From positions 57,616-121,615 of the forward strand of contig CAVPCY010000013.1 of assembly GCA_963702525.1 (NCBI GenBank): a DNA stretch of 64,000 nt, read 5' to 3'. The position numbers and the translations under genes are program-made. The stretch comes from an uncultured Actinomycetes bacterium (lineage in GTDB: Bacteria > Actinomycetota > Coriobacteriia > Anaerosomatales > PHET01). Below are positions 1-64,000 of this stretch, piece after piece (the first letter of the stretch is position 1; every line of letters starts with the position of its first letter). A model generated the notes under the pieces. That model was not told the origin of the DNA and ran no database searches. It saw only the letters and a program-made list of their open reading frames with translations.

Positions 1-231
1 TTCGATCCCGCTTTGCGGCGGTCCCTGGTCTTCTGCATCGTGGACACTCTGCTGAAGCTCGGCTCCGAAGACCAGTTGCTGCTCGTGTGCGACCACGAGC
101 CTGCGGGTCTGGGCTACCAGATCGACCTTCGCAAAGAGTCGCGTGGCCGGTTCGAGTTCACCTACGACCGGCGCTCGGACGGCGCGTGGGTCGCACTGCT
201 GAGGCCCAAGGCGGAGCGGTCAGGACGCTAG
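1..231 (+). CDS. DUF2249-like small protein, 5' end cut by window edge
   Basis: Frame 1 is open from base 1 (ORF track 13..231). The C-terminal pattern LLLVCDHEPAGLGYQ...FEFTY...GAWVALLRPK resembles the DUF2249 family as I remember it. Confidence 0.4.
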   Translation, partial: FDPALRRSLVFCIVDTLLKLGSEDQLLLVCDHEPAGLGYQIDLRKESRGRFEFTYDRRSDGAWVALLRPKAERSGR

Positions 232-924
232 CTCACCGATGTAGCGCGCCAGTTCGTCGAGCGATCCGCGCCGCGTCCCCGCGACACCGCTCTGCGCTCC
301 GACGTAGTACGTGCTCATGCCGATTCGGTCCGCGGCGAGGTCCAGGCTCGCGTCGTCTCCGACCATGAGGCATTCCTCTGGACGCACTTCAAGCAGACTC
401 GCCGTCTGAGCGAAGTAGTCGGACGCCGGTTTGCAGGCGTGCATGTTCTCGTACGAGGTCACTACGTCGAACCACTCCTGGCGAAGTTCCGCCCAGCGCA
501 TCCGCTCGTCGATCGCGGCGCGCGGGAAGATCGGGTTGGTCGCGAGCGCGACCACGAGCCCGGCTTCGCGAGCCGCGCCAACCGCCGCGCATCCTCCCGG
601 CCTGGGTCCGTGTGTGCGCTGAAGAGCGGGAAAGACCTCGGCGTAGAAGCGCTCGACAGCGCCCGCCGGCTCGGGCTCATCGAGATCCACGTCGGTGAGT
701 GCGCGGAAGCGCTCGTGGAAGACGTCGCGGTTCGTTCGTCCCGGGTGGGGCTCGCACATCGTCTCCGTGCTGGCGAGGACCGCCCGAATCCCGTCGGCTG
801 GGTCCACTGTTCCGGCAAGTCGCGCCAACACGGGGCCCAGTGCGCTGAAGTACTCGCGCAGGAACGAGTCGATGTCGATGTCGAGGAGCGTTCCATCCAG
901 GTCGAACAGGACTGCGCGGATCAC
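220..924 (-). CDS. HAD-superfamily hydrolase
   Basis: Minus ORF 220..1053. HAD motif I (VLFDLDGTLLD) follows the GTG at 924 directly, and MVGDDASLD lies near the C-terminus. The upstream 43 codons look like a spurious extension. Confidence 0.75.
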   Translation of the reverse strand: MIRAVLFDLDGTLLDIDIDSFLREYFSALGPVLARLAGTVDPADGIRAVLASTETMCEPHPGRTNRDVFHERFRALTDVDLDEPEPAGAVERFYAEVFPALQRTHGPRPGGCAAVGAAREAGLVVALATNPIFPRAAIDERMRWAELRQEWFDVVTSYENMHACKPASDYFAQTASLLEVRPEECLMVGDDASLDLAADRIGMSTYYVGAQSGVAGTRRGSLDELARYIGELAS

Positions 925-1018
925 GTGTGCGTCCTTCCGGGTGGGGGCGGGGGTGATCGTAGCACGGGGTCGTGGGTAGCATCTCATGGGTGGTTCGGGA
1001 GTGCTTCCTGAACGCACC

Positions 1019-1049
1019 TTGACAAGCCTTATACCTAAGGGGGTATCCT
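1019..1049 (+). promoter_or_regulatory. sigma70-like promoter candidate for the oxidase gene
   Basis: TTGACA at 1019-1024, a 19-nt spacer, then TATCCT at 1044-1049, about 80 nt upstream of the ATG at 1131. Confidence 0.4.
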
Positions 1050-1080
1050 GCACCCGGTGCGAGATACCCTAGGGGGCATC
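1031..1080. promoter_or_regulatory. pair of CsoR/CstR-type operator-like palindromes
   Basis: ATACCTAAGGGGGTAT (1031-1046) and ATACCCTAGGGGGCAT (1064-1079) start 33 bp apart. Each has AT-rich arms flanking C/G tracts, and the first overlaps the promoter spacer and -10. Confidence 0.5.
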
Positions 1081-1130
1081 GCGCCGACGTACCGTTGACG
1101 GCTCGCCGTCACGCGAGAGGAAGAGACACC

Positions 1131-4100
1131 ATGCCCGCTGTCAGTGAGCACATCGAGACTGCCCTGCAGGATATCTGCGGAGCCGAGAGGGTGAAGACCG
1201 ATCAGGTCGAACGCAAGATGTACTCGTTCGACATCGGGGCGATGCCGTCACTGGTCAAGCCGTTCGTGCCCGCCGGTGTGGCCGGCGCGGTCGTCCGCCC
1301 GACAAGCGAGGAACAACTCGTGAAGCTCGTGGCGCTCGCGCAGCGGGAGGGCGTGCCGCTGGTGCCTCGGGGCTGGGCGACGAGCGGCTACGGCGGCGTT
1401 CTCCCCGGCAAGGGGGCCATCGTCGTCGACCTCTCGGGCTGGCAGAGGGTTCTCTCGGTCGACACCGAGAATCTCACCGTTCGAGTTCAGGGCGGTGCGG
1501 TCTGGGAGATGGTGGACCGCGAGATCCAGAAACAGGGACTGACGCTGCGCATGTATCCTTCGAGCTACCCGAGCTCATCTGCGGCCGGCTGGCTTGCGCA
1601 GGGCGGCTCCGGCTTCGGCTCCTACGAGTACGGTCAGTTCAAAGACAACGTCAGGGCGGCTCGCGTCGTGCTGCCCAACGGCGAAACGAAGGAGTTCACC
1701 GGCGACGAGCTGCTGACCTACATCGCCGATGCCGAGGGGACGACCGGCTTCATCACCGAAGTGGAGTTCCAGGTTCGCGCGCTCGAACCCGAGGTCCACC
1801 GCCTCGTGGCGTTCGACAGTGCCGCGCAACTGGGTGGCGCTCTCTCGGCAGTGTCGACCCAGAAGCTCCCCATCTGGTCGATCACGTTCCTCAACCCCGA
1901 ATCTACCAGGCTCAAGAAGCAGCTGCCCCACCGGCACGGGCACCCCTGGGAAGAGGCGCACGGTCACCACGAGCCCGAGATCCCCCAAGCGTACCTTGCG
2001 GTCATCGCCTACCCCGAGTCTCGGCGTGGTGCGATCGACCCGGGCCTGGCGGGCATCGTTCAGGCCCACGGCGGCCGGGAACTCGACGCTGAAGCGGCCG
2101 AGCACGAGTGGGAGCAGCGGTTCGCCCCGATGCGCCTGAAACGCGTCGGCCCGTCCATCATCCCCACCGAGGTGATCGTCCCACTGGCCGAGATGCCCGC
2201 CGTCCTTGGCGAGATCGATGACAAGATCGACCAGCCCTTCATCCTCGAGGGTATGGTCGGTCGGGGTGACAAGGTCGTTCTGCTCGGCTTCATCCCGCAC
2301 GACGAGCGCTCGTTCGGCTTCAACGTGGCGTTCGCACTCTCGCTGTCGGTGATCAAGATCGCGAAGGCCCACAAGGGTGCGGCGTACTCCACCGGCCTGT
2401 ACTTCCGCCGCGAAGCCGAGAGCGTGCTCGGTGCCGAGCGTCTCTCCAGGTTGCGTACCTTCAAGGCGAAGGTCGATCCGAAGGGGATCCTCAATCCCGG
2501 CAAGGTCCACGGCTCGGGCGGCATGCTCGACTTCATCATGGGTAGCGCGTCGACGTTCGAGGGCATAGTGCGGCCGATAGCGAACGCCTTCAAGGCACCG
2601 AGCGGCCCCGGGGACTTGAGCAGGGATGTGAACGGGGTGCCCGGGGACGTGGCGTTCATGGCGTACGCGTGCGCTCGCTGCGGCTACTGCGTGCCCACGT
2701 GCGAGCAGTACACCGGCCGCGGGTGGGAGAGCCACTCTCCGCGTGGCAAGTACGCCTACCTGCGCGAGGTCATGGCCGGGCGTGAGGAGTGGAATCGAAA
2801 GGCTATCGACACGTTCCTCGTCTGCACGACGTGCGAAGTCTGCAATACACGCTGCCAGCTCCAGCTCCCCATCGAGCACAACTGGATGGAGATGCGTGGC
2901 AAGCTGATCGACGAGGAGAAGCGCGGGACCTTCCCGCCGTTCGAGATGATGGCCGCCTCGCTGCGTGGCGAGCGCGACATCTGGGCGGGCAAGGCGGAGA
3001 ACCGGGACGCATGGGTTCCTGCGGATGTCGCCGAGAAGATCCCGGAGCAGTCCGACATCCTCTACTTCGCGGGCTGCACTGCAAGCTTCGTCGAGACCGA
3101 CATCGCCGAGGCCTCCATCCGGCTGCTGCAGGACTCCGGGTATTCGGTGGGCTACATGGGCAAGGACGAGGCGTGCTGCGGCATCCCGATGAAGGTCGCC
3201 GGCAAGTGGGACCTGTTCGAGGAGATCTACGAACACAACGTGTCCGAGGCGCGCAAGCGCGGGGCGAAGACGATCGTGACCTCGTGCCCCGCGTGCGGCT
3301 TGGTGTGGAAGGAGCTCTATGCGAACCTCGCTGCCGAGCGCGGAGAGGAGTTCGAGTTCGAGGTGAAGCACTACTCAGAGCTCGTTGCGCCCGCGCTCGC
3401 CGACGGCACACTCGAGCTCAAGTCGAACCCGCTCGAGGGCAAGACGATCACTTTCCACGATTCGTGCCATATGGGCCGGGCGCAGGGCAACTACGAGCCG
3501 CCGCGCGACATGCTCAAAGCGATACCCGGCGTCGAGATGGTCGAGATGGAGCACAACCGCGAAGAGGGTCTGTGCTGCGGCTCGGTGTTGACGCTCGTCG
3601 GCGAGATGCCGGTTGCTCCGGTTCTCGGCGGTCACCGGCTGCAGGAGGCCGTGGACGCCGGCGCCGATACCGTGGTCGCGCTGTGTCCCTGCTGCCAGGT
3701 TCAGCTTCGGGACTCCAACATCAAGAACGACCTCGGCCTGCAGATCGATGATCTGTCGCGAGTGGTCGCTGAGGCGGCGGGCTACGATATCCCCGAGACG
3801 ACCGAGTACTCCATGTACATGTGGAGCTACTTCGAGAAGTTCATCATCTTGCTCAAGCCGGAGAACATGGCCACGTTCATGACGCGGATCTTCCCGCAGA
3901 TGATGGACGCCATGCCTGCCGGGATGAAGCCGATGATGCTCGGCATGCGACACGTGCCGGGCGGTCTCGCGATGATGGAGAAGATGATGCCGCTCATGTT
4001 CCCGTCGATGGCTCCCGGAATCCTCGGCAAGGTCATGCCCGATATGGTCCGCGAGGTCGAGGAGTACATCGGAGAGATGCCCGAGGACATGGCTGCGCTC

Positions 4101-4232
4101 ATGCCCGACCTGCTGCCCAAGACGATGGACTCACTCATGCCCACGTACCTGCCGGAACTGATCCCGCACCTCGTGCCGCTGTTCATCGACTACATTCGCG
4201 CCATCGATGATGAGCAGGTGGCGGCGGCCTGA
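1131..4232 (+). CDS. FAD-binding oxidase (GlcD-like) fused to an (Fe-S)/CCG-domain protein (GlcF/GlpC-like), with a Met-rich C-terminal extension
   Basis: ORF 1095..4232. The ATG at 1131 is preceded by GAGAGGAAGAG. The N-terminus has an FAD PCMH-type domain (PRGWATSGYGG). The middle has two CxxCxxCxxxC clusters (CARCGYCVPTC, CTTCEVCNTRC), followed by Cys-rich CCG-like motifs (CCGIPM, CPACG, CCGS, CPCCQ). The last ~140 aa are Met-rich. Confidence 0.85.
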   Translation: MPAVSEHIETALQDICGAERVKTDQVERKMYSFDIGAMPSLVKPFVPAGVAGAVVRPTSEEQLVKLVALAQREGVPLVPRGWATSGYGGVLPGKGAIVVDLSGWQRVLSVDTENLTVRVQGGAVWEMVDREIQKQGLTLRMYPSSYPSSSAAGWLAQGGSGFGSYEYGQFKDNVRAARVVLPNGETKEFTGDELLTYIADAEGTTGFITEVEFQVRALEPEVHRLVAFDSAAQLGGALSAVSTQKLPIWSITFLNPESTRLKKQLPHRHGHPWEEAHGHHEPEIPQAYLAVIAYPESRRGAIDPGLAGIVQAHGGRELDAEAAEHEWEQRFAPMRLKRVGPSIIPTEVIVPLAEMPAVLGEIDDKIDQPFILEGMVGRGDKVVLLGFIPHDERSFGFNVAFALSLSVIKIAKAHKGAAYSTGLYFRREAESVLGAERLSRLRTFKAKVDPKGILNPGKVHGSGGMLDFIMGSASTFEGIVRPIANAFKAPSGPGDLSRDVNGVPGDVAFMAYACARCGYCVPTCEQYTGRGWESHSPRGKYAYLREVMAGREEWNRKAIDTFLVCTTCEVCNTRCQLQLPIEHNWMEMRGKLIDEEKRGTFPPFEMMAASLRGERDIWAGKAENRDAWVPADVAEKIPEQSDILYFAGCTASFVETDIAEASIRLLQDSGYSVGYMGKDEACCGIPMKVAGKWDLFEEIYEHNVSEARKRGAKTIVTSCPACGLVWKELYANLAAERGEEFEFEVKHYSELVAPALADGTLELKSNPLEGKTITFHDSCHMGRAQGNYEPPRDMLKAIPGVEMVEMEHNREEGLCCGSVLTLVGEMPVAPVLGGHRLQEAVDAGADTVVALCPCCQVQLRDSNIKNDLGLQIDDLSRVVAEAAGYDIPETTEYSMYMWSYFEKFIILLKPENMATFMTRIFPQMMDAMPAGMKPMMLGMRHVPGGLAMMEKMMPLMFPSMAPGILGKVMPDMVREVEEYIGEMPEDMAALMPDLLPKTMDSLMPTYLPELIPHLVPLFIDYIRAIDDEQVAAA

Positions 4233-4310
4233 TCCGACGGGTGCGGAGACATCGCCATAGGAGGGTGCTCGCTGCGCGTCGCCGCTCAGTCTGACGAGCA
4301 ACTCCACATT

Positions 4311-4326
4311 TGTGTCTCAAGTCACA
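4311..4326. promoter_or_regulatory. Crp/Fnr-type binding-site candidate (TGTGT-N6-TCACA)
   Basis: tgtgtctcaagtcaca lies 26 nt upstream of the crp-like ATG. It matches 9 of 10 positions of the TGTGA-N6-TCACA consensus. Confidence 0.45.
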
Positions 4327-4351
4327 CGGGCATCTGCCCGATGATGAGTGC

Positions 4352-5050
4352 ATGAACATGACAGCCTCCAAAGAGCAGATACTGTCTCGCCTTGCTGCCA
4401 TCCCCATGTTCTCGGACCTGTCCTCGGACAGCCTCGAGGCCTTGGCGACGATGGTCCAGTACCGTCGCTTCCCAAAGGGCGCCTTCATCGTGGGCCAGGG
4501 AGAGATGGGCACGGCCATGTACCTGCTCGTATCCGGCCGTGTCAAGGTGTCACTCGCCAACCCGGAGGGCCGCGAGCTGGTCCTGAACTACCTCGAGGCT
4601 CCGGCGCACTTCGGCGAGATGGCACTTGTGGACGCGCAGCCGCGCTCGGCAGACGTCATAGCGGTCAGTGACGTGGAGCTCTTCGCGCTCGACGGGCGTG
4701 ACCTGTCCGCCGCGATCCAGCTTCAGCCGCGACTCGCGCTCTCGCTGATCGCGACGCTCTCGCGCCGGCTGCGCCACACCATCGCGCGCCTCGAGGACAT
4801 GGCGTTCCACGACGCGACCCATCGTGTCATGCGAGTGGTCCTCAACGTCGCGACCGCCGGCTACGAGACGCGCGGTGCTCCCGTGATCCAAGGCATGACC
4901 CACTACGATATCGCCACCCTCGCGGGCACCTCGCGCGAGACCGCAAGCCGCGTGATCTCCCAGTTGGCTCGTGACGGGATCGTCACGACGAAGGGCCGGC
5001 GAATCATCGTTTCCCTCGAGCAACTCAGCGCCAGGCTCGAACAAGAGTGA
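4352..5050 (+). CDS. Crp/Fnr-family transcriptional regulator (cNMP-binding domain plus HTH)
   Basis: ORF 4310..5050 with an ATG at 4352. It has a cNMP-binding beta-barrel pattern (FPKGAFIVGQGEMGTAMYLLVSGRVKV...FGEMAL) and a C-terminal HTH (YDIATLAGTSRETASRVISQLARDGIV). There is no N-terminal Cys cluster. Confidence 0.85.
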   Translation: MNMTASKEQILSRLAAIPMFSDLSSDSLEALATMVQYRRFPKGAFIVGQGEMGTAMYLLVSGRVKVSLANPEGRELVLNYLEAPAHFGEMALVDAQPRSADVIAVSDVELFALDGRDLSAAIQLQPRLALSLIATLSRRLRHTIARLEDMAFHDATHRVMRVVLNVATAGYETRGAPVIQGMTHYDIATLAGTSRETASRVISQLARDGIVTTKGRRIIVSLEQLSARLEQE

Positions 5051-5076
5051 GAGCCGCGCCCACGGCGCAGGAGTAA

Positions 5077-5117
5077 GGCAACGACGCTACTGCCGGGTGG
5101 CGTCGTTGCCCTTTGTT
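5077..5117 (+). terminator. intrinsic terminator after the crp-like gene
   Basis: An 11-bp stem (GGCAACGACGC / GCGTCGTTGCC) with a 12-nt loop, followed by CTTTGTT. Confidence 0.7.
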
Positions 5118-5192
5118 GGGGACGTTGTTCATCTCGGACCGGTTTCAGGTACATAGAGACCGTGACCTGTTGTGCACCCGGACGGAGGAACG

Positions 5193-5420
5193 ATGAAGGA
5201 CTTCACGCTAGAGGATCTAAAGGCCTTTGACGGTCGTGACGGCAAGCCCGCCTACGTTGCCTACGACGGCGTTGTCTACGACGTGAGCGACAGCGGCATG
5301 TGGTCGGCAGGCGACCACGAGGGCATGCATCAAGCCGGGGCCGACCTGACCGACGAGCACGATGATGCTCCGCATGACGTGTACGTGACCGACTTTCCCC
5401 AGGTTGGCCGGCTCGTCTAG
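5193..5420 (+). CDS. cytochrome b5-like heme/steroid-binding domain protein
   Basis: ORF 5172..5420 with an ATG at 5193 after GGAGGAACG. The pattern FTLEDLKAFDGRDGKPAYVAYDGVVYDVS is typical of small bacterial b5/PGRMC-like proteins. Confidence 0.7.
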   Translation: MKDFTLEDLKAFDGRDGKPAYVAYDGVVYDVSDSGMWSAGDHEGMHQAGADLTDEHDDAPHDVYVTDFPQVGRLV

Positions 5421-5441
5421 TCCGGCAACTCAAAGCGTCGA

Positions 5442-5469
5442 CGGTGCCCGTCGCTTGCGGCGGGCACCG
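5442..5469. terminator. hairpin between convergent genes (possible bidirectional terminator)
   Basis: A 9-bp stem (CGGTGCCCG / CGGGCACCG) lies between the b5-like gene (+) and the methyltransferase gene (-). There is no clear U-tract. Confidence 0.4.
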
Positions 5470-5478
5470 CTGTGCGGA

Positions 5479-6783
5479 CTACGATTCGAAGATGGCGACG
5501 GTCTCGATGTGGTAGGTCTGCGGAAACAGGTCGACGGGGGTCGCGGAGACGAGGCGCATGCCGGACGCGACGAGCGTCATCGCATCGCGTGCGAGCGTCG
5601 CGGGATCGCACGAGACGTAGGCAAGCATGCGAGGCCGTGCAGCAGCCAGTGCCGTGAGGACCTCCGAGGGCAGTCCGGCGCGAGGAGGGTCGACCACGGC
5701 GAGGTCGAAGCCGCCGATGGCCGAGATCTCCCGTGCCGCATCTCCTCCCACGACCTCCGCCCACACCTGATTGGCTTCGAGGTTCCTGCGCAAGTCGCGC
5801 ACCGCGCTGCTGGCAGCTTCCACGGCTACGACCTCGCCGGCGCGCTCGGTCAGTGGGAGCGTGAATGTCCCCGCGCCGGCGTAGAGATCGAGAATCCGGT
5901 CTGAGCCATCGGGCGCGAGGGACGCCAAGGCGAGTTCGACCAGTGTCTCGGCGGCGGGGGTGTTGACCTGGAAGAACGAGGGCGCGGAGACCGCGAACTG
6001 CATCCCCGCGAGCCGTTCGCGCCAGAAGCCCCGTCCGCTGAGCACCTCCACGCCGGCGTTGCTGCGCCGCTTCGCGGGGTCCTTCGACAGCACGCGCACG
6101 AGGCTCGTCGAGGGCAGGGCCTGTCCGAGTGTCTTGGCAGCCGCAGCGCGGGGAAAGGGGCCCGGCGCGGTCCACAGCGCGATCTCGACGTCCTTGGTGT
6201 GCGATGCGACTCGCAGCCCGACGCGAACCAGCTCGAGGTCGCGCTCTCCCGCCACGTAGCGCAGCGCACCGCCGAGCGCGCGCGGGGCCCGGCGGAGTCT
6301 CTTCGGCAACAGCAGGCACTCGTCGACCGGTATGACGTCTTCACTCCCGGCCCGGTGAAAGCCCAGGTAAGGCCTGGTTTGGCAGGGGTCGGGGACGAGC
6401 TCGATCTTGTTGCGGTAGCCGTACTCAGCGCCTGAGGGGACACAGGTAGCCACTACGTTCTCGGCGGTGGTGATGTGGCCGATCCGCTCGAGCGCATCGA
6501 CGACGCTCTGCCGTTTCGATGTCAGCTGCAGCCCGTAGGAGACATGTTGCCACGTGCAGCCGCCACACCGCTCGAAGTAGGGGCAGGGGGGCTGAACGCG
6601 GTCGGGGGAGGGCTCCACGATCTCGGCCAGGCGCGCCCGTACGAAGCGGCCGTGATCCTCTGTGATCTCGATCGCCGCAACATCGCCGGGGCACCCGCCT
6701 GTCACGAACGCCGTGCGGCCATCCGCGAGGCGGCCGACCGCCTCACCACCGTGTGCTAGGCTCTGGATGGGGATTTCGAGCAT
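5479..6783 (-). CDS. TRAM-domain, Fe-S, SAM-dependent RNA (uracil-5)-methyltransferase (RumA/RlmD family)
   Basis: 434-aa ORF with an N-terminal TRAM-like segment, a Cys cluster (CPYFERCGGCTWQH), a SAM motif (ILDLYAGAGTFTLPL) and a C-terminal catalytic VSCDPATLARD. Confidence 0.85.
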   Translation of the reverse strand: MLEIPIQSLAHGGEAVGRLADGRTAFVTGGCPGDVAAIEITEDHGRFVRARLAEIVEPSPDRVQPPCPYFERCGGCTWQHVSYGLQLTSKRQSVVDALERIGHITTAENVVATCVPSGAEYGYRNKIELVPDPCQTRPYLGFHRAGSEDVIPVDECLLLPKRLRRAPRALGGALRYVAGERDLELVRVGLRVASHTKDVEIALWTAPGPFPRAAAAKTLGQALPSTSLVRVLSKDPAKRRSNAGVEVLSGRGFWRERLAGMQFAVSAPSFFQVNTPAAETLVELALASLAPDGSDRILDLYAGAGTFTLPLTERAGEVVAVEAASSAVRDLRRNLEANQVWAEVVGGDAAREISAIGGFDLAVVDPPRAGLPSEVLTALAAARPRMLAYVSCDPATLARDAMTLVASGMRLVSATPVDLFPQTYHIETVAIFES

Positions 6784-6941
6784 TGCCCGCGCTCCTATCG
6801 GCCGCCCGTTCGGTTACCCATGGTACCCGAGCTTACGGACGCTGTTTCAGTCACGGAGGGTTGCGGCCGATAACCAGAGTGCACGCTTGGCGCACGAGTT
6901 GAGGCGTGTGGGTACGCATGCCCGCACGAAGGAGGTCACCT

Positions 6942-8720
6942 GTGTCGCAGAAGAGGATCCTCATCGTTCACGATGACGCGGCGTTCGTCCAGGGCCTCAC
7001 GTCCGGGCTGCAGTTCGCCGCTCCTGGCGTGGATGTCACCAACGCGCTGTCCGCCCCACGCGCTCTCGGGGTCGTCTCGCAGGCGGTTCCCGACGTGATC
7101 GTCGTGGACGCCGAGCTCGTGGGGGTCGACGGCTACGCCCTCACCCACCAGCTCAAAGCCGACCCCAAGACAAAGGAAACGCCCGTCGTCATCGTGAGCC
7201 TTTCGCCCAACGAATCGTCAGCGCTCAAGGCGCGTTCCGCAGGAGCGGCGGCGCACCTGAATGCGAGCGGCCCGATGGATCAGATCGTCTCGAAGGTCGT
7301 GTCGCTTGCTGGAGCCGATCCCGCTGGCGCGCCTGCGGCGGTTCCCGCCGTCGAGCAGGGCTTCGCCGCTCGCGAGCCGATGAGCGCCGTCGCCGCGCCG
7401 GCGTCCATGCAGCCTCCCGCGTCCGTGGCGGCTCCTGCGACGGTTGCCGTGGGTGCGGTGACCGTCCCGGCCGCCGTGGCTACAGCGACCGTACCGGTTG
7501 GTGCGTCCGCCCCTGCCACTGCTGCGTCGGCAGCGCCTCAAGGCTACGGGGCGCCGATGCCGGTGAGTGATGCGACTGCGGTGCCCAAGTACGCACCGTC
7601 CGCGGTCGACATGCCGAAGGTCACAACGGGCTCGGCTCCGGGTGTGTCTGAGATGCCGCACATCGACGAGTTGCTTCGACTGATGCTGCAACGGGGCGGC
7701 TCGGACCTTCATCTGACCGTCGGGAGCCCTCCCGGCATCCGCCAGCGCGGTGACATAGTGCCGGTTGAGGACATGAAGCCGCTCACTCCTCGCGACACCA
7801 TGGAGATGATTCTCGGCCTCCTGTCCGAGGAACAGCGTCGTCGCTTCGAGACCGAACTCGAGCTGGACTTCGCCTACTCGATCCCGGGCGTCTCACGCTT
7901 CCGCGCGAACGTGTTCCAGCAACGCAACTCGATGGGCGCGGTCTTTCGCGTCATCCCAATCAAGATCCCGACGATGGATGACCTGGGTCTGCCCAAGGTC
8001 TGCCGGTTCCTTGCAGACCGCCCACGCGGGTTGGTGCTCGTGACGGGGCCGACCGGTTCCGGCAAGTCCACGACGCTTGCCGCGATGATCGACCACATCA
8101 ACGAGACCCGATCGCACCACATCGTCACCCTCGAAGACCCTATCGAGTTCATGCATCGCAACAAGCAGTGCTTCGTGAACCAGCGTGAGGTGGGCGAGGA
8201 CACACACTCCTTCGCAGCCGCGCTGAAGCGAGTCTTGCGACAGGACCCCGACGTGATCCTCGTTGGCGAGATGCGCGACCTCGAGACCATCTCGGCTGCG
8301 ATCACCGCCGCCGAGACGGGGCACCTGGTGCTTGCGACCCTGCACACCACCGGCGGCCCCGAGACTGTCGACCGCGTCATCGACGTGTTCCCGCCACACC
8401 AGCAGCAGCAGGTGCGCATGCAGTTGTCGAACACGCTGGAGGGCGTGCTGTCGCAGGTCCTCCTGCGCTCCACCGATGGCCGGAGCCGCACGCTCGCCAT
8501 GGAGATCATGCTCGGCATCCCTGCAATCGCCAACCTGATCCGCGAGGGTAAGACCCACCAGATGGAGACAATCATTCAGGGAGGCGCGCAGCTGGGCATG
8601 CAAACGCTCGACCAGCACCTGAAGAATCTGCTGTCCGCGGGGAAGGTGACCTTCGAGGAGGCCATCGGCAAGGCGAAGAACCCGCGCGAGCTGGCTGCAA
8701 TGGTGGGCCGCAAGATATAG
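6942..8720 (+). CDS. pilT: response-regulator receiver domain fused to a PilT-type type IV pilus retraction ATPase
   Basis: ORF 6906..8720. The GTG at 6942 lies 6 nt after GAAGGAGG. Receiver signature: ILIVHDD...VIVVDAEL...VVIVSLS. A ~130-aa Ala/Pro/Val-rich linker follows, then a full-length PilT (GPTGSGKSTTLAAM, DPDVILVGEMRD, AAETGHLV, AIANLIREGK). Confidence 0.85.
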   Translation: MSQKRILIVHDDAAFVQGLTSGLQFAAPGVDVTNALSAPRALGVVSQAVPDVIVVDAELVGVDGYALTHQLKADPKTKETPVVIVSLSPNESSALKARSAGAAAHLNASGPMDQIVSKVVSLAGADPAGAPAAVPAVEQGFAAREPMSAVAAPASMQPPASVAAPATVAVGAVTVPAAVATATVPVGASAPATAASAAPQGYGAPMPVSDATAVPKYAPSAVDMPKVTTGSAPGVSEMPHIDELLRLMLQRGGSDLHLTVGSPPGIRQRGDIVPVEDMKPLTPRDTMEMILGLLSEEQRRRFETELELDFAYSIPGVSRFRANVFQQRNSMGAVFRVIPIKIPTMDDLGLPKVCRFLADRPRGLVLVTGPTGSGKSTTLAAMIDHINETRSHHIVTLEDPIEFMHRNKQCFVNQREVGEDTHSFAAALKRVLRQDPDVILVGEMRDLETISAAITAAETGHLVLATLHTTGGPETVDRVIDVFPPHQQQQVRMQLSNTLEGVLSQVLLRSTDGRSRTLAMEIMLGIPAIANLIREGKTHQMETIIQGGAQLGMQTLDQHLKNLLSAGKVTFEEAIGKAKNPRELAAMVGRKI

Positions 8721-8746
8721 CATCACTTCCGATACCTGGAACCGCC

Positions 8747-8776
8747 AACGACGGGCCCGGCTTCGGGTCCGTCGTT
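8747..8776 (+). terminator. strong hairpin after pilT (terminator-like, no U-tract)
   Basis: A 13-bp stem (AACGACGGGCCCG / CGGGTCCGTCGTT, one G-U pair) with loop GCTT. It ends 4 nt before the ATG at 8781. Confidence 0.45.
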
Positions 8777-8780
8777 ACGT

Positions 8781-9257
8781 ATGGAGGGGTGGGAGTTGGA
8801 CGTCGCGCGAGTGAAATGGACGGGTAAGCGCCAGTTCATCGGGACCGATGGGGCGGGGCACAGCGTCGTCATGGACGCGAAACCCGAGTACAAGGGCGAA
8901 GGGTCCGGGTTCCGGCCCGTCGAGCTTGTGCTTCACGGGCTCGCCGCATGCACCGGCATGGACGTCATCGCCGTCTTGGAGAAGAAGCGACAAGACGTTC
9001 GGGGCCTGGAGATCAATGTCGAAGGTGTCCAGCGTGCCGACGAGTACCCCAAGATCTACACTGACGTGGCGGTCGAGTACGTCGTGACGGGCTACAGCGT
9101 GAAGCCCGAGGCGGTCGCCAGGGCGATCGAGCTGTCCGAGAGCAAGTACTGCTCGGTGAAGGGCATGTTCTCGGAGGAGGTCCGTGTCACCACCTCGTAC
9201 CGAGTGGTCGAGGCTGTTTCGGCCGACACCGCGGTCCCTGATGAGAGTGTCGGGTAG
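8781..9257 (+). CDS. OsmC/Ohr-family peroxiredoxin-like protein
   Basis: Pattern GHSVVMDA...GFRPVELVLHGLAACTGMDV...SKYCSV, with the two conserved Cys. The alternative TTG start at 8796 has a better SD (GGAGG at 8784-8788). Confidence 0.8.
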   Translation: MEGWELDVARVKWTGKRQFIGTDGAGHSVVMDAKPEYKGEGSGFRPVELVLHGLAACTGMDVIAVLEKKRQDVRGLEINVEGVQRADEYPKIYTDVAVEYVVTGYSVKPEAVARAIELSESKYCSVKGMFSEEVRVTTSYRVVEAVSADTAVPDESVG

Positions 9258-9260
9258 CCG

Positions 9261-9956
9261 GTGCGCGACGCGGTCTTGATGCCCGTCTACAACGAGGCGT
9301 CCACAGTCGGCTCGGTGCTAGACGCTGTTCGACGCTACTACTCCGGCGAAGTGATCGTCATAGACGACGGGTCGACGGACGATACCGCTCGCGTGCTCGC
9401 GGCCCGAAGTGACGTGGCGGTCGTCAGACTCGACTGCAACTGCGGCTACGGCTGCGCGCTGCGCATCGGGTTCGACGTCGCACGGGAACTCGGCGTGTCG
9501 CACCTCGTGACCATGGACTGCGATGGGCAGCACGAGCCCGCCCACATCCCGGAGTTCCTGGAGGCGCTCGAAGATGGAGCGGCTATCGTCTCAGGCAGCC
9601 GATACCTGCCCGGGAGCGGTACTTCGGGCACGGTGCCGCCGGCGCGCCGCGAGATCAACGCGCGGGTGACGACTCTGATCAACGCTGTGACCGGATGGGG
9701 GTTGACCGATGCGTTCTGCGGGTTCAAGGCGTATCGTGCCGAGGCTCTCGGGCGACTGGCTCTGACGGAGCCGGGATACGCGATGCCCCTGGAGCTCTGG
9801 GCTAAGGCGTGGCGCGCGGGGCTAACGGTCAGCGAGGTTGCCGTGGAGCGGATCTACTGTGACCGCGACCGGTCGTTCGGGGCATCGCTTGACGATCCCG
9901 AGAAGCGATACGCGTACTATCTCGAAGTCTGGAATCGTGCGCTGGAGGCTGAGTAG
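9261..9956 (+). CDS. family 2 glycosyltransferase (Dpm1/GtrB-like, soluble)
   Basis: The GTG lies 3 nt after the osmC stop. GT2 signatures: LMPVYNE, VIDDGSTD, TMDCDGQH. Confidence 0.8.
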   Translation: MRDAVLMPVYNEASTVGSVLDAVRRYYSGEVIVIDDGSTDDTARVLAARSDVAVVRLDCNCGYGCALRIGFDVARELGVSHLVTMDCDGQHEPAHIPEFLEALEDGAAIVSGSRYLPGSGTSGTVPPARREINARVTTLINAVTGWGLTDAFCGFKAYRAEALGRLALTEPGYAMPLELWAKAWRAGLTVSEVAVERIYCDRDRSFGASLDDPEKRYAYYLEVWNRALEAE

Positions 9957-10646
9957 ATGTCGCACTCGTACGACGCGGTATGCGTGGGCGCCCATCCCGA
10001 CGACGTTGAGATCGGCATGGGTGGCACTATCGCCAAGATGACCGGAGCCGGTCTGAAGGTCGCGATCGTGGACCTCACCAACGGCGAGCCGACGCCGCAT
10101 GGAAGCGTCGAGCAGCGCGCGCTCGAGTCGGCGGCGGCCGCGCAGGTGCTTCGCGCCGAGCGCCGTACGCTGTCTCAGCAGAACCGCTATCTGATGGACA
10201 CGGTCGAGGCGAGGACAGAACTCGCGACCGTGCTCCGGGAGCTTCGACCGCGTCTGCTCTTCGTGCCGTATCCGGTCGACGCACACCCCGATCACGTCGC
10301 CGCGGCGCAGATCGCGTTGGCTGCGCGGTTCTACAGCAAGTTCACCAAGACCAACATGGCCCATGAGCCGTTCTACCCGAGCCGTGTCCTTCGCTACATG
10401 GCGGTGCACCAGCGCATCATCGCCGAGCCGTCGTTCGTCATCGACATCACCGAACAGCTCCAAACCAAGATGGATGCGCTGGGCCGCTACGAGTCCCAGT
10501 TCGTCGTCAACGCCGCCAACGTCGGAATCATGCCGATGATGGAAGCGACGGCGCGGATGTGGGGGAGTCTGGCGAACGTAGAAGCCGGGGAGCCGTTCTT
10601 CGCGCTGGAGACCATAGCGCTGTCGTCTCCCGACGAGATTCTGTAG
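9957..10646 (+). CDS. PIG-L family N-acetylglucosaminyl deacetylase (BshB/MshB-like)
   Basis: The ATG abuts the GT2 stop (TAGATG). The motif VCVGAHPDDVEIGMGGTIAK and a later HPDH are typical of LmbE/PIG-L zinc deacetylases. Confidence 0.8.
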   Translation: MSHSYDAVCVGAHPDDVEIGMGGTIAKMTGAGLKVAIVDLTNGEPTPHGSVEQRALESAAAAQVLRAERRTLSQQNRYLMDTVEARTELATVLRELRPRLLFVPYPVDAHPDHVAAAQIALAARFYSKFTKTNMAHEPFYPSRVLRYMAVHQRIIAEPSFVIDITEQLQTKMDALGRYESQFVVNAANVGIMPMMEATARMWGSLANVEAGEPFFALETIALSSPDEIL

Positions 10647-10655
10647 GGGGCGTAC

Positions 10656-12233
10656 GTGGTAAGGACCCGTCCAACACTCCCGGCAGGACACGGTGAGGTC
10701 GTCGAGCGGCCGGCGTTCGACGAGTGGGCCGCGCTCATGTCGGGGAACCAGTCGCACGCGTTGGGCTGGACGTTCGAGTTCGCGGGGCTCGGGGCGCAGG
10801 AGTTCAGGCGGCAGGCGCGCATGGAGCTGCTGGACGTGGCTGAGGGCTTCTCGGCGAAACTGGGCGTGGATCTGGGCACGCCGGCCCGCGGGCACGGACC
10901 GATGGTGGCTACCGGTCACCAACCCGATCTCTACCACCCGGGGGTGTGGGTCAAGGACTTCCTGCTCGAGCGGCTGGCCCGGGAGGTTGGCGCCGATGCC
11001 GTCGACATCGTGGTCGACTCCGACGGCTTCGACTCGGTGGCGGTCACCTCCCCGTGCATGCAGCCGGGGATCGGCCGGTGCCGTCAGTACCTTGCGGTGG
11101 GCGCGACGGACACAGCGTATGCATTCGCTGCCGTTCCCGACGATGAGGCTTTGGCCGAGTTCTGCGCCTCGGCAGATGAGATGCTCGCGACACTCCCCGC
11201 GCCAGCGGTGGCACGGCATTTCGCGGCGTTCTGCCGCGTGCTGCGTGGTTCAGCTCCCGATTCGGACAACCTGGCCGAACTGATCACCATCGCACGGCGG
11301 CGCTACGAGGCATCGGCTGGGACGAGCTACCTCGAAGCGCCGCTCACACGTGTCGCGGGCACTCGATCGTTCCGGCGGTTCGTGTGCGGCATCGTGCTGG
11401 ATGCGGCGGGCTTCGCCACAGCCTACAACGCGGAGCTCGACCGGTACCGCGCGATCTCCAAGACGCGAAACGTCGCTCAGCCGTTCCCCAACCTCGCGAT
11501 CGGCGAAGGCGGCATCGAGCTGCCGCTGTGGCACTTGGCTCGACACCGCCGGCACAGCGTGTGGGCGAAACCACGACCCGACGGTGGGACGACGGTGCTC
11601 GCCGGCGGCGAGCCGATAGCCGAGTTGCCTGCCGATCGCGAGCGCGCCTTGGCCGCGCTGGAAGCGTCGGACGCTCTCATCGCGCCGAAAGCGCTGGCGC
11701 TCACGTTGTTCGTGCGCCTGTTCTGCTGCGACCTGTTCATCCACGGTGTCGGCGGTGGCCGGTACGACCAGGTCACCGACGGCGTCATCAGACACTACTT
11801 CGGCGTCGAGCCGCCCGCGTTCGTGGTGGCGTCGATGACCATGTACCTCCCGCTCGGTGCGCACGCGGTCACCGATGATGAGGTAGGGGCGGCTCGGGAG
11901 CGCCTCAACCGGCTCGAGCACAACCCCGACGCGCTTCTCGGCGAGGTCGAGTTCGACTCAGATGCCGAGCGCGATCGAGCGGTGGGTCTTGCCGCGGAGA
12001 AGACACGGCTCGTCGAGCAGATCGCGAAGCCAGATGCCGACAAGAAGGCGCTTGGTACATGTATCCGCGAGGTGAACGCTGAGTTGGGGCGCGTACTGGA
12101 GCCGCTCAGGTCGGCATACGAGGCGGAGCTGGGTGCTCTCGAAGCAGCCAAGGCCACGGCGGAGATACTCACAGACCGCACGTATCCCTTCTGCTTCTGG
12201 GACCCCTCCGAGATCGCCGACAAGGTCTGGTAG
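10656..12233 (+). CDS. uncharacterised 525-aa protein, possibly BshC-like (COG4365-type) ligase
   Basis: The GTG lies 9 nt after the PIG-L stop, with an AGGGGG SD. High GC3 throughout. Motifs ATGHQPDLYHPGVWVK and LFIHGVGGGRYDQVTD loosely echo the BshC motifs GGQQxGLxxGPLYxxxK and GGPGExxYW. The C-terminal third is helix-rich. Confidence 0.3.
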   Translation: MVRTRPTLPAGHGEVVERPAFDEWAALMSGNQSHALGWTFEFAGLGAQEFRRQARMELLDVAEGFSAKLGVDLGTPARGHGPMVATGHQPDLYHPGVWVKDFLLERLAREVGADAVDIVVDSDGFDSVAVTSPCMQPGIGRCRQYLAVGATDTAYAFAAVPDDEALAEFCASADEMLATLPAPAVARHFAAFCRVLRGSAPDSDNLAELITIARRRYEASAGTSYLEAPLTRVAGTRSFRRFVCGIVLDAAGFATAYNAELDRYRAISKTRNVAQPFPNLAIGEGGIELPLWHLARHRRHSVWAKPRPDGGTTVLAGGEPIAELPADRERALAALEASDALIAPKALALTLFVRLFCCDLFIHGVGGGRYDQVTDGVIRHYFGVEPPAFVVASMTMYLPLGAHAVTDDEVGAARERLNRLEHNPDALLGEVEFDSDAERDRAVGLAAEKTRLVEQIAKPDADKKALGTCIREVNAELGRVLEPLRSAYEAELGALEAAKATAEILTDRTYPFCFWDPSEIADKVW

Positions 12234-12268
12234 GCGCGTCACGCGCGAACGTGCTCGGGTGTACATGA

Positions 12269-12297
12269 TTGCGGGGTCGCCACAGGCGCGCTATCAT
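12269..12297 (+). promoter_or_regulatory. promoter candidate for the small ferredoxin gene
   Basis: TTGCGG at 12269-12274, a 17-nt spacer, then TATCAT at 12292-12297. Confidence 0.35.
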
Positions 12298-12345
12298 CGT
12301 GCGACCCAAATCGAGCACGGCTGACCCGGGCGAAAGGAACTCACT

Positions 12346-12522
12346 ATGTCGCTGCCTGTCGTTGATCCGAACCTCTGCACGGCGTGCGGTATCTGCGTGG
12401 ACGAGTGCCCGTCGAGCTGCTACGACCTCGAGGACATCGCCAAGCTCAATCGTCCCGATGACTGCACCGAGTGCGGCATCTGCGTGGATTCATGTCCCAA
12501 CGGCTCGATCTCCATGGACTGA
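12346..12522 (+). CDS. 2x[4Fe-4S] ferredoxin, 58 aa (below the ORF-track size cutoff)
   Basis: My translation is MSLPVVDPNLCTACGICVDECPSSCYDLEDIAKLNRPDDCTECGICVDSCPNGSISMD. It has two CxxCxxCxxxCP motifs, an AAAGGA SD, and a hairpin directly downstream. Confidence 0.8.
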   Translation: MSLPVVDPNLCTACGICVDECPSSCYDLEDIAKLNRPDDCTECGICVDSCPNGSISMD

Positions 12523-12547
12523 CGTCGAGCCGGTAGACGTGCGACCG

Positions 12548-12570
12548 AAGGCCGGGCGATGCCCGGCCTT
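12548..12570. terminator. bidirectional hairpin terminator between the ferredoxin gene and plsY
   Basis: A 10-bp stem (AAGGCCGGGC / GCCCGGCCTT) with loop GAT, lying between convergent genes. Confidence 0.6.
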
Positions 12571-12595
12571 CTGCGTCTCGCATCGCCTTGCGGGT

Positions 12596-13306
12596 CTAGC
12601 CGCGGGGCCCCATGCGGTCGTTGACGTAGAGCTTTGGCTCCTTGCCCTGCAGCATCCCCACGAACCGCTTGTGGTGAGCCGCGTAGACGACCGCGCCCAT
12701 CGCGAGCGCGAACGGCCAGTCCGGCGAGCCGAGCAGTATCGCTGCCACGGGCAGCGTGATCGCCGCGGCGACCTGCCCCGCCATCATGTAGCGCGTGAGG
12801 GCGATGACGAGCAGCCCGACCACGACCACCGCGACGAAGTAGCGCCAGTCGTAGGCGAGTAGGGCACCCGCTCCGGTGGCCAGTCCCTTTCCGGTGCGCG
12901 TGAAGTGCCGCTTGATCAGCGCCATCCAGCACGAGTAGTTGTGGCCGAATACGCAGCCCGCCACGGCCGACATCGACATCGCTGCCACGAAGTGGAACTC
13001 CTGACCCATCTCCCAGATCTCGCCGGTCGGCACCACAAGAAGCGCCGGGGCCGTGAACATCAGGGTCTTGGCCGCGGCAACGGGGACAAGTCCCTTGAAA
13101 CCGTCGGCGAGCATGGCGACGACGAACCATCTCCACGACCCCGTTGAACGCCGCACGTTCATCGCGCCCACGTTGCCCGTCCCGTGCTGAGTCACGTCTT
13201 CGCCGGTGACGGCTTTCACGATGATGTAGGCGAAGGGAATCGAGCCCACGAGGTAGGCGAGCAGGAGCGACAGGGGGACCAGGTACCACACGTTCACGTC
13301 AGCCAC
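12596..13306 (-). CDS. plsY: glycerol-3-phosphate acyltransferase PlsY
   Basis: Motifs GSIPFAYII and HGTGNVGAMNV in a multi-TM protein. GTG starts at 13306 or 13297, both next to the upstream stop. The ORF-track start at 13378 is probably an extension. Confidence 0.85.
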   Translation of the reverse strand: MADVNVWYLVPLSLLLAYLVGSIPFAYIIVKAVTGEDVTQHGTGNVGAMNVRRSTGSWRWFVVAMLADGFKGLVPVAAAKTLMFTAPALLVVPTGEIWEMGQEFHFVAAMSMSAVAGCVFGHNYSCWMALIKRHFTRTGKGLATGAGALLAYDWRYFVAVVVVGLLVIALTRYMMAGQVAAAITLPVAAILLGSPDWPFALAMGAVVYAAHHKRFVGMLQGKEPKLYVNDRMGPRG

Positions 13307-14198
13307 CTGCCGGAACGATGCACTCGATGGCCCCCGCCAGCATCGATATCTCGTAGCGGCTCTCCAGAAGGACCTCACCGTCTATCTGCGCAGGGAGGCG
13401 CCTGTCGCAGTCGATGACGAGCGACGAATGGCGCGACATGTGGACCGGCTTCATCTTCGTGTGCTTGCCCGTGACGACGAAGGGGAGGCGCCAGAGTGCC
13501 TCGGGCAGCGAGAGTGGGTCGATCATGCAAACCTCGAACACGCCATCGTCAGGGCGGGCCTGGGGCGTGATGTAGAAACCGCCCCCATAGGTGGGCCCGT
13601 TCGTGACCGCTACGATCAACGTGTCGTGCTTCTCGGCAGCAGATCCGTCGAAAGAGATGTCGAGCGAGAACCCTTCGAGCTCGTTGAAGAGCACGTGCAG
13701 CAGCGCGGTGAGGTAGAGCCACAGTCCGGATCGGTGCTTGGTGACCTTGTACTCGACCGCCTTGGCGGTGACCTTGGCGTCCATGCCCGCCGCGAAGCTG
13801 TTGTTGAAGTAGACGCCGTTGCACAAGCCCACGTCGAAGCGCTTACGCACCCCGGTCGCCAGAGTCAGCGCGGCCTGTGCGAGGTCGTCGGGGACACCGA
13901 GAGTGCGACGGGTGTCGTTGCCCGAGCCGGTGGGCAGGAGGCCGAGGGCAGGACGGCGGGAGGCGTCGATGGCCATGAGTCCGTTGAGCACCTCGTGGAC
14001 GGTCCCGTCACCGCCGGCTGCGACCACGACGTCGTACTCGGTGGCGTCCCGTGCGAGAGCCACTCCATCGCCCATGGCCGAAGTCTGCACCAAGTCGTGC
14101 GGCAGGTTCACGAGCAGCTGCTCGATGATGGGTATGAGCTTGGCGGTTTCGCCATGCTTCGCTTCGGGGTTGGCGATGACCAGTGTCGAGCCGTGCAC
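13299..14198 (-). CDS. diacylglycerol kinase-family lipid kinase (YegS/DagK type)
   Basis: Motifs VVVAAGGDGTVHEVLNGL and LPTGSGND. The GTG at 14198 follows GGGGGAGG. ORF-track codons above 14198 run through the tRNA-Arg gene and are spurious. Confidence 0.85.
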   Translation of the reverse strand: MHGSTLVIANPEAKHGETAKLIPIIEQLLVNLPHDLVQTSAMGDGVALARDATEYDVVVAAGGDGTVHEVLNGLMAIDASRRPALGLLPTGSGNDTRRTLGVPDDLAQAALTLATGVRKRFDVGLCNGVYFNNSFAAGMDAKVTAKAVEYKVTKHRSGLWLYLTALLHVLFNELEGFSLDISFDGSAAEKHDTLIVAVTNGPTYGGGFYITPQARPDDGVFEVCMIDPLSLPEALWRLPFVVTGKHTKMKPVHMSRHSSLVIDCDRRLPAQIDGEVLLESRYEISMLAGAIECIVPAGG

Positions 14199-14311
14199 TG
14201 CTTCTGACCTCCCCCGGGAAAGACGCCGTAGAGCGTGGCAAGCATACCGCAGGCAGAGCCGTGTTGGTCGAGGTTGGCGGGTATGATACAGTGCGTTGCC
14301 GCGCGACGCGT

Positions 14312-14387
14312 GCCCTCTTAGCTCAGTGGATAGAGCGTCTGCCTCCGGAGCAGAAGGTCGCAGGTTCGAATCCTGCAGAGGGCGCCA
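14312..14387 (+). tRNA. tRNA-Arg (anticodon CCG)
   Basis: 76-nt cloverleaf: acceptor GCCCTCT/AGAGGGC, D-arm AGCTCAGTGGATAGAGC, anticodon stem TCTGC/GCAGA with loop CTCCGGA, T-arm GCAGGTTCGAATCCTGC, encoded CCA. Confidence 0.93.
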
Positions 14388-14401
14388 TATCACGACACGA
14401 G

Positions 14402-14437
14402 AAGAGGCCGGGCCCTGACGGGACCGGCCTCTTTCTG
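14402..14437. terminator. hairpin terminator shared by tRNA-Arg (+) and the EF-G paralog (-)
   Basis: A 10-bp stem (AAGAGGCCGG / CCGGCCTCTT) followed by TCTGT on the + strand. Confidence 0.6.
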
Positions 14438-14455
14438 TCTGCGCGAACGGGTTCG

Positions 14456-16525
14456 CTAGTGTCCCTCTGCGCGCTCCTTCAGGTACGTGTCGACGAGCTT
14501 CTTCTGCACGTCTCCGGGGACCTGCTCGTACCCTGTGATCGCGATCGTGTAGCTGCCGGTGCCGCTGGATAGCGCACGCAGGTGTGGCGAGTAGTGCACG
14601 ACCTCGGCGTATGGTGCCTGGGCCTTGATGAGCTGCACTCCTGCGTCGGGGGCGTCCATGCCGAGAACGCGACCGCGAATGGAGCTGATATCGCCCATGA
14701 CCGCGCCTGCGTAGGCGTCCGGCACCGTGATCTCGAGGGTGGCCATCGGCTCGAGGATCACGGCGTCAGCCTTCTCGGCGGCTGCGCGAAAGCCGATGCG
14801 CGCGGCGGTCTTGAACGCCATCTCGTTGCTGTCGACCGCGTGCATCGATCCGTCGTAGACCGCGACCTTGACGTCTTGTACCGGATAGCCCGCTATCGCA
14901 CCCGACGTCATCGTGTCCTGCACGCCCTTGTCGATCGCGACGATGTAGGGCTTGGAGATCTTGCCGCCCACGATCTCGTCCTTGAACTCGTACCCGCCGC
15001 CAGGGTTGGGTTCGAGACGCAGCCAGCAGTCGGCGAACTGTCCCGACCCGCCCGTCTGCTTCTTGTGGCGTCCTTGCGCGGTCGCGCTCTTGCGAATCGT
15101 CTCCCGGTACGGGATGCGCAACTCGGTGAGCTCGGCCTCGACGTGGAAGCGCTCGTGCAGCCGCGAGATCACCACGTCGACCGCAGTGTCACCCATCGCC
15201 GAGACGATCGTCTGGTGGGTCTCCTCGTCGCGCCGCAGCTGGAGCGCCGGGTCCTCATCGACGATGGACTTGAGCGCCGTGCCCAGCTTGTCCTCATCGG
15301 CCTTCGTCTTGGCCACGATGGCGACCGGGAACAGCGGCTCGGGTAGCGGAAGCGCATCGAAGGCGATCCCACCCTTTGCCGACAGCGTGTCGTTGGTGGC
15401 GGTATCGGTGAGCTTCGGAAGCACGGCGATGTCGCCCGCCGGGACGGCATCCACGTCTGCGGTCTCCTTGCCGGTCATCTTGAAGATGTGCGCGACGCGC
15501 TCCTTCTTGCCGGTACGGGAGTTCACCACCTCGGAGTTGGGCGTCAACGTGCCCGAGACGACCTTGATGAACGACATCCGGCCGACGTAGGGGTCCGAGA
15601 GGGTCTTGAACACGTGGCCGGAGAAGTCGCCCGTGCTCGAGAACGGGACCTCTGTGCCGTCGGTCGTGCGCATGGGGCCGTGTGCGGTGGGCTCGGGGAA
15701 GAACGTGACGATCTCGTCCATCAGGTCCTCGACGCCTTGGAGCTTGAGCGCCGAGCCCACGAACACCGGGATGACCTTGCTCTCCGCGATGGCGAGCCCG
15801 AGCAGTTTCTCGAGGTCCTCCTGTGTCAACGGTTCGCCCTCGAGGTACTTCATCATCAAGTCGTCGTCGACCTCGGCGGTCTTGTCGGCGAGCTGCTCGC
15901 GGGCGGCCTCGGCCGCATCGGCATACTCGGCCGGTATGTCCTCGGTGTGTTCGCCATCGTCCTCATGGCGATAGGCCTTCATGCGGATGATGTCGACGAC
16001 GCCGTGGAAGTCGGCCTCGGCGCCCATGGGGAGTTGTATCGGCACCACGCGGTCGCCGAACGTCGCGGTGAGCTTGGCGAGACACGCGTCGAAGTCGGCG
16101 TGCTCCTTGTCCATCCGGTTGATGAAGACGGCTCTGGCGATACCCATCTGCCCGGCGATCTTCCACAGGCGTTCCGTCTGGACCTGCGGACCGGCGACCG
16201 CGTCGACGACGAACAGCGCCATCTCGGCGGCCTCCATACCGGCGATCGCATCAGCAACGAAGTCGGCGTACCCGGGCGTGTCGATCACATTGATCTTCAC
16301 ACCATCGTGGACCACCGGTGCGAGCGAGAGGTTGAGAGAGAACGAGCGCTTCATCTCCTCGGGGTCGTAGTCGAGGGTCGAGTGACCCCCATCGACACTG
16401 CCGAGTCGTTTCGTGGCGCCGGACAGATGAAGCATCGCCTCCGCGAGCGAGGTCTTTCCCGCACCGCCGTGTCCGACTAGGACGACGTTGCGGACCTTGT
16501 CAGTGCTTGGTGCTCCCAAGTACAT
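14456..16525 (-). CDS. elongation factor G paralog (EF-G2/FusA2-like)
   Basis: 689 aa with a translational GTPase fold (VGHGGAGKTSL, DTPGYADF, NRMD) and EF-G domains II-V. An AAGGAGG SD precedes the ATG. Confidence 0.85.
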   Translation of the reverse strand: MYLGAPSTDKVRNVVLVGHGGAGKTSLAEAMLHLSGATKRLGSVDGGHSTLDYDPEEMKRSFSLNLSLAPVVHDGVKINVIDTPGYADFVADAIAGMEAAEMALFVVDAVAGPQVQTERLWKIAGQMGIARAVFINRMDKEHADFDACLAKLTATFGDRVVPIQLPMGAEADFHGVVDIIRMKAYRHEDDGEHTEDIPAEYADAAEAAREQLADKTAEVDDDLMMKYLEGEPLTQEDLEKLLGLAIAESKVIPVFVGSALKLQGVEDLMDEIVTFFPEPTAHGPMRTTDGTEVPFSSTGDFSGHVFKTLSDPYVGRMSFIKVVSGTLTPNSEVVNSRTGKKERVAHIFKMTGKETADVDAVPAGDIAVLPKLTDTATNDTLSAKGGIAFDALPLPEPLFPVAIVAKTKADEDKLGTALKSIVDEDPALQLRRDEETHQTIVSAMGDTAVDVVISRLHERFHVEAELTELRIPYRETIRKSATAQGRHKKQTGGSGQFADCWLRLEPNPGGGYEFKDEIVGGKISKPYIVAIDKGVQDTMTSGAIAGYPVQDVKVAVYDGSMHAVDSNEMAFKTAARIGFRAAAEKADAVILEPMATLEITVPDAYAGAVMGDISSIRGRVLGMDAPDAGVQLIKAQAPYAEVVHYSPHLRALSSGTGSYTIAITGYEQVPGDVQKKLVDTYLKERAEGH

Positions 16526-16654
16526 CGCCTCCTTGGTGAGTAACGCGCCACAACGTCGTGGCGCGCACGTAAGCGACGCGGGAAGGATGGCCCCACCCGC
16601 GGGTCCCTCTTCGCAGACAGTCTACCCCGAAAGCGCGGCCTCCGACGCACCTTC

Positions 16655-16683
16655 TTACCACTGCGGGCATCGGCTGGTAGAAT
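16655..16683 (+). promoter_or_regulatory. promoter candidate (TTACCA-17-TGGTAGAAT) for the PPIase gene
   Basis: -35 TTACCA at 16655-16660, a 17-nt spacer, then an extended -10 (TGG+TAGAAT) at 16675-16683. Confidence 0.5.
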
Positions 16684-16780
16684 GCCACGAGCGTTCCCGC
16701 ACATTCGGCGCCGCCTTGGCGCATCGAAGGAGGTTGCCTGCTCGTGAACGGCCGCACCACGTACGTTTCTCGCCGCACTC

Positions 16781-17452
16781 GTGGCTTTGCTGGTGGCAGG
16801 GGCGTTCGCCGTGAGCGGGTGTTCGTCGGCCGAGCAGCCTGCCACGACGAAGCCGGCCTCAGAGCAGCCAGCCGCCGACACCCAGCCCGTCGAGCAGCCC
16901 GCCACCAACTCGCAGGGGGAAACCTTGTATACGCCAGCCTACGTACCCAACGGAAACGAGACGGCCACCTTCAAGACCAGCAAGGGCGTGGTCGTCGTGA
17001 AGCTCTTCGGCAAGGACGCCCCGATCCACGTTGGCAACTTCGTCGAGCTTGTGCGCAAGGGCTTCTACGACAAGACAAAGTTCCACCGCTACGAGCCGGG
17101 CTTCGTGGTTCAGGGCGGCGATCCGCAGACGCAGTCGCTGACCTCCGAGCAAGTGGAGCAGGCGGTGAAGACCGGCAACCCGCCGCTTGGCACGGGTGGG
17201 CCGGGCTATGTGATCAAGGGCGAGTTCGACCCGTCCGTGAACCCGAACAAGCACGTCAAGGGCGCGCTCGGTATGGCGCGCACGAACGATCCGGACTCGG
17301 CGGGCTCCCAGTTCTACTTCGCGCTTGAGCCGCTCGCTGCGCTTGATGGGCAGTACACGGTGTTTGGAACCATCACCCAGGGCCAGGATGTCGCGGACCA
17401 GTTGCGCGTCGGCGATACCATCGAGTCGGTCACCATCGACAACGCGAACTAG
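16781..17452 (+). CDS. cyclophilin-type peptidyl-prolyl isomerase, probable lipoprotein
   Basis: Lipobox-like AVSGC near the N-terminus, plus the cyclophilin motif FHRYEPGFVVQGGDP...GALGMAR...SQFYF. The GTG at 16781 is the only in-frame start after the upstream stop. Confidence 0.85.
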   Translation: MALLVAGAFAVSGCSSAEQPATTKPASEQPAADTQPVEQPATNSQGETLYTPAYVPNGNETATFKTSKGVVVVKLFGKDAPIHVGNFVELVRKGFYDKTKFHRYEPGFVVQGGDPQTQSLTSEQVEQAVKTGNPPLGTGGPGYVIKGEFDPSVNPNKHVKGALGMARTNDPDSAGSQFYFALEPLAALDGQYTVFGTITQGQDVADQLRVGDTIESVTIDNAN

Positions 17453-17474
17453 GCGAACCGAGCAGATACGACCA

Positions 17475-18836
17475 GTGGACCAGTCGAAGTACCAAGAAGC
17501 ACAACATGCCTACGACACGGGCGACTTCCGCACTGCCGCGAAGTCGTTCTTGGCTTCGGCGGGCAAGGGCGCGGCCGGTAACGGCAGCGCCTATCACATG
17601 GCGGGCAACTCGCTCATGCGCCTGCGCCGGTATCAAGATGCGGTGACGGTCTACGGACACGCGCTCAGGGACGAGACCTACGACAAGCGCGGTTCTGTCG
17701 AGGCGAACCTGGGCGCCGCCTACGTCGCTTTGGGTGAGTACGCCGAGGCGGTCAAGGCCTACGAGGCCGCCATCGACGAGCCCGACTATCCGACGCCCTA
17801 CCGCGCCTACCAGGGGATGGCCGCCGCACTCGTGGAGCGGGGCAGGATCGAGGACGCTGCCGTCGCCTACCGCCGCGCGGCTCTCGACACGGCGAACCCG
17901 GATCCCGGCAAGGCGCTGGTCAACCTGGGGCTGTGCTTCATGGCACTGGGCAGACCTGAGGACGCCGTCGAGGCATATCAGGCTGCGTTGGGCTTCGATG
18001 ACTACCAGGGTCGGGGCAAGGCGCTCGCCAACATCGGCCAGGCGTATGCCGCGATGGGGGCGTACGACGAGGCGGTGCGCGCGTTCGAGAAGGCTACGCA
18101 GCTGCACGGCCACAAGCTGAACGCTGCTGCCCAGAAGGCCTACGATGACGCTCGTGCGGCGGCACGGCCGCCCGTGGAGACGGTGGAGGGCTGGGAGACC
18201 GGCGAGATCGGCATCGATCAGGCGCAGCCCACAGGATGGGACCAGGGCGAGCTGCAGGCACTCGCCGATGATGCCGTGTCGGATGCGGAGCCGGTGCGAG
18301 ACGAGTTGCGTGCGGAGCAGGCTGCCGCCGCGTTGGGGATGGGTGACGAAGAGGCCGTGACCGAATTCTTCGCGCTCACTGAGGACGAGATGCGGGCTCG
18401 GGATCGTGAGGCGCGTCGAGCCGATCGAGAGCAGAAGCGCTCCTCAGTCAGCTGGGTGAGGATCGCGATCGTGTCCGCCGTGGTGTTCGTGTTGTTCTCG
18501 GCGCTGTTCGGCGGGCTGTACTGGTTGGGGTTCGGCTGGCCCACTCAAGCAGCTGCCGTCAAGGGGCTGATCGCATCGTATGCCGAGGGACAGCCGGTGG
18601 AGCAGTACTGGGTCGCAGTCCCGGGCAAGGACGTTGCACGCGAGATGGCCAAGATCCCGCCGGTCAAGACGTTCTCTGTGGACTCCGTCGATCGCGGTCG
18701 TACGAGTTCGACGGCGTACGTCACCATCACGCCTGAGAAAGGCGCTCCACTGCGCTATACGATCACCCTGTCGCGCGAGGGCGTGGGGTGGAAAGTGACC
18801 GGTGTGGAGAACGATTGGCGTTCCACGGGCGGCTGA
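17475..18836 (+). CDS. TPR-repeat protein with a C-terminal TM segment and a small globular domain
   Basis: ORF 17325..18836 overlaps the PPIase gene, so the GTG at 17475 is the more likely start. Repeated A..Y..AL TPR-like units, and a TM segment IAIVSAVVFVLFSALFGGLYWLGF. Confidence 0.6.
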   Translation: MDQSKYQEAQHAYDTGDFRTAAKSFLASAGKGAAGNGSAYHMAGNSLMRLRRYQDAVTVYGHALRDETYDKRGSVEANLGAAYVALGEYAEAVKAYEAAIDEPDYPTPYRAYQGMAAALVERGRIEDAAVAYRRAALDTANPDPGKALVNLGLCFMALGRPEDAVEAYQAALGFDDYQGRGKALANIGQAYAAMGAYDEAVRAFEKATQLHGHKLNAAAQKAYDDARAAARPPVETVEGWETGEIGIDQAQPTGWDQGELQALADDAVSDAEPVRDELRAEQAAAALGMGDEEAVTEFFALTEDEMRARDREARRADREQKRSSVSWVRIAIVSAVVFVLFSALFGGLYWLGFGWPTQAAAVKGLIASYAEGQPVEQYWVAVPGKDVAREMAKIPPVKTFSVDSVDRGRTSSTAYVTITPEKGAPLRYTITLSREGVGWKVTGVENDWRSTGG

Positions 18837-18876
18837 TGCAGCCGCTCGTCTGTTGTCGGCGATGGAAGGAACACGA

Positions 18877-19281
18877 GTGGAACAGAGCACATACCTGATG
18901 ATCAAGCCGGATGCCGTCGCCCGCGGCCTCGTGGGGCGCATCATCGGGCGCTTCGAGGATGCCGGTCTCAGGCTTGAACGCCTCGAGTACGGGATGGTCA
19001 CGCCTCAGCAGGCTGCGGCGAACTACGCGGAGCATGAGGGCAAGCCGTTCTATGAGGGACTGGTCGCCTACATCACCTCCGGGCCTGTCGTGAAGATGGT
19101 CGTGAGCGGCCCCAACGCAGTCGCCGTGTGTCGCAAGCTCATGGGTGTCACGAATCCTGCCGACGCTGCGCCGGGAACCATCCGCGGTGACTTCGGCCTG
19201 ATCATGGACGCGAACGTGATCCACGGGTCGGATTCGCCCGAATCCGCCGAGCGCGAGATCGCCATCTTCTTCGGCGACTGA
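18877..19281 (+). CDS. ndk: nucleoside-diphosphate kinase
   Basis: Motifs TYLMIKPDAV, NVIHGSDS, AEREIAIFF. The GTG at 18877 follows GGAAGGA. The ORF-track start at 18802 is probably too far upstream. Confidence 0.9.
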   Translation: MEQSTYLMIKPDAVARGLVGRIIGRFEDAGLRLERLEYGMVTPQQAAANYAEHEGKPFYEGLVAYITSGPVVKMVVSGPNAVAVCRKLMGVTNPADAAPGTIRGDFGLIMDANVIHGSDSPESAEREIAIFFGD

Positions 19282-19323
19282 TTGCCGAGAGCGTCGAGCG
19301 CTGGTTCGCATCGGTCACCATAG

Positions 19324-19356
19324 GGGCCGTCGCACTCAAGGTGCGGCGGCCCTTCG
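19324..19356 (+). terminator. terminator after ndk
   Basis: A 12-bp stem (GGGCCGTCGCAC / GTGCGGCGGCCC, one G-U pair) with loop TCAAG, then TTCG. Confidence 0.55.
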
Positions 19357-19445
19357 TGACCCCCTTGGCAAGTGCGAAGTAAGCCGTAGGCAACCGCCGT
19401 CGTGACAGGGTGGCTCAAGTCACCGATCGACGAGGAGCGAACACG

Positions 19446-20108
19446 ATGGAGCCCACGTACCCTCGAAGCGGCGAATGTCCCCGCGAGCTGCTGCTGCAGG
19501 GCCAGACTCAGTCACTGACCGACGAGGCGCTTCTTTCCGTGCTGGTTGGAGAGACAGGGGCAGCCGGCGTGGGCCGCCTGCTGAGACATCAGCCTGTCGC
19601 GCAGGGTCTTTGGCGGATGGATGCCGAGGAGCTGATCTCCTTGGAAGGGGTCGGGCCCGCACGCGCGGCGAGGATACTGGCCGTGCTGGAGATGAGCCGC
19701 AGGGCGTCGGGGCCGTGTGAGGATAGGCGACCCACGATCTCCACTCCGGACGATGTCGCCGCCCTGTGCTCGCCTCACCTGAGGGGGCTCGATCGCGAGC
19801 ACTTCTGGACCCTCGCTCTCAACACCAAGAACAGGCTTCTGCGCGTCATCGAGGTGTCCGTTGGGTCGCTCAATGCCTCGATCGTGCACCCGCGAGAGCT
19901 GTTCAAGGATGCGGTGCGCGTCTCGGCGGCCTCGGTCGTCGTGGTCCACAACCACCCGAGCGGCGATCCCACTCCCAGCGGAGCCGACATCCAGCTCACC
20001 CGTCGGCTCGTGAAGGCGGGGGACGTGCTGGGGGTCGAGGTCCTCGACCACGTGGTGCTGGGAGACGGGGGCGCCCACGCCAGCCTGCGTGACCTCGGGC
20101 TGATGTGA
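19446..20108 (+). CDS. radC: RadC-family JAB/MPN domain protein
   Basis: The ATG at 19446 follows GAGGAG. The JAMM motif [18 protein letters not shown] is present. Confidence 0.85.
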
Positions 20109-20177
20109 GGCGAGGGCACCGCCACTGCCAGTGGGTTTGCTTTGCGCTGTGCTAGACTGCAGGGCGCATTGCGAACG

Positions 20178-20212
20178 ACCGACCCGGCCACCACAGGTCA
20201 AGGGTCGGTTTT
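20178..20212 (+). terminator. terminator-like hairpin between radC and mreB
   Basis: An 8-bp stem (ACCGACCC / GGGTCGGT) with a 16-nt loop, followed by TTTGG. It lies downstream of a TGCTAGACT -10-like element at 20150-20158. Confidence 0.45.
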
Positions 20213-20280
20213 GGCATGCGGCGCCTGTGCCGGCGGCAGCGCCGGGGCATCAGGCCGCGCCGAAGGGAGAGACTGCGACT

Positions 20281-21321
20281 GTGTCGCTCGTAGATATGTT
20301 CTTCAACTCGTGGGGCGGCGACATGGCCGTGGACCTGGGCACAGCGAACACGCTCGTGTCGGTTCGCGGGCGCGGAATCGTGCTCATCGAGCCTTCTGTC
20401 GTCGCTGTAGAGCGCGACACGAAACGCGTGCTTGCCGTGGGTATCGACGCCAAGCGGATGCTCGGCCGCACACCCGGTAGCATCGTGGCCATCCGACCGC
20501 TCAAAGACGGGGTCATCGCCGACTTCGAGGTGACGGAGGCGATGCTTCGGTACTTCATCAACAAGACGCGCGTGAAGCGCTTCCCCTGGCAGCCAAAGCC
20601 GCGCGTGGTCGTGTGCGTACCCTCGGGGGTCACCGAGGTTGAGAAGCGCGCTGTGTTCGAGGCCACCATGCAGGCGGGCGCGCGCCAGGCGTTTCTGATC
20701 GAGGAGCCCATGGCCGCGGCGATCGGCGCGGGGCTGCCGATCCAGGAGCCGACCGGGTCGATGGTCGTCGATATCGGCGGCGGCACGACCGAGGTCGCGG
20801 TCATATCGCTCGGCGGTATCGTCGTGGCGCAGTCGATCCGAATCGCCGGCGACGAGTTCGACGACGCTGTCATCGCGTACGTCAAGCGTGTCTACAACGT
20901 GCTGATCGGCGAGCGCACCGCCGAGGAGATCAAGTTCGAGATCGGTAGCGCATGGCCACTGCTCGAAGAGGTCGACGTGGAGGTTCGCGGGCGTGACCTG
21001 CTCACCGGTCTGCCACGCACCGTCGCGATGGAGTCCGAGGAGATTCGAGAAGCGCTCGAAGAGCCCACGCTTGCAATCATCGCTGCAGTCAAGGGAACAC
21101 TCGAGCAGACTCCGCCCGAGCTCGCGAGCGACCTGATGGAGTATGGCATCGTGCTGACGGGCGGCGGAGCGCTCCTGCGCGGGCTCGACGAGCGGCTCCG
21201 GCACGAGACCGGGATGCCCGTGCACGTCTCAGAGAGCGCGCTCACGAACGTGGTCGACGGCTCCGCGCAGGCGCTTGAGGAGATAGACGCGCTCAAGAAG
21301 GTGCTGCAGGGTGGGCGCTAG
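20281..21321 (+). CDS. mreB: rod shape-determining protein MreB
   Basis: Motifs [13 protein letters not shown] and [18 protein letters not shown]. The GTG at 20281 follows GAAGGGAGAG. Confidence 0.93.
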
Positions 21322-21336
21322 CCCACCTGTGAGGCC

Positions 21337-22194
21337 ATGAAGATCCAGAAGACCGAGACACCAGGACCGAGGCCCGGCTGGCTCATCCTGTTCGTGGCGC
21401 TCTCGATAGTGCTCATCACCGCGTGGTACCGAGAGGGAAGCACGGGCCCGTTGCACCGGGTCAAGATCGGCATGCAGGCCGCTACGGCGCCTGTCCAGGC
21501 AGGCGGGGAACTGCTTACGCGCCCTGTCCGTGGACTGTTCGCCTGGGCTGGCGACCTGGGTGTCACGAGAAGCCAGCTCGAGGAGCTTCGCAAACAGAAC
21601 CAGTCCCTTCGGGTTCGGGTCGCCGAGCTTGAGGAGGCGCGGTTGGAGAACGAACGGCTTCGCGCGCTCGTCGATCTGCCGATGGCCGGGGAGCTGAAGT
21701 CGGCCGCCGCGCACGTCATCGGACGTCCATCCAACTCGTGGGACGGTGTCATCGTGATAGACCGAGGATCCGCCGATGGCATTCGGAGCGGGATGCCGGT
21801 CATCGGTCCCCAGGGCCTTCTCGGCCAGACCGTGACTGTTGCGCCCGGCAGCTCCAAGGTCCGACTCATCACCGACCAGCGAAGCGGTGTGGCGGCGATG
21901 ATCCAGCGCACTCGCGCTGAGGGAGTCGTTCGTGGCAACCTCGACGGGCGTCTGACGCTGGACTTCGTGAGTATGGACACGCCGGTCAAGGAGGGCGATG
22001 TGGTGATCACGTCGGGCATCGGCGGCGTCTACCCGAAGGGGCTTCCTATCGGTGAGGTCAGCGAAGTCAAGCGGGAACCAAACGCGCTCTACCAGTCGAT
22101 TCGCGTTCAGCCGGCCAGCGATCCCTCCGGGCTGGAAGAGGTGCTGGTGATCGTGGGTGCGCCCGCTTCGGCCGAGCCACAGGGAGGCGAGTGA
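21337..22194 (+). CDS. mreC: rod shape-determining protein MreC
   Basis: It follows mreB. It has an N-terminal TM segment, a coiled coil (LEELRKQNQSLRVRVAELEEARLENERL) and a beta-rich C-terminal domain (VITSGIGGVYPKGLPIG). Confidence 0.88.
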   Translation: MKIQKTETPGPRPGWLILFVALSIVLITAWYREGSTGPLHRVKIGMQAATAPVQAGGELLTRPVRGLFAWAGDLGVTRSQLEELRKQNQSLRVRVAELEEARLENERLRALVDLPMAGELKSAAAHVIGRPSNSWDGVIVIDRGSADGIRSGMPVIGPQGLLGQTVTVAPGSSKVRLITDQRSGVAAMIQRTRAEGVVRGNLDGRLTLDFVSMDTPVKEGDVVITSGIGGVYPKGLPIGEVSEVKREPNALYQSIRVQPASDPSGLEEVLVIVGAPASAEPQGGE

Positions 22195-22706
22195 TGCGAC
22201 GCGCGGTCCCTGCGATAGCGGCGGTGCTCGTCGCGACCCTGCTCCAAGTCGGCCTGGCTCCCTACATGAGTATCGGGGGTGTGACCCCGAACTTCCTGCT
22301 GCTGGTAGTCGTGACTCTCGCCTTGACCACCGGCCCCACCGAGGGTGCGGTTGCCGGCTTTGCGGCCGGCCTGCTATTCGACATGGTCAGCACCGGCCCG
22401 TTGGGACCGATGGCGCTCGTGCTCGCGGCGACCGGGTACTTCGCCGGGCTGCTCCATGAACAGATGTTCGCCGAGGGATGGCTGCTGCCCATCACGGTAC
22501 TGGCGATCGCGGCGCTTTCCGCCGAGGTAGCCTATGGTCTGTTGCTCACTTTGCTTGGCGAAGGCGGACCGTTCTGGGAGAGCTTCTTCACAAAGATGCT
22601 GCCGGCAGCGGTGTACAATACGGTCCTGGCCTTGCTCATCTACCCTTGGTTGGCTCGCTTCTTGCGCCACGAGCGGCCCATGAAGACCTTCAGACGGCTG
22701 GCGTAG
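22191..22706 (+). CDS. mreD: rod shape-determining protein MreD
   Basis: It overlaps the mreC stop (GTGATG). The protein is a small polytopic membrane protein. The ATG at 22194 is an equally good start. Confidence 0.8.
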   Translation: MMRRAVPAIAAVLVATLLQVGLAPYMSIGGVTPNFLLLVVVTLALTTGPTEGAVAGFAAGLLFDMVSTGPLGPMALVLAATGYFAGLLHEQMFAEGWLLPITVLAIAALSAEVAYGLLLTLLGEGGPFWESFFTKMLPAAVYNTVLALLIYPWLARFLRHERPMKTFRRLA

Positions 22707-22766
22707 AACACGTGTGCCGTATCCGCTGTGGCCTGACGAGCGCAGTGACGACCCAATCGGACACAG

Positions 22767-24623
22767 ATGCCCAACTTCCGCCAGAGACTCAAGCCTCGCT
22801 TCGCCGTGCTCGCCGGCGTCGTCGTCGGCGTCTTGGGTCTGCTGCTGCTTCGACTGTGGACCATGCAGGTCCTCAGCGGCGATGCCTATGCGGCACAAGC
22901 GGTCGAGAATCGGGTACGTGAGATAACCACGGTAGCTCCGCGGGGTCGGATACTTGACCGCAGGGGTCGAGAGCTCGTCACCAACCGCGCGACACTTGCT
23001 GTAGTGGTGGCGCCCTCGGCCAAGGGTGACACGGAGATGCTCACGCGTCTTTCGTCGCTGCTTGACGTTCCGCTCCCCGAGATCCAGGAGCGGGTCAACA
23101 GCGTCAAGGAGGCGGCGCTTGCACCTCGAATCGTGGCCATCGACGTTCCACTCGGCACCGTGGCCTACCTCGCCGAGCACGAGAGCGAGTTCCCCGGTGT
23201 GGAGATCCAGACCCGCGCCATCCGCCAGTATCCGCAAGGCGCGGTAGCGGCGCACGTTCTGGGTTACGCGGGCGAGATAGCCGATGCCGAGCTGGGTGAG
23301 CCGGACTTCAAGGACTACGACCCCACCGACTTCGTTGGCAAGGCAGGGGCCGAGAGGGCGTTCGAGAAGGTGCTCCAAGGCGATCGCGGGCGCAAGGTGC
23401 TCGAGGTTGACGCGTCGGGGCGCCCGAAGCGCGTCATCAGCGAGACGGAGCCGGAATCGGGCCGCGATGTGGTGCTGACTATCGACAGCCGAGTGCAGCG
23501 CGTCACCGAACGTGCGCTACGCCAGGCGATGGTGGATGCTCACAAGGATGACTACCCGAAGGCACGGGCAGGGGCCGCGGTCGCGCTCGACGTGCGCACT
23601 GGAGAGGTCCTGGCGCTTGCGAGCTTGCCGACGTACGACCCCTCGGTCTTTCTCGGCGGAGTGTCGAAGAAGCAGTGGCGCTCGCTGACGACCACTTCTT
23701 CGGAGTTCCCGCTCACCAATCGCGCGCTGATGGCGCAGTATCCGCCGGCGTCGACGTTCAAGGCCTTCACAGGGCTCGCCGGCCTGCAATACCGCGTCAC
23801 CAGCCCATGGAAGACCTACCACTGTGCCGGTCGGTGGAAAGGCATGGGCAAGCAATGGGCGAAGTGGTGCTGGCTGCACTCCGGCCATGGGACCGTGACG
23901 TTCATGGACGGCATCCAGGACTCCTGCGACACGGTGTTCTACGAGATCGGCTACGCGTTCTACAAGCGCAAGGGCGAGAAGTTGCAGCAGTTCGTTCGCA
24001 GCTTCGGATACGGGTCCCAGACCGGGATAGAGTTGCCGGGTGAGGCTGACGGCCGTGTCCCTGATGCCGCTTGGAAGAAGGCGTACAACGAGGACTACCC
24101 CGAGTACCAGCGGTGGCTTCCGGGCGACACCGTGAACATGGCGATCGGCCAAGGCGACTTGCTCGTGACCCCACTCCAGGTGGCGGCGACATACGGCGGA
24201 ATCGCGAACGACGGCAAGGTCATGCGACCGCACGTGCTCAAGAAGGTGCTCGGTGGCGACGGCACGTCAGTGCTCGAACAGGGGCGTGAGGTCGCATTTG
24301 CGCCGAAGGTGTCGAAGCGCAACATAAAGGCCATGCAGACGGCGCTGCGCAACGTGACAGAGCAAGGCACCGGCGCTGCGGCGTTTCGGGGCTTCTCCAC
24401 GCCAGTGGCGGGCAAGACGGGTACCGCGCAAGTGGCCGGCAAGGATGACTACGCGTGGTTCGTCGGATACGCGCCGGCGAGCGATCCTCGCTACGTGGTG
24501 GCGGTCGTCATCGAGCAGGGTGGCCACGGCGGCTCGGTCGCGGCGCCGGCTGCTCGGCAGATCCTTGCGGCGTTGCTCGGCAAGAGGATCGAACACGTGA
24601 CCGCATCGGATTCATCTCGATGA
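22767..24623 (+). CDS. mrdA: penicillin-binding protein 2 (elongasome transpeptidase)
   Basis: N-terminal TM segment, PBP dimerisation domain, and transpeptidase motifs STFK, SCD and KTGTA. Confidence 0.9.
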   Translation: MPNFRQRLKPRFAVLAGVVVGVLGLLLLRLWTMQVLSGDAYAAQAVENRVREITTVAPRGRILDRRGRELVTNRATLAVVVAPSAKGDTEMLTRLSSLLDVPLPEIQERVNSVKEAALAPRIVAIDVPLGTVAYLAEHESEFPGVEIQTRAIRQYPQGAVAAHVLGYAGEIADAELGEPDFKDYDPTDFVGKAGAERAFEKVLQGDRGRKVLEVDASGRPKRVISETEPESGRDVVLTIDSRVQRVTERALRQAMVDAHKDDYPKARAGAAVALDVRTGEVLALASLPTYDPSVFLGGVSKKQWRSLTTTSSEFPLTNRALMAQYPPASTFKAFTGLAGLQYRVTSPWKTYHCAGRWKGMGKQWAKWCWLHSGHGTVTFMDGIQDSCDTVFYEIGYAFYKRKGEKLQQFVRSFGYGSQTGIELPGEADGRVPDAAWKKAYNEDYPEYQRWLPGDTVNMAIGQGDLLVTPLQVAATYGGIANDGKVMRPHVLKKVLGGDGTSVLEQGREVAFAPKVSKRNIKAMQTALRNVTEQGTGAAAFRGFSTPVAGKTGTAQVAGKDDYAWFVGYAPASDPRYVVAVVIEQGGHGGSVAAPAARQILAALLGKRIEHVTASDSSR

Positions 24624-25729
24624 TGGGCCCTGCCGATCGCTCGTTTCTCAGGCCCGTCAATCCGGTGCTGCTCGCGGTAGTGGTGCTGCTTGCGGCGTTC
24701 GGGAGTGTGATGGTGCGCTCGGCGGTCTCGGGCATGGACGCCGGCGATGCGATGTTCCGGCGCCACCTGATCGGACTTGCCATCGGAGTCGTGCCGCTGG
24801 TAGTGGCGTGGGCCATCGACTACCGCAAGCTCCAGGGGTGGGTCGGCCCGCTGATGGCCCTGACATGCTTCCTGATCGTGTCGCCGCTGATTCCCGGGCT
24901 GGGAGGCGAGGCGAAGGGGGCTCAGCTGTGGCTGGAGGTCGCTGGAGTCCGGCTGTTCCAACCATCAGAGCCGGCGAAGCTCGTCTACATCGTTGCCATA
25001 GCCGCTGTCATAGCAGGCTTCAAGGGGGTCATCGAGACGCCTCGGCAGGTCCTGAAGGTTGTTGGCATCGCCGCTATCCCGTTCGTGCTGGTTGTGGCGG
25101 TGGGCGACCTTGGGACGGGGCTCGTATTCATCGCCATCACGCTGGGGATGCTGCTCGTGGGCGGGCTGCGTGCCCGCTGGTTCCTGGTGTTTGCGCTGGT
25201 GGGTGCGGTGGCCGTCGGCGTGGTCCTGAAGGCCGACCTGCTGCAGGAGTACCAAGTGAATCGGCTGATGGTCTTCGTCGACCCGACGCTCGATCCGAGC
25301 GGTGCCGGATACAACCTGGAACAGTCGAAGATCGCGATAGGCTCGGGTGAGCTTTCGGGCAAAGGGCTGGGGGAGAGCACTCAAGGCAATCTCAACTTCC
25401 TTCCCGAGCGCCACACGGACTTCATCTTCGCCGTACTGGGAGAGGAACTGGGATTCGCGGGAGCGGTCGTGCTTCTCGGCCTGTATCTGGCTCTGTTGAT
25501 CACGGCACTCGAGGTGTCGGCGTCCGCGCGGGATCTGTTCGGGTCTTTGATCGCAGTCGGGATCATCGCCATGTGGACCTTCCAGATCCTCGAGAACGTC
25601 GGCATGACCGTGGGCCTGATGCCCATTACGGGGATCCCGCTGCCCTTCATGAGCTTCGGCTCTTCGTTCATGGTCACCAACATGGCGGCGGTGGGTATGC
25701 TTCTGTCAGTCTGGACACGTCGAACCTAG
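24620..25729 (+). CDS. rodA: peptidoglycan glycosyltransferase RodA (SEDS family)
   Basis: ATGA overlap with the mrdA stop. SEDS pattern (QPSEPAKL, QSKIAIGSGELSGKG, LPERHTDFIFA, GIPLPFMSFGSS). Confidence 0.9.
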   Translation: MMGPADRSFLRPVNPVLLAVVVLLAAFGSVMVRSAVSGMDAGDAMFRRHLIGLAIGVVPLVVAWAIDYRKLQGWVGPLMALTCFLIVSPLIPGLGGEAKGAQLWLEVAGVRLFQPSEPAKLVYIVAIAAVIAGFKGVIETPRQVLKVVGIAAIPFVLVVAVGDLGTGLVFIAITLGMLLVGGLRARWFLVFALVGAVAVGVVLKADLLQEYQVNRLMVFVDPTLDPSGAGYNLEQSKIAIGSGELSGKGLGESTQGNLNFLPERHTDFIFAVLGEELGFAGAVVLLGLYLALLITALEVSASARDLFGSLIAVGIIAMWTFQILENVGMTVGLMPITGIPLPFMSFGSSFMVTNMAAVGMLLSVWTRRT

Positions 25730-25739
25730 GGAGTCGTCG

Positions 25740-26753
25740 ATGGCGTTTCTGTTCGACATCAAAGACATGATGAGTTCCGGCGCCTCTCTCAGGACCGAGC
25801 GCGAGAAGAACCTTCGCGTGGCCGTCTTCGTGGACGCTGAGGCATCCGATCTGGCCGTTGACGCACTGAAGGATGCCCTCCAACCCCAGATGAGCACAGC
25901 ACGGCTGCACATCGAGCCCGTTGTACCGGGTGACGTTCTCGTGGTTGAGGAGTCTGCAGATGCTGTGATCGCGCTCGCGGGCCCGGGCGCCACACTCGCA
26001 CCTTCCCTCGCCCAGGCGAGGGAGCGGTTCATCCCCACGGTCGTGGTGTCGTTGGGCGAGTCCCAGGCCGATGCTGCCAGGCGGCTTCAGCACCCGGTGC
26101 TCGACACGGTCGCCGATGACGACGCGGAAGAGCTCATCAAGAAGCTAGGACGCTGGCTGGCCGACCGGGTCAGCGGCAAGCGTCTTGCGCTGGCCGCGAA
26201 CTTCGCCTTCGTGCGTCGGGCTGTTGCCGAAGAGGCGATCAAGAACACGGCGTTCCAGAACGCCGTCATCGGCGGCGTGATGATACTTCCCGGTGCGGAC
26301 ATGCCGGTCATGACCGCGAACCAAGGCAAGATGGTGCTGCAGATCGCCGCCGCCTATGGCGAGCCTCTGGGCCCCGAGCGCATCAAGGAGCTCGCTGCTG
26401 TCGTGGGCAGCGCCTTCGTCTTCAGGGCGGTGGCGCGCCAAGCGCTCGCGTTCGTCCCCGGTGTGGGGTGGGCGATCAAGGCGGGCATGGGGTACTCCGC
26501 TACGCTCGGAGTGGGATACGCCGCCCTTGAGTACTTCGAAGAGGGCGGGGATGTACGAGGTCTCGCGACGAAGCTGCGGGAGACCAAGGAGCGCATGCTC
26601 GAGAAGGTGCGGTCCCGTGGTGGCGTCGAGGAGGCGCCGATCCCGGCACACGGTTGGGTCGTCGAAGACGAGCCCTCCGAGCCTGCCGACTTGGTGCTCG
26701 AGGCGGCGTGGGAGGAAGGCGGCGAGGTCGCGGTCGAGCCGGGGGATATGTGA
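25740..26753 (+). CDS. DUF697-like domain protein
   Basis: It starts 10 nt after rodA. The C-terminal half (FQNAVIGGVMILPGADMPVMTANQGKMVLQIAAAYGEPL...VPGVGWAIKAG) resembles DUF697 (YcjF-like) as I recall it. Confidence 0.5.
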   Translation: MAFLFDIKDMMSSGASLRTEREKNLRVAVFVDAEASDLAVDALKDALQPQMSTARLHIEPVVPGDVLVVEESADAVIALAGPGATLAPSLAQARERFIPTVVVSLGESQADAARRLQHPVLDTVADDDAEELIKKLGRWLADRVSGKRLALAANFAFVRRAVAEEAIKNTAFQNAVIGGVMILPGADMPVMTANQGKMVLQIAAAYGEPLGPERIKELAAVVGSAFVFRAVARQALAFVPGVGWAIKAGMGYSATLGVGYAALEYFEEGGDVRGLATKLRETKERMLEKVRSRGGVEEAPIPAHGWVVEDEPSEPADLVLEAAWEEGGEVAVEPGDM

Positions 26754-28609
26754 CCCGCGACGACCTGTGGCCTCGAGTCGAGCCGCTCCTCGCTCAGGTT
26801 GAGCGTCCGGCCCGCTATCTGAACCGCGAGTGGGGTTCGCGCCACAAGGATGCCGAGTACAGGACCGCTCTGCTCTATCCCGACACGTATGAGATCGGAC
26901 AAGCGAATCAGGCCATCGGGATACTGTACGCGGTCCTCAACGGTCTGGATGGGGTGAGTGCTGAGCGCGTCTACCTCCCGTGGGTGGACCTTGGCGATCT
27001 CATGCGCGTGAATGGAGTGCCCCTGTTCACGTTGGAGTCCTGTGCGCCGGTCGCCGATGTCGACCTGCTTGGGGTCACAGTCCCGCACGAGCTGTCCTAC
27101 ACCAACGTCCTCGAAGCGCTCGACCTGGCCGGGATACCGTTTCGCGCCGATCAGCGCGGCGAGGACATGCCGCTCGTGGTGGGAGGCGGCCCCTGCGTCT
27201 ACAACCCCGAGCCCTTCGCCGCCTTCTTCGACGCGATCCTGGTCGGAGAGGGCGAGGACGCGATCGTCGATATCGTTGCGGCGCACCGAGCTGCGAAGAA
27301 GGCCGGGCTCTCGCGAGCGGAGACGTTGCAGCGTCTTGCCGCAGTTGCCGGCGTGTACGTGCCCTCGCTGTATACGCCGCGCTTCGACGACGGGGTATTC
27401 GCGGGCATGGCGGCCTTGCAGGACGCGTCTTCCGTGGTGCGCAAGCGCGTCGTGCGCGATCTTGACGAGCACGAGGTGGCGAACTGCCCGATCGTGCCGT
27501 TCATGGACGTGGTGCACGACCGTCTTGCTCTCGAAGTGCTGAGAGGCTGCACGCGGGGATGCAGGTTCTGCCAGGCGGGTATGGTCTACCGGCCCGTTCG
27601 AGAGCGCAGCGCCGACACCGTGGTCCGCGAAGTCCTCGACGGGTTGAGATGCACTGGCCACAACGAGGCTTCGCTCACGTCGCTGTCGACCGCGGATCAC
27701 AGCCAGCTCGAGGAGATCCTGCGGCGTCTGCAGCGCCGCACCGGTGGTACCGGGGTGTCGGTATCGTTGCCGAGTCTGCGCGTCGATGCTTTCAGTGTCG
27801 AGATGGCCCGGCTGATATCGACCGGCAAGAAGACCGGGCTCACCTTCGCTCCTGAAGCGGGAACGCAGCGGCTGCGCGACGTGATCAACAAGAACGTGAC
27901 CGAGAACGATCTGCTCTCCACGGTGGATCTGGCGTTCTCGGCGGGTTGGCGCCGAGTCAAGCTCTACTTCATGCTCGGCCTGCCCACCGAGACCGACGAC
28001 GATATTCGCGGGATCGGAGCACTCGTCCGCTTGGTGCTGGACACGGCCCGGGCCGCGACCCCGCCTCAGCAGAGGGGAGGCATCCGCATCGGAGTCAGTG
28101 TGTCGACGTTCGTGCCGAAGGCGGGCACGCCGTTCCAGTGGGAGTCCCAGGCCACTCCCGAGACGGTTAGGCACAAGCAGGGCGTCTTGCGCGAGTCGAT
28201 GCCGCGCAAGGGGGTCGACCTTCACTGGCACGACGCGGACGTCTCCTTCGTGGAGGGCGTGATGGCGCGTGGGGGTCGCGAACTCGCCCAAGTGGTAGAG
28301 ACAGCGTGGCGCTCGGGCGCCCGTTTCGACGCCTGGACCGAGCGTTTCAGTCTCAAGACGTGGACGGCGGCGTTCGAGTCGTGCGGCGTGTCGCCTGAGC
28401 ATATCGCGCATACGGAGCGCGATGCTGAGTCCGCTTTGCCCTGGGACCACCTGTCCTCGGGTGTGTCGCGGCGTTACTTGATACGCGAGCGGGAGCGTGC
28501 CTACTCGGCACTCCCCACCGCTGACTGCAGCTTCGACGGCTGCACAGGCTGCGACGCGTGTGACGATCTGGGAGTCGACATCGTGCTCGGGGGAGGCTCG
28601 AGGCGGTGA
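26750..28609 (+). CDS. TIGR03960-type B12-binding-domain radical SAM protein
   Basis: GTGA overlap with the upstream stop. It has a CTRGCRFCQAG radical-SAM cluster and the usual position upstream of a DUF2344 gene and rng. Confidence 0.8.
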   Translation: MTRDDLWPRVEPLLAQVERPARYLNREWGSRHKDAEYRTALLYPDTYEIGQANQAIGILYAVLNGLDGVSAERVYLPWVDLGDLMRVNGVPLFTLESCAPVADVDLLGVTVPHELSYTNVLEALDLAGIPFRADQRGEDMPLVVGGGPCVYNPEPFAAFFDAILVGEGEDAIVDIVAAHRAAKKAGLSRAETLQRLAAVAGVYVPSLYTPRFDDGVFAGMAALQDASSVVRKRVVRDLDEHEVANCPIVPFMDVVHDRLALEVLRGCTRGCRFCQAGMVYRPVRERSADTVVREVLDGLRCTGHNEASLTSLSTADHSQLEEILRRLQRRTGGTGVSVSLPSLRVDAFSVEMARLISTGKKTGLTFAPEAGTQRLRDVINKNVTENDLLSTVDLAFSAGWRRVKLYFMLGLPTETDDDIRGIGALVRLVLDTARAATPPQQRGGIRIGVSVSTFVPKAGTPFQWESQATPETVRHKQGVLRESMPRKGVDLHWHDADVSFVEGVMARGGRELAQVVETAWRSGARFDAWTERFSLKTWTAAFESCGVSPEHIAHTERDAESALPWDHLSSGVSRRYLIRERERAYSALPTADCSFDGCTGCDACDDLGVDIVLGGGSRR

Positions 28610-29298
28610 CGTCAGGCGAGTACAGATTGCGGGTTCGCTATGGCAAGACCGGCAGGCTGCGGTGGTTGTCCCATCTTGAGGTCGTGCACGCCCTCGAAAG
28701 GATGATTCGCCGGGCCGAGTTGCCTTTCGCCGTTACCCAGGGGTTCAGTCCCCACCTCAAGGCCGCCTTCGGCCCCGCGCTGCCGGTGGGGACGGCTGGT
28801 CAGAACGAGTACCTCGACGTCTGGTTGAGGGAGTACACTGATGCAACGCGCGTTGCGGCGCGGCTTGCCGAGGTCTCGCCTGAGGACCTGGCTCCGACGG
28901 CCGCCCGCTACGTCGCGGGAGACGAGCCGTCCTTGACGGCGGCTCTGACGATAGGCGTGTACGAAGTCGGGTTGGATGGAAGGGGGCTGGACCCGGAGAC
29001 GGTGCGCGCGGCGCTCGAGAAGGTCTTGGCGGTGGGCGAGCTGACAGTTGTGAACAAGGGCAAGAACAAGGCTTACGATCTGACGCGCTGCGTCCCGAAG
29101 GACGTTCGCGTCACCGATCGAGAGGGCGGTGTGAGCGTAGAGCTCGCCGTCCGAATGGGACCGCAAGGGTCCCTTCGCCCAGAAGCACTCGTCAGAGCGG
29201 CCATCGAAACGACCGGTACCGAGTTGACCGCCGTGCACACGACGCGGCTGGACACTCTCATCGAATCGGATCAGGGGGTCTGGTCGCAACCGTTGTGA
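28606..29298 (+). CDS. TIGR03936/DUF2344 radical-SAM-associated protein
   Basis: GTGA overlap. The N-terminus YRLRVRYGKTGRLRWLSHLEVVHALERMIRRAELPFAVTQGFSPH is characteristic of the family. Confidence 0.75.
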   Translation: MTSGEYRLRVRYGKTGRLRWLSHLEVVHALERMIRRAELPFAVTQGFSPHLKAAFGPALPVGTAGQNEYLDVWLREYTDATRVAARLAEVSPEDLAPTAARYVAGDEPSLTAALTIGVYEVGLDGRGLDPETVRAALEKVLAVGELTVVNKGKNKAYDLTRCVPKDVRVTDREGGVSVELAVRMGPQGSLRPEALVRAAIETTGTELTAVHTTRLDTLIESDQGVWSQPL

Positions 29299-30818
29299 CG
29301 GGAGTGGACCAGGTGGCCGACGTGGCCCGCGAGATGCTCATCTCGCACGACAGCAACGAGACCCGGGTTGCGCTGCTCGAGGACCGGGAACTCGTAGAGC
29401 TCTACATCGAACGCCCCAAGCGAAGCGTGGTCGGTAACGTCTACCTCGGCCGGGTCAGTGACGTGCTGCCCGGGATGCAGGCTTCCTTCGTCGATATCGG
29501 CTTGGAGAAGAACGCCTTCCTCTATGTTGACGAGGTCGTCGCCCCGGAAGGCATCGAGGGCGTCCCGAAACGCGACATCCAGCGGCTGCTCAAGCCCGGC
29601 CAGCAGCTCATGGTCCAGGTGCTCAAGGACCCGATGGGCACCAAGGGCGCTCGTGTCACCACCGAGATAACGCTCCCCGGGCGATTCCTCGTGCTGATGC
29701 CGTTCTCGCGATTCGTGGGCGTGTCCAAGAAGCTCCCGGACGGCGAGCGCGACCGGCTGCATGCGATCATCGACGATCTGGTGCCCGATGGGATGGGCGT
29801 GATCGTGCGTACTGTGGCTAACGGCGCTTCGGAGCGCGACCTCACAACCGACCTCGAGTTCCTGTCGCGCCTGTGGAAGCGCGTGAAGCATCAGTCCGAG
29901 GAGGCGCTTCCCCCCGAGGTCATCTACACCGAGATGGATCTGGCTCTTCGCTTGGTCAGAGACGTGTTCTCCGATGAGTTCAGACGGATGGTCGTCGACG
30001 ACAAGGCCACCTTCGAGAAGGTGTCGTCGTTTCTGAAGAAGTCCTCTCCGCAACTTGTGAGACGCGTCCAGCTGCACAAGGAGCGCACGCCACTGCTCGA
30101 GTCGTTCGGGATCACCGACGTGATCGAGTCGGCGCTCAGGCGCACCGTTCCACTCGCGAGCGGTGGACACCTGACCATCGACAAGACAGAGGCGCTCACT
30201 TCGATCGACGTCAACACGGGCAAGTTCGTGGGGAAGCGGAGCTTGGAGGAGACGATACTGCGCACCAACCTCGAGGCGGCCGAGGAGGCGGTGAGACAGC
30301 TTCGTCTTCGTGACCTGGGCGGGATAATCGTCATCGACTTCATCGACATGGAACAGCCGGCCAGCAGGACCCAGGTCTCCCAGCGTCTCAGCGCAGCCCT
30401 TGCCAAGGATCGTACCCGCACTCGCATGAGTGAGATGTCGCGCCTGGGCCTCGTCGAGCTCACACGCAAGAACGTGACCGACGGCCTATACGGTGTTCTC
30501 ACGGAGCGTTGCCCGTGCTGCGACGGGGAGGGGCGGGTCGTCTCTCGGCAGACTCGCCGCATCGCTGTCGAGCGACGCATGCGCGAGATTCTCCGAAACG
30601 GCGCTTCCGGCGCGTACCTGTTCGGGCTGAACCCCGACACGTTCAAGCTGATAACAGAGCCGGGCCTCAACGTCGCGGCTGCGCTGCGGGCCGATACGGG
30701 CTCACAGGTGACGATCGTGCCAGACGAAGAGGCGGCTCCAACCGAGGTCAGGGTACTGATCGAGGGCAGGACGGGGCTGTTCGGACGCGTACCGTGGCGC
30801 TCGAGGGCGCAGCGCTGA
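29295..30818 (+). CDS. rng: ribonuclease E/G family (RNase G-like)
   Basis: GTGA overlap. S1 domain (GNVYLGRVSDVLPGMQASFVDIG) and the catalytic-core motif TSIDVNTGKFVG. Confidence 0.88.
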   Translation: MTGVDQVADVAREMLISHDSNETRVALLEDRELVELYIERPKRSVVGNVYLGRVSDVLPGMQASFVDIGLEKNAFLYVDEVVAPEGIEGVPKRDIQRLLKPGQQLMVQVLKDPMGTKGARVTTEITLPGRFLVLMPFSRFVGVSKKLPDGERDRLHAIIDDLVPDGMGVIVRTVANGASERDLTTDLEFLSRLWKRVKHQSEEALPPEVIYTEMDLALRLVRDVFSDEFRRMVVDDKATFEKVSSFLKKSSPQLVRRVQLHKERTPLLESFGITDVIESALRRTVPLASGGHLTIDKTEALTSIDVNTGKFVGKRSLEETILRTNLEAAEEAVRQLRLRDLGGIIVIDFIDMEQPASRTQVSQRLSAALAKDRTRTRMSEMSRLGLVELTRKNVTDGLYGVLTERCPCCDGEGRVVSRQTRRIAVERRMREILRNGASGAYLFGLNPDTFKLITEPGLNVAAALRADTGSQVTIVPDEEAAPTEVRVLIEGRTGLFGRVPWRSRAQR

Positions 30819-30861
30819 TTCGGGCGGACACGCCCGGTACCGTGTCGCGCTCCGAGGCGCG

Positions 30862-30890
30862 TTGACGCACTTCGGCGGCCCTGTTAGCAT
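30862..30890 (+). promoter_or_regulatory. promoter candidate for rplU-rpmA (TTGACG-17-TAGCAT)
   Basis: -35 TTGACG at 30862-30867, a 17-nt spacer, then TGT+TAGCAT at 30882-30890. Confidence 0.55.
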
Positions 30891-30928
30891 ATCTCCTCGC
30901 GTGTTTACCAAGCGATGAAAGGTTTTCG

Positions 30929-31339
30929 ATGTACGCAATCGTTTCCACCGGGGGCAAACAGCTCAAGGTCGCCGAAGGCGATGTAGTCTCCGTCGAGAAG
31001 CTCGATGCCGCTGTAGGGGATAGCGTCACCTTCGATGTGATCTTCTTGGCGGATGAGGGCGATATCGTCGTCGATAGCGACGCGCTTGCCGCCGCCAAGG
31101 TGACCGGCGAGGTCGTCGAGCAGTACAAGGGCGAAAAAGCCATCATCTTCAAGTTCAAGAAGCGTAAGGGCTACAAGCGCCTCAAGGGTCACCGCCAGAA
31201 CCTGACCCGTGTCCGCATCACGGGCGTGGTTGCCGGTGAGCCCAAGAAGAAGGCCGCCCCCAAGAAGAAGGCCGCCCCCAAGAAGACCGAGGAGGTCGTG
31301 GCCGAGACGGCCGAGGCCACGGTCGCTGCAACCGAGTAA
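30929..31339 (+). CDS. rplU: 50S ribosomal protein L21 with a Lys/Ala/Pro-rich C-terminal extension
   Basis: [20 protein letters not shown]...[16 protein letters not shown], with a tail containing [15 protein letters not shown]. Confidence 0.93.
31241..31288 (+). repeat. 18-bp tandem repeat (about 2.6 copies) inside rplU
   Basis: cccaagaagaaggccgcc occurs twice, followed by the partial copy cccaagaagacc. It encodes (PKKKAA)n. Confidence 0.85.
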
Positions 31340-31356
31340 GGCAGGGATCACGAGAA

Positions 31357-31611
31357 ATGGCTCATAAGAAGGGTCTGGGCTCGACGAAGAACGGCCGCGA
31401 CTCCCGCGCCAAGCGCCTGGGTGTCAAGCGGTTCTCGGGCCAGACGGTCACCACAGGCACGATCATCGTTCGCCAGCGTGGCACGCACATCCATCCGGGT
31501 GAGGGTGTCGGCCGCGGCGGGGACGACACGCTGTTCGCGCTTCGCGAGGGCGTCGTCGAGTTCACTCGCGGCATGAAGCGCCGCGTACACGTTCGACCGC
31601 TCGAGGGCTGA
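31357..31611 (+). CDS. rpmA: 50S ribosomal protein L27
   Basis: [29 protein letters not shown]...IIVRQRGT. Confidence 0.95.
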
Positions 31612-34175
<2,564 letters not shown>

Positions 34176-34206
34176 ACGGCGAGCGCACTGAAGAAGGAGC
34201 GGGTAG

Positions 34207-35460
34207 ATGTCGAGCGTACTACACATGGCCGAGCAGGCCCGCGAGGCAGCTTCCGCACTTGGGATCACCTCCACCGAGCAGCGCAATAAGGCCCTTCTGG
34301 TGATGGCGCATGCGCTGATCACCAAGCAGGACGACATACTCGCGGCCAACAGCGCCGACATGGACGCTGCGCGGGAGGCCGGCACGGGTGCCGGTCTGCT
34401 CGACAGACTCGAGCTCACGCCGGCCCGGCTGAAGTCGATGTCCGAGGCGCTCCGCGCGCTTGCTTCGCTGCCCGATCCTATCGGCGAGGTCATCGAGGGC
34501 CACACTCTCCCCAACGGCATCGAAGCCCGTCAGATCCGCGTGCCACTGGGCGTGGTCGGGATGATCTACGAGGCCCGCCCCAACGTCACTGCGGACGCCG
34601 CGGGGCTGTGCATCAAGACCGGGAACGCCGTGATCCTGCGCGGTGGGTCGATGGCGCACAACAGCAACCTGGCTCTGACCCGAGTGCTCGCGACAGCGGC
34701 GTGCGGTGCGGGAATGCCAGAGGGCTGCATCCAGGCGATCGAGACGACCGATCATTCCGCCGCCGAGGAACTCATGGGGCTGCACGGCTACATAGACGTG
34801 CTCATTCCCAGGGGCGGCGCTGGGCTGATAAGGAGCGTCGTCGAGAACGCCAAGGTACCTGTCATCGAGACGGGTACGGGCAACTGCCACGTCTACATCC
34901 ACGCGGCCGCTGACGCTGAGATGGCTCGCAAGGTGGTCATCAACGCGAAGTGCCAGCGTCCCAGTGTCTGCAACGCTGCCGAGTCGCTGCTGATCGACGA
35001 TGCAATCTACCAGACGGTCCTGCCCTCGATTCTCAAGGAACTCGAGCGCGAGGGCGTGACCCTCTATGCCGACGACAAGACCCGCTCCCTGGGCGCCGTG
35101 ATGCGTATCGAGCCGGCCACCGAGGATGACTGGGCCACCGAGTACCACGAGCTCAAGATGTCGGTGAAGGTGGTTGACGGTCTCGACGAGGCCATTCGGC
35201 ACATCAACCGGTATGGCACCAAACACTCCGAGGCGATCATCACCGGCGACTATGCGGCTGCGCGCAGGTTCCTTCAGGAGGTGGACGCGGCTGCGGTCTA
35301 CGTCAATGCGTCAACACGTTTCACAGACGGTGGCGAGTTTGGGCTCGGGGCGGAGATCGGCATCTCCACGCAGAAGCTGCACGCTCGCGGCCCGATGGGC
35401 CTCACTGCGCTCACCTCGACCAAGTTCATCTTGATGGGAGACGGGCAGATCAGGTCGTGA
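34207..35460 (+). CDS. proA: glutamate-5-semialdehyde dehydrogenase
   Basis: A GAAGGAG SD. Motifs GVVGMIYEARPNVT, CNAAESLL and HSEAIIT. Confidence 0.92.
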   Translation: MSSVLHMAEQAREAASALGITSTEQRNKALLVMAHALITKQDDILAANSADMDAAREAGTGAGLLDRLELTPARLKSMSEALRALASLPDPIGEVIEGHTLPNGIEARQIRVPLGVVGMIYEARPNVTADAAGLCIKTGNAVILRGGSMAHNSNLALTRVLATAACGAGMPEGCIQAIETTDHSAAEELMGLHGYIDVLIPRGGAGLIRSVVENAKVPVIETGTGNCHVYIHAAADAEMARKVVINAKCQRPSVCNAAESLLIDDAIYQTVLPSILKELEREGVTLYADDKTRSLGAVMRIEPATEDDWATEYHELKMSVKVVDGLDEAIRHINRYGTKHSEAIITGDYAAARRFLQEVDAAAVYVNASTRFTDGGEFGLGAEIGISTQKLHARGPMGLTALTSTKFILMGDGQIRS

Positions 35461-36077
35461 TCCGCGGCGCGCGCCTAGGAATCATGGGTGGGACGTTCGA
35501 TCCCATTCACTTCGGTCACCTCGTTACCGCCGAGGAGGCCTTGGTCCAGTTCAACCTGGACCGGGTGGTCTTCATGCCGACCGGGAACCCGGCGGCCAAG
35601 GCGCACGAGGTGGTCACGTCGGCGGAGCACCGATACCTGATGACGGTACTCGCCACCGCGGCAAACCCGGACTTCGACGTCAGCCGGATGGAAGTCGACC
35701 GCCCCGGCCTGACCTACACTGTCGAGACGCTGGCGGCGCTGCGCCAGGAGTATGGCCCCTCGGCGGAGCTGTACTTCATCACCGGCGCGGATGCCGTGTG
35801 GGAGATCGTCACGTGGAAGGACGCCGATCAGGTTGCCGATCTCGCCACGTTCATCGCCGCAACGCGGCCCGGGTACGATCTCGAGGCGGCGCGAGGGCTG
35901 CATGAGCAGGCCGCCACTGGATTCCGGATCGAGTACATCGAGGTGCCCGCGCTGGCGGTCTCGTCGACAGACCTGCGCCGCCGAGTCGCGGAGCGCCGCC
36001 CGATCCGCTACCTGACGCCGGAGTCGGTCGTCGCCTATATCGACAAACACGGTCTCTACCGGGAGATCGGCCAGTGA
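35457..36077 (+). CDS. nadD: nicotinate-nucleotide adenylyltransferase
   Basis: GTGA overlap. Motifs GIMGGTFDPIHFGHL and SSTDLRRRV. Confidence 0.9.
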   Translation: MIRGARLGIMGGTFDPIHFGHLVTAEEALVQFNLDRVVFMPTGNPAAKAHEVVTSAEHRYLMTVLATAANPDFDVSRMEVDRPGLTYTVETLAALRQEYGPSAELYFITGADAVWEIVTWKDADQVADLATFIAATRPGYDLEAARGLHEQAATGFRIEYIEVPALAVSSTDLRRRVAERRPIRYLTPESVVAYIDKHGLYREIGQ

Positions 36078-36655
36078 CCATGGGCGTCTACGAAACCGCG
36101 ACCGCCGCTTTGCGAGACCGTCTCGGAGAGGCAGCGCTCGCCCACAGCGAGCGCGTAGCGGATACGGCCGAAGGCCTTGCCTCCATCTACGGTGTCAGTG
36201 TTGCGTCGGCTCGGCTCGCCGGGTTGCTGCACGACTGGGACCGCGAGGCGAGCCACGACGAACTGCTCGACAGTGCGCGGGGCGAGGGTCTCGCTCTCGT
36301 CGCTGCCGAGGAGGTCCAGCCCAGGCTGCTTCACGCACGCACAGCAGCCGCGTCACTGGCGCGCGACTTCCCCACGTTGCCCGCCGAGGTGGTTTCGGCA
36401 GTCGCGCGACACACCGTGGGTGAAGCCGCAATGGGCGATCTGGACAAGATCGTCTACCTTGCCGACATGCTCGAGCCCGCACGGGACTTCGAGGGCGCGG
36501 ATGACCTCCGCGAGGCCGTGGGCACGCTGACCCTCGACGAGCTGTTCGCTCGCGCTTATCAGCACTCGCTCATGTATCTGGTACGCGAGCGCAAGGTCAT
36601 CCACCCCGACACGGTCGCCGTGTGGAACGCTCACGTGGCCGGGGAGGCTCGATGA
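36074..36655 (+). CDS. yqeK: HD-domain protein YqeK (bis(5'-nucleosyl)-tetraphosphatase type)
   Basis: GTGA overlap. HD motifs (HSERVA...LLHDWDRE) and a conserved position after nadD. Confidence 0.8.
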   Translation: MTMGVYETATAALRDRLGEAALAHSERVADTAEGLASIYGVSVASARLAGLLHDWDREASHDELLDSARGEGLALVAAEEVQPRLLHARTAAASLARDFPTLPAEVVSAVARHTVGEAAMGDLDKIVYLADMLEPARDFEGADDLREAVGTLTLDELFARAYQHSLMYLVRERKVIHPDTVAVWNAHVAGEAR

Positions 36656-37773
36656 GCGAGGAGCGCCCCCGCCGATACAAGCCGTCCCAAGCTCCCGAGG
36701 TACCCTCCGGCTACCGCCAGTCACGCCGGGGGTCGAAGGCCGCCAAGTCGGCGAAGCGCGCCGATCGGCAGCATCGGATGTTCACCGGGTTGAGCCGTGT
36801 GGGCAAGGGCGCCAGGAATCTGCTCTACGTCGCCGCATGGGCGCTCGGAGCGATCGGTCTGGCGCTGCTCGCTGTCTTGCTGGTCGTGACCGCTGTCAAC
36901 ACCGTCGCGAGGTGGAACGCACAGCGAGAGGCGCAACAGGCGGTCACGCCCGCCCGGCGGGCCCTGCACGAGAAGGAAGATGTGCTGGTGATCGCGACCG
37001 AGGGGGATCGCGCGACCGGATTCCTCGCGATGCGCATCGACTCGAAAGGCGGGCAGGTCTACGGGATAGCGATACCCGACGGCGCGTTCGTCGACGTACC
37101 CGGCCAGGGCTTCCAACGCATCGGCGAGGCGTATGAGGCCGGTGCCCAAGTCGCGCTCTCGGCTGTTTCGAACTACTTGACTGTCCCGTTCAAGAACTAC
37201 GTCGTAGTACCGAAGGCGGCCTACTCTGTTGCGCTCAGGGAGATGTCGGTTGACGGCTTGGTGGCAGCGGCCACGAAGAGCAACCTCAACTCCGCCGAGC
37301 TCAAGGAGCTCGGGACGGCGCTTGGGCGCATCGACCAGAAGAACGTGGCGCTGGTTCCGATGCCCGTGAAGCCCATCAAGCTGGGCGACCAGACCTACTT
37401 CGAGCCTCAACGCAAGGAGATCGCCGACCTGCTTCGCCAGTGGTGGGGTGTGGATGCGAGCAGGGAGGTCAGGTCAGTACGTGTCATCGTCTACAACGGA
37501 GTGGGCAAGCCCGGGGCCGCAGGCGAGGCTGCTCAGCAGCTGATCCGTGGGGGGTTCCGTGTGGTGGACACGAAGAACGCCGACAGCTTCAACTACGACA
37601 AGACGAAGATCATCGTCCTGCGAGGCACGATGGCCCAGGGCGAGTCCGTCAAGGCCGCGCTCGGTGTCGGAGAGGTCAGTTCCGATCCCTCCACCGGCGA
37701 CGTGACCGACGTGATCGTGATCGTGGGCAAGGACTTCAAAGCCACGCCCGCACAAGGGGAAGGAGCGCAGTGA
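36652..37773 (+). CDS. LCP (LytR-CpsA-Psr) family protein with a LytR_C domain
   Basis: ATGA overlap. N-terminal TM segment, LCP core (VLVIATEGDR...IAIPDGAFVDVPGQGFQRIGEAY) and a C-terminal VRVIVYNGVGKPGAAG. Confidence 0.8.
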   Translation: MSEERPRRYKPSQAPEVPSGYRQSRRGSKAAKSAKRADRQHRMFTGLSRVGKGARNLLYVAAWALGAIGLALLAVLLVVTAVNTVARWNAQREAQQAVTPARRALHEKEDVLVIATEGDRATGFLAMRIDSKGGQVYGIAIPDGAFVDVPGQGFQRIGEAYEAGAQVALSAVSNYLTVPFKNYVVVPKAAYSVALREMSVDGLVAAATKSNLNSAELKELGTALGRIDQKNVALVPMPVKPIKLGDQTYFEPQRKEIADLLRQWWGVDASREVRSVRVIVYNGVGKPGAAGEAAQQLIRGGFRVVDTKNADSFNYDKTKIIVLRGTMAQGESVKAALGVGEVSSDPSTGDVTDVIVIVGKDFKATPAQGEGAQ

Positions 37774-38162
37774 ACTCGAGCAAGGAGTTCGCTCTGGTCG
37801 CCGCCGATGCCGCGAGCGACAGGAAGGCGGCCGACATAGTCGCCATCGAGGTGTCGGAGCTACTCGTTGTGACCGACTACTTCGTGATCTGCTCCGGTAA
37901 CACGGACATCCAGGTTCGTGCCATCGCCGACCAGGTCGAGGACCGGCTTCGTGAAGAGTGCGGGATCAAGCCGATCGGCCGAGAAGGCGTGGGTGAGGGC
38001 AAGTGGGTCCTGCTCGACTTCGGCGATCTGGTCGTCCACGTATTCCAGCCTGAGGAGAGGGCGTTCTACCGACTCGAGAACCTGTGGAGCGACGCGCCGA
38101 GACTGGAGCTGCCGGCGAGCACTGCCCCAGGTCAGTCCGCTCCGAGCGAAGACGCCGAGTAG
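37770..38162 (+). CDS. rsfS: ribosome silencing factor RsfS
   Basis: GTGA overlap. Motifs KAADIVAIEV...TDYFVICSGNTDIQVRAIAD...W.LLDFGDLVVHVF. The ORF-track start at 37440 is a spurious extension. Confidence 0.9.
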   Translation: MNSSKEFALVAADAASDRKAADIVAIEVSELLVVTDYFVICSGNTDIQVRAIADQVEDRLREECGIKPIGREGVGEGKWVLLDFGDLVVHVFQPEERAFYRLENLWSDAPRLELPASTAPGQSAPSEDAE

Positions 38163-38166
38163 GTCC

Positions 38167-39192
38167 GTGCACAGTCGCGCTTCTCGTTTCGGCGTGCCTG
38201 CAGCACTCGTGGGCGTTGCAGGCATCTGGGGATTCACCTTCGTCATCGTCGCCGATGCGATCTCCCGCTACCCCATGTTCGCCTTCCTGGCCTGGCGTTT
38301 TGCGGTCGCGTCGGTCTCGTTCGTGGTTCTGTTCCCTCGGGTGCTGCGAAAGCTCGACGCGCAGAACCTCAGGATGGGACTGCTGGCCGGCCTGCTGCTA
38401 TCCGCTGGTTACATCTTCCAGACATGGGGCCTAGCGCCGGATGTGGGCACAACTCCCGCTCGGGCCGCTTTCATCACGGGGCTCTACGTGATCATCGTGC
38501 CCCTCATGCAAGCGGTCTACCTGCGCAGACTACCGAGGAAAGCCACGCTCGCGGGTGCGGGAATGGCGCTGGCGGGGCTGTGGCTGCTGTCCAATGCCGG
38601 CCCCGACGGGAGCTGGTCGACCGGCGACGCCCTCGTGGCCATCTGCGCGGTCGCCTACTCACTGCACATGATCGCTTTGGGCTCCACGGACGAGCGCCAC
38701 GATACCGCTGCGCTCACGCTCATCCAATTGCTGACGGTCGCGGTCGTGTGTGGCGTCATCTCACTGCTGCGCGAGAACGCTCCGATGCCGGCGGACGGCT
38801 ATGTGTGGTTCGCCATCCTTGTGTGCGGCGTTCTCGCATCCGCCGTGGCGTTCGTCGTGCAGACGTGGGCCCAGCGGCGCATACCACCGGCCCGCGTCGC
38901 GCTCATCTTGGTCACTGAGCCGGCGTTCGGCGGTCTGTTCGGGTGGTGGACGGCGGGCGTGTGGCCGATTCGCGAGGTGATCGGGGCGGCGATGATGCTG
39001 GGCGGGATGATCACCAGTGAGGCTGTTGCGGCTCATGGCTCCGCAGGCCGAGGGGGTCACGTTCGAGCCGGCGATGGAGGGCATCCCGGCACCGGTCCTG
39101 GACGACGGTCACAAGCCGTCCGGGCTGTTCGAGGAGCAGTGAGCAGAAGGGGCGCAAAGGTGCCATGCAGCAGGGCCCGAGCGCGCTATTGA
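38167..39192 (+). CDS. EamA/DMT-family transporter (3' end doubtful, see findings)
   Basis: The GTG at 38167 lies 5 nt after the rsfS stop. About 10 TM segments in two EamA repeats. The Arg-rich tail after about 39015 has low GC3, while the +1 frame has high GC3 and stops at 39142. Confidence 0.75.
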   Translation: MHSRASRFGVPAALVGVAGIWGFTFVIVADAISRYPMFAFLAWRFAVASVSFVVLFPRVLRKLDAQNLRMGLLAGLLLSAGYIFQTWGLAPDVGTTPARAAFITGLYVIIVPLMQAVYLRRLPRKATLAGAGMALAGLWLLSNAGPDGSWSTGDALVAICAVAYSLHMIALGSTDERHDTAALTLIQLLTVAVVCGVISLLRENAPMPADGYVWFAILVCGVLASAVAFVVQTWAQRRIPPARVALILVTEPAFGGLFGWWTAGVWPIREVIGAAMMLGGMITSEAVAAHGSAGRGGHVRAGDGGHPGTGPGRRSQAVRAVRGAVSRRGAKVPCSRARARY

Positions 39193-39216
39193 CCGGCTTC
39201 TAGCCGCTGGTATACT
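39189..39216 (+). promoter_or_regulatory. promoter candidate for tRNA-Ala (TTGACC-16-TGGTATACT)
   Basis: -35 TTGACC at 39189-39194 and an extended -10 (TGG+TATACT) at 39208-39216, 33 nt upstream of the tRNA. Confidence 0.55.
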
Positions 39217-39249
39217 ACCGCTTGCCGCTTTGGGGCGGCACCCAGATGT

Positions 39250-39325
39250 GGGGCCTTAGCTCAGCTGGGAGAGCGCCTGGCTGGCAGCCAGGAGGTCAGG
39301 GGTTCGATCCCCCTAGGCTCCACCA
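39250..39325 (+). tRNA. tRNA-Ala (anticodon GGC)
   Basis: 76 nt: acceptor GGGGCCT/AGGCTCC with the G3:U70 Ala identity pair, anticodon stem CCTGG/CCAGG with loop CTGGCAG, T-arm AGGGGTTCGATCCCCT, encoded CCA. Confidence 0.93.
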
Positions 39326-39335
39326 ATCGAACCTC

Positions 39336-39365
39336 ACGCCCGTCGGAGTTCCGGCGGGCGTTCTT
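39336..39365 (+). terminator. terminator after tRNA-Ala
   Basis: An 11-bp stem (ACGCCCGTCGG / CCGGCGGGCGT, one G-U pair) with loop AGTT, then TCTTG. Confidence 0.6.
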
Positions 39366-39475
39366 GCGTCTGGCGCCGGTGTCGCCACACAACCGTTTCG
39401 CGCCCGTGCGCGCCCTCGGCTAGAATCACTCGCATCGGAATCTGTCGGCGAAAGACCCTTTGGAGGGCCTGCACA

Positions 39476-42014
39476 GTGAGTGAAGCCCGGTATCACCCGC
39501 GAGACATCGAGCCCAAGTGGCAGGCCGTGTGGGAGCGGGACGGCGCGTATCGGGCCACCGAAGACCCCGACAAGCCCAAGAAGTACGTGCTCGAGATGTT
39601 CCCGTACCCTTCGGGCGACATCCACATGGGGCACGTGCGCAACTACACCATCGGTGACGTGGTCGCCCGCCAAGCGGTCATGAGGGGCTTCTCGGTCCTC
39701 CACCCGATCGGCTGGGACGCGTTCGGTCTGCCTGCCGAGAATGCGGCGATCAAGAGCAACAGCCATCCCGCGAAGTGGACCTACGCGAACATCGAGACCC
39801 AGGCGGCATCCTTCAAGCGCATGGGCTTCTCGTACGACTGGGACCGCACCGTCAAGTCGTGCGATCCCGAGTACTACCGATGGGGCCAATGGATCTTCCT
39901 GAAGTTCTGGGAGAAGGGGCTCGTCGAGCGGAAGAGCTCGCCGGTCAACTGGTGTCCGGACTGCGCGACGGTGCTCGCCAACGAGCAGGTGCTCGGCGAT
40001 GGAGTGTGTTGGCGCTGCAAGAGCGTCGTCCAGAAGCGCGAGCTCGAGCAGTGGTACTTCAAGATCACCGAGTACGCCCAGGAGCTCTTGGACGACTTGG
40101 ACGACCTTCCCGGTTGGCCCGAGCGCGTCAAGACGATGCAGGCGAACTGGATCGGTCGAAGCGAGGGTGCAGAGGTCGACTTCGAGCTCTGCGACGCCGG
40201 CGGCATGCCGAGCGGGGATCGGATCACCGTGTTCACCACCCGGCCCGATACGCTGTTCGGATGCACGTTCTTCCTGCTCGCGCCGGAGCACCCCCGTGTG
40301 CGGGAGTTCGTTGAGGGCACCGAGTACGAAGCAGACGTGATGGCGGTGGTGCACGCCGCCGGCAGGGAGACCGCGGTAGAGCGGCAGCTCGGCGAGCGTG
40401 AGAAGAACGGGGCCTTCACCGGACGCCACGTGGTCAATCCCGTGAACGGCGAGAAGGTTCCGGTATGGGTGAGCGACTACGTCTTGATGGAGTACGGCAC
40501 GGGTGCGGTCATGGCGGTCCCCTCAGGCGACCAGCGCGACTTCGAGTTCGCGCGTAAGTACGGCCTGCCGATTCCGCCCGGTCGTCGTTGCCGATGACGA
40601 TCCGCTTCTCGGCGAGTTGTCGGACGCGCGCGACCGTGTGCGCGACGACGTGCCGTGGGCAGAGGCCTTCGCCGGTGGCGGGGTGATGGTGCAGTCCGGC
40701 GATTTCACGGGCTTGCGCGGCGGCAAGGACTCCGAGGGGATGCGGGCGGTCACCGAGTGGCTCGACGCGCGCGACATGGGCCGGTTCTCGATCAACTTCC
40801 GCCTGCGCGACTGGCTCATCAGCCGGCAGCGCTACTGGGGCAACCCGATACCCGCGGTCCACTGTGCTGTCTGCGGACTCGTGCCTGTGCCCGAGGACGA
40901 GCTGCCCGTGGTCCTGCCGATGGACATCGACATAACGAAGAGCGAGACTCTCGCCGACCATCCCGAGTTCTACGAGACCACGTGTCCGAAGTGCGGTGGG
41001 GATGCCAAGCGCGAGACAGACACGATGGACACCTTCACCTGCTCGAGCTGGTACTACCTGCGCTACTGCGACGCGCGCAACGACTCCGAGCCGTTTGCGC
41101 GCGACAAGGCCGACTACTGGATGCCGGTCGACCAGTACATAGGTGGCATCGAGCACGCCATCCTGCACCTCCTGTACTCGCGTTTCTTCACCAAGGTTCT
41201 GCGCGACTTGGGGCTGCTCGGCTTCGACGAGCCTTTCACCAACCTGCTGACCCAAGGCATGGTGAAGAAGGACGGCGAGACGATGTCCAAGTCGAAGGGA
41301 AACGTTGTCGCCCCCGAGGAGATCATCGAGCGCTTCGGCGCCGACACGCTGCGCGCCTACATCCTGTTCATGGCGCCGCCCGACAAGGACCTCGAGTGGA
41401 GCTACGAGGGCGTCGAGGGCATGCATCGCTGGCTGTCGCGCGTGTGGCGGTTCGTGACCGAGACGGCCGAAGAGGTGGCGTCCGGGTGCGGCGTCGCTGC
41501 ATCGGGTGATAGTGCAGCCAAGACGCTCCATCGCGAGATGCACCGCGTCACCGGCAAGGTGACCGACGACGTCGAGCGATTCCAGTTCAACACGGCGATT
41601 GCCGCGATGATGGAGCTCACGAACGCGGCTTATGACTACCGCAACGCCATTGCGTCGGGTTCGCGTGACCTTGCGTTGCTCAAGGAGGTCGCCGAGCGGC
41701 TCACGCTGCTGCTCGCGCCTTTCACTCCGCACATGGCCGAGGAGCTGTGGCGGGAGGTGCTCGGTGCTCCCGGGTCAGCGCACACCGCCCAATGGCCGGC
41801 TTTCGACGCCTCAGCCGCGGCGGCGGACGAGATCGAGCTCGCGGTGCAGGTCAACGGCAAAGTCCGAGGCAAGGTCGTGCTGGCTGCGGATGCCCCCGAG
41901 GATGCCGTGATCTCGGCTGCGCTCGCCGAGGTGGCGAACTGGGTCGAGGGCAAGGACGTGAAGAAGGTCGTGGTCGTTGCCGGCAAGCTCGTCAGCGTGG
42001 TCGTTGCCGGCTGA
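39476..42014 (+). pseudogene. leuS: leucine--tRNA ligase, reading frame broken by an apparent 1-nt insertion near 40577
   Basis: ORF 39476..40597 carries the N-terminal half (HMGHVRNY, ...[21 protein letters not shown]). ORF 40503..42014 continues in the +1 frame (PVVVADDDP...[18 protein letters not shown]...KMSKSKGN). Skipping one C of the CCC run at 40577-40579 joins them. Confidence 0.9.
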
Positions 42015-42121
42015 TGCAACGGTCAGTTCCGGGTAGGCTGGTGGTACGCGCCTGGTAACCAGCGTCGGGCGATGATGCTCCCGCGGGTCGAGTGAAGGCG
42101 ACCCGCATCACCGATATGACC

Positions 42122-42154
42122 GGCCCCCTCCGTCGCGTCGGCAGGGGGCCTTTT
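42122..42154 (+). terminator. intrinsic terminator after leuS
   Basis: Stem GGCCCCCT / AGGGGGCC followed by TTTT at 42151-42154. The comEA ATG follows 1 nt later. Confidence 0.65.
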
Positions 42155-42155
42155 C

Positions 42156-42879
42156 ATGTCCGAGTTGATAGAGCGGACACTGCGCGATCTCGGTCGACGT
42201 GCCGGTCTGCGGGACGTGCCGGCCGGTGTCGTGGGCGCAGTGGTCTGCGTTGCGATGGTGGCGGTTGTGTGGGCCGGGTGGCGCTGGTGGCCACGAGACG
42301 CCAGCGCGGGTGTCTCGGGCAGAGGCGAGGTCTTCTCAGCCGAGATCGCCGATGCACCGGCGGGAAGTGCGGGAGCCGACGCGTCGGCGCCGTCGTCCGG
42401 CGCGAGCACCGTCCCGGTACCGGCCACACTGTTCGTCCACGTCGCGGGGCACGTTCGGCGACCCGGTGTCTACGAACTGACCGTAGGATCGCGTGCTGTG
42501 GATGCGATTGAGGCAGCAGGGGGCGTTGTAGGGGACGCGGCACCGGATGCGCTCAACCTGGCCAGGGTCCTTGTCGACGGCGAGCAGGTGGTCGTTCCGT
42601 CCGCCGAGGAAGCTGCCGCTACGGTGGCGGGGGCGGGCGGAGGAGCGGGGCCACCGGGAGCCCCCGGTGCTCCGGGTAGCGTCGGTCGTGGTCGACATCA
42701 ACACAGCCGACGTGACGCAGCTCGATACGCTGCCCGGCGTCGGGCCGTCCACCGCAGCCAAGATCGTGGCCGAACGCGAGGCGAACGGACCGTTCACCGG
42801 AGTAGAGGATCTGGCGAGGGTCTCGGGCATCGGTCCCAAACGGATCGAGCAGCTGAAGGACCTCGTTCGTGTCCGTTAG
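42156..42879 (+). pseudogene. comEA: competence protein ComEA (TM + SLBB + helix-hairpin-helix), frame broken near 42684
   Basis: ORF 42156.. encodes the TM segment and SLBB domain (LFVHVAGHVRRPGVYEL). The HhH domain (VVVDINTADVTQLDTLPGVGPSTAAKIV...ISGIGPKRIEQL) is in the +1 frame and ends at 42879. Skipping one G at 42684 joins them. Confidence 0.85.
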
Positions 42880-45598
42880 CCGCCGCTGCCCGATGAGGCC
42901 CTCGATTCCGCCGCTGGCTTGGGTGGCCGCGGCTACGTGGGTCGGAGTGGCGTGCGCCGAGGCGCTCGTGTGGAACGGCGCTCCGAGCCCCCTGATAGGG
43001 CTGTCCGTGTCCGCCGCGGGCGGAGTGGGTGCCCTCTGGCTTCGGAAACGCGGGTGGATTGCGGCCGTCGCCGTGGGTCTGGCAGCGGGGATGGCGCTTG
43101 GCACGCTGTTCTGGAGCCACTTGGCCGCCCAGGCCCTGCAGCTCGAGGAGCTCAACGGCAGGGAGCTCGTAGCCGAGGTTGTGAGCGACGCGGCGAAGGG
43201 TGCCTACGCCGACCGTTCGAAGGTGCGGCTCGCGGGTGCGGCGGGCGCTCAGGTCGAGGCCGCGTGGTCGAGAATCGACGCGCCGCCGGCGGGTGCACTG
43301 GTCGCGGCGAGGCTGAGGTTCCGAGACGGGGCGCGTGACGAATGGGCGCGGAGGCGCCACCGCGCCGGGGTTGCGGGAACCGCCTCGGCGAAGACCGCAC
43401 GAGTCCGCGGCTGGTCTCGGAGTCTCCGCGGGGCTGTCGGGCCTTGGCGGGAGGGCTCGTGGTCGCGCGTGCGTGCCATACGCGGCGAGGGGAGTGCGCT
43501 TGTCGCGGGCGTGGTGCTCGGCCATCGAGAGGACCTCACGGGCACAGCGGCGGACAGCGACTTCCGCACGACCGGGCTTACGCATCTGGTCGCTGTGAGC
43601 GGCAGTCATCTTGTCGTGGTGGCTGCGATCATCGCGTGGGTGCTTGGCCGGCTCCGCATGCCACGGGTCGGTGTCGTGGCGGCGACCGTGGGTGTCGTAG
43701 GGCTCTACGTGGTTGCGAGCGGCGTACAGCCCTCGGCCGTACGCGCGTGGCTGATGGCGGCCTTCGCGGCCATTGCGATGACGACGGGCCGCAGGGTCGA
43801 CTCGGTCGCGGGCCTGTCCGCGGCGGTGTGCTTCGCGTTGGCCACGTATCCCCCGGTCGCCTTCGACATGGGCTTCCAGCTCTCAGTAGCGGCTGTTGCG
43901 GGCTTGATCATGTTCTCGCGACTGGTCGACGCGTGGCTGGCATCCGCGTTGTTCGGACCGCTCAGCGCACTCTCGGGGCCGCTTGCCCTCACGCTGACGG
44001 CTCAGGCCGCAACCACGCCGCTCGTCGCTGCAGCGTTCGGGTCGCTCTCGCTTGTTGCCCCGCTCTCAAACCTGTTGGTCGGACCGCTGGTCTCTGTCGT
44101 GCTCGTGCTCGGGCTGGTAGGTGTGGGCACGGGTGGCGCCTGGCCGGCCGGCTCACACGCGTCACTCGACGCTGCCTGCGCCACGGCGGCTGTCGCGCAA
44201 GCCATCGCCGGCCGGCTGGCGGGAGTACCGTACGCTTCCATACCGTGGAGTGGATCCGTGCTCGTCGCGTGTTCGGTCGTGCTGACAGGGGCTTGCGTCA
44301 TATGGGTCTTGTGGCCCACGCCCCGCGCGCTGTATGCGCGGCTCGGTGTTGCCGCAGGGCTGGCGCTTACGGCAGGCGTCGTCGCTGGTCCGCGCCCTCC
44401 GTCCGGGACGTCGATCGTCGTCATGGACGTGGGGCAGGGCGACGCGGTTCTTGTCCGGGACGGTTCGCACGCCATGCTTGTCGACACTGCCGCCGATCCG
44501 TCCGCCCTCCGGGAAGCGCTGCTGCGCAATGGCGTGAGGGCGCTCGAGAACGTCGTGATCACTCACCTGCACGATGACCACTACGGTGGCTCGCCCGCGC
44601 TTGAGGGCACGATCCGAGTAGGCAGGGTCACAGTCAGCCGGGGTGGCGCCTCGCAGCTGCCCGAGGCGATCTCGCGACTGCGTGCACCCATACACGAGGT
44701 GAGTGCGCCCGCGACCCTCACGTGCGGGCGCATCGCCCTTACGGTGGTATCACCGCTGGCCGAGCCGGCTGACTGCGCCTCCAATGAGGCGAGCATAGTC
44801 CTGCTCGTAAGGTCTGGAGGCTTCTCGGCGGTATTGACCGGCGATGCCGAGGCCGACGTCCTCGACCCCTTGGCGTCCGGCGGCGAGATGGGCGACCTCG
44901 ATGTGATCAAGGTAGGTCACCACGGGAGCAGGGATGCGGTAAGCCCCCGCACCCTCCAGAACCTCAGACCCGAGGTCGCCGTGATCAGCGTGGGTGCTCA
45001 CAACCGCTTCCGCCACCCGGCTCCCTCGACTGTCGAGATGTTGGAGGGTGCAGGGGTACGCGTTCTGAGGACCGACAGAGTCGGTGACGTGCGGATCGAG
45101 TTCGGCGAGGACTCTTGGCGCGTATCGACGTCATCCCGCTTAGCGGCGGCACGCATGTATGAGAGACTGGCAGAAGCGAGCGCACGTAGCGGCCTGAGGG
45201 CCTGTCTGGGGGTCAGTAGCGGTGTCATCACCCGATCTCAAGCCCATCTACCTGATCTTGAGCGAACAGGACTTCCTGCTTCGTCAGGCTCTCGATCGGT
45301 TGCGCGTGCGGGTTGGCGAGGTAGCGGATCTCGACTTCAACCTCGAGACCTTCGAAGGGGACTCCGCCTCGGTGGATGCGATCGTTGCGGCCTGCAATAC
45401 GCTGCCGTTCGCCTCAGATCACCGCCTCGTCATCGTCAACAGCGTGGACAAGCTCTCGAAGGACGCCGCAGAGACGCTGGTCGCCTACGCAGCGGATCCA
45501 TCACCCACCTGCATACTGGCGCTGGCCGCCCCCAAGATCGCGAAGAACACCCGGCTGTACAAGGCGGTGGACCGCTTGGGCGGTGTGCTCGAGCGTAA
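42869..45598 (+). CDS. comEC: DNA internalisation competence protein ComEC/Rec2 (3' end uncertain)
   Basis: Polytopic competence domain plus a metallo-beta-lactamase domain (VVMDVGQGDAVLV, THLHDDHYGG, KVGHHGS). The last ~150 codons overlap holA out of frame and are Arg-rich with poor GC3. Confidence 0.8.
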   Translation: MSVSRRCPMRPSIPPLAWVAAATWVGVACAEALVWNGAPSPLIGLSVSAAGGVGALWLRKRGWIAAVAVGLAAGMALGTLFWSHLAAQALQLEELNGRELVAEVVSDAAKGAYADRSKVRLAGAAGAQVEAAWSRIDAPPAGALVAARLRFRDGARDEWARRRHRAGVAGTASAKTARVRGWSRSLRGAVGPWREGSWSRVRAIRGEGSALVAGVVLGHREDLTGTAADSDFRTTGLTHLVAVSGSHLVVVAAIIAWVLGRLRMPRVGVVAATVGVVGLYVVASGVQPSAVRAWLMAAFAAIAMTTGRRVDSVAGLSAAVCFALATYPPVAFDMGFQLSVAAVAGLIMFSRLVDAWLASALFGPLSALSGPLALTLTAQAATTPLVAAAFGSLSLVAPLSNLLVGPLVSVVLVLGLVGVGTGGAWPAGSHASLDAACATAAVAQAIAGRLAGVPYASIPWSGSVLVACSVVLTGACVIWVLWPTPRALYARLGVAAGLALTAGVVAGPRPPSGTSIVVMDVGQGDAVLVRDGSHAMLVDTAADPSALREALLRNGVRALENVVITHLHDDHYGGSPALEGTIRVGRVTVSRGGASQLPEAISRLRAPIHEVSAPATLTCGRIALTVVSPLAEPADCASNEASIVLLVRSGGFSAVLTGDAEADVLDPLASGGEMGDLDVIKVGHHGSRDAVSPRTLQNLRPEVAVISVGAHNRFRHPAPSTVEMLEGAGVRVLRTDRVGDVRIEFGEDSWRVSTSSRLAAARMYERLAEASARSGLRACLGVSSGVITRSQAHLPDLERTGLPASSGSRSVARAGWRGSGSRLQPRDLRRGLRLGGCDRCGLQYAAVRLRSPPRHRQQRGQALEGRRRDAGRLRSGSITHLHTGAGRPQDREEHPAVQGGGPLGRCARA

Positions 45599-46187
45599 GG
45601 CCCCCCGAGGGGCCGAGTTCGTCCGAGGGGTCATCGGCCTGGCGTCGGACCGGAACAAGCGCATGTCGGCCGATGCGGCCCAGGCGTTGGTCTCGGCGAC
45701 CGGAGAGGACTTGCGACTCGTCTCCGTCGAACTCGACAAGCTCATCGCGTACGTAGACGAGGCCGAGGAGATCACGCGCGAGGACGTCGAGAAGGTCGTC
45801 GCCAACGCGGCGAAGGCCAAGAGCTGGGAGTTGGGGGAAGCACTCGCTGACCGGGACTGTCGCAGGGCGCTCGTGCTGGCAGCCAGTATCTTGCGCGAAG
45901 GGGAGTCGGTCTTCGCCCTGCACGCGACGGCGCTTCGTACGGTGCGCGAGCTGATGACCGCCCGGGCGCTGATCGATCGCGGCGAGACTTCAGCCGATGC
46001 GCTCGCCCGACGGCTGGGCAGGCAGGAGTGGCAGGTCAGGCGGCTGCCGCGTCAGGCGCGCGCCTTCGACTCGGCCGAGTTGGTCGATCTGCTTCGGGCC
46101 GCAGCCGCGGGGGAGGCCGAAATGAAGACGAGCCGGGATGCCCGGCTCGTCTTCGAACGCTGGATAGTCAGGGTGTGCGGCGCTTAG
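45222..46187 (+). CDS. holA: DNA polymerase III subunit delta
   Basis: Position after comEC. N-terminus [20 protein letters not shown]... and a C-terminal helical domain typical of HolA. Confidence 0.8.
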
Positions 46188-46447
46188 CCCACCGCGTTCG
46201 CGGCCTTCATGATGCCGGACTTGCGGTTGGCGGCCTGCTTCTTGTGTACCACGCCCTTGCTGGCGGCCTTGTCGAGCAGTACGGATGCTTCGAGCGCAGC
46301 CGCTTTCGCTGCGTCGGCATCGCCGGCCTCGATGGCGACGTGCACCTTCTTGATGGCGGTCTTCAGCTCAGACCTGACGGCCTTGTTACGCTGGTGCGCC
46401 TTCTCGTTTGTAAGGACGCGCTTCTTCTGGCTCTTGATGTTTGCCAC
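46184..46447 (-). CDS. rpsT: 30S ribosomal protein S20
   Basis: The GTG at 46447 follows an AAAGGG SD. Sequence [33 protein letters not shown]. Its stop overlaps the holA stop (cTTAGc). Confidence 0.92.
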
Positions 46448-46619
46448 AGTGGTCTTGCCCTTTCGATTCAGATGGTGCCCTCGACAGTGGGGTGTCGACG
46501 AACCTTGCGAGTCTAGCACACGCCACCGAGCGTCGCCAACAGCCTGGCAGAGGGTCGAACCGCCCGTCCGTGAGCGCGAACTTCCGCACGCTGCGCCGCC
46601 CTTGCTAGACTGTACCGCT

Positions 46620-48426
<1,807 letters not shown>

Positions 48427-48444
48427 CCGAGAGGCGTTGGACAA

Positions 48445-49449
48445 GTGCCCTCAGTCGATAAGGTCGCCGCTCTGCTCGCCGAGAACCCGGTGCTTCTCGG
48501 TCCCATGGCGGGAGTCACCGAGGCCCCGTTTCGCGGGATCTGCAAGCGCATGGGCGCCGGCCTGACCTGCACCGAGATGGTCAGTGCGGCAGGCCTGCAC
48601 TTCAACCCGGACTCGGCGGTCTCGAAGCGGCTGCTCACGTTCAGCCCGGAAGAGACGCCGTGCGCGGTGCAGATCTTCGGCTCGGATCCCGAAATCATGG
48701 CTCGGCAGGCCCGAGCCATCGTGGAGCGCTACGGCGATGACGTCGCGCTGATCGACATCAACATGGGATGCCCCGTCACGAAGGTGGTCGCCAAGGGCGA
48801 GGGAAGCGCCCTGATGCGCACTCCGAGACTGGCCGCGCAGATCGTGGCGGCCGTGGTGGCGGAGTGCCCGGTGCCGGTGACCGTGAAGTTCCGAAGAGGG
48901 TGGGACGACAAGAGCGCCAACGCGGTCGAGTTCGCGCGAGAGATGCAGGCCGCAGGCGCGTCGGCGCTTGCCGTCCACGGACGGACTCGGGATCAGTTCT
49001 ACCACGGTCAGGCCGACTGGACGGTCATCGCGCGGGTCAAGCAGGCGGTCGACGTTCCGGTGGTGGGAAGCGGCGACGTCCTGTCGGCTCGCAGTGTCGT
49101 GGCCATGATCGACCAGACCGGGGCCGACGGGGTGATGGTCGCCCGCGGTGCGCAAGGCTACCCCTGGATCTTCCGAGAAGCGCTCTCGTTGCTGCGTGAC
49201 GGAGTTGAGCTGCCCGGGCCGACGCCACTCGAGCGTATCGACATGGCTCGCGAGCATGCGAGGGCACTCGTCGAGTTCGCCGGCGAGCGGGGTGTGGTGC
49301 GCATGCGCAAGCACGTGGCCTGGTACCTCGCCGACATGCCCGGCGCCTCACACGCCCGCTCGCGCATCAATGCGTGCCATACTCACGCCGAGTTGGACGC
49401 GCTGCTTGCCGAGTACCGGGAGTTCGTGGAGGAGCGCCATGTTGTCTGA
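48445..49449 (+). CDS. dusB: tRNA-dihydrouridine synthase
   Basis: Motifs LGPMAGVTEAPFR, DINMGCP and VTVKFRRGWD. Confidence 0.88.
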   Translation: MPSVDKVAALLAENPVLLGPMAGVTEAPFRGICKRMGAGLTCTEMVSAAGLHFNPDSAVSKRLLTFSPEETPCAVQIFGSDPEIMARQARAIVERYGDDVALIDINMGCPVTKVVAKGEGSALMRTPRLAAQIVAAVVAECPVPVTVKFRRGWDDKSANAVEFAREMQAAGASALAVHGRTRDQFYHGQADWTVIARVKQAVDVPVVGSGDVLSARSVVAMIDQTGADGVMVARGAQGYPWIFREALSLLRDGVELPGPTPLERIDMAREHARALVEFAGERGVVRMRKHVAWYLADMPGASHARSRINACHTHAELDALLAEYREFVEERHVV

Positions 49450-49528
49450 GCGACCGCAGGAGTGCTCGGGAGTCGCCGAATCAGATCGCGCACGATGAGC
49501 GACGTCGCGAGACACGACAGCCGACCTC

Positions 49529-50697
49529 ATGGTTGCTCGACTTCCGTCGCACCTCTACGTCCACGTCCCCTTCTGTGCTTCGAAATGCGCGTACTGCGAC
49601 TTCGCGAGCGTGGCGCGAGCGGACGAGGCCACGGTGCGGATGGTCTTTCGCGCCATGCGCACGCAACTGCTTCAGTGGCAGCGAAGCGGCCTGGATGGTG
49701 TGCTGGAGTCCATCTACTTCGGCGGCGGTACGCCGTCACTCGTCGCTGGTGAAGTGGTCGACCTGCTCGGCTTCATCAAGGAGGAGTTCCTCGTGCATGC
49801 CGGCGCCGAGGTGACGGCGGAGGCCAACCCCGACAGCCTCGACCGCAGCACGGTCGCGATGCTCGCTGAAGCGGGCGTGACCCGGGTGAGCCTGGGCGTG
49901 CAGTCCTTCTCCGACCGCGAGCTTCGCGTGCTGGGCAGGGTGCACGATGCCGAGACGGCCGAGCGAGCCTGCAGCGCCGTGTCCGAGGCCGGGCTCGCGT
50001 TGTCGATCGACCTGATGTGCGCGATACCCGGGCAGTCGCGGGCATCGTGGTCCACGACACTCCAGCGGGCCGCCGATACGGGCGCGGAGCACGTGTCGGT
50101 GTATCCACTCACAGTCGAAGACGGCACCCCGATGCAGGTGGCCGTCGACGCTCGGCTGGTGGAGGCGGTGGATTCGGACGTCGCCGCCGAGCACCTCGTT
50201 CTCGCCGAAGCGGCCCTTGGGTACCACGGCTTTCAGTCGCTACGAGGTCGCGAACTACGCGCGTCGCCGCGAGGCTCGGGCGCGACACAACCTCGCCTAC
50301 TGGACAGGGCGCCCGTACATCGGGCTTGGGCCCCGGAGCGCACGGGATGGTCGATGGTGCGGCAGCACGCGAGTCGTGTCTGTTCGGCGATATCGGAGAA
50401 GACGTCGGACGGCTGCGGTATGCGGGCGCCTCCGACATCTCGGATTGGCTCGTGGGCAAGGGGGACACGCTCGAGCTGATGACGCGTGCCGAGGCGGCGC
50501 GCGAGGACGCGATGTTGGGCATGCGACTTGTCGACGGGATCGACGACGAACTCGCACGACGTGCCGGCGTGGTCGGCGTGCTCGAATCCCTGGCCGAGGA
50601 CGGGTTGGTCAGCTACGAAGGATCCAGGTGGTCGGCGACACAGCGCGGATGGCTGCTGGGCAACGAGGTCTTCGGGCGCATCTGGTCGGGCGAGTGA
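49529..50697 (+). pseudogene. hemW: radical SAM heme chaperone HemW (HemN-like), two frame breaks near 50231 and 50334
   Basis: Frame 1 carries LYVHVPFCASKCAYCDF...LGYHGF. Frame 2 carries FSRYEVANYARRREARARHNLAYWTGRPYIGLGP. Frame 3 carries GAHGMVDG... and ends at 50697. Each junction is at a homopolymer (TTT at 50231-50233, CCCC at 50331-50334). Confidence 0.88.
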
Positions 50698-50732
50698 ACC
50701 ACGGCACACACCGCGGTGCTCGCCATCATCGC

Positions 50733-50759
50733 TTGGCACTCGCTATACTTGAGTGCCAA
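50733..50759. promoter_or_regulatory. CIRCE operator (HrcA binding site)
   Basis: TTGGCACTC-N9-GAGTGCCAA is a perfect inverted repeat matching the CIRCE consensus TTAGCACTC-N9-GAGTGCTAA at 16 of 18 positions. It lies 33 nt upstream of hrcA. Confidence 0.9.
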
Positions 50760-50791
50760 ACACGCAGGTACTTCAGGAAGGCGTACGGAGC

Positions 50792-51817
50792 ATGCTGAAC
50801 GACCGCCGCCGCAGGGTGCTCGGGGCACTCGTGGAGGAGTACATATCGAGCGCGCTGCCCGTGGGCTCGAAGACCCTGGTTGCCCGTTACGAGTTGGGCT
50901 GCAGTCCGGCCACGGTTCGAAACGAGCTCTCGATTCTCGAAGAGACCGGGTACGTCACGCAGCCGCACGTCTCGGCGGGCCGTATTCCCACCGACACCGG
51001 CTACCGGAGTTTCGTCGATGAGTTGCTCGAGCGCCGGGGTGCCGGGATGGAAAGCGACATTCCCCAGACGCGGCTGCACGCCGCTGCCGAAGTCGACGAG
51101 CTCATGCGCGAGACGTCTGCCGCCCTGACGCGCCTGACCAGCTGTCTTGCGGTCAGCGTGGCGCCAAGCGTGGCAACCGCCCGGGTGAAGCGGATCGACC
51201 TGCTCTCGATGGCCCGGCGACGGGCGCTGTTCGTGCTGATCACCGAGTCGGGCAGGGTCGTGAACCGCTCGATCGAGCTGGCAGACGAGACGGCCCCTGA
51301 GCGGCTCTCCGAAGTGGAGCGTGCGCTCAACGCGGCGCTCGTGGGCAAGCGTGCTCGCGACATCCGGCCGCTTCGTGACGCGCTCGAGCTCGCCGAGGTG
51401 GGTCGGCATGCAGATGGCCGGTCAGATGGGGTCGTCGGACGGGTCGTGGATGAGATCCTCGACGCTCTCGCGGAAACGGATCGCGATCGCCTCTACCATG
51501 TCGGCGTGCCGGCACTGCTCGCCCAGCCCGAGTTCCACGATGCCGAGCGGGCTCGGCCGTTGATCGAGTTCCTGGAAGACGGCATAGCCATGCTGGAGGC
51601 ACTGTCGGACGTGCTCGGTCATCGCGGGCTCGTCGTACGGATCGGGCACGAGAACCGCCAAGCCGAGCTGGGCAACGTGAGCCTCGTTGCCACCAACTAC
51701 GGGAATGACGCGGCCGACGGCGTGGTAGGCGTCATCGGCCCGACAAGGATGGACTACAACCGCGCGATCTCGGCCGTACGGTCGATGGCCGACGGCCTCG
51801 AGGATGTGCTCGGCTAG
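50792..51817 (+). CDS. hrcA: heat-inducible transcription repressor HrcA
   Basis: [29 protein letters not shown]...[33 protein letters not shown]. Confidence 0.92.
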
Positions 51818-51846
51818 ACGCCGAGCGCTGTGTGAAAGGAATCCGC

Positions 51847-53004
51847 GTGCCTGCGAGTACCCGTGACTACTACGCCACGTTGGGCGTTGAGCGCTCGGCC
51901 AACGCCGAGGAGATCAAGAAGGCGTTTCGCCGCAAGGCGAGGGAGCTGCATCCCGACGTCAACAAGGCGCCCGATGCCGAGGAGCGCTTCAAGGAGGTCA
52001 ACGAGGCCTACGACGTGCTCTCGGACCCCCAGAAGCGGGAGCAATACGACACCTTCGGCAGCGTGGGGCGCGGCCCCGGAGGCCCGGCCGGCGGCGGATA
52101 CCAGTACGTCGACCTGAACGACCTGTTCGGTGGGGGCGGCTCGGGCGGCTTCGACATGGGCGATCTGTTCAGCGCCTTCTTCGGCGGCGTGACCGGTGCG
52201 CAACGCGGAGCCAGGCTCGAGGGCCGCAACATGGCCATGGCGATGACGATCACGCTCAAGGAAGCCGGAACGGGCGTCGAGAAGGAGATCGTGCTCGACC
52301 GGCTCGCGCCCTGCGATGTGTGCGGGGGGTCGGGTTCGTCGGCGGGCAGCTCAGTGGTGACGTGTTCGGATTGCGGCGGCAGCGGTCAGCGTGTCACCGT
52401 GCGCAGGACCTTCCTCGGCAACATGCAGACGGCGGTCCCCTGCGAGCGCTGCGGCGCGACAGGCAAGGTCATCGAGAAGCCGTGTGAGGAGTGCCAGGGC
52501 TCTGGACGCGTTCCTGACCGCCAGCACGTGCAGGTGAGTGTCCCGGCAGGGATCCGCGAGGGTCAGCAGATCAGGCTGCGTGGTCTGGGCGAGGCCGGTA
52601 TCCGTGGTGCGGCGTCGGGCGACCTGATAGTCACCATTCACATCAAGCCGGACGACTTCTTGCACAGAGAGGGCGACGACCTGCACTGCAGGGCGAGCGT
52701 GTCGATCACGCAGGCGGCATTGGGTGCGGAGCTCAAGGTGTGTGGCTTGCTCGAGGACAACGAGGTTCGCATTCCCGCAGGCAGCCAGCACGGTGACACC
52801 GTGAGGGTCAAGCACCGGGGCATGCCCAGAGTGGGCGGCGGAGGCTCGCGTGGCGACCTGATCGTGCACGTCGGGGTCGACGTCCCCAAGAAGCTCTCGA
52901 AACGCCAGAAGGAGTTGCTCGCCGAGCTCGCCGAGGAGTTCGGCGACGCCACCAGCTCCGACAAGACCCCGCTTGAGAAACTCAAGGACTGGCTGAGAGG
53001 GTAG
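51847..53004 (+). CDS. dnaJ: molecular chaperone DnaJ
   Basis: J domain (DYYATLGV...HPDVNK), a G/F-rich region and four CxxCxGxG zinc-finger repeats. The GTG at 51847 follows GAAAGGA. Confidence 0.92.
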
Positions 53005-53006
53005 CC

Positions 53007-53771
53007 GTGTCGCGAGCGCGATTCTTCCTGAACGCGGAGCTGCCGACGGGACCGACAGTGGTGCTGCCATTGTCCGCTGAGGACCACCACCATGCGCAGC
53101 GCGTGCTGCGGGTTCGTGCCGGGGAGGATCTCGACGTCGTCGCACCCTCGGGCGCCGTGTGGCACGTGCGCATCCGCGACGTGGCCGACGACACCATCAG
53201 CGCCGACGTGCTGGGGGAGTCGCCCGCCGTGGTCGAGCCGGCCGTGACGCTGTTCCAGGGCGTTGCGAAGGGCGACAAGATGGAGTCGATCGTGCGCCAG
53301 GCGGTCGAGGTCGGCGCCGCATCGGTCGTGCCCGTCCTGACTTCCCGGGGTGTCGTGAGGATGGATGACGCCAAACGGGTGCAGCGTGTCGAGCGCTGGC
53401 GCAGGATCTCGCGCTCCGCAGCCGAGCAGTCACGGCGAGCGAACGTGCCGGAGGTGCATGACGTCGTCACGTTCGCGGACGCGTGCGGGCTTCTCGAAGG
53501 GTTCGACCGAATCATCGTGCTGTGGGAGGAGCAGGCCGGGTCGCTTGTCACGTCGGTGGTACGAGGCTCCTTCGAGTCCACTCAGATCCGGGTGGCGGTG
53601 GTGGTCGGTCCCGAAGGCGGTCTCTCTGCCGAGGAGGTCTCGGAACTGAGGACCCGAGGCGCGCTCGTGGCATCTCTCGGCCCATCGATCATGCGTACCG
53701 AGACTGCAGCCGTAGTCGGGCTGAGCCTCGTCATCGCTGCGTTGCAGGAGGCCGGCGCAAGCGATGCCTGA
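53007..53771 (+). CDS. rsmE: 16S rRNA (uracil1498-N3)-methyltransferase RsmE
   Basis: An RFF start motif, then LFQGVAKGDKMESIVRQAVEVGA and VVVGPEGGLSAEE. Confidence 0.85.
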   Translation: MSRARFFLNAELPTGPTVVLPLSAEDHHHAQRVLRVRAGEDLDVVAPSGAVWHVRIRDVADDTISADVLGESPAVVEPAVTLFQGVAKGDKMESIVRQAVEVGAASVVPVLTSRGVVRMDDAKRVQRVERWRRISRSAAEQSRRANVPEVHDVVTFADACGLLEGFDRIIVLWEEQAGSLVTSVVRGSFESTQIRVAVVVGPEGGLSAEEVSELRTRGALVASLGPSIMRTETAAVVGLSLVIAALQEAGASDA

Positions 53772-55059
53772 CGAGAAGGCTCCTCGCATGCTGCTGCCGG
53801 TCGCCGTGCGCACGCTGGGCTGCAAGGTCAATCGTTTCGAGAGCGACGAGATCGCAGCCGAGCTGCTCGGCAGGGGTGTGGCCATCGGCGACGAGGACGA
53901 TGCGGCGGTCATCGTCGTGAACACGTGCACCGTCACGGGAGAGGCCGACGCCAAGGCACGCAAGGCGGTCAGGCACGCTCTGAAACGCGCGGGCGACCCG
54001 GTCGTGGTGGTGACCGGATGTCTCGCGACGCTTGACGCTGCTGCCCTGCGCGCGCTCTCGCCGCGAGTGATCGTGGAGCCGGACAAGGACCGCGTCGCCG
54101 AGGCGGTCGGCGAGGCGCTCGGCGTGACCGACAAGTGGAGCGCGACGCCCGCAACTCCCGCAGCGCCGTGGGGCGAACGATTCCGGGTTCGGGCGATGCT
54201 CAAGGTCCAGGACGGGTGTGACAGCTTCTGCGCGTACTGCATCGTGCCCTACGCTCGTGGCGTGCCCCGGTCCATGCCGTTGCGACAGGTCGTCGAGCGG
54301 GCCGGCGACCTCGTGAGCGCGGGAGCGCGTGAGATCGTTCTGAGCGGCATCAATATCGGGCGCTACTGCGACGGCCCGAACGATCTGGCCGGCGTCGTGG
54401 CGGCGGTCTCGGCAACCGGTGTTGCGCGCGTGCGCCTGTCGAGTATCGAACCGCAGCATCTGAGCGCAAGGCTTCTGGAGGTGCTCGCGTCCACGCCGGC
54501 GGTCTGTGCACACCTCCACGTACCCCTTCAGAGCGGCAGTGACCGCGTGCTCGGCCTGATGGGCCGCTCCTATACCGCCGAGCAGTTCGCGAGCACCATC
54601 GAGGAGGCGCGCGCAGCTCTACCGGGTCTCTCGGTGACGACCGATCTGATCGCGGGCTTCCCGACAGAGACCGACGTCGATCACGCCGACGGGATGGAGT
54701 TCGTGCGGGAGATGGGCTTTGCCAAGGTGCACGTGTTCCGCTACAGCGAACGTGCGGGCACGCCGGCAGCGAGCGCGGAGCAGGTACTGCCCCGGATTCG
54801 TGCAAGACGCGCGGCGGATCTTCGCGCGCTCGGCGAGTCGATGCGCCGCGACTACCTGGTGGCCAGGTCGGGCGAGACCGCCGAGTTGCTCGTCGAGACG
54901 GTGGCCAACGGGCTGGCGACGGGCACCACTCGGGAGTACATACGCGCTTCGGTAGCGGGAGCGGGACTTGCCCCCGGCGACATCGTCGAGGTGGCGCTTT
55001 GCGAAGGCGACACTGAGCCGCTGCGCGCGAGTCGCGTGCCCGAGGCGCTGCAGGCGTAG
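53764..55059 (+). CDS. mtaB: tRNA methylthiotransferase MtaB (MiaB-like radical SAM)
   Basis: UPF0004 N-terminal domain (TLGCKVNRFESDE), a radical-SAM CDSFCAYC motif and a C-terminal TRAM-like domain. Confidence 0.85.
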   Translation: MPDEKAPRMLLPVAVRTLGCKVNRFESDEIAAELLGRGVAIGDEDDAAVIVVNTCTVTGEADAKARKAVRHALKRAGDPVVVVTGCLATLDAAALRALSPRVIVEPDKDRVAEAVGEALGVTDKWSATPATPAAPWGERFRVRAMLKVQDGCDSFCAYCIVPYARGVPRSMPLRQVVERAGDLVSAGAREIVLSGINIGRYCDGPNDLAGVVAAVSATGVARVRLSSIEPQHLSARLLEVLASTPAVCAHLHVPLQSGSDRVLGLMGRSYTAEQFASTIEEARAALPGLSVTTDLIAGFPTETDVDHADGMEFVREMGFAKVHVFRYSERAGTPAASAEQVLPRIRARRAADLRALGESMRRDYLVARSGETAELLVETVANGLATGTTREYIRASVAGAGLAPGDIVEVALCEGDTEPLRASRVPEALQA

Positions 55060-55074
55060 TCCCGGCGCCACCGG

Positions 55075-55083
55075 TGGTAGAAT
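55075..55083 (+). promoter_or_regulatory. extended -10 element (TGGTAGAAT) upstream of phoH
   Basis: Identical 9-mer to the element at 16675-16683. It lies 60 nt upstream of the phoH start. Confidence 0.4.
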
Positions 55084-55143
55084 CTGAGGCGAGGGAGCGC
55101 AGGTCATCAGCGCGTCCTGTGAAGCGAACCGCAGCGAACCGAG

Positions 55144-56130
55144 GTGCATCGACACATCGTGGAACCCACCCAGATCCGTCTCGTCGTACCGCCCGAACTC
55201 GACATGACGCGCCTGTTAGGGCAAGGCGACTCTCTCTTGCGAGTCATCGAGGACCAGTTCGACCCCCGTATCTCCGTGCGAGGCAACGAGATAACGATAG
55301 CCGGGGATGCCGCCGACTCCGCGACCGTCTCGGCGCTTTTCTCCGAGATGATCGGGCTGATAGAGCGCGGCGAGCATCTCACGCCGGACGCTGTGGAAAG
55401 ATCTATCGAGTTGCTCACGCACGGCGAGTGCACACCCACGGCGCTGCACGGCGATGTAATCCTGACTCACAAGGGCAAGGCCATTCGGCCCAAGACCGGC
55501 GGGCAGAAGCGCTACGTCGACGCGATACGCACGCACACCGTGGCCTTCGGCATCGGTCCGGCAGGCACCGGCAAGACGTATCTCGCCATGGCCATGGCCG
55601 TCGAGGCCCTGAAGCGAAAGCAGGTCGGGCGGATCATCCTCACGCGCCCGGCCGTTGAAGCGGGTGAGTCTCTCGGCTTTCTGCCGGGCACGCTGACCGA
55701 GAAGGTCGACCCTTACCTGCGCCCGCTCTATGACGCTCTCTTCGACATGATGGACGCCGAGAAGTCCGCCTCCATGCTCGAGCGCGGCGTGATAGAGATC
55801 GCGCCGCTCGCCTACATGCGCGGGCGCACTCTCAACGACAGCTTCGTCATTCTCGACGAGGCGCAGAACACCACCGCCGAGCAGATGAAGATGTTCCTGA
55901 CACGTCTTGGCTTCGGTTCGAGGATCGTCGTCACCGGCGACGTGACCCAGATCGACCTGCCGCGCGGAGTCTCCGGCCTGCGCCAGGTGCGCGACATTCT
56001 CTGCGGCGTCAAGGACATCGCGTTCATCGAACTCACCGGGAAGGACGTCGTGCGCCACAAGCTCGTTCAACGGATCGTCACGGCCTATCAGACCTATGAG
56101 GAAGCGCACGCCGGTCCGGCCGATGGCTAG
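55144..56130 (+). CDS. phoH: PhoH-family ATPase
   Basis: Motifs [20 protein letters not shown] and GDVTQIDLP. Confidence 0.9.
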
Positions 56131-57160
56131 CCGCAGCGACACGCGCGTGCTGGATATGCCGCGAATCACGTCGCGCGCTCTTGCCATGCGTCCCGGAAGC
56201 CGCCACAAGTTGGCCATCGCGGCGTCCGTGGCGATCGTCGGTGCAACGGCGCTTGGTGCACTCGTCGCCTACATCGGTGCTGTGTTTGCCGGCAACAGCG
56301 CTCAGTCCGCGTCTGTCGCCGCAACGTGGGGGGCCTTGGGCGCGTTCGTGGCGGCCGCGGTAGGTGTCGCTGCGGTCCCGGTAGCCAGGCGCATGCTCAT
56401 CAGCCGGGAGGACGTTCGTCTCGTGGAGGCGGCGAGTCCTGTCCACCCGCTGATTCGTCGGCTCATGACCGAGGCGCCTGGCACGTACACCCACTCGCTG
56501 GCGGTGGCGAGCTTGGCCGAGGCGGGCGCGGATGCGGTAGGCGCCGACCCGCTGGTCTCGCGAGTGGGGGCGTACTACCACGACGTCGGCAAGATCCGAC
56601 GCCCCTGCTATTTCTTCGAGAACCTGGCAGAGGGCGAGAACCCTCATGACGAGCAGAAACCCTCCCTGTCGGCTCTGATCATCACCTCTCACGTCGCCGA
56701 CGGGCTCGAGTTGGCCGCGGAGTACGACCTGCCTCAACGTGTGCGCGACATCATCAGGGAGCATCACGGCACCTCGCTCATCCGGTACTTCTTCAATAAG
56801 GCGAGCGAGGGCGATACGGACGTGTTCGAAGCCGACTTCCGGTATCACGGCGGCAAGCCGAGCACGCGCGAGGCCGCGCTGGTGATGATCGCCGACTCGT
56901 GCGAGGCAGCGATTCGTGCGCTGAAGGAGCCGACCATCAACGGGGTCGAGAAGTCCGTCAGGTTCGTCATCGACGACAAGCTGCTCGACGGACAGCTCGA
57001 GGACTCCGGGCTGAGCTCGGAGGACATAGGGGCCGTCACCGAGACGTATGCCAAGATGCTTGTGAGCATGCTTCACGCACGATGCGAGTACCCGCAGCCG
57101 CTCTCGGCACCGAGGAGGGAAGCGTATGCAGATCAGCGTCGTGAGCCATCGCGAGCCTGA
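56123..57160 (+). CDS. HDIG-domain membrane phosphohydrolase (short PgpH/YqfF-like)
   Basis: Two or three N-terminal TM segments, then an HD domain (THSLAVASLA...YYHDVGK...HHG). It holds the conserved slot between phoH and ybeY. The start could be 56096 or 56123. Confidence 0.75.
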   Translation: MASRSDTRVLDMPRITSRALAMRPGSRHKLAIAASVAIVGATALGALVAYIGAVFAGNSAQSASVAATWGALGAFVAAAVGVAAVPVARRMLISREDVRLVEAASPVHPLIRRLMTEAPGTYTHSLAVASLAEAGADAVGADPLVSRVGAYYHDVGKIRRPCYFFENLAEGENPHDEQKPSLSALIITSHVADGLELAAEYDLPQRVRDIIREHHGTSLIRYFFNKASEGDTDVFEADFRYHGGKPSTREAALVMIADSCEAAIRALKEPTINGVEKSVRFVIDDKLLDGQLEDSGLSSEDIGAVTETYAKMLVSMLHARCEYPQPLSAPRREAYADQRREPSRA

Positions 57161-57575
57161 GCCATTGGACTTGTCGGCTTTCGAGAGACTCGCCGGCTTC
57201 GTGCTGGAACGCGAGGAGGCGCCGGACGCGATCGAGCTGTCCATCGCGGTCGTGGCGCTCGACGAGATGGCCGACCTGAACCTTCGGTTCCGCGACAAGG
57301 AAGGTCCCACCGACGTCTTGTCGTTCGGGTGCGACGATCCGTGCGCGGTCGTGGGTCCCGATGAGCCGGTCACCCTCGGAGACGTCGTGATCGCTCCCGA
57401 GGTGGCCGAATCCCAAGCCGTCGAGTACGGACATACGGTAGAGGAGGAACTCAACCTCCTGCTCGTCCACGGTGTTCTGCATCTGCTGGGCTACGATCAC
57501 GATTCCGACGAGGGCGCCGCCGCGATGCAGGCTCGAGAGCGTGTCCTGCTTCAGGCGTGGGCGGCGACGATGTAG
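57126..57575 (+). CDS. ybeY: rRNA maturation endoribonuclease YbeY
   Basis: A GGAGGGAAG SD and the zinc motif HGVLHLLGYDH. Confidence 0.9.
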   Translation: MQISVVSHREPEPLDLSAFERLAGFVLEREEAPDAIELSIAVVALDEMADLNLRFRDKEGPTDVLSFGCDDPCAVVGPDEPVTLGDVVIAPEVAESQAVEYGHTVEEELNLLLVHGVLHLLGYDHDSDEGAAAMQARERVLLQAWAATM

Positions 57576-57584
57576 CGTGCGTCG

Positions 57585-58289
57585 ATGAAGAAGGCGCGCT
57601 CCATCCTGTGGAGTTTCAACTACGCGATAGAAGGGATCGTCTACACCCTGCGCACGCAGCGCAACATGCGCGTGCACATGGTGCTGGCGGTGCTCGTGGG
57701 CACCGGCTGCCTTCTACTTGGCATCGAACGGATGCAGCTTGTCGCCGTTGTGTTCGCCATCAGCCTCGTGTTCGTGACCGAGCTCGTGAACACCGCCATC
57801 GAGGCGACGGTGGATCTATCGGTCGAGCGGTTCGACCCGCTCGCAAAGATCGCGAAGGACGTGGCTGCCGGGGCAGTCCTGTGTGCGGCTGTCAACGCGC
57901 TTATCGTCGCCTACTTGGTGCTCTACGAACCGGTGCGGGCGTTGATGCAGCGCGGGCTGGACCTCGTGACGTTCTCCTCGGCCGATCTGACCGTCATCGC
58001 GCTGGGCCTCACGATGCTCGCGGTGCTCATACTCAAGGCGGTGTCGAGAGAGGGCACGTGGATGCAGGGTGGATGGCCGAGTGGCCATGCTGCCATCGCG
58101 TTCGGAGCGGCCACGATGCTCGGCTTCATGACCGGGAGTGCCGGCGCGCTCGCCTTGGGGTACTTCGTCGCCTTCCTCGTGGCGCAGAGCCGCGTCGAGG
58201 GCGGTATTCACACGATTCCGCAGGTGATAGTGGGCGGGCTTCTCGGCGTGCTCATCGTCACCGTTGTCTTTCAGGTATTCTTCCGGTGA
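57585..58289 (+). CDS. dgkA: DgkA-type lipid kinase fused to a PAP2 phosphatase domain
   Basis: The N-terminal ~120 aa is DgkA-like (FNYAIEGIVYTLRTQRNMRVH...ELVNTAIEATVD...AKDVAAGAVL). The C-terminal half has the PAP2 motifs PSGHAA and SRVEGGIHT. Confidence 0.8.
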   Translation: MKKARSILWSFNYAIEGIVYTLRTQRNMRVHMVLAVLVGTGCLLLGIERMQLVAVVFAISLVFVTELVNTAIEATVDLSVERFDPLAKIAKDVAAGAVLCAAVNALIVAYLVLYEPVRALMQRGLDLVTFSSADLTVIALGLTMLAVLILKAVSREGTWMQGGWPSGHAAIAFGAATMLGFMTGSAGALALGYFVAFLVAQSRVEGGIHTIPQVIVGGLLGVLIVTVVFQVFFR

Positions 58290-58333
58290 TGCGGCACAGA
58301 AGCGACGCGACGGCGGCGAAAGGTGGGTGAACG

Positions 58334-59626
58334 GTGCTCTACGTGGCTCTGATCGTCTACCTCGCGACCGCCGTGGCGTCTGCCTTCCTGTGCGCGTCGG
58401 AGACCGCGGTGCTGATGCTCACGCCGGGTCGCGTGCACCGGCTTGCCGAGGCGGAGCGGCATGGGTCGCCGGCTCTCGAGCGCCTCTCGGATCAGCGGCA
58501 TCGGTTGCGGGCCACCACGACGCTCATGGGCGGGGCGGCATTCGCCACCGCGGCCGCATTCGGCTGGATGCTCGGCGAGGTGTTCTGGGCCTCTGACTTC
58601 GGCGCCGGAACAGACGTAGTGTCGGGCACGCTGGGGGCGGCCTCCACGATCGCGGGAGCCGCGCTGGTCGTGCTGCTGAGCTACGCGCTCATCCAAGCGC
58701 TGCCCAGGACGCTCGCGGTGGCGAACCCCGAAAGGTTGGGGCTGAGCACCGCAGGTTACGCGCTGGCCATGACGCGGCTACTCTACCCGCTGGCACGCGC
58801 ACTCGGGGCGCCGTGGAAGTGGGGCGTCTCGGTGGCTGGTGGCCATCCCGATGTGAGCCCGTGGGCGGTGACCCCCGAATGGCGCGGAACCGACTCCGAT
58901 GAACAGGCGGAGCGCGAAGGGGCCGAGGAGGCTCTGCTGGAGGCGGTGAGCGACTTCGCCGACAAGGTGGTGCGTGAGGTGATGGTCCCGCGCACCGACA
59001 CCAAGGCACTGCCTGACACCGCGACCGCGTCGGATGCGGTGGCGCTCATCGCGAAGACCGGATTCACGCGCATCCCGGTCTACCACTCGACGATCGACGA
59101 CGTCAGGGGAGTGCTCTATGCGAAAGACCTGCTGAAGGCGATAGTGGACGACGGTGTCGACCAGACTGTGGTGGACCTTGCCAGGCAGCCGTACTTCGTT
59201 CCAGAGACCAAGCCCGCACAGGAGCTGCTCGTCGAGATGCGGTCACAGACGCATATCGCGATCGTCGCCGACGAGTACGGGGGCACAGCCGGCCTCGTGA
59301 CCCTGGAGGACCTGCTCGAGGAGATAGTCGGAGACATCAGCGACGAATACGACCGCGAGGAACCGCTTGTGGTGGAGGTCGGCGCCGAGCACTACAAGGT
59401 CAGCGCCCGGTTGCCCATCGATGACCTGAACGATCTGCTGGGCATGGACTTCGACATCGAAGCCGACTCGGTTGGCGGACTGTTCACTGAGGTTGCGGGT
59501 CGGATACCCGAGGTTGGAGAATCCGTTGACATCGAAGGAGTTCGATTCACCGTGACCGAGCTTCAAGGCACGCGTATCTGCCAATTGTCCGTACGACCGG
59601 CCGGTTCATCTTCAGAAGGGGCATGA
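58334..59626 (+). CDS. CNNM/DUF21-CBS-CorC_HlyC family (hemolysin-like) membrane protein
   Basis: N-terminal DUF21 TM domain, a CBS pair (VMVPRTD...RIPVY...) and a C-terminal CorC/HlyC transporter-associated domain. Confidence 0.85.
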
Positions 59627-60051
59627 CGATGCATACACCCACGCCCGCGGATCTCGTCCTGCTCGCACAGGCACGTGATGTTCAGGAGAACGCCTACGCT
59701 CCGTACTCGGGGTTTCGAGTCGGCGCTGCGGTCTTCACTGCCGAGGGGGAGATCTTCCGCGGCGTCAACGTGGAGAACGCCGCCTACGGATCGACGGTCT
59801 GTGCTGAGCGGGCGGCGCTGACCGCAGCGGTGACACACGGCTACACCGACATCCAGGCGATCGCGGTAGTGGGGGACTCCGAGGCACCGACGGTGCCTTG
59901 CGGCTGCTGCCGTCAAGTGCTCGCGGAGTTCAATCCGGACATGCGCGTGATCATGGGGGCGCAAAGCGACGACGTGCGAGTGATGACGCTCGAAGAGCTA
60001 CTGCCCGAGGCGTTCGTCCGTGGCTACCTCGACCAAGACGAGACGCCGTAG
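59623..60051 (+). CDS. cdd: cytidine deaminase
   Basis: ATGA overlap. Zinc motifs CAERAAL and PCGCCRQVL. Confidence 0.9.
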   Translation: MTMHTPTPADLVLLAQARDVQENAYAPYSGFRVGAAVFTAEGEIFRGVNVENAAYGSTVCAERAALTAAVTHGYTDIQAIAVVGDSEAPTVPCGCCRQVLAEFNPDMRVIMGAQSDDVRVMTLEELLPEAFVRGYLDQDETP

Positions 60052-60052
60052 C

Positions 60053-60979
60053 GTGACGGGCGCCGCATCACGGTCTGAGGACGAGATCCGCAGCGGGTTC
60101 GTGGCGCTGGTCGGGCGGCCCAACGCGGGCAAGTCCACACTCGCTAACGCCCTGGTGGGCACGAAGGTCGCGATCACCAGCGACACGGCCCAAACGACAC
60201 GGCATCGACTGCGCGCTGTGATAGACCGAGAAGACGCACAGGTGGTGCTCGTCGACACACCGGGACTGCACAAGCCTCAGGATGCGCTGGGCGAGCAGCT
60301 CAATCGCAGTGCCCTGAAGGCGCTCGAAGACGTCGACGTCGTCGCCATGCTCGTGGACGCGACGCAGCCCGTAGGCGGCGGAGACCGGTGGGTGGGCGAG
60401 CACGTCGCTCGGGCGCGCACCGGAAAGCGCGTACTGGTCATCACCAAGGCCGACATCGCCAACGAGAAACAGGTCGATCGGCAACTCGCGATAGCGCGGG
60501 GGCTCGCGCCCTTCGACGATGTGGTCGTGCTCTCGGCAGTGGACGGCTTCAACCTCGAAGGCTTCTACGAGACCGTCGTGCGCTTCCTGCCTGCGGGGCC
60601 ACGATGGTTCCCGCGCGACATGCCCTCGGACCAGCCGGTCGAGGTCATGGTCGCTGAGTTCATTCGCGAGAAGATCCTGCGCACCACGTTCGACGAGGTT
60701 CCTCACGCCGTCGGCGTTGCGGTCGAGGATCTGGTCGTGGACCCCAAGAAGGATCTCACCCGCATCTGGGCGGTCATCTACGTCGAACGAGACTCGCAGA
60801 AGGGCATCATCATCGGGAAGGGCGGCGAGTCGATCAAGCGTATCGGCACCGACGCCCGAGAAGACCTCGAGCGGCTTCTCGGCACGCAGGTGTTTCTCGA
60901 TCTCAAGGTGAAGGTGAAGAAAGACTGGCGGCGGGATGCGTCTCAGATCCGCCGCTTCGGATACGGAGATGGTGCGTGA
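60053..60979 (+). CDS. era: GTPase Era
   Basis: Motifs GFVALVGRPNAGKSTL, DTPGLH and TKAD, plus a KH domain (GKGGESIKRIG). The GTG at 60053 lies just after the cdd stop. The ORF-track start at 60020 is also possible. Confidence 0.9.
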   Translation: MTGAASRSEDEIRSGFVALVGRPNAGKSTLANALVGTKVAITSDTAQTTRHRLRAVIDREDAQVVLVDTPGLHKPQDALGEQLNRSALKALEDVDVVAMLVDATQPVGGGDRWVGEHVARARTGKRVLVITKADIANEKQVDRQLAIARGLAPFDDVVVLSAVDGFNLEGFYETVVRFLPAGPRWFPRDMPSDQPVEVMVAEFIREKILRTTFDEVPHAVGVAVEDLVVDPKKDLTRIWAVIYVERDSQKGIIIGKGGESIKRIGTDAREDLERLLGTQVFLDLKVKVKKDWRRDASQIRRFGYGDGA

Positions 60980-61668
60980 TGGACGCAACGGAGATCGCCG
61001 CGCTAGCCGCCTCACTCGACCAGACGCTGCTCAAACCGACCGCCGGGTTCGCTGAGGCGGCCTCTTGGATGGAAGCGTCGCGCGATGCGGGTTTCGCGTC
61101 GCTGTGCGTCTCTCCGTTTCTCGTCCCTCTCGCCGCCGAGCATCTCGCCGGTACCTCGACGAAGGTCTGTTCGGTCTGCGGCTTCCCGCTGGGCTACACG
61201 CTGACAGAGACCAAGGCCGAGGAGTCGGTGCACCTCGTCGAGCTGGGCTGTACCGAGGTCGACATGGTCATGAACGTAGCGGCGTTTCTGGGTGGCGACG
61301 AGGACTTCGTGCGTGCGGACATAGAGGCGGTCGTGCTGGCGGTTACCGCGGAGTCGGGCGGCGAGGGCCTTGTGAAGGTGATACTCGAGACCGCGTACTT
61401 GGACGAGGGCCAGATCGAGCGAGCGAGCGCGCTTGCGGTCAGGGCCGGCGCTGCCTTCGTCAAGACCTCCACCGGGTTCGGTCCGCGGGGGGCGAGCGTT
61501 CGCGATGTCGAGATCATGCGTGCTGCTGTAGGCCCGGATGTGGGAGTCAAGGCCGCAGGAGGAATCCGGGACCTCGCCACAGCGCGGGAGATGCTGGCCG
61601 CCGGCGCGAACCGGATCGGGACCTCGGCCGGGCTCGAGATCTTGGCTGCCGCAGCAGACGAAGACTGA
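60976..61668 (+). CDS. deoC: deoxyribose-phosphate aldolase
   Basis: It overlaps the era stop. Motifs LDQTLLKP, EVDMVMN and FVKTSTGF (Schiff-base Lys). Confidence 0.88.
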   Translation: MMDATEIAALAASLDQTLLKPTAGFAEAASWMEASRDAGFASLCVSPFLVPLAAEHLAGTSTKVCSVCGFPLGYTLTETKAEESVHLVELGCTEVDMVMNVAAFLGGDEDFVRADIEAVVLAVTAESGGEGLVKVILETAYLDEGQIERASALAVRAGAAFVKTSTGFGPRGASVRDVEIMRAAVGPDVGVKAAGGIRDLATAREMLAAGANRIGTSAGLEILAAAADED

Positions 61669-61676
61669 TCCGCGCG

Positions 61677-62426
61677 ATGCCGAGCTACCCGCTCACCGCG
61701 CTCGTCTTGCGCAAGACCAAACTCGGCGAGACCGACATCATCCTCACCCTGCTCGCCCAAGACGGGCAGCAGGTGCGTGCGGTGGCCAAGGGACTGCGCA
61801 AGCCCGGCTCGCGATTCGGCGGTCGGCTCGAACCGCTGTCCGAGGTCGACCTGCTCGTTCACACCGGGCGTTCGCTGGAGGTCGTGAGCGAGGCGCGGAC
61901 CTCGAACGCGCACGCCGCTTTGCGCGAGGACCTGGACCGGTCGGCAGCGGCCGCTGTCGTGGCCGACCTGCTCGACAAGGTGTCGGTGCAAGGACAGGCG
62001 GAGCCGCGGCTCTACGGGCTGGCGTCTGCCAGCCTCGGTGCGCTCGAGGTCGCGCCGCTCGAGCGCGTGCCGCAGCTGGTCGTGGCGTTTCTCGCCAAGG
62101 CGATGGCGATGCACGGCTATCGTCCTGAGCTGGAGAGCTGCGCGGCGTGCGCGTGCGAGGTGGGCGAGTCCTCCGCGTTCTCTCCTACGGCGGGCGGCTC
62201 GCTGTGTCCCGCCTGCGGTGCGCTCGATCCCGCGTCGCTCCAGTTTCCCGCGCGAGCAAGGGCATGGCTGGTGGTGCTCCTCGGCTCGACGATGGCCGAG
62301 ATCGCCGAGATGGAAGTGCCGAGCGCCGCGGTACGCGACTGCTTCACGCTGGTGCGCAGCTTCGTGACGTACCATCTCCCGGCGCGCCTCAAGGCGCTGG
62401 ACTTCTACGCTGGGCTGATCGCGTAG
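61677..62426 (+). CDS. recO: DNA repair protein RecO
   Basis: The ATG at 61677 gives LVLRKTKLGETDIILTLL...GLRKPGSRFGGRLEP and a Cys motif (CAACA...CPACG). ORF-track codons from 61065 overlap deoC and are spurious. Confidence 0.88.
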   Translation: MPSYPLTALVLRKTKLGETDIILTLLAQDGQQVRAVAKGLRKPGSRFGGRLEPLSEVDLLVHTGRSLEVVSEARTSNAHAALREDLDRSAAAAVVADLLDKVSVQGQAEPRLYGLASASLGALEVAPLERVPQLVVAFLAKAMAMHGYRPELESCAACACEVGESSAFSPTAGGSLCPACGALDPASLQFPARARAWLVVLLGSTMAEIAEMEVPSAAVRDCFTLVRSFVTYHLPARLKALDFYAGLIA

Positions 62427-62542
62427 CCGCGAACGTTTCCGACCGGCCGAGAAGGGCAGGTCACGCGGTATTCATCGTGTAGAATGGCTGGACACTCGGC
62501 ACAGGTGCCGGGCATCGATGCGTGCGAGGGGAATTCACTTCC

Positions 62543-63460
62543 ATGGGTTCGACCACCTTCCAAGACATCATCTTGGCGCTGTCGCGCTACTGGGCCGACC
62601 AGGGCTGTGTGGTACTGCAGCCGTACGATACGGAGGTCGGCGCGGGCACCTTCCATCCTGCGACCACGTTGCGTGCGCTCGGCCCGGACACGTGGCGCAC
62701 GGCCTACGTCCAGCCCAGCCGAAGGCCAACCGACGGGCGCTACGGCGAGAACCCCAACCGGTTGCAGCACTACTACCAGTACCAGGTCATTCTCAAGCCG
62801 AGCCCAGACAACGTGCTCGACCTCTACTTCGACTCACTGCGCGCCATCGGCATAGAGCCCGCCGAGCACGACATGCGACTGGTCGAGGACGACTGGGAGT
62901 CGCCCACACTTGGGGCCTGGGGCCTGGGCTGGGAGGTCTGGCTCAACGGGATGGAGTGCACGCAGTTCACGTACTTCCAGCAGGTGGGAGGGTTCGAATG
63001 CCGCCCCGTGCCTGCTGAGATCACCTACGGCCTCGAGCGGCTCGCGATGTACATCCAAGGCGTGGACAGCGTCTACGACCTCGTGTGGTCGGTGGGTCCG
63101 GACGGGCACGTGTTCACGTATGGGGACGTCTTCCTGCGCAACGAGCAGCAGTACTCGGCATACAACTTCGAGATCGCCGACGTCGACATGCTCCTTTCGC
63201 TGTTCACCACGTACGAGGGAGAGTGTCGCCGCACGCTCGAAGCCGGATACGTACTCCCGGCGTACGACTATGTGCTCAAGTGCAGTCATGCCTTCAACCT
63301 GCTCGACGCGCGCGGCGCCATCAGCGTGACCGAGCGCCAAGGGTACATCCTGCGCGTGCGCGCGCTTGCCAAGGCCTGCTGCGCCGCGTACCTGGAGCTT
63401 GTGACCGAGGCCGAGCCGATCGAGCAAGGTTCGGCATCCGAGGGTGGTGAGCGCTCGTGA
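62543..63460 (+). CDS. glyQ: glycine--tRNA ligase alpha subunit
   Basis: [36 protein letters not shown]...[22 protein letters not shown]. Confidence 0.93.
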
Positions 63461-64000
63461 GCGGCCGTGACCTCGTCTTCGAGATCGGTACCGAGGAGTT
63501 CCCGTCATCCGCGGTGTACTCGGGCATCACCCAGCTGCAGGTAGCTGTCCCCAAGGCGCTCGACGATGCGAACCTTCAGTACGGCGAGATCGCCATACTC
63601 GCCACACCCCGGCGTATGGCGGTTCTCGTCAGCGAGCTGTCCGAGCGGCAGTCGGACTCGGTGATCACGCACAAGGGACCCGCAGCGAGAGCGGCGTTCG
63701 ACGCCGAGGGCAAGCCTACGCAGGCTGCGATCGGCTTCGCTCGCGGCAAGGGCGTGGATGTCGAGTCGCTGGAGGTTGTCGAGGACGGCTCGGGAGCGTA
63801 TGTGTATGCGACGGTCGAGACCTCCGGGGCATCGGCCCAAGAGGTCCTACCGGCGCTGCTCGGGCGTCTGGTAGAGGAGCTGGAGTGGGCGAAGTCGCAG
63901 CGCTGGGGGAGTGGCACGGCACGCTTTCCACGGCCCGTGCGCTGGATGCTCGCGCTCCACGGCACAGACGTCGTTCCCGTCGAATTCGCCGGCCTGACCG
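63457..64000 (+). CDS. glyS: glycine--tRNA ligase beta subunit, 3' end beyond the window
   Basis: GTGA overlap with glyQ. My translation is [18 protein letters not shown]...[12 protein letters not shown]...[27 protein letters not shown]. The frame is open to base 64000, and the ORF is absent from the track because it has no stop. Confidence 0.88.

Follow-up and report, generated by a model that had tools for sequence, protein, structure and literature searches.

A methionine- and proline-rich helical domain at the C-terminus of a family of FAD/Fe-S/CCG oxidoreductases, with a possible role in docking the electron acceptor

The FAD/Fe-S/CCG oxidoreductase encoded in the window (the whole stretch of 64,000 nucleotides analysed here) ends in a previously undescribed domain, without family name or structural relative, that is predicted to fold independently as a self-contained unit of about 135 residues. 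Its construction is unusual, with 17–21% Met and a Pro at every fourth residue within long helices. As a tentative explanation, which we regard as a real possibility that falls short of being probable, we propose that the domain is pliable and hydrophobic and serves to dock the acceptor, most likely menaquinone or the membrane, at an HdrD-like output site. The features on which the argument draws are collected in Table 1.

Table 1. Features of the window around the oxidoreductase gene, with positions in the window
Feature	Position	Strand	Basis and remarks
HAD-family hydrolase, divergent	220..930	-	5' end approximate; position kept in related genome L005
Two CsoR-family-type operator boxes, ATACCTAAGGGGGTAT (1031-1046) and ATACCCTAGGGGGCAT (1064-1079)	1031..1079	.	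33 bp apart, directly upstream of the gene
FAD/Fe-S/CCG oxidoreductase gene, ~1033 aa, bearing the Met/Pro-rich end domain	1131..4232	+	ORF, orthologue lengths
Flavin dehydrogenase module: FAD_binding_4 (residues 65-201) and FAD-oxidase_C (237-471)	1287..2507	+	Pfam
Ferredoxin-like 2x[4Fe-4S] domain (Fer4_17)	2661..2867	+	Pfam; eight Cys invariant in 52 homologues
Two CCG domains, HdrB/HdrD-type	3057..3716	+	Pfam; ten motif Cys invariant in 52 homologues
Met/Pro-rich five-helix domain, residues 903-1045 of the ORF	3801..4229	+	Sequence and AlphaFold; contains the tail as originally delimited (3813-4229)
Crp/Fnr-family regulator without Cys, directly downstream	4352..5050	+	ORF, neighbourhood comparison
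Small protein, cytochrome-b5-like haem-binding domain	5172..5420	+	Position kept in related genome L005

Translation of 3813-4229 (+) yields 139 residues, among them 24 Met, 16 Pro, two His and no Cys, in exact agreement with the tail sequence of the original prediction and with its estimate of about 24 Met in about 139 residues; the Met-Pro pairs, which had been put at seven or more, number six, and nearly every Pro is preceded by a hydrophobic residue. Met accounts for 17.3% of the tail as against 2.6% of the 900-residue body of the enzyme (binomial P ~2e-13), and hydrophobic residues for 66% as against 47%. Among the long ORFs of the 2.33 Mb genome, no other 139-residue segment is as rich in Met, the runner-up having 16. 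The tail is under purifying selection (dN/dS 0.05–0.28 against eight orthologues), and is 70–90% identical in more than 250 full-length homologues, with near-invariant Met and Pro positions. These figures bear out the claim that it is translated in the frame of the ORF, and lead us to reject its origin by a frameshift.

Structure prediction, proposed at the outset as a check, gives a folded domain instead of a loose tail. In the AlphaFold model of the full-length protein (pTM 0.85) the tail has a pLDDT of 85–94, and modelling of the tail alone (pLDDT 89.5, pTM 0.78) returns the same five helices, at residues 903–920, 922–938, 944–953, 957–992 and 997–1036; the final ~9 residues are variable among orthologues and modelled with low confidence. 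Given this fold and the strong conservation, a floppy low-complexity tail can be rejected. The two long helices (36 and 40 residues) consist of repeated "hydrophobic-Met/Leu-Pro-polar" tetrads with a period of 3.8–4.0 residues, along which runs a narrow polar stripe of the same period, and the Met residues are predicted to lie on the helical hydrophobic repeat, at core or surface positions, outside the loops. No transmembrane segment is predicted in the domain (the highest 19-residue Kyte-Doolittle mean is 1.1), and its net charge ranges from -10, the value in this protein, to +8 among homologues, which lack a conserved cationic face for anionic lipids.

The domain belongs to no Pfam or NCBIfam family, and a Pfam scan of 36 diverse tails at E-values up to 10 returned no consistent family and no DUF1641. 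Foldseek found no match to it at all in the PDB, neither sequence nor fold comparison connected it with a known membrane- or quinone-binding domain, and the single PDB sequence match of the tail, a weak one, is to a designed helical-repeat protein. Eukaryotic saposin-repeat proteins match positions 84–126 of the domain profile through summed weak repeats. The tail has no Cys, as against the six-cysteine, three-disulfide pattern of saposin-like proteins, and from the sequences we read the resemblance as one of helix-turn-helix composition rather than of homology.

When 1.84 billion cluster representatives were searched with a profile of the domain, the complete proteins that matched were without exception FAD/Fe-S/CCG enzymes of ~1000–1075 aa with the domain at their C-terminus, the other matches being fragments and a few odd short proteins. 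Anaerobes carry the enzyme family widely: it is near-universal in the Coriobacteriia-like order to which the window belongs and occurs also in Bacillota and Desulfobacterota; diverged copies of the domain end the FAD/Fe-S/2xCCG enzyme of cultured Slackia exigua, Desulfosporosinus, Neobacillus and Bacillus. Two lineages retain only 9–12 Met in the domain, the remainder being replaced by Leu, Ile or Val, and the His residues of the homologues, zero to four in number, include none that is conserved.

The tail forms the 3' end of an ORF (1095-4232) that is open from a TTG at 1095. The true start is likely to be the ATG at 1131 (MPAVSEH), as this fits the orthologue length of 1023–1035 aa; residues are nevertheless numbered here along ORF 1095-4232. 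The flavin module is identified by Pfam (E-values of 1e-35 for FAD_binding_4 and 5e-11 for FAD-oxidase_C), has mitochondrial LDHD and glycolate oxidase as PDB sequence matches, and resembles D-lactate and D-2-hydroxyacid dehydrogenases in fold, with Foldseek TM-scores (normalised to target) of 0.82–0.85 to D-lactate dehydrogenases. The CCG domains, which are presumed from their sequence to be the output redox site, have their motif cysteines at C661, C694, C695, C731 and C734 and at C791, C827, C828, C864 and C866/867, so that the last Cys motif of the enzyme is the CPCC of residues 864–867. None of the curated NCBIfam cut-offs is reached for the GlcD, GlcF, YdiJ, LdhH, TfrB or GlpC equivalogs, the scores being far too low (GlcD 99 versus 568, YdiJ 58 versus 1350, LdhH 143 versus 800); the enzyme is not orthologous to any characterised member. 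Inspection of the translation by eye revealed no signal peptide at the N-terminus, MPAVSEHIETALQD, which for an Fe-S flavoprotein makes a cytoplasmic location most likely.

The order of modules (FAD_binding_4, FAD-oxidase_C, 2x[4Fe-4S], two CCG domains) is shared with GlcD plus GlcF, Dld-II-type D-lactate dehydrogenase, E. coli YdiJ and LdhH. Matches to these families end at about residue 890, so they show no counterpart of the 140-residue Met/Pro domain. The GlcF, GlpC, HdrD, LdhH and TfrB models stop at about the same point (874–893 for the NCBIfam LdhH, TfrB, GlpC and HmcF matches), which upholds the original view of the tail as foreign to glycolate and D-lactate oxidase-type enzymes, and the alignment with the genome's single paralogue spans residues 654–903. 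HdrD, HdrB, DsrK, TfrB, GlpC and SdhE likewise have two complete CCG motifs after a ferredoxin-like domain. However, they operate with separate partners (cytochrome b, a flavoprotein or SdhF), whereas the enzyme described here is a single polypeptide with an extra C-terminal helical domain in place of such subunits. SdhE, GlpC and DsrK are thought to be seated on the membrane without transmembrane helices, SdhE being a CCG protein that acts as a monotopic anchor on the quinone side (PMC2754724).

The closest analogy for the working of the tail might be the HMP proteins ForE, HucM and YjlC, which are all-helical, lined with hydrophobic residues, and link otherwise soluble oxidoreductases to menaquinone, delivering it by means of helical scaffolds (PMC13433803). 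HMPs are, however, separate proteins that form tetrameric tubes, while the end domain is fused to its enzyme, and membership of the HMP/DUF1641 family was rejected because none of the 36 tails had such a Pfam match and Foldseek gave none. Met also serves as a flexible hydrophobic side chain on the amphipathic helices of the SRP54/Ffh M domain, Get3 and calmodulin, as it may in the tail; compared with these proteins, the Met density of the tail is much higher, and the pattern of Pro at every four residues is found in the tail only. The SRP54/Ffh M domain (SRP_SPB) was itself rejected as a relative, there being no Pfam, NCBIfam or PDB match.

On the proposal that we favour, electrons would pass within one polypeptide from FAD through the 2x[4Fe-4S] domain to the CCG clusters, and the end domain, fused straight after the second CCG domain and so after the last redox centre, would provide the output site with a soft hydrophobic surface or pocket lined by thioethers. 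This supposes that the tail contacts the CCG site. The acceptor would be lipophilic, most likely menaquinone and/or the membrane surface, and an enzyme without a membrane subunit could thereby reduce the quinone pool, the domain serving in the manner of helical membrane plug-in proteins or of the amphipathic helices at the C-termini of NDH-2 and SQR; alternatively, the acceptor may be a sulfur carrier or a low-molecular-weight thiol disulfide. Met would serve here for its flexible, hydrophobic side chain, with no part in metal binding, which fits its replacement by Leu, Ile or Val in some lineages. Strong MqnA or MenA matches are present in at least 48 of the 56 tail-bearing genomes of the class, including that of the window. 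Menaquinone synthesis is nevertheless near-universal in the order whether the tail is present or absent, and its co-occurrence with the tail is therefore not discriminating. The docking module, amphipathic and directed to a membrane or a partner, was the second choice of the original prediction, and it remains the best available idea. As for lipid in particular, the domain as modelled is compact and has no obvious need of it, and a soluble acceptor fits equally well with the regulatory and neighbourhood evidence, which points to sulfur and thiol chemistry.

That evidence begins with the tandem boxes upstream of the gene, the only such pair in the genome. They match the operator type ATACC-Nx-GGGTAT and recur in 43 of 51 orthologous promoters, with conserved arms and variable spacers. 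The only CsoR-family protein of the genome (PF02583) comprises two fused domains, each with Cys at 0 and +29 and with Ala or Ser in place of the expected His at +25; taking the ligand spacing to be that of M. tuberculosis CsoR and S. aureus CstR, as we presume, the regulator looks CstR-like (Cys...Cys) and devoid of the Cys-His-Cys set of Cu(I) ligands. Further boxes precede thioredoxin, rhodanese, CcdA, CDF transporter and glyoxalase/ArsR genes, and none lies upstream of the three candidate P1B-ATPase genes. Resemblance of a box to CsoR sites does not imply copper, and in this lineage the enzyme appears to be part of a regulon for thiol and reactive-sulfur stress, controlled by a CsoR-family protein of CstR-like type. 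The gene looks monocistronic. A bacillithiol-like biosynthesis cassette lies 4.5 kb downstream, in an arrangement kept in L005, and a Crp-family gene adjoins the orthologues of Neobacillus and Bacillus sp. DNRA2 as well. Across the contexts examined, it has no gene for a membrane subunit as a regular neighbour; in L076, a putative cytochrome b gene is nearby.

With such a regulon in mind, the domain could instead recruit or enclose a soluble sulfur carrier or thiol substrate at an HdrD-like disulfide-reducing site, for example a carrier of the TusA, DsrE or rhodanese type, thioredoxin, a low-molecular-weight thiol disulfide or persulfide, or hydrophobic polysulfide/S8, and the enzyme would be a 2-hydroxyacid-driven reductase in the reactive-sulfur stress response. 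We consider this conceivable but doubtful. The upstream boxes of the lineage, the His-free Cys...Cys regulator, the boxed thioredoxin, rhodanese and CcdA/DsbD genes and the nearby bacillithiol-like cassette all speak for it, as do the ten CCG cysteines, intact as in heterodisulfide reductases. Sulfur genes also accompany relatives of the enzyme: the Desulfosporosinus paludis orthologue has a CsoR-family gene immediately upstream, and a second box leads into downstream genes for YeeE/YedE-type sulfur transporters, a Psr/Phs-like molybdoenzyme and a putative cytochrome; TusA and DsrE_2 genes, together with a box, are found 4 kb from the Neobacillus orthologue; and a truncated remnant of the domain follows a DsrE_2-TusA-NarI-like-HdrD/DsrK-like operon. 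These links are sporadic, however, and a carrier gene is nowhere consistently adjacent. Orthologues in Slackia, most Desulfosporosinus, delta-proteobacterial MAGs, Neobacillus and Bacillus DNRA2 have no box upstream, and the domain, lacking Cys, contains no known sulfur-binding element. Moreover, regulation speaks to the purpose of the enzyme and is silent on the role of the tail. A broader version, to which we give little credence, makes the domain a novel type of built-in chamber for either sulfur species or a lipophilic acceptor, through which the enzyme would act, in anaerobic Actinomycetota and Bacillota, as effector of a reactive-sulfur stress regulon of the CstR type: the domain fused to the HdrD-like site would let electrons from 2-hydroxyacids reach persulfides, polysulfides or a bacillithiol-like disulfide, or else menaquinone, as in SQR.

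The helix pattern itself leaves room for an oligomerisation scaffold, in which the long helices would pair between subunits into a right-handed coiled-coil-like bundle or tube, dimeric or tetrameric, that may enclose a hydrophobic channel such as helical membrane plug-in proteins have. The hydrophobic period exceeds the 3.6 residues of an isolated alpha helix, the hydrophobic share is more than a monomeric bundle of 140 residues needs, the one PDB match is a designed helical-repeat protein, and HMP scaffolds are tetrameric tubes (PMC13433803); but the model of the monomer is already confident and compact, the diverse tails match neither DUF1641/HMP nor another family, and we think this explanation improbable. 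The copper-linked role first suggested for the tail, with MxxM/MP arrays holding Cu(I) or Ag(I) by thioethers for sensing, buffering or protection of Fe-S clusters, drew on the very high Met density and on the CsoR-like boxes. While the boxes proved to be real and conserved, their link to copper found no support, in view of the regulator without the His of the C-H-C site and the unboxed P1B-ATPase genes. The copper-linked role does gain a further point from a gene for a CDF metal exporter that lies divergently to the regulator gene. Cu(I) sites made of Met alone usually belong to periplasmic or extracellular proteins, whereas the enzyme is most likely cytoplasmic; CopC/PcoC, the Met-rich insert of CueO, CusF and SilE/PcoE share high Met and MxxM-like spacing with the tail but are exported proteins in which His, Asp or Trp ligands complement Met. 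The end domain has neither Cys nor conserved His, tolerates the loss of Met in the lineages with 9–12, carries its Met on the helical repeat and has no genomic link to cop genes, neither copZ nor copA being present in the neighbourhoods examined, so that metal binding is very unlikely. Even fainter is the prospect of a sacrificial antioxidant shield, in which Met at the surface would take up oxidants in the vicinity of the oxygen-sensitive CCG clusters, methionine sulfoxide reductases then restoring it: high Met content beside labile clusters and a thiol-stress-type regulon that includes thioredoxin agree with it, whereas the strict positions, Pro pattern and defined fold exceed the needs of a scavenger, low-Met homologues exist, and no msrA or msrB occurs in the neighbourhoods examined.

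No domain-bearing member of this enzyme family has been characterised so far. If docking of quinone, membrane or sulfur species is true, the domain would represent a new route to the acceptor for a soluble-type Fe-S flavoenzyme without a membrane subunit, and would provide a function for hundreds of genes labelled only "FAD-binding and (Fe-S)-binding domain-containing protein". Direct testing is feasible, since the hosts in culture include Slackia exigua ATCC 700122 and Desulfosporosinus paludis SB140.

The methionine-rich tail is the real, conserved 3′ end of the frame that encodes the FAD/Fe-S/CCG oxidoreductase, and as an observation the original prediction is borne out. This frame is the sole long coding frame spanning the region, and translation of its last part returns the sequence originally quoted: 139 residues, of which 24 are Met, as had been counted, 16 are Pro, 2 are His and none is Cys. 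Met-Pro pairs, put at seven or more in the prediction, number six. In the preceding body of 900 residues the Met share is 2.6% (binomial P ~2e-13 for the enrichment in the tail), and no 139-residue stretch in the long ORFs of the 2.33 Mb genome reaches as many Met, the runner-up having 16. The tail is also more hydrophobic than the body (66% versus 47% M, L, I, V, F, W, Y, A and P). NCBIfam matches to LdhH, TfrB, GlpC, HmcF and TmcB stop at residues 874–893, and the tail has no Pfam family, which makes it an extension beyond the known CCG module.

A search with residues 900–1045 alone settled the question of whether orthologues carry the tail, returning 254 proteins, the best 120 of which are 71–90% identical over it. 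Most share the domain set at a length of about 1000–1067 aa, some ten being shorter because partial, and they come chiefly from MAGs of Coriobacteriia and Actinomycetota. Met and Pro columns are near-invariant in the alignment of 120 tails, each of which has 20–27 Met, and dN/dS for the tail is 0.05–0.28 against eight orthologous loci. A frameshift or assembly artefact is ruled out by this low dN/dS and by an uninterrupted frame whose conservation extends over more than 250 proteins and 80 genome loci.

Table. Coordinates of the features discussed. Plain numbers are window positions; C, contigs of the window's genome; L, genome loci.
Feature	Position	Strand	Remark
Box 1	1031-1046		ATACCTAAGGGGGTAT; upstream of fusion gene
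Box 2	1064-1079		ATACCCTAGGGGGCAT; upstream of fusion gene
Fusion gene ORF	1095-4232	+	likely start ATG 1131
FAD_binding_4	residues 65-201		Pfam
FAD-oxidase_C	residues 237-471		Pfam
2x[4Fe-4S] ferredoxin domain	residues 523-591		Pfam
Two CCG domains	between ferredoxin domain and tail		Pfam
Tail	3813-4229	+	lies inside the domain, 3801-4229 (residues 903-1045)
Predicted tail helices	residues 903-920, 922-938, 944-953, 957-992, 997-1036		AlphaFold2
Crp/Fnr-family gene	4310-5050
Crp/Fnr-family gene	L080:6828-7499	-
Crp/Fnr-family gene	L082:6439-7122	-
Tandem CsoR-family gene	C13 ~8805-9400; L001:1138-1700	-	outside window
Other box sites	C13:8101, C13:9445, C13:16489, C14:20401, C20:61888, C22:27372, C25:22444
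UbiA-family prenyltransferase gene	C13:25610-26326		~32 kb upstream of window
MqnA-like genes	C28:7447-8211; C21:52659-53423		near-identical scores
Desulfosporosinus paludis SB140 cluster	L074:2568-12388
Domain remnant	L087:3868-4201		also L088, L089

The structure prediction called for originally yields a five-helix domain, modelled with confidence by AlphaFold2 in two ways. The full-length model (52 homologues) has a mean pLDDT of 88.5 and a pTM of 0.85, with tail blocks at about 85–94 excepting the variable last few residues, and is all-helical in the tail. The tail modelled alone from an alignment of 36 diverse tails gives the same five helices (pLDDT 89.5, pTM 0.78), from which independent folding is predicted; a disordered, low-complexity tail is excluded by both models. 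The placing of Pro, of hydrophobic and of polar residues along both long helices is periodic, at 3.8–4.0 residues, and residues 1003–1028 consist of tetrads of the form hydrophobic, Met/Leu/Ile/Val, Pro, polar, a pattern that makes the polar stripe narrow. The tail contains no transmembrane segment, its highest 19-residue hydropathy mean being 1.1, and its net charge is not conserved, varying from -10 to +8 among homologues.

Known relatives of this domain were sought in several collections. NCBIfam gave just two weak chance matches to pyrophosphatase models, far under the cut-offs; the 36 diverse tails matched no consistent Pfam family at E up to 10; a PDB profile search produced a marginal match to a designed helical-repeat protein and nothing usable; structure comparison with the PDB likewise brought up no similar fold; and no description of the domain was found in the literature on methionine-rich sequences with heterodisulfide reductase/CCG proteins or on HdrD/GlcD fusions. 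PF09330, the membrane-binding domain of E. coli-type D-lactate dehydrogenase (Dld), matched two of the 36 tails (best E = 0.009), matches that we treat as noise, given how weak and infrequent they are. Four eukaryotic multi-saposin-repeat proteins (P0180, P0189, P0230 and P0249) align with profile positions 84–126 through four to seven weak repeats each, in segments of the form LPxxLxxxCDxLVxxYxPxIIxxL. Saposin homology was dismissed, the tail having no cysteines, and the resemblance is probably a convergence of helix-turn-helix composition.

When 1.84 billion cluster representatives were searched with a profile, 138 matched, and the only complete proteins with the domain among them are FAD/Fe-S/CCG enzymes of about 1000–1075 aa, always carrying it at the C-terminus (P0138, P0166, P0170, P0171, P0182, P0205 and P0242); the remainder are mostly fragments. 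Matches of 62–66 aa, considered as stand-alone versions, are likewise fragments and not independent genes. The diverged tails are 23–45% identical to that of the window and most keep 16–21% Met and 15–22 Pro, while in two lineages Met falls to 9 and 12, the equivalent positions being occupied by Leu, Ile or Val. With each species represented by one genome, a scan identified cultured carriers in Slackia exigua ATCC 700122, several Desulfosporosinus, Neobacillus sp. LXY-4 and Bacillus sp. DNRA2, as well as delta-proteobacterial MAGs. Among 151 genomes sampled from the class Coriobacteriia the domain occurs in 56, 54 of them from the window's own order, Anaerosomatales, where it is near-universal. 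The only match hinting at another architecture is P0187, a protein of 219 aa whose N-terminus bears a CPRC motif of zinc-ribbon-like type and whose match to the domain (E = 3e-10) is partial and Met-poor. One locus (L086) contains a tandem duplicate, located where the contig ends, and three others carry a 5′-truncated, frameshifted remnant, downstream in L087 of a DsrE_2-TusA-NarI-like-HdrD/DsrK-like operon and a gene for a 109-aa protein. An identical 66-aa remnant product is recorded on six metagenome contigs, the three examined coming from three samples.

The fusion gene is apparently monocistronic in all contexts examined. In a complete related genome (L005) the surrounding order agrees with that in the window: HAD hydrolase, fusion gene, Crp-family regulator, cytochrome-b5-like protein, RNA methyltransferase, a 636-aa protein without a Pfam match in the place of the window's PilT fusion, and then OsmC, GT2, PIG-L and a BshC-like gene. 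A Crp/Fnr-family gene adjoins the enzyme gene in Coriobacteriia-like genomes, Neobacillus and Bacillus sp. DNRA2, and this adjacency across phyla suggests a second conserved regulatory layer. The window's Crp/Fnr-family protein has no cysteine.

The operator boxes upstream of the fusion gene are a phylogenetic footprint: at least one is present in 43 of the 51 orthologous loci with full upstream sequence and two in 29, mostly 32–36 bp apart, with conserved arms and variable spacers. Outside the window's order, a box lies directly upstream of the orthologue in one Bacilli MAG only (L083). The strict palindrome occurs 18 times genome-wide, both strands counted, against about 3.4 expected, and the ATACC(C)-N-GGGGTAT class (ATACCCC-N2-3-GGGGTAT) has eight sites including that of the fusion gene, which alone in the genome has a tandem pair. 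The genes preceded by the other sites of this class encode a thioredoxin, a CcdA/DsbD-type (DsbD_TM) thiol-disulfide membrane protein, a membrane-anchored rhodanese, a chemotaxis receptor, a glyoxalase/ArsR pair, a probable NAD synthetase, and a CsoR-family regulator with a CDF cation-efflux transporter. This regulator, about 48 kb upstream of the fusion gene on the same contig, is the only PF02583 protein in the genome and comprises two fused CsoR domains. CsoR-family repressors normally have a single domain and form tetramers; a covalent tandem is unusual. Its gene and the CDF gene are divergent, with an operator box between them.

These boxes had been read, together with the methionines, as pointing to copper. 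The boxes are real, but both domains of the regulator have a Cys, Ala or Ser at +25, and a second Cys 29 residues after the first. By the ligand spacing of M. tuberculosis CsoR and S. aureus CstR, copper-sensing CsoR has a His ligand at +25, and the Cys...Cys arrangement is the pattern of persulfide-sensing CstR. Moreover, none of the genome's three candidate copper/heavy-metal P1B-ATPase genes has a box upstream. The candidate regulon looks like one of thiol and reactive-sulfur stress, not of copper. Links to sulfur genes recur without being universal. A DsrE_2-TusA pair that lies 4 kb from the Neobacillus enzyme gene has a box in front of it. In Desulfosporosinus paludis SB140, the only case in 86 sequences searched where a CsoR-family gene adjoins the enzyme gene, the order is box, CsoR-family gene (Cys, Tyr at +25, Cys at +29), Met-tail enzyme, second box, putative multihaem cytochrome, two YeeE/YedE-type sulfur-transport ORFs, and a Psr/Phs-like molybdopterin oxidoreductase with Fe-S and NrfD subunits.

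If the domain docked menaquinone, tail-bearing genomes should make it. MenA scores above cut-off in 16 of the 151 class genomes and in none of the tail-bearing genomes of the window's own family; these genomes, the window's included, have strong matches to MqnA/MqnD of the futalosine pathway and to UbiA-family prenyltransferases. Refuting quinone docking by missing menaquinone synthesis therefore fails: most tail-bearing genomes lack MenA but have MqnA in its stead. MenA or the futalosine route is found in at least 48 of the 56 tail-bearing genomes versus 15 of the 95 without the tail, but within the order menaquinone synthesis is near-universal whether or not the tail is present, so that there the co-occurrence does not discriminate. 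Quinone docking survives this test without gaining specific support from it. In several genomes of the family, namely the window's and G059, G083, G115 and G125, a UbiA-family gene, non-MenA by score, is found on the contig of the Met-tail gene at a distance of about 32–39 kb, and with the MqnA matches it suggests menaquinone synthesis via the futalosine route. The two MqnA-like genes are on separate contigs, and the bin, with an estimated 5% contamination, may contain two closely related strains.

What would such a domain do? We propose, as a plausible reading, that it would offer the electron acceptor a pliable, hydrophobic surface or pocket at which to dock; a membrane- or partner-docking module had been the alternative in the original prediction. 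As the acceptor we tentatively rank first menaquinone or the membrane, a choice we hold at somewhat under even chances and which follows from the absence of a consistent membrane partner gene in the contexts examined, the extreme hydrophobicity, and precedents in monotopic CCG proteins (PMC2754724) and in helical scaffolds by which soluble oxidoreductases are supplied with menaquinone (PMC13433803). Second place goes, on the regulon and neighbourhood evidence, to a sulfur carrier, a thiol disulfide or a persulfide as the docked partner, a reading to which we give roughly one chance in a handful or slightly better.

The remaining readings fare worse. That the helices build an oligomerisation scaffold seems doubtful. 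Copper binding by the domain is improbable: the Met-rich composition that prompted it is real, but the tail has no Cys or conserved His, some lineages largely exchange Met for aliphatics, and the regulon analysis favours thiol and sulfur stress. Cu(I) sites made of Met alone typically belong to exported proteins; the enzyme is by its Pfam domains an Fe-S flavoprotein, and no signal peptide was seen by eye at its translated N-terminus. Least probable of all is an antioxidant shield of methionines.

Whichever acceptor the domain would dock, we find a conserved, unnamed Met/Pro-rich five-helix domain, predicted to fold autonomously and, as judged from its homologues, fixed at the output (CCG) end of one FAD/Fe-S dehydrogenase subfamily. 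The sulfur-related genes at the Desulfosporosinus paludis locus form a compact cluster and, the organism being cultured, are suited to experiments on a domain that newly extends a known enzyme architecture.

Follow-up and report, generated by a model that had tools for sequence, protein, structure and literature searches.

Six single-base frame breaks in the window

The window is a 64-kb stretch of contig C13 from a metagenome-assembled genome (MAG; 29 contigs, 82% complete), and all positions are counted along it. Between 39.0 and 50.4 kb it contains the tail of an EamA-family transporter gene, leuS, comEA, comEC, lepA and hemW, all on the forward strand. A first-pass annotation of the sequence had reported six places where exactly one base must be skipped to restore a conserved protein. 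Two genomes of the same genus were used for comparison: a reference (G001; 17 contigs, 97% complete), which has leuS intact in one frame, and a sister MAG (G004), which shares 93.3% nucleotide identity with the window across all 64 kb. All six breaks were confirmed as +1 by tblastn, the G004 alignment and read-through: one each in the EamA-like tail, leuS, comEA and lepA, and two in hemW. The nucleotide alignment to G004 places a window-specific single extra base at each (39033 T, 40577 C, 42686 T, 47637 T, 50237 T and 50326 T), and tblastn with the G001 orthologues switches frame at 39033/39035, 40578, ~42650, 47637, 50234 and 50333. Comparison with orthologous loci in relatives, which had been proposed as a check, showed that G001 is intact at six of six sites and that neither genome carries the extra base at any of them. 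The positions first given for the EamA-like gene and both hemW breaks were off by 4 to 19 nt. When the extra base is skipped, proteins are obtained whose alignments with the G001 orthologues extend to the ends.

The EamA-like ORF (37918–39192) has an extra T at 39033 that is absent from G004, and its true tail runs on in the +1 frame to a stop at 39140–39142. The G001 orthologue matches it in frame 1 (37909–39033) and frame 2 (39035–39133), and the read-through product of 407 aa is aligned to the orthologue end.

The leuS gene is split into pieces at 39476–40597 and 40503–42014 by an extra C at 40577, in the CCC of 40577–40579, where G004 lacks one C. The first piece carries the class I tRNA-synthetase core and the editing domain, and the second carries the remaining core and the anticodon-binding domain (Pfam). 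The tblastn junction is at 40578 with a difference of +1. The read-through product has 845 aa, the usual length for the family, and is 83.7% identical to G001 from end to end. For all 120 LeuS homologues listed, the match covers the C-terminal piece in full; most of these homologues are single ORFs of ~845 aa.

In comEA, the extra base lies at 42686 (T by the G004 alignment, with a placement ambiguous by ~2 nt), between an SLBB part starting at 42156 and a helix-hairpin-helix part ending at 42879. Pfam assigns SLBB to the ORF at 42156–42896 and HHH_3 to the ORF at 42547–42879, and the 240-aa read-through product reaches the end of the G001 orthologue. The lepA gene is divided into pieces at 46209–47705 (GTP_EFTU and domain 2) and 47539–48426 (EFG_C and LepA_C) by an extra T at 47637, in the TTT of 47637–47639, where G004 lacks one T. 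Its tblastn junction is at 47637, again with a difference of +1, and the read-through product matches G001 as far as the end, with 90.6% identity over 607 aa.

The hemW gene is broken twice, and each extra base faces a gap in G004. The first, a T at 50237, stands between G and C outside any run and shifts the frame of the ORF at 49529–50479 (Radical_SAM by Pfam) to a middle frame; the second, a T at 50326 in a TT, leads to the frame of the ORF at 50017–50697 (HemN_C). The G001 HSPs cover 49541–50236 in frame 2 and 50232–50333 in frame 3. With both extra bases skipped, a 388-aa ORF is obtained. Like leuS, comEA and lepA, hemW thus has its two Pfam-defined halves in different forward frames. A further window-specific extra base (G, 49511) lies in the dus-hemW intergenic spacer, opposite a gap in G004 and with no orthologue alignment across the site, and is possibly one more such insertion.

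The differences from G004 located 3' of each break were sorted into synonymous and amino-acid-changing ones, in the shifted frame and in the old frame. In the shifted frame they lie at third codon positions, and almost all leave the amino acid unchanged: 2 synonymous and 0 amino-acid-changing in the EamA-like gene, 67 and 19 in leuS, 11 and 0 in comEA, 20 and 0 in lepA, and 4 and 0 in the middle segment of hemW. The same differences read in the old frame are amino-acid changes. Judged by these patterns, purifying selection acts on either side of each break, which indicates that the broken genes remain functional in this lineage.

No other well-supported coding break was found inside the 64-kb window, as the first-pass annotation had stated, and coding breaks within it are limited to 39.0–50.4 kb. 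Other window-specific gaps were seen at 14204/14221, 19289/19314 and 22734, all of them intergenic or at gene starts. Five apparent frame switches at 3.4–13.4 kb were also considered as errors and rejected, since no window-specific gap against G004 is present there, and the switch at 13324 shows an identical HSP pattern in G004. From these alignments, the switches at 3.4–13.4 kb are read as G001 differences or overlapping stop-to-stop query ORFs and not as window errors.

The open end of comEC is shared with related genomes

The comEC ORF (42869–45598, forward strand) contains the Competence and Lactamase_B domains (Pfam), and its frame extends ~376 nt into holA (45222–46187). The missing stop had been noticed before and counted with the frame breaks. 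It is true of the sequence; however, neither G001 nor G004 has a stop in the comEC frame before that frame has entered holA, and no window-specific gap against G004 exists between 44961 and 45895. Because the open end is common to both genomes, it represents a real overlap with holA and lies outside the error run.

Frame breaks occur throughout the assembly

The whole genome was scanned by tblastn with 1944 G001 ORF proteins as queries, and 1.20 Mb of orthologous sequence were aligned. The 418 frame switches found are spread over 24 of the 29 contigs, and 261 of them were classed as clean +1 and 42 as clean -1, so that insertions exceed deletions by about 6 to 1. In total, 304 of 1263 orthologues (24%) are affected, including phosphoglucosamine-mutase-like and EPSP-synthase-family genes and those for LeuA, PriA and DinB. 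In-frame stops inside HSPs numbered 375, but only ~41 stand in a well-aligned context. Most of the 375 were rejected as errors because they are located in poorly aligned leaders of the stop-to-stop query ORFs. The ~41 well-aligned stops show that substitution-type or compensated errors are also present in the assembly.

Genome-specific extra bases occur at 0.59 per kb of orthologue-covered coding sequence genome-wide versus 0.53 per kb in the 11-kb stretch, and clean +1 events at 2.1 per 10 kb of alignment versus 3 detected in the stretch. Many 10-kb bins hold 4 to 8 clean +1 events, and the variance-to-mean ratio of ~2 across such bins shows that their distribution is patchy. In other regions of this contig the count is 8 to 46 extra bases per 10 kb, several times the density of the stretch. 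The 11-kb stretch therefore has an ordinary error density, and it is conspicuous only beside the unusually clean rest of the window.

The first-pass annotation had described one poorly polished stretch, and in that reading a single low-coverage or poorly polished region of 11 kb would carry homopolymer errors while the rest of the assembly is accurate. The confinement of the window's coding breaks to 39.0–50.4 kb and the patchy error density agree with it. However, 24 of 29 contigs carry comparable breaks whose density is as high or higher, which is the outcome that the first-pass annotation had named as pointing to a global fault. Together with the rejected link to homopolymers (see below), this makes a local artefact highly improbable and refutes it in the form first proposed.

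Which of two genomes is broken at a given gap was addressed with several tests. When orthologue HSP spans were used as the referee, most gaps were left unassigned, the errors of both genomes being too close together. A flank-phase likelihood test, decisive for a minority of gaps, gave insertions versus deletions of 30 to 5 in the genome under study and 137 to 17 in G004. In place of these two tests, a gap-stripping test was used, in which 415 kb were aligned to G004, columns gapped in either genome were deleted and the frame events were recounted. Stripping removed 42 of 47 clean +1 events in the genome under study and 147 of 149 in G004. Since nearly all clean +1 events were cleared, the insertions are private to each assembly. 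G004 has errors of the same kind, about three times denser and at different sites.

Inserted bases avoid copies of their neighbours

Each break had been placed at a mononucleotide run. In the alignment to G004, the inserted base adjoins an identical base at only three of the six sites (40577 in CCC, 47637 in TTT and 50326 in TT), and the genome-wide data contradict a link to runs. Among well-placed insertions, a match between the inserted base and a neighbour occurs in 8 of 34 cases (24%) in the genome under study and in 31 of 126 in G004, against 0.49–0.50 under the null. Neighbour-copying is therefore below chance (p = 0.003 and 1e-8, respectively), and the enrichment of indels in mononucleotide runs that marks homopolymer-length errors of the nanopore, 454 or Ion Torrent type is absent; the deviation goes in the opposite direction. 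No common motif was found in the contexts of the 34 and 126 insertions, and all four bases are inserted.

Retention of both alleles of a polymorphic site in the consensus was considered as a source of the insertions. In G004, insertions unlike both neighbours are a synonymous alternative of a neighbour in 63% of cases versus 45% expected (p = 4e-4), and in the genome under study the corresponding values are 38% and 46%, which is not significant. This possible source was not adopted.

The breaks as very probable errors in the consensus

Taken together, the comparative data make it very probable that each of the six breaks is an error of one inserted base in the MAG consensus and that leuS, lepA, comEA, hemW and the EamA-like gene are unbroken in the organism. 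The first-pass annotation had also preferred insertion errors to pseudogenisation or programmed frameshifting, and this preference is borne out by breaks that are private to the genome, by purifying selection on both sides and by the quarter of conserved genes affected. The errors form part of an insertion-biased, patchy, genome-wide process with no tie to homopolymers. It probably stems either from long-read consensus that was under-polished or of low coverage, or from a hybrid assembly with error-prone bridges. No independent assembly of the same species turned up among 5.8 billion proteins: LeuS has its best match there at 84% identity, and an exact copy of the Dus protein is absent from the protein collection.

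Genuine pseudogenisation, in which the frameshifts are real mutations in a massively decaying genome, is very unlikely. The breaks are present in the deposited sequence, completeness is just 82% and some in-frame stops are also found, all of which would suit decay. However, a quarter of the conserved genes would have to be dead, including leuS, lepA, priA and murA/aroA-type genes, and selection 3' of the breaks is strong in the shifted frame with no relaxation. The breaks of the 93%-identical sister form an entirely different set. The excess of insertions over deletions (~6 to 1) and of clean frameshifts over well-supported nonsense codons is also unlike mutational decay. Decay of the Mycobacterium leprae type is alike in that many genes are interrupted by frameshifts, but there essential genes are spared, selection is relaxed, deletions occur and the lesions are common to close relatives, none of which is true here.

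It is scarcely credible that the DNA truly contains the extra bases and that full-length LeuS, LepA and other proteins are made through widespread, context-independent +1 recoding, or, in a weaker form, that the patches are real hyper-variable segments of the population; the comparative data favour neither. Programmed +1 recoding, in which real extra bases are bypassed by ribosomal frameshifting or four-base decoding, fits the uniform +1 direction and the conserved 3' frames, but it has a negligible probability given that no site is conserved even in the 93%-identical genome, that the insertion contexts have no common motif, that none of the 50 tRNAs predicted genome-wide by ARAGORN is unassigned or has other than a three-base anticodon, and that the C-terminal piece of LeuS is matched whole by 120 of 120 listed homologues, mostly single ORFs. 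The +1 frameshifting of prfB (RF2) similarly has one extra base between two conserved frames of an essential gene; its motif is conserved across species, whereas here there are hundreds of motifless sites, confined to one assembly.

Consensus insertion errors, in contrast, match a known class of artefact. Indel errors in long-read MAGs have been reported to cut completeness to ~85%, with frameshift correction raising it to ~94–95% (PMC8103633), and many of the pseudogenes in databases are products of faulty assembly, varying with platform, assembler and coverage (PMC11017572). The false pseudogenes described for long-read or low-coverage assemblies and MAGs resemble the present breaks in that single-base indels split conserved genes genome-wide, marker-gene completeness is lowered (82% here), near-identical genomes differ in their sites and the flanking coding signal is kept (PMC8103633; PMC11017572). 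The six breaks almost certainly contain no new biology and represent a known artefact type with an unusual error profile. Homopolymer indels are the best-known long-read artefact, and the usual indel artefact involves homopolymers, with deletions prominent in nanopore data. The present profile is atypical in this respect, with insertions at ~6 to 1 and neighbour copies avoided (24% versus 49%). With such an insertion-biased profile and no homopolymer link, correction of homopolymers only would miss most errors.

Roughly one conserved gene in four is split or scrambled in stretches by inserted bases, and the share is larger in G004. Gene-level readings of this genome, such as fusions, truncations, 'missing' domains, odd C-terminal tails and pseudogene counts, need caution, and the same holds for other features on the same contig. 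The leuS gene also lies in several frames in G004, in another genome of the genus (G003) and in one of the same family (G010), which have ~10 contigs and are 59–77% complete.

Single-base breaks between 39.0 and 50.4 kb

The genome holding the window has 2.33 Mb in 29 contigs with 66% G+C, with completeness put at 82.2% and contamination at 5.2%; the window is C13:57616-121615, and its LeuS homologues carry the names of Coriobacteriia MAGs. The whole window was covered by an alignment to G004, a sister MAG of the same genus, at 93.3% nucleotide identity with 105 gaps. The proteins of G001, a well-assembled genome of the same genus (17 contigs, 97% complete), served as referee for the broken partner at each gap. 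No independent assembly of the same species turned up when protein collections were compared with LeuS and Dus as queries.

At six sites G004 is without one base, and the referee identified the window as the broken partner: 39033 (T) in the eamA-like gene (ORF 37918-39192), 40577 (C) in leuS, 42686 (T) in comEA, 47637 (T) in lepA, and 50237 (T) and 50326 (T) in hemW. All six breaks are +1. The first-pass annotation had called the same six events; its positions agree exactly with the alignment for leuS and lepA and to within about 2 nt for comEA, but are 4 to 19 nt off for the eamA-like gene and both hemW sites. One more extra base specific to the window relative to G004, a G at 49511, is intergenic.

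Pfam scans of the ORFs within 38-52 kb of the window bear out the splits. In leuS, 39476-40597 holds the editing domain together with the start of the class I synthetase core, and 40503-42014 holds the remaining core and the anticodon-binding domain. For comEA, SLBB is in 42156-42896 and HHH_3 in 42547-42879. The GTPase domain and domain 2 of lepA are in 46209-47705, with EFG_C and LepA_C in 47539-48426, and hemW has Radical_SAM in 49529-50479 and HemN_C in 50017-50697. Skipping one base gave a LeuS of 845 aa, the usual length among 120 listed homologues, with 83.7% identity to G001 across the full length, and a LepA that matches G001 at 90.6% identity along 607 aa, through the final residue. 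With the bases skipped, the alignments of ComEA and the EamA tail extend to the ends of their orthologues, and HemW has 388 aa. The hemW ORF of G001 (C14:14735-15763; 343 aa stop-to-stop) matches this read-through HemW only up to residue 314. The G001 reference is itself imperfect, with a comEC frame change near C14:9930.

The breaks across the genome and in related MAGs

The breaks had been ascribed to a local, poorly polished stretch, an idea that equal density elsewhere was to refute. When 1944 G001 ORF proteins were compared with the whole genome by tblastn, 418 frame switches were found in 1.20 Mb of orthologous alignment, a count that includes some false events due to G001-specific differences and comes from a scan that picks up roughly one half to two thirds of the real breaks (here 3 to 4 of six). 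Among them, 261 were clean +1 (one base extra) and 42 clean -1 (one base short). The switches fell on 24 of the 29 contigs, the five event-free ones having <12 kb aligned, and affected 304 of 1263 orthologues (24%); the most-broken set includes phosphoglucosamine-mutase-like, EPSP-synthase-family, LeuA, PriA and DinB genes. Clean +1 events averaged 2.09 per 10 kb of alignment (variance-to-mean ratio 1.96, maximum 8 per bin), and the bin holding the six breaks had 3. Private extra bases, absent from the aligned G004 (415 kb), occurred at 0.59 per kb of orthologue-covered coding sequence, versus 0.53 per kb here (6 in 11.4 kb). Density elsewhere is therefore equal, and local polishing failure is contradicted. 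Private extra bases number 8 to 46 per 10 kb at C13:180-210 kb and 280-400 kb, and few parts of C13 are as clean as the window. In a stretch that begins 42 kb downstream, the scan gave 13 events with G001 as referee, and the portion of it alignable to G004 has 55 private single-base gaps.

When columns with a gap in either genome were removed from the 415-kb alignment, 42 of 47 clean +1 events vanished here and 147 of 149 in G004, a test that validates about 89% of the clean +1 class. The breaks are therefore private to each assembly. The insertion bias of G004 is alike (169 clean +1 versus 32 clean -1), and coding sequence on its contigs C1 and C2 has 1.69 extra bases per kb, roughly threefold the density of this genome. 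G004 itself has about 10 contigs and is 60% complete. The leuS gene also lies in several frames in G003, G004 and G010, MAGs that consist of about 10 contigs and are 59-77% complete.

Selection past the breaks

The split genes are not dead: 3' of each break, the window differs from G004 at third codon positions, counted in the shifted frame, and nearly all of these differences are synonymous. Synonymous and amino-acid-changing differences numbered 20 and 0 in lepA, 11 and 0 in comEA, 4 and 0 in the middle segment of hemW, 2 and 0 in the eamA tail, and 67 and 19 in leuS; in the old frame they would count as amino-acid changes. Genome decay runs contrary to this selection test. It also fails on the essential genes among those hit, on breaks that do not overlap those of G004, on insertions exceeding deletions 6 to 1, and on well-supported in-frame stops, which number only about 41 genome-wide in well-aligned conserved context (C1-C29; 22 TGA, 16 TAG and 3 TAA). 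These stops face R, C, W, Y, K, S or Q in the G001 orthologue, some paired a few codons apart; substitution errors, or indels that compensate each other over a short distance, are the probable cause. A tRNA-SeC was predicted by ARAGORN in the whole genome, so some TGA codons may encode selenocysteine, and such codons are not to be counted as stops.

Programmed +1 frameshifting or four-base decoding fails as well, since not one site is shared with a genome as close as 93% identity, the insertion sites are without common context, and filtering the 50 tRNAs predicted by ARAGORN for unassigned types or for anticodons of other than three bases gave none.

The comparative evidence bears out the first-pass reading of sequencing or assembly error: the six breaks are very probably insertion errors and, judged from sequence, represent no biological feature. 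This error load calls for caution wherever else the genome is interpreted gene by gene.

Context and possible source of the inserted bases

Homopolymer context, which had been proposed for the breaks, proved wrong. Among uniquely placeable insertions, the inserted base equals its neighbour in 8 of 34 cases here (p = 0.003) and 31 of 126 in G004 (p = 1e-8), against 0.49-0.50 expected for random insertion with the same base composition in the same coding regions. The errors therefore avoid homopolymer extension. At the six sites, 3 inserted bases have an identical base beside them, in line with chance. No shared motif was evident around the uniquely placed insertions, and all four bases are inserted.

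The insertions are random-looking single bases at about 0.05% per base and lie in patches along contigs; the MAGs that carry them have few contigs and lowered completeness. Such insertions could come from a long-read consensus that was incompletely polished or of low coverage, or alternatively from error-prone long-read bridges within a hybrid assembly. In long-read MAGs, indel errors kept completeness near 85%, which rose to about 94-95% after frameshift correction (PMC8103633), and platform, assembler and coverage shape pseudogene counts (PMC11017572). A possible source, in which the consensus would carry the two alleles of a polymorphic site side by side, found support in G004 and none in this genome. 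Among G004 insertions unlike both neighbours, 63% are synonymous alternatives to a neighbouring base versus 45% by chance, an excess that hints at mixed-strain polymorphisms entered twice.

Neighbouring loci

comEC lacks its expected stop, as first noted: its frame stays open as far as 45598, which is about 376 nt into holA. It nevertheless lies outside the error run, because the frame is likewise stop-free into holA in G001 (C14:10300-10900) and G004 (C1:69940-70700), and no window-specific gap relative to G004 was found at 44961-45895. At the comEC tail and holA start (44700-45600 in the window), the overlap of about 376 nt compares with about 220 nt in G001; the comEC tail, out of frame with holA, is Arg-rich and not conserved. 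The tail is either a genuine, conserved long overlap, an alternative frame in G+C-rich DNA that simply holds few stops, or the sign of an unrecognised earlier comEC end.

In a BshC-like gene (10656-12322), tblastn with the G001 orthologue (621-aa stop-to-stop ORF) gave frame switches near 11724 and 12289. G004 is the same as the window at 11724, so this switch reflects either G001 itself or a true divergence between lineages. Near window 12254-12259 two bases are extra in G004, and the C-terminal end of this protein should be treated with care.

A small conserved gene (46190-46495, minus strand; 102 aa, 81% identity to G001) lies between holA and lepA. Because of this opposite-strand gene, the long-ORF start of lepA at 46209 is too far upstream, and the true start is far downstream, near 46.5-46.6 kb.
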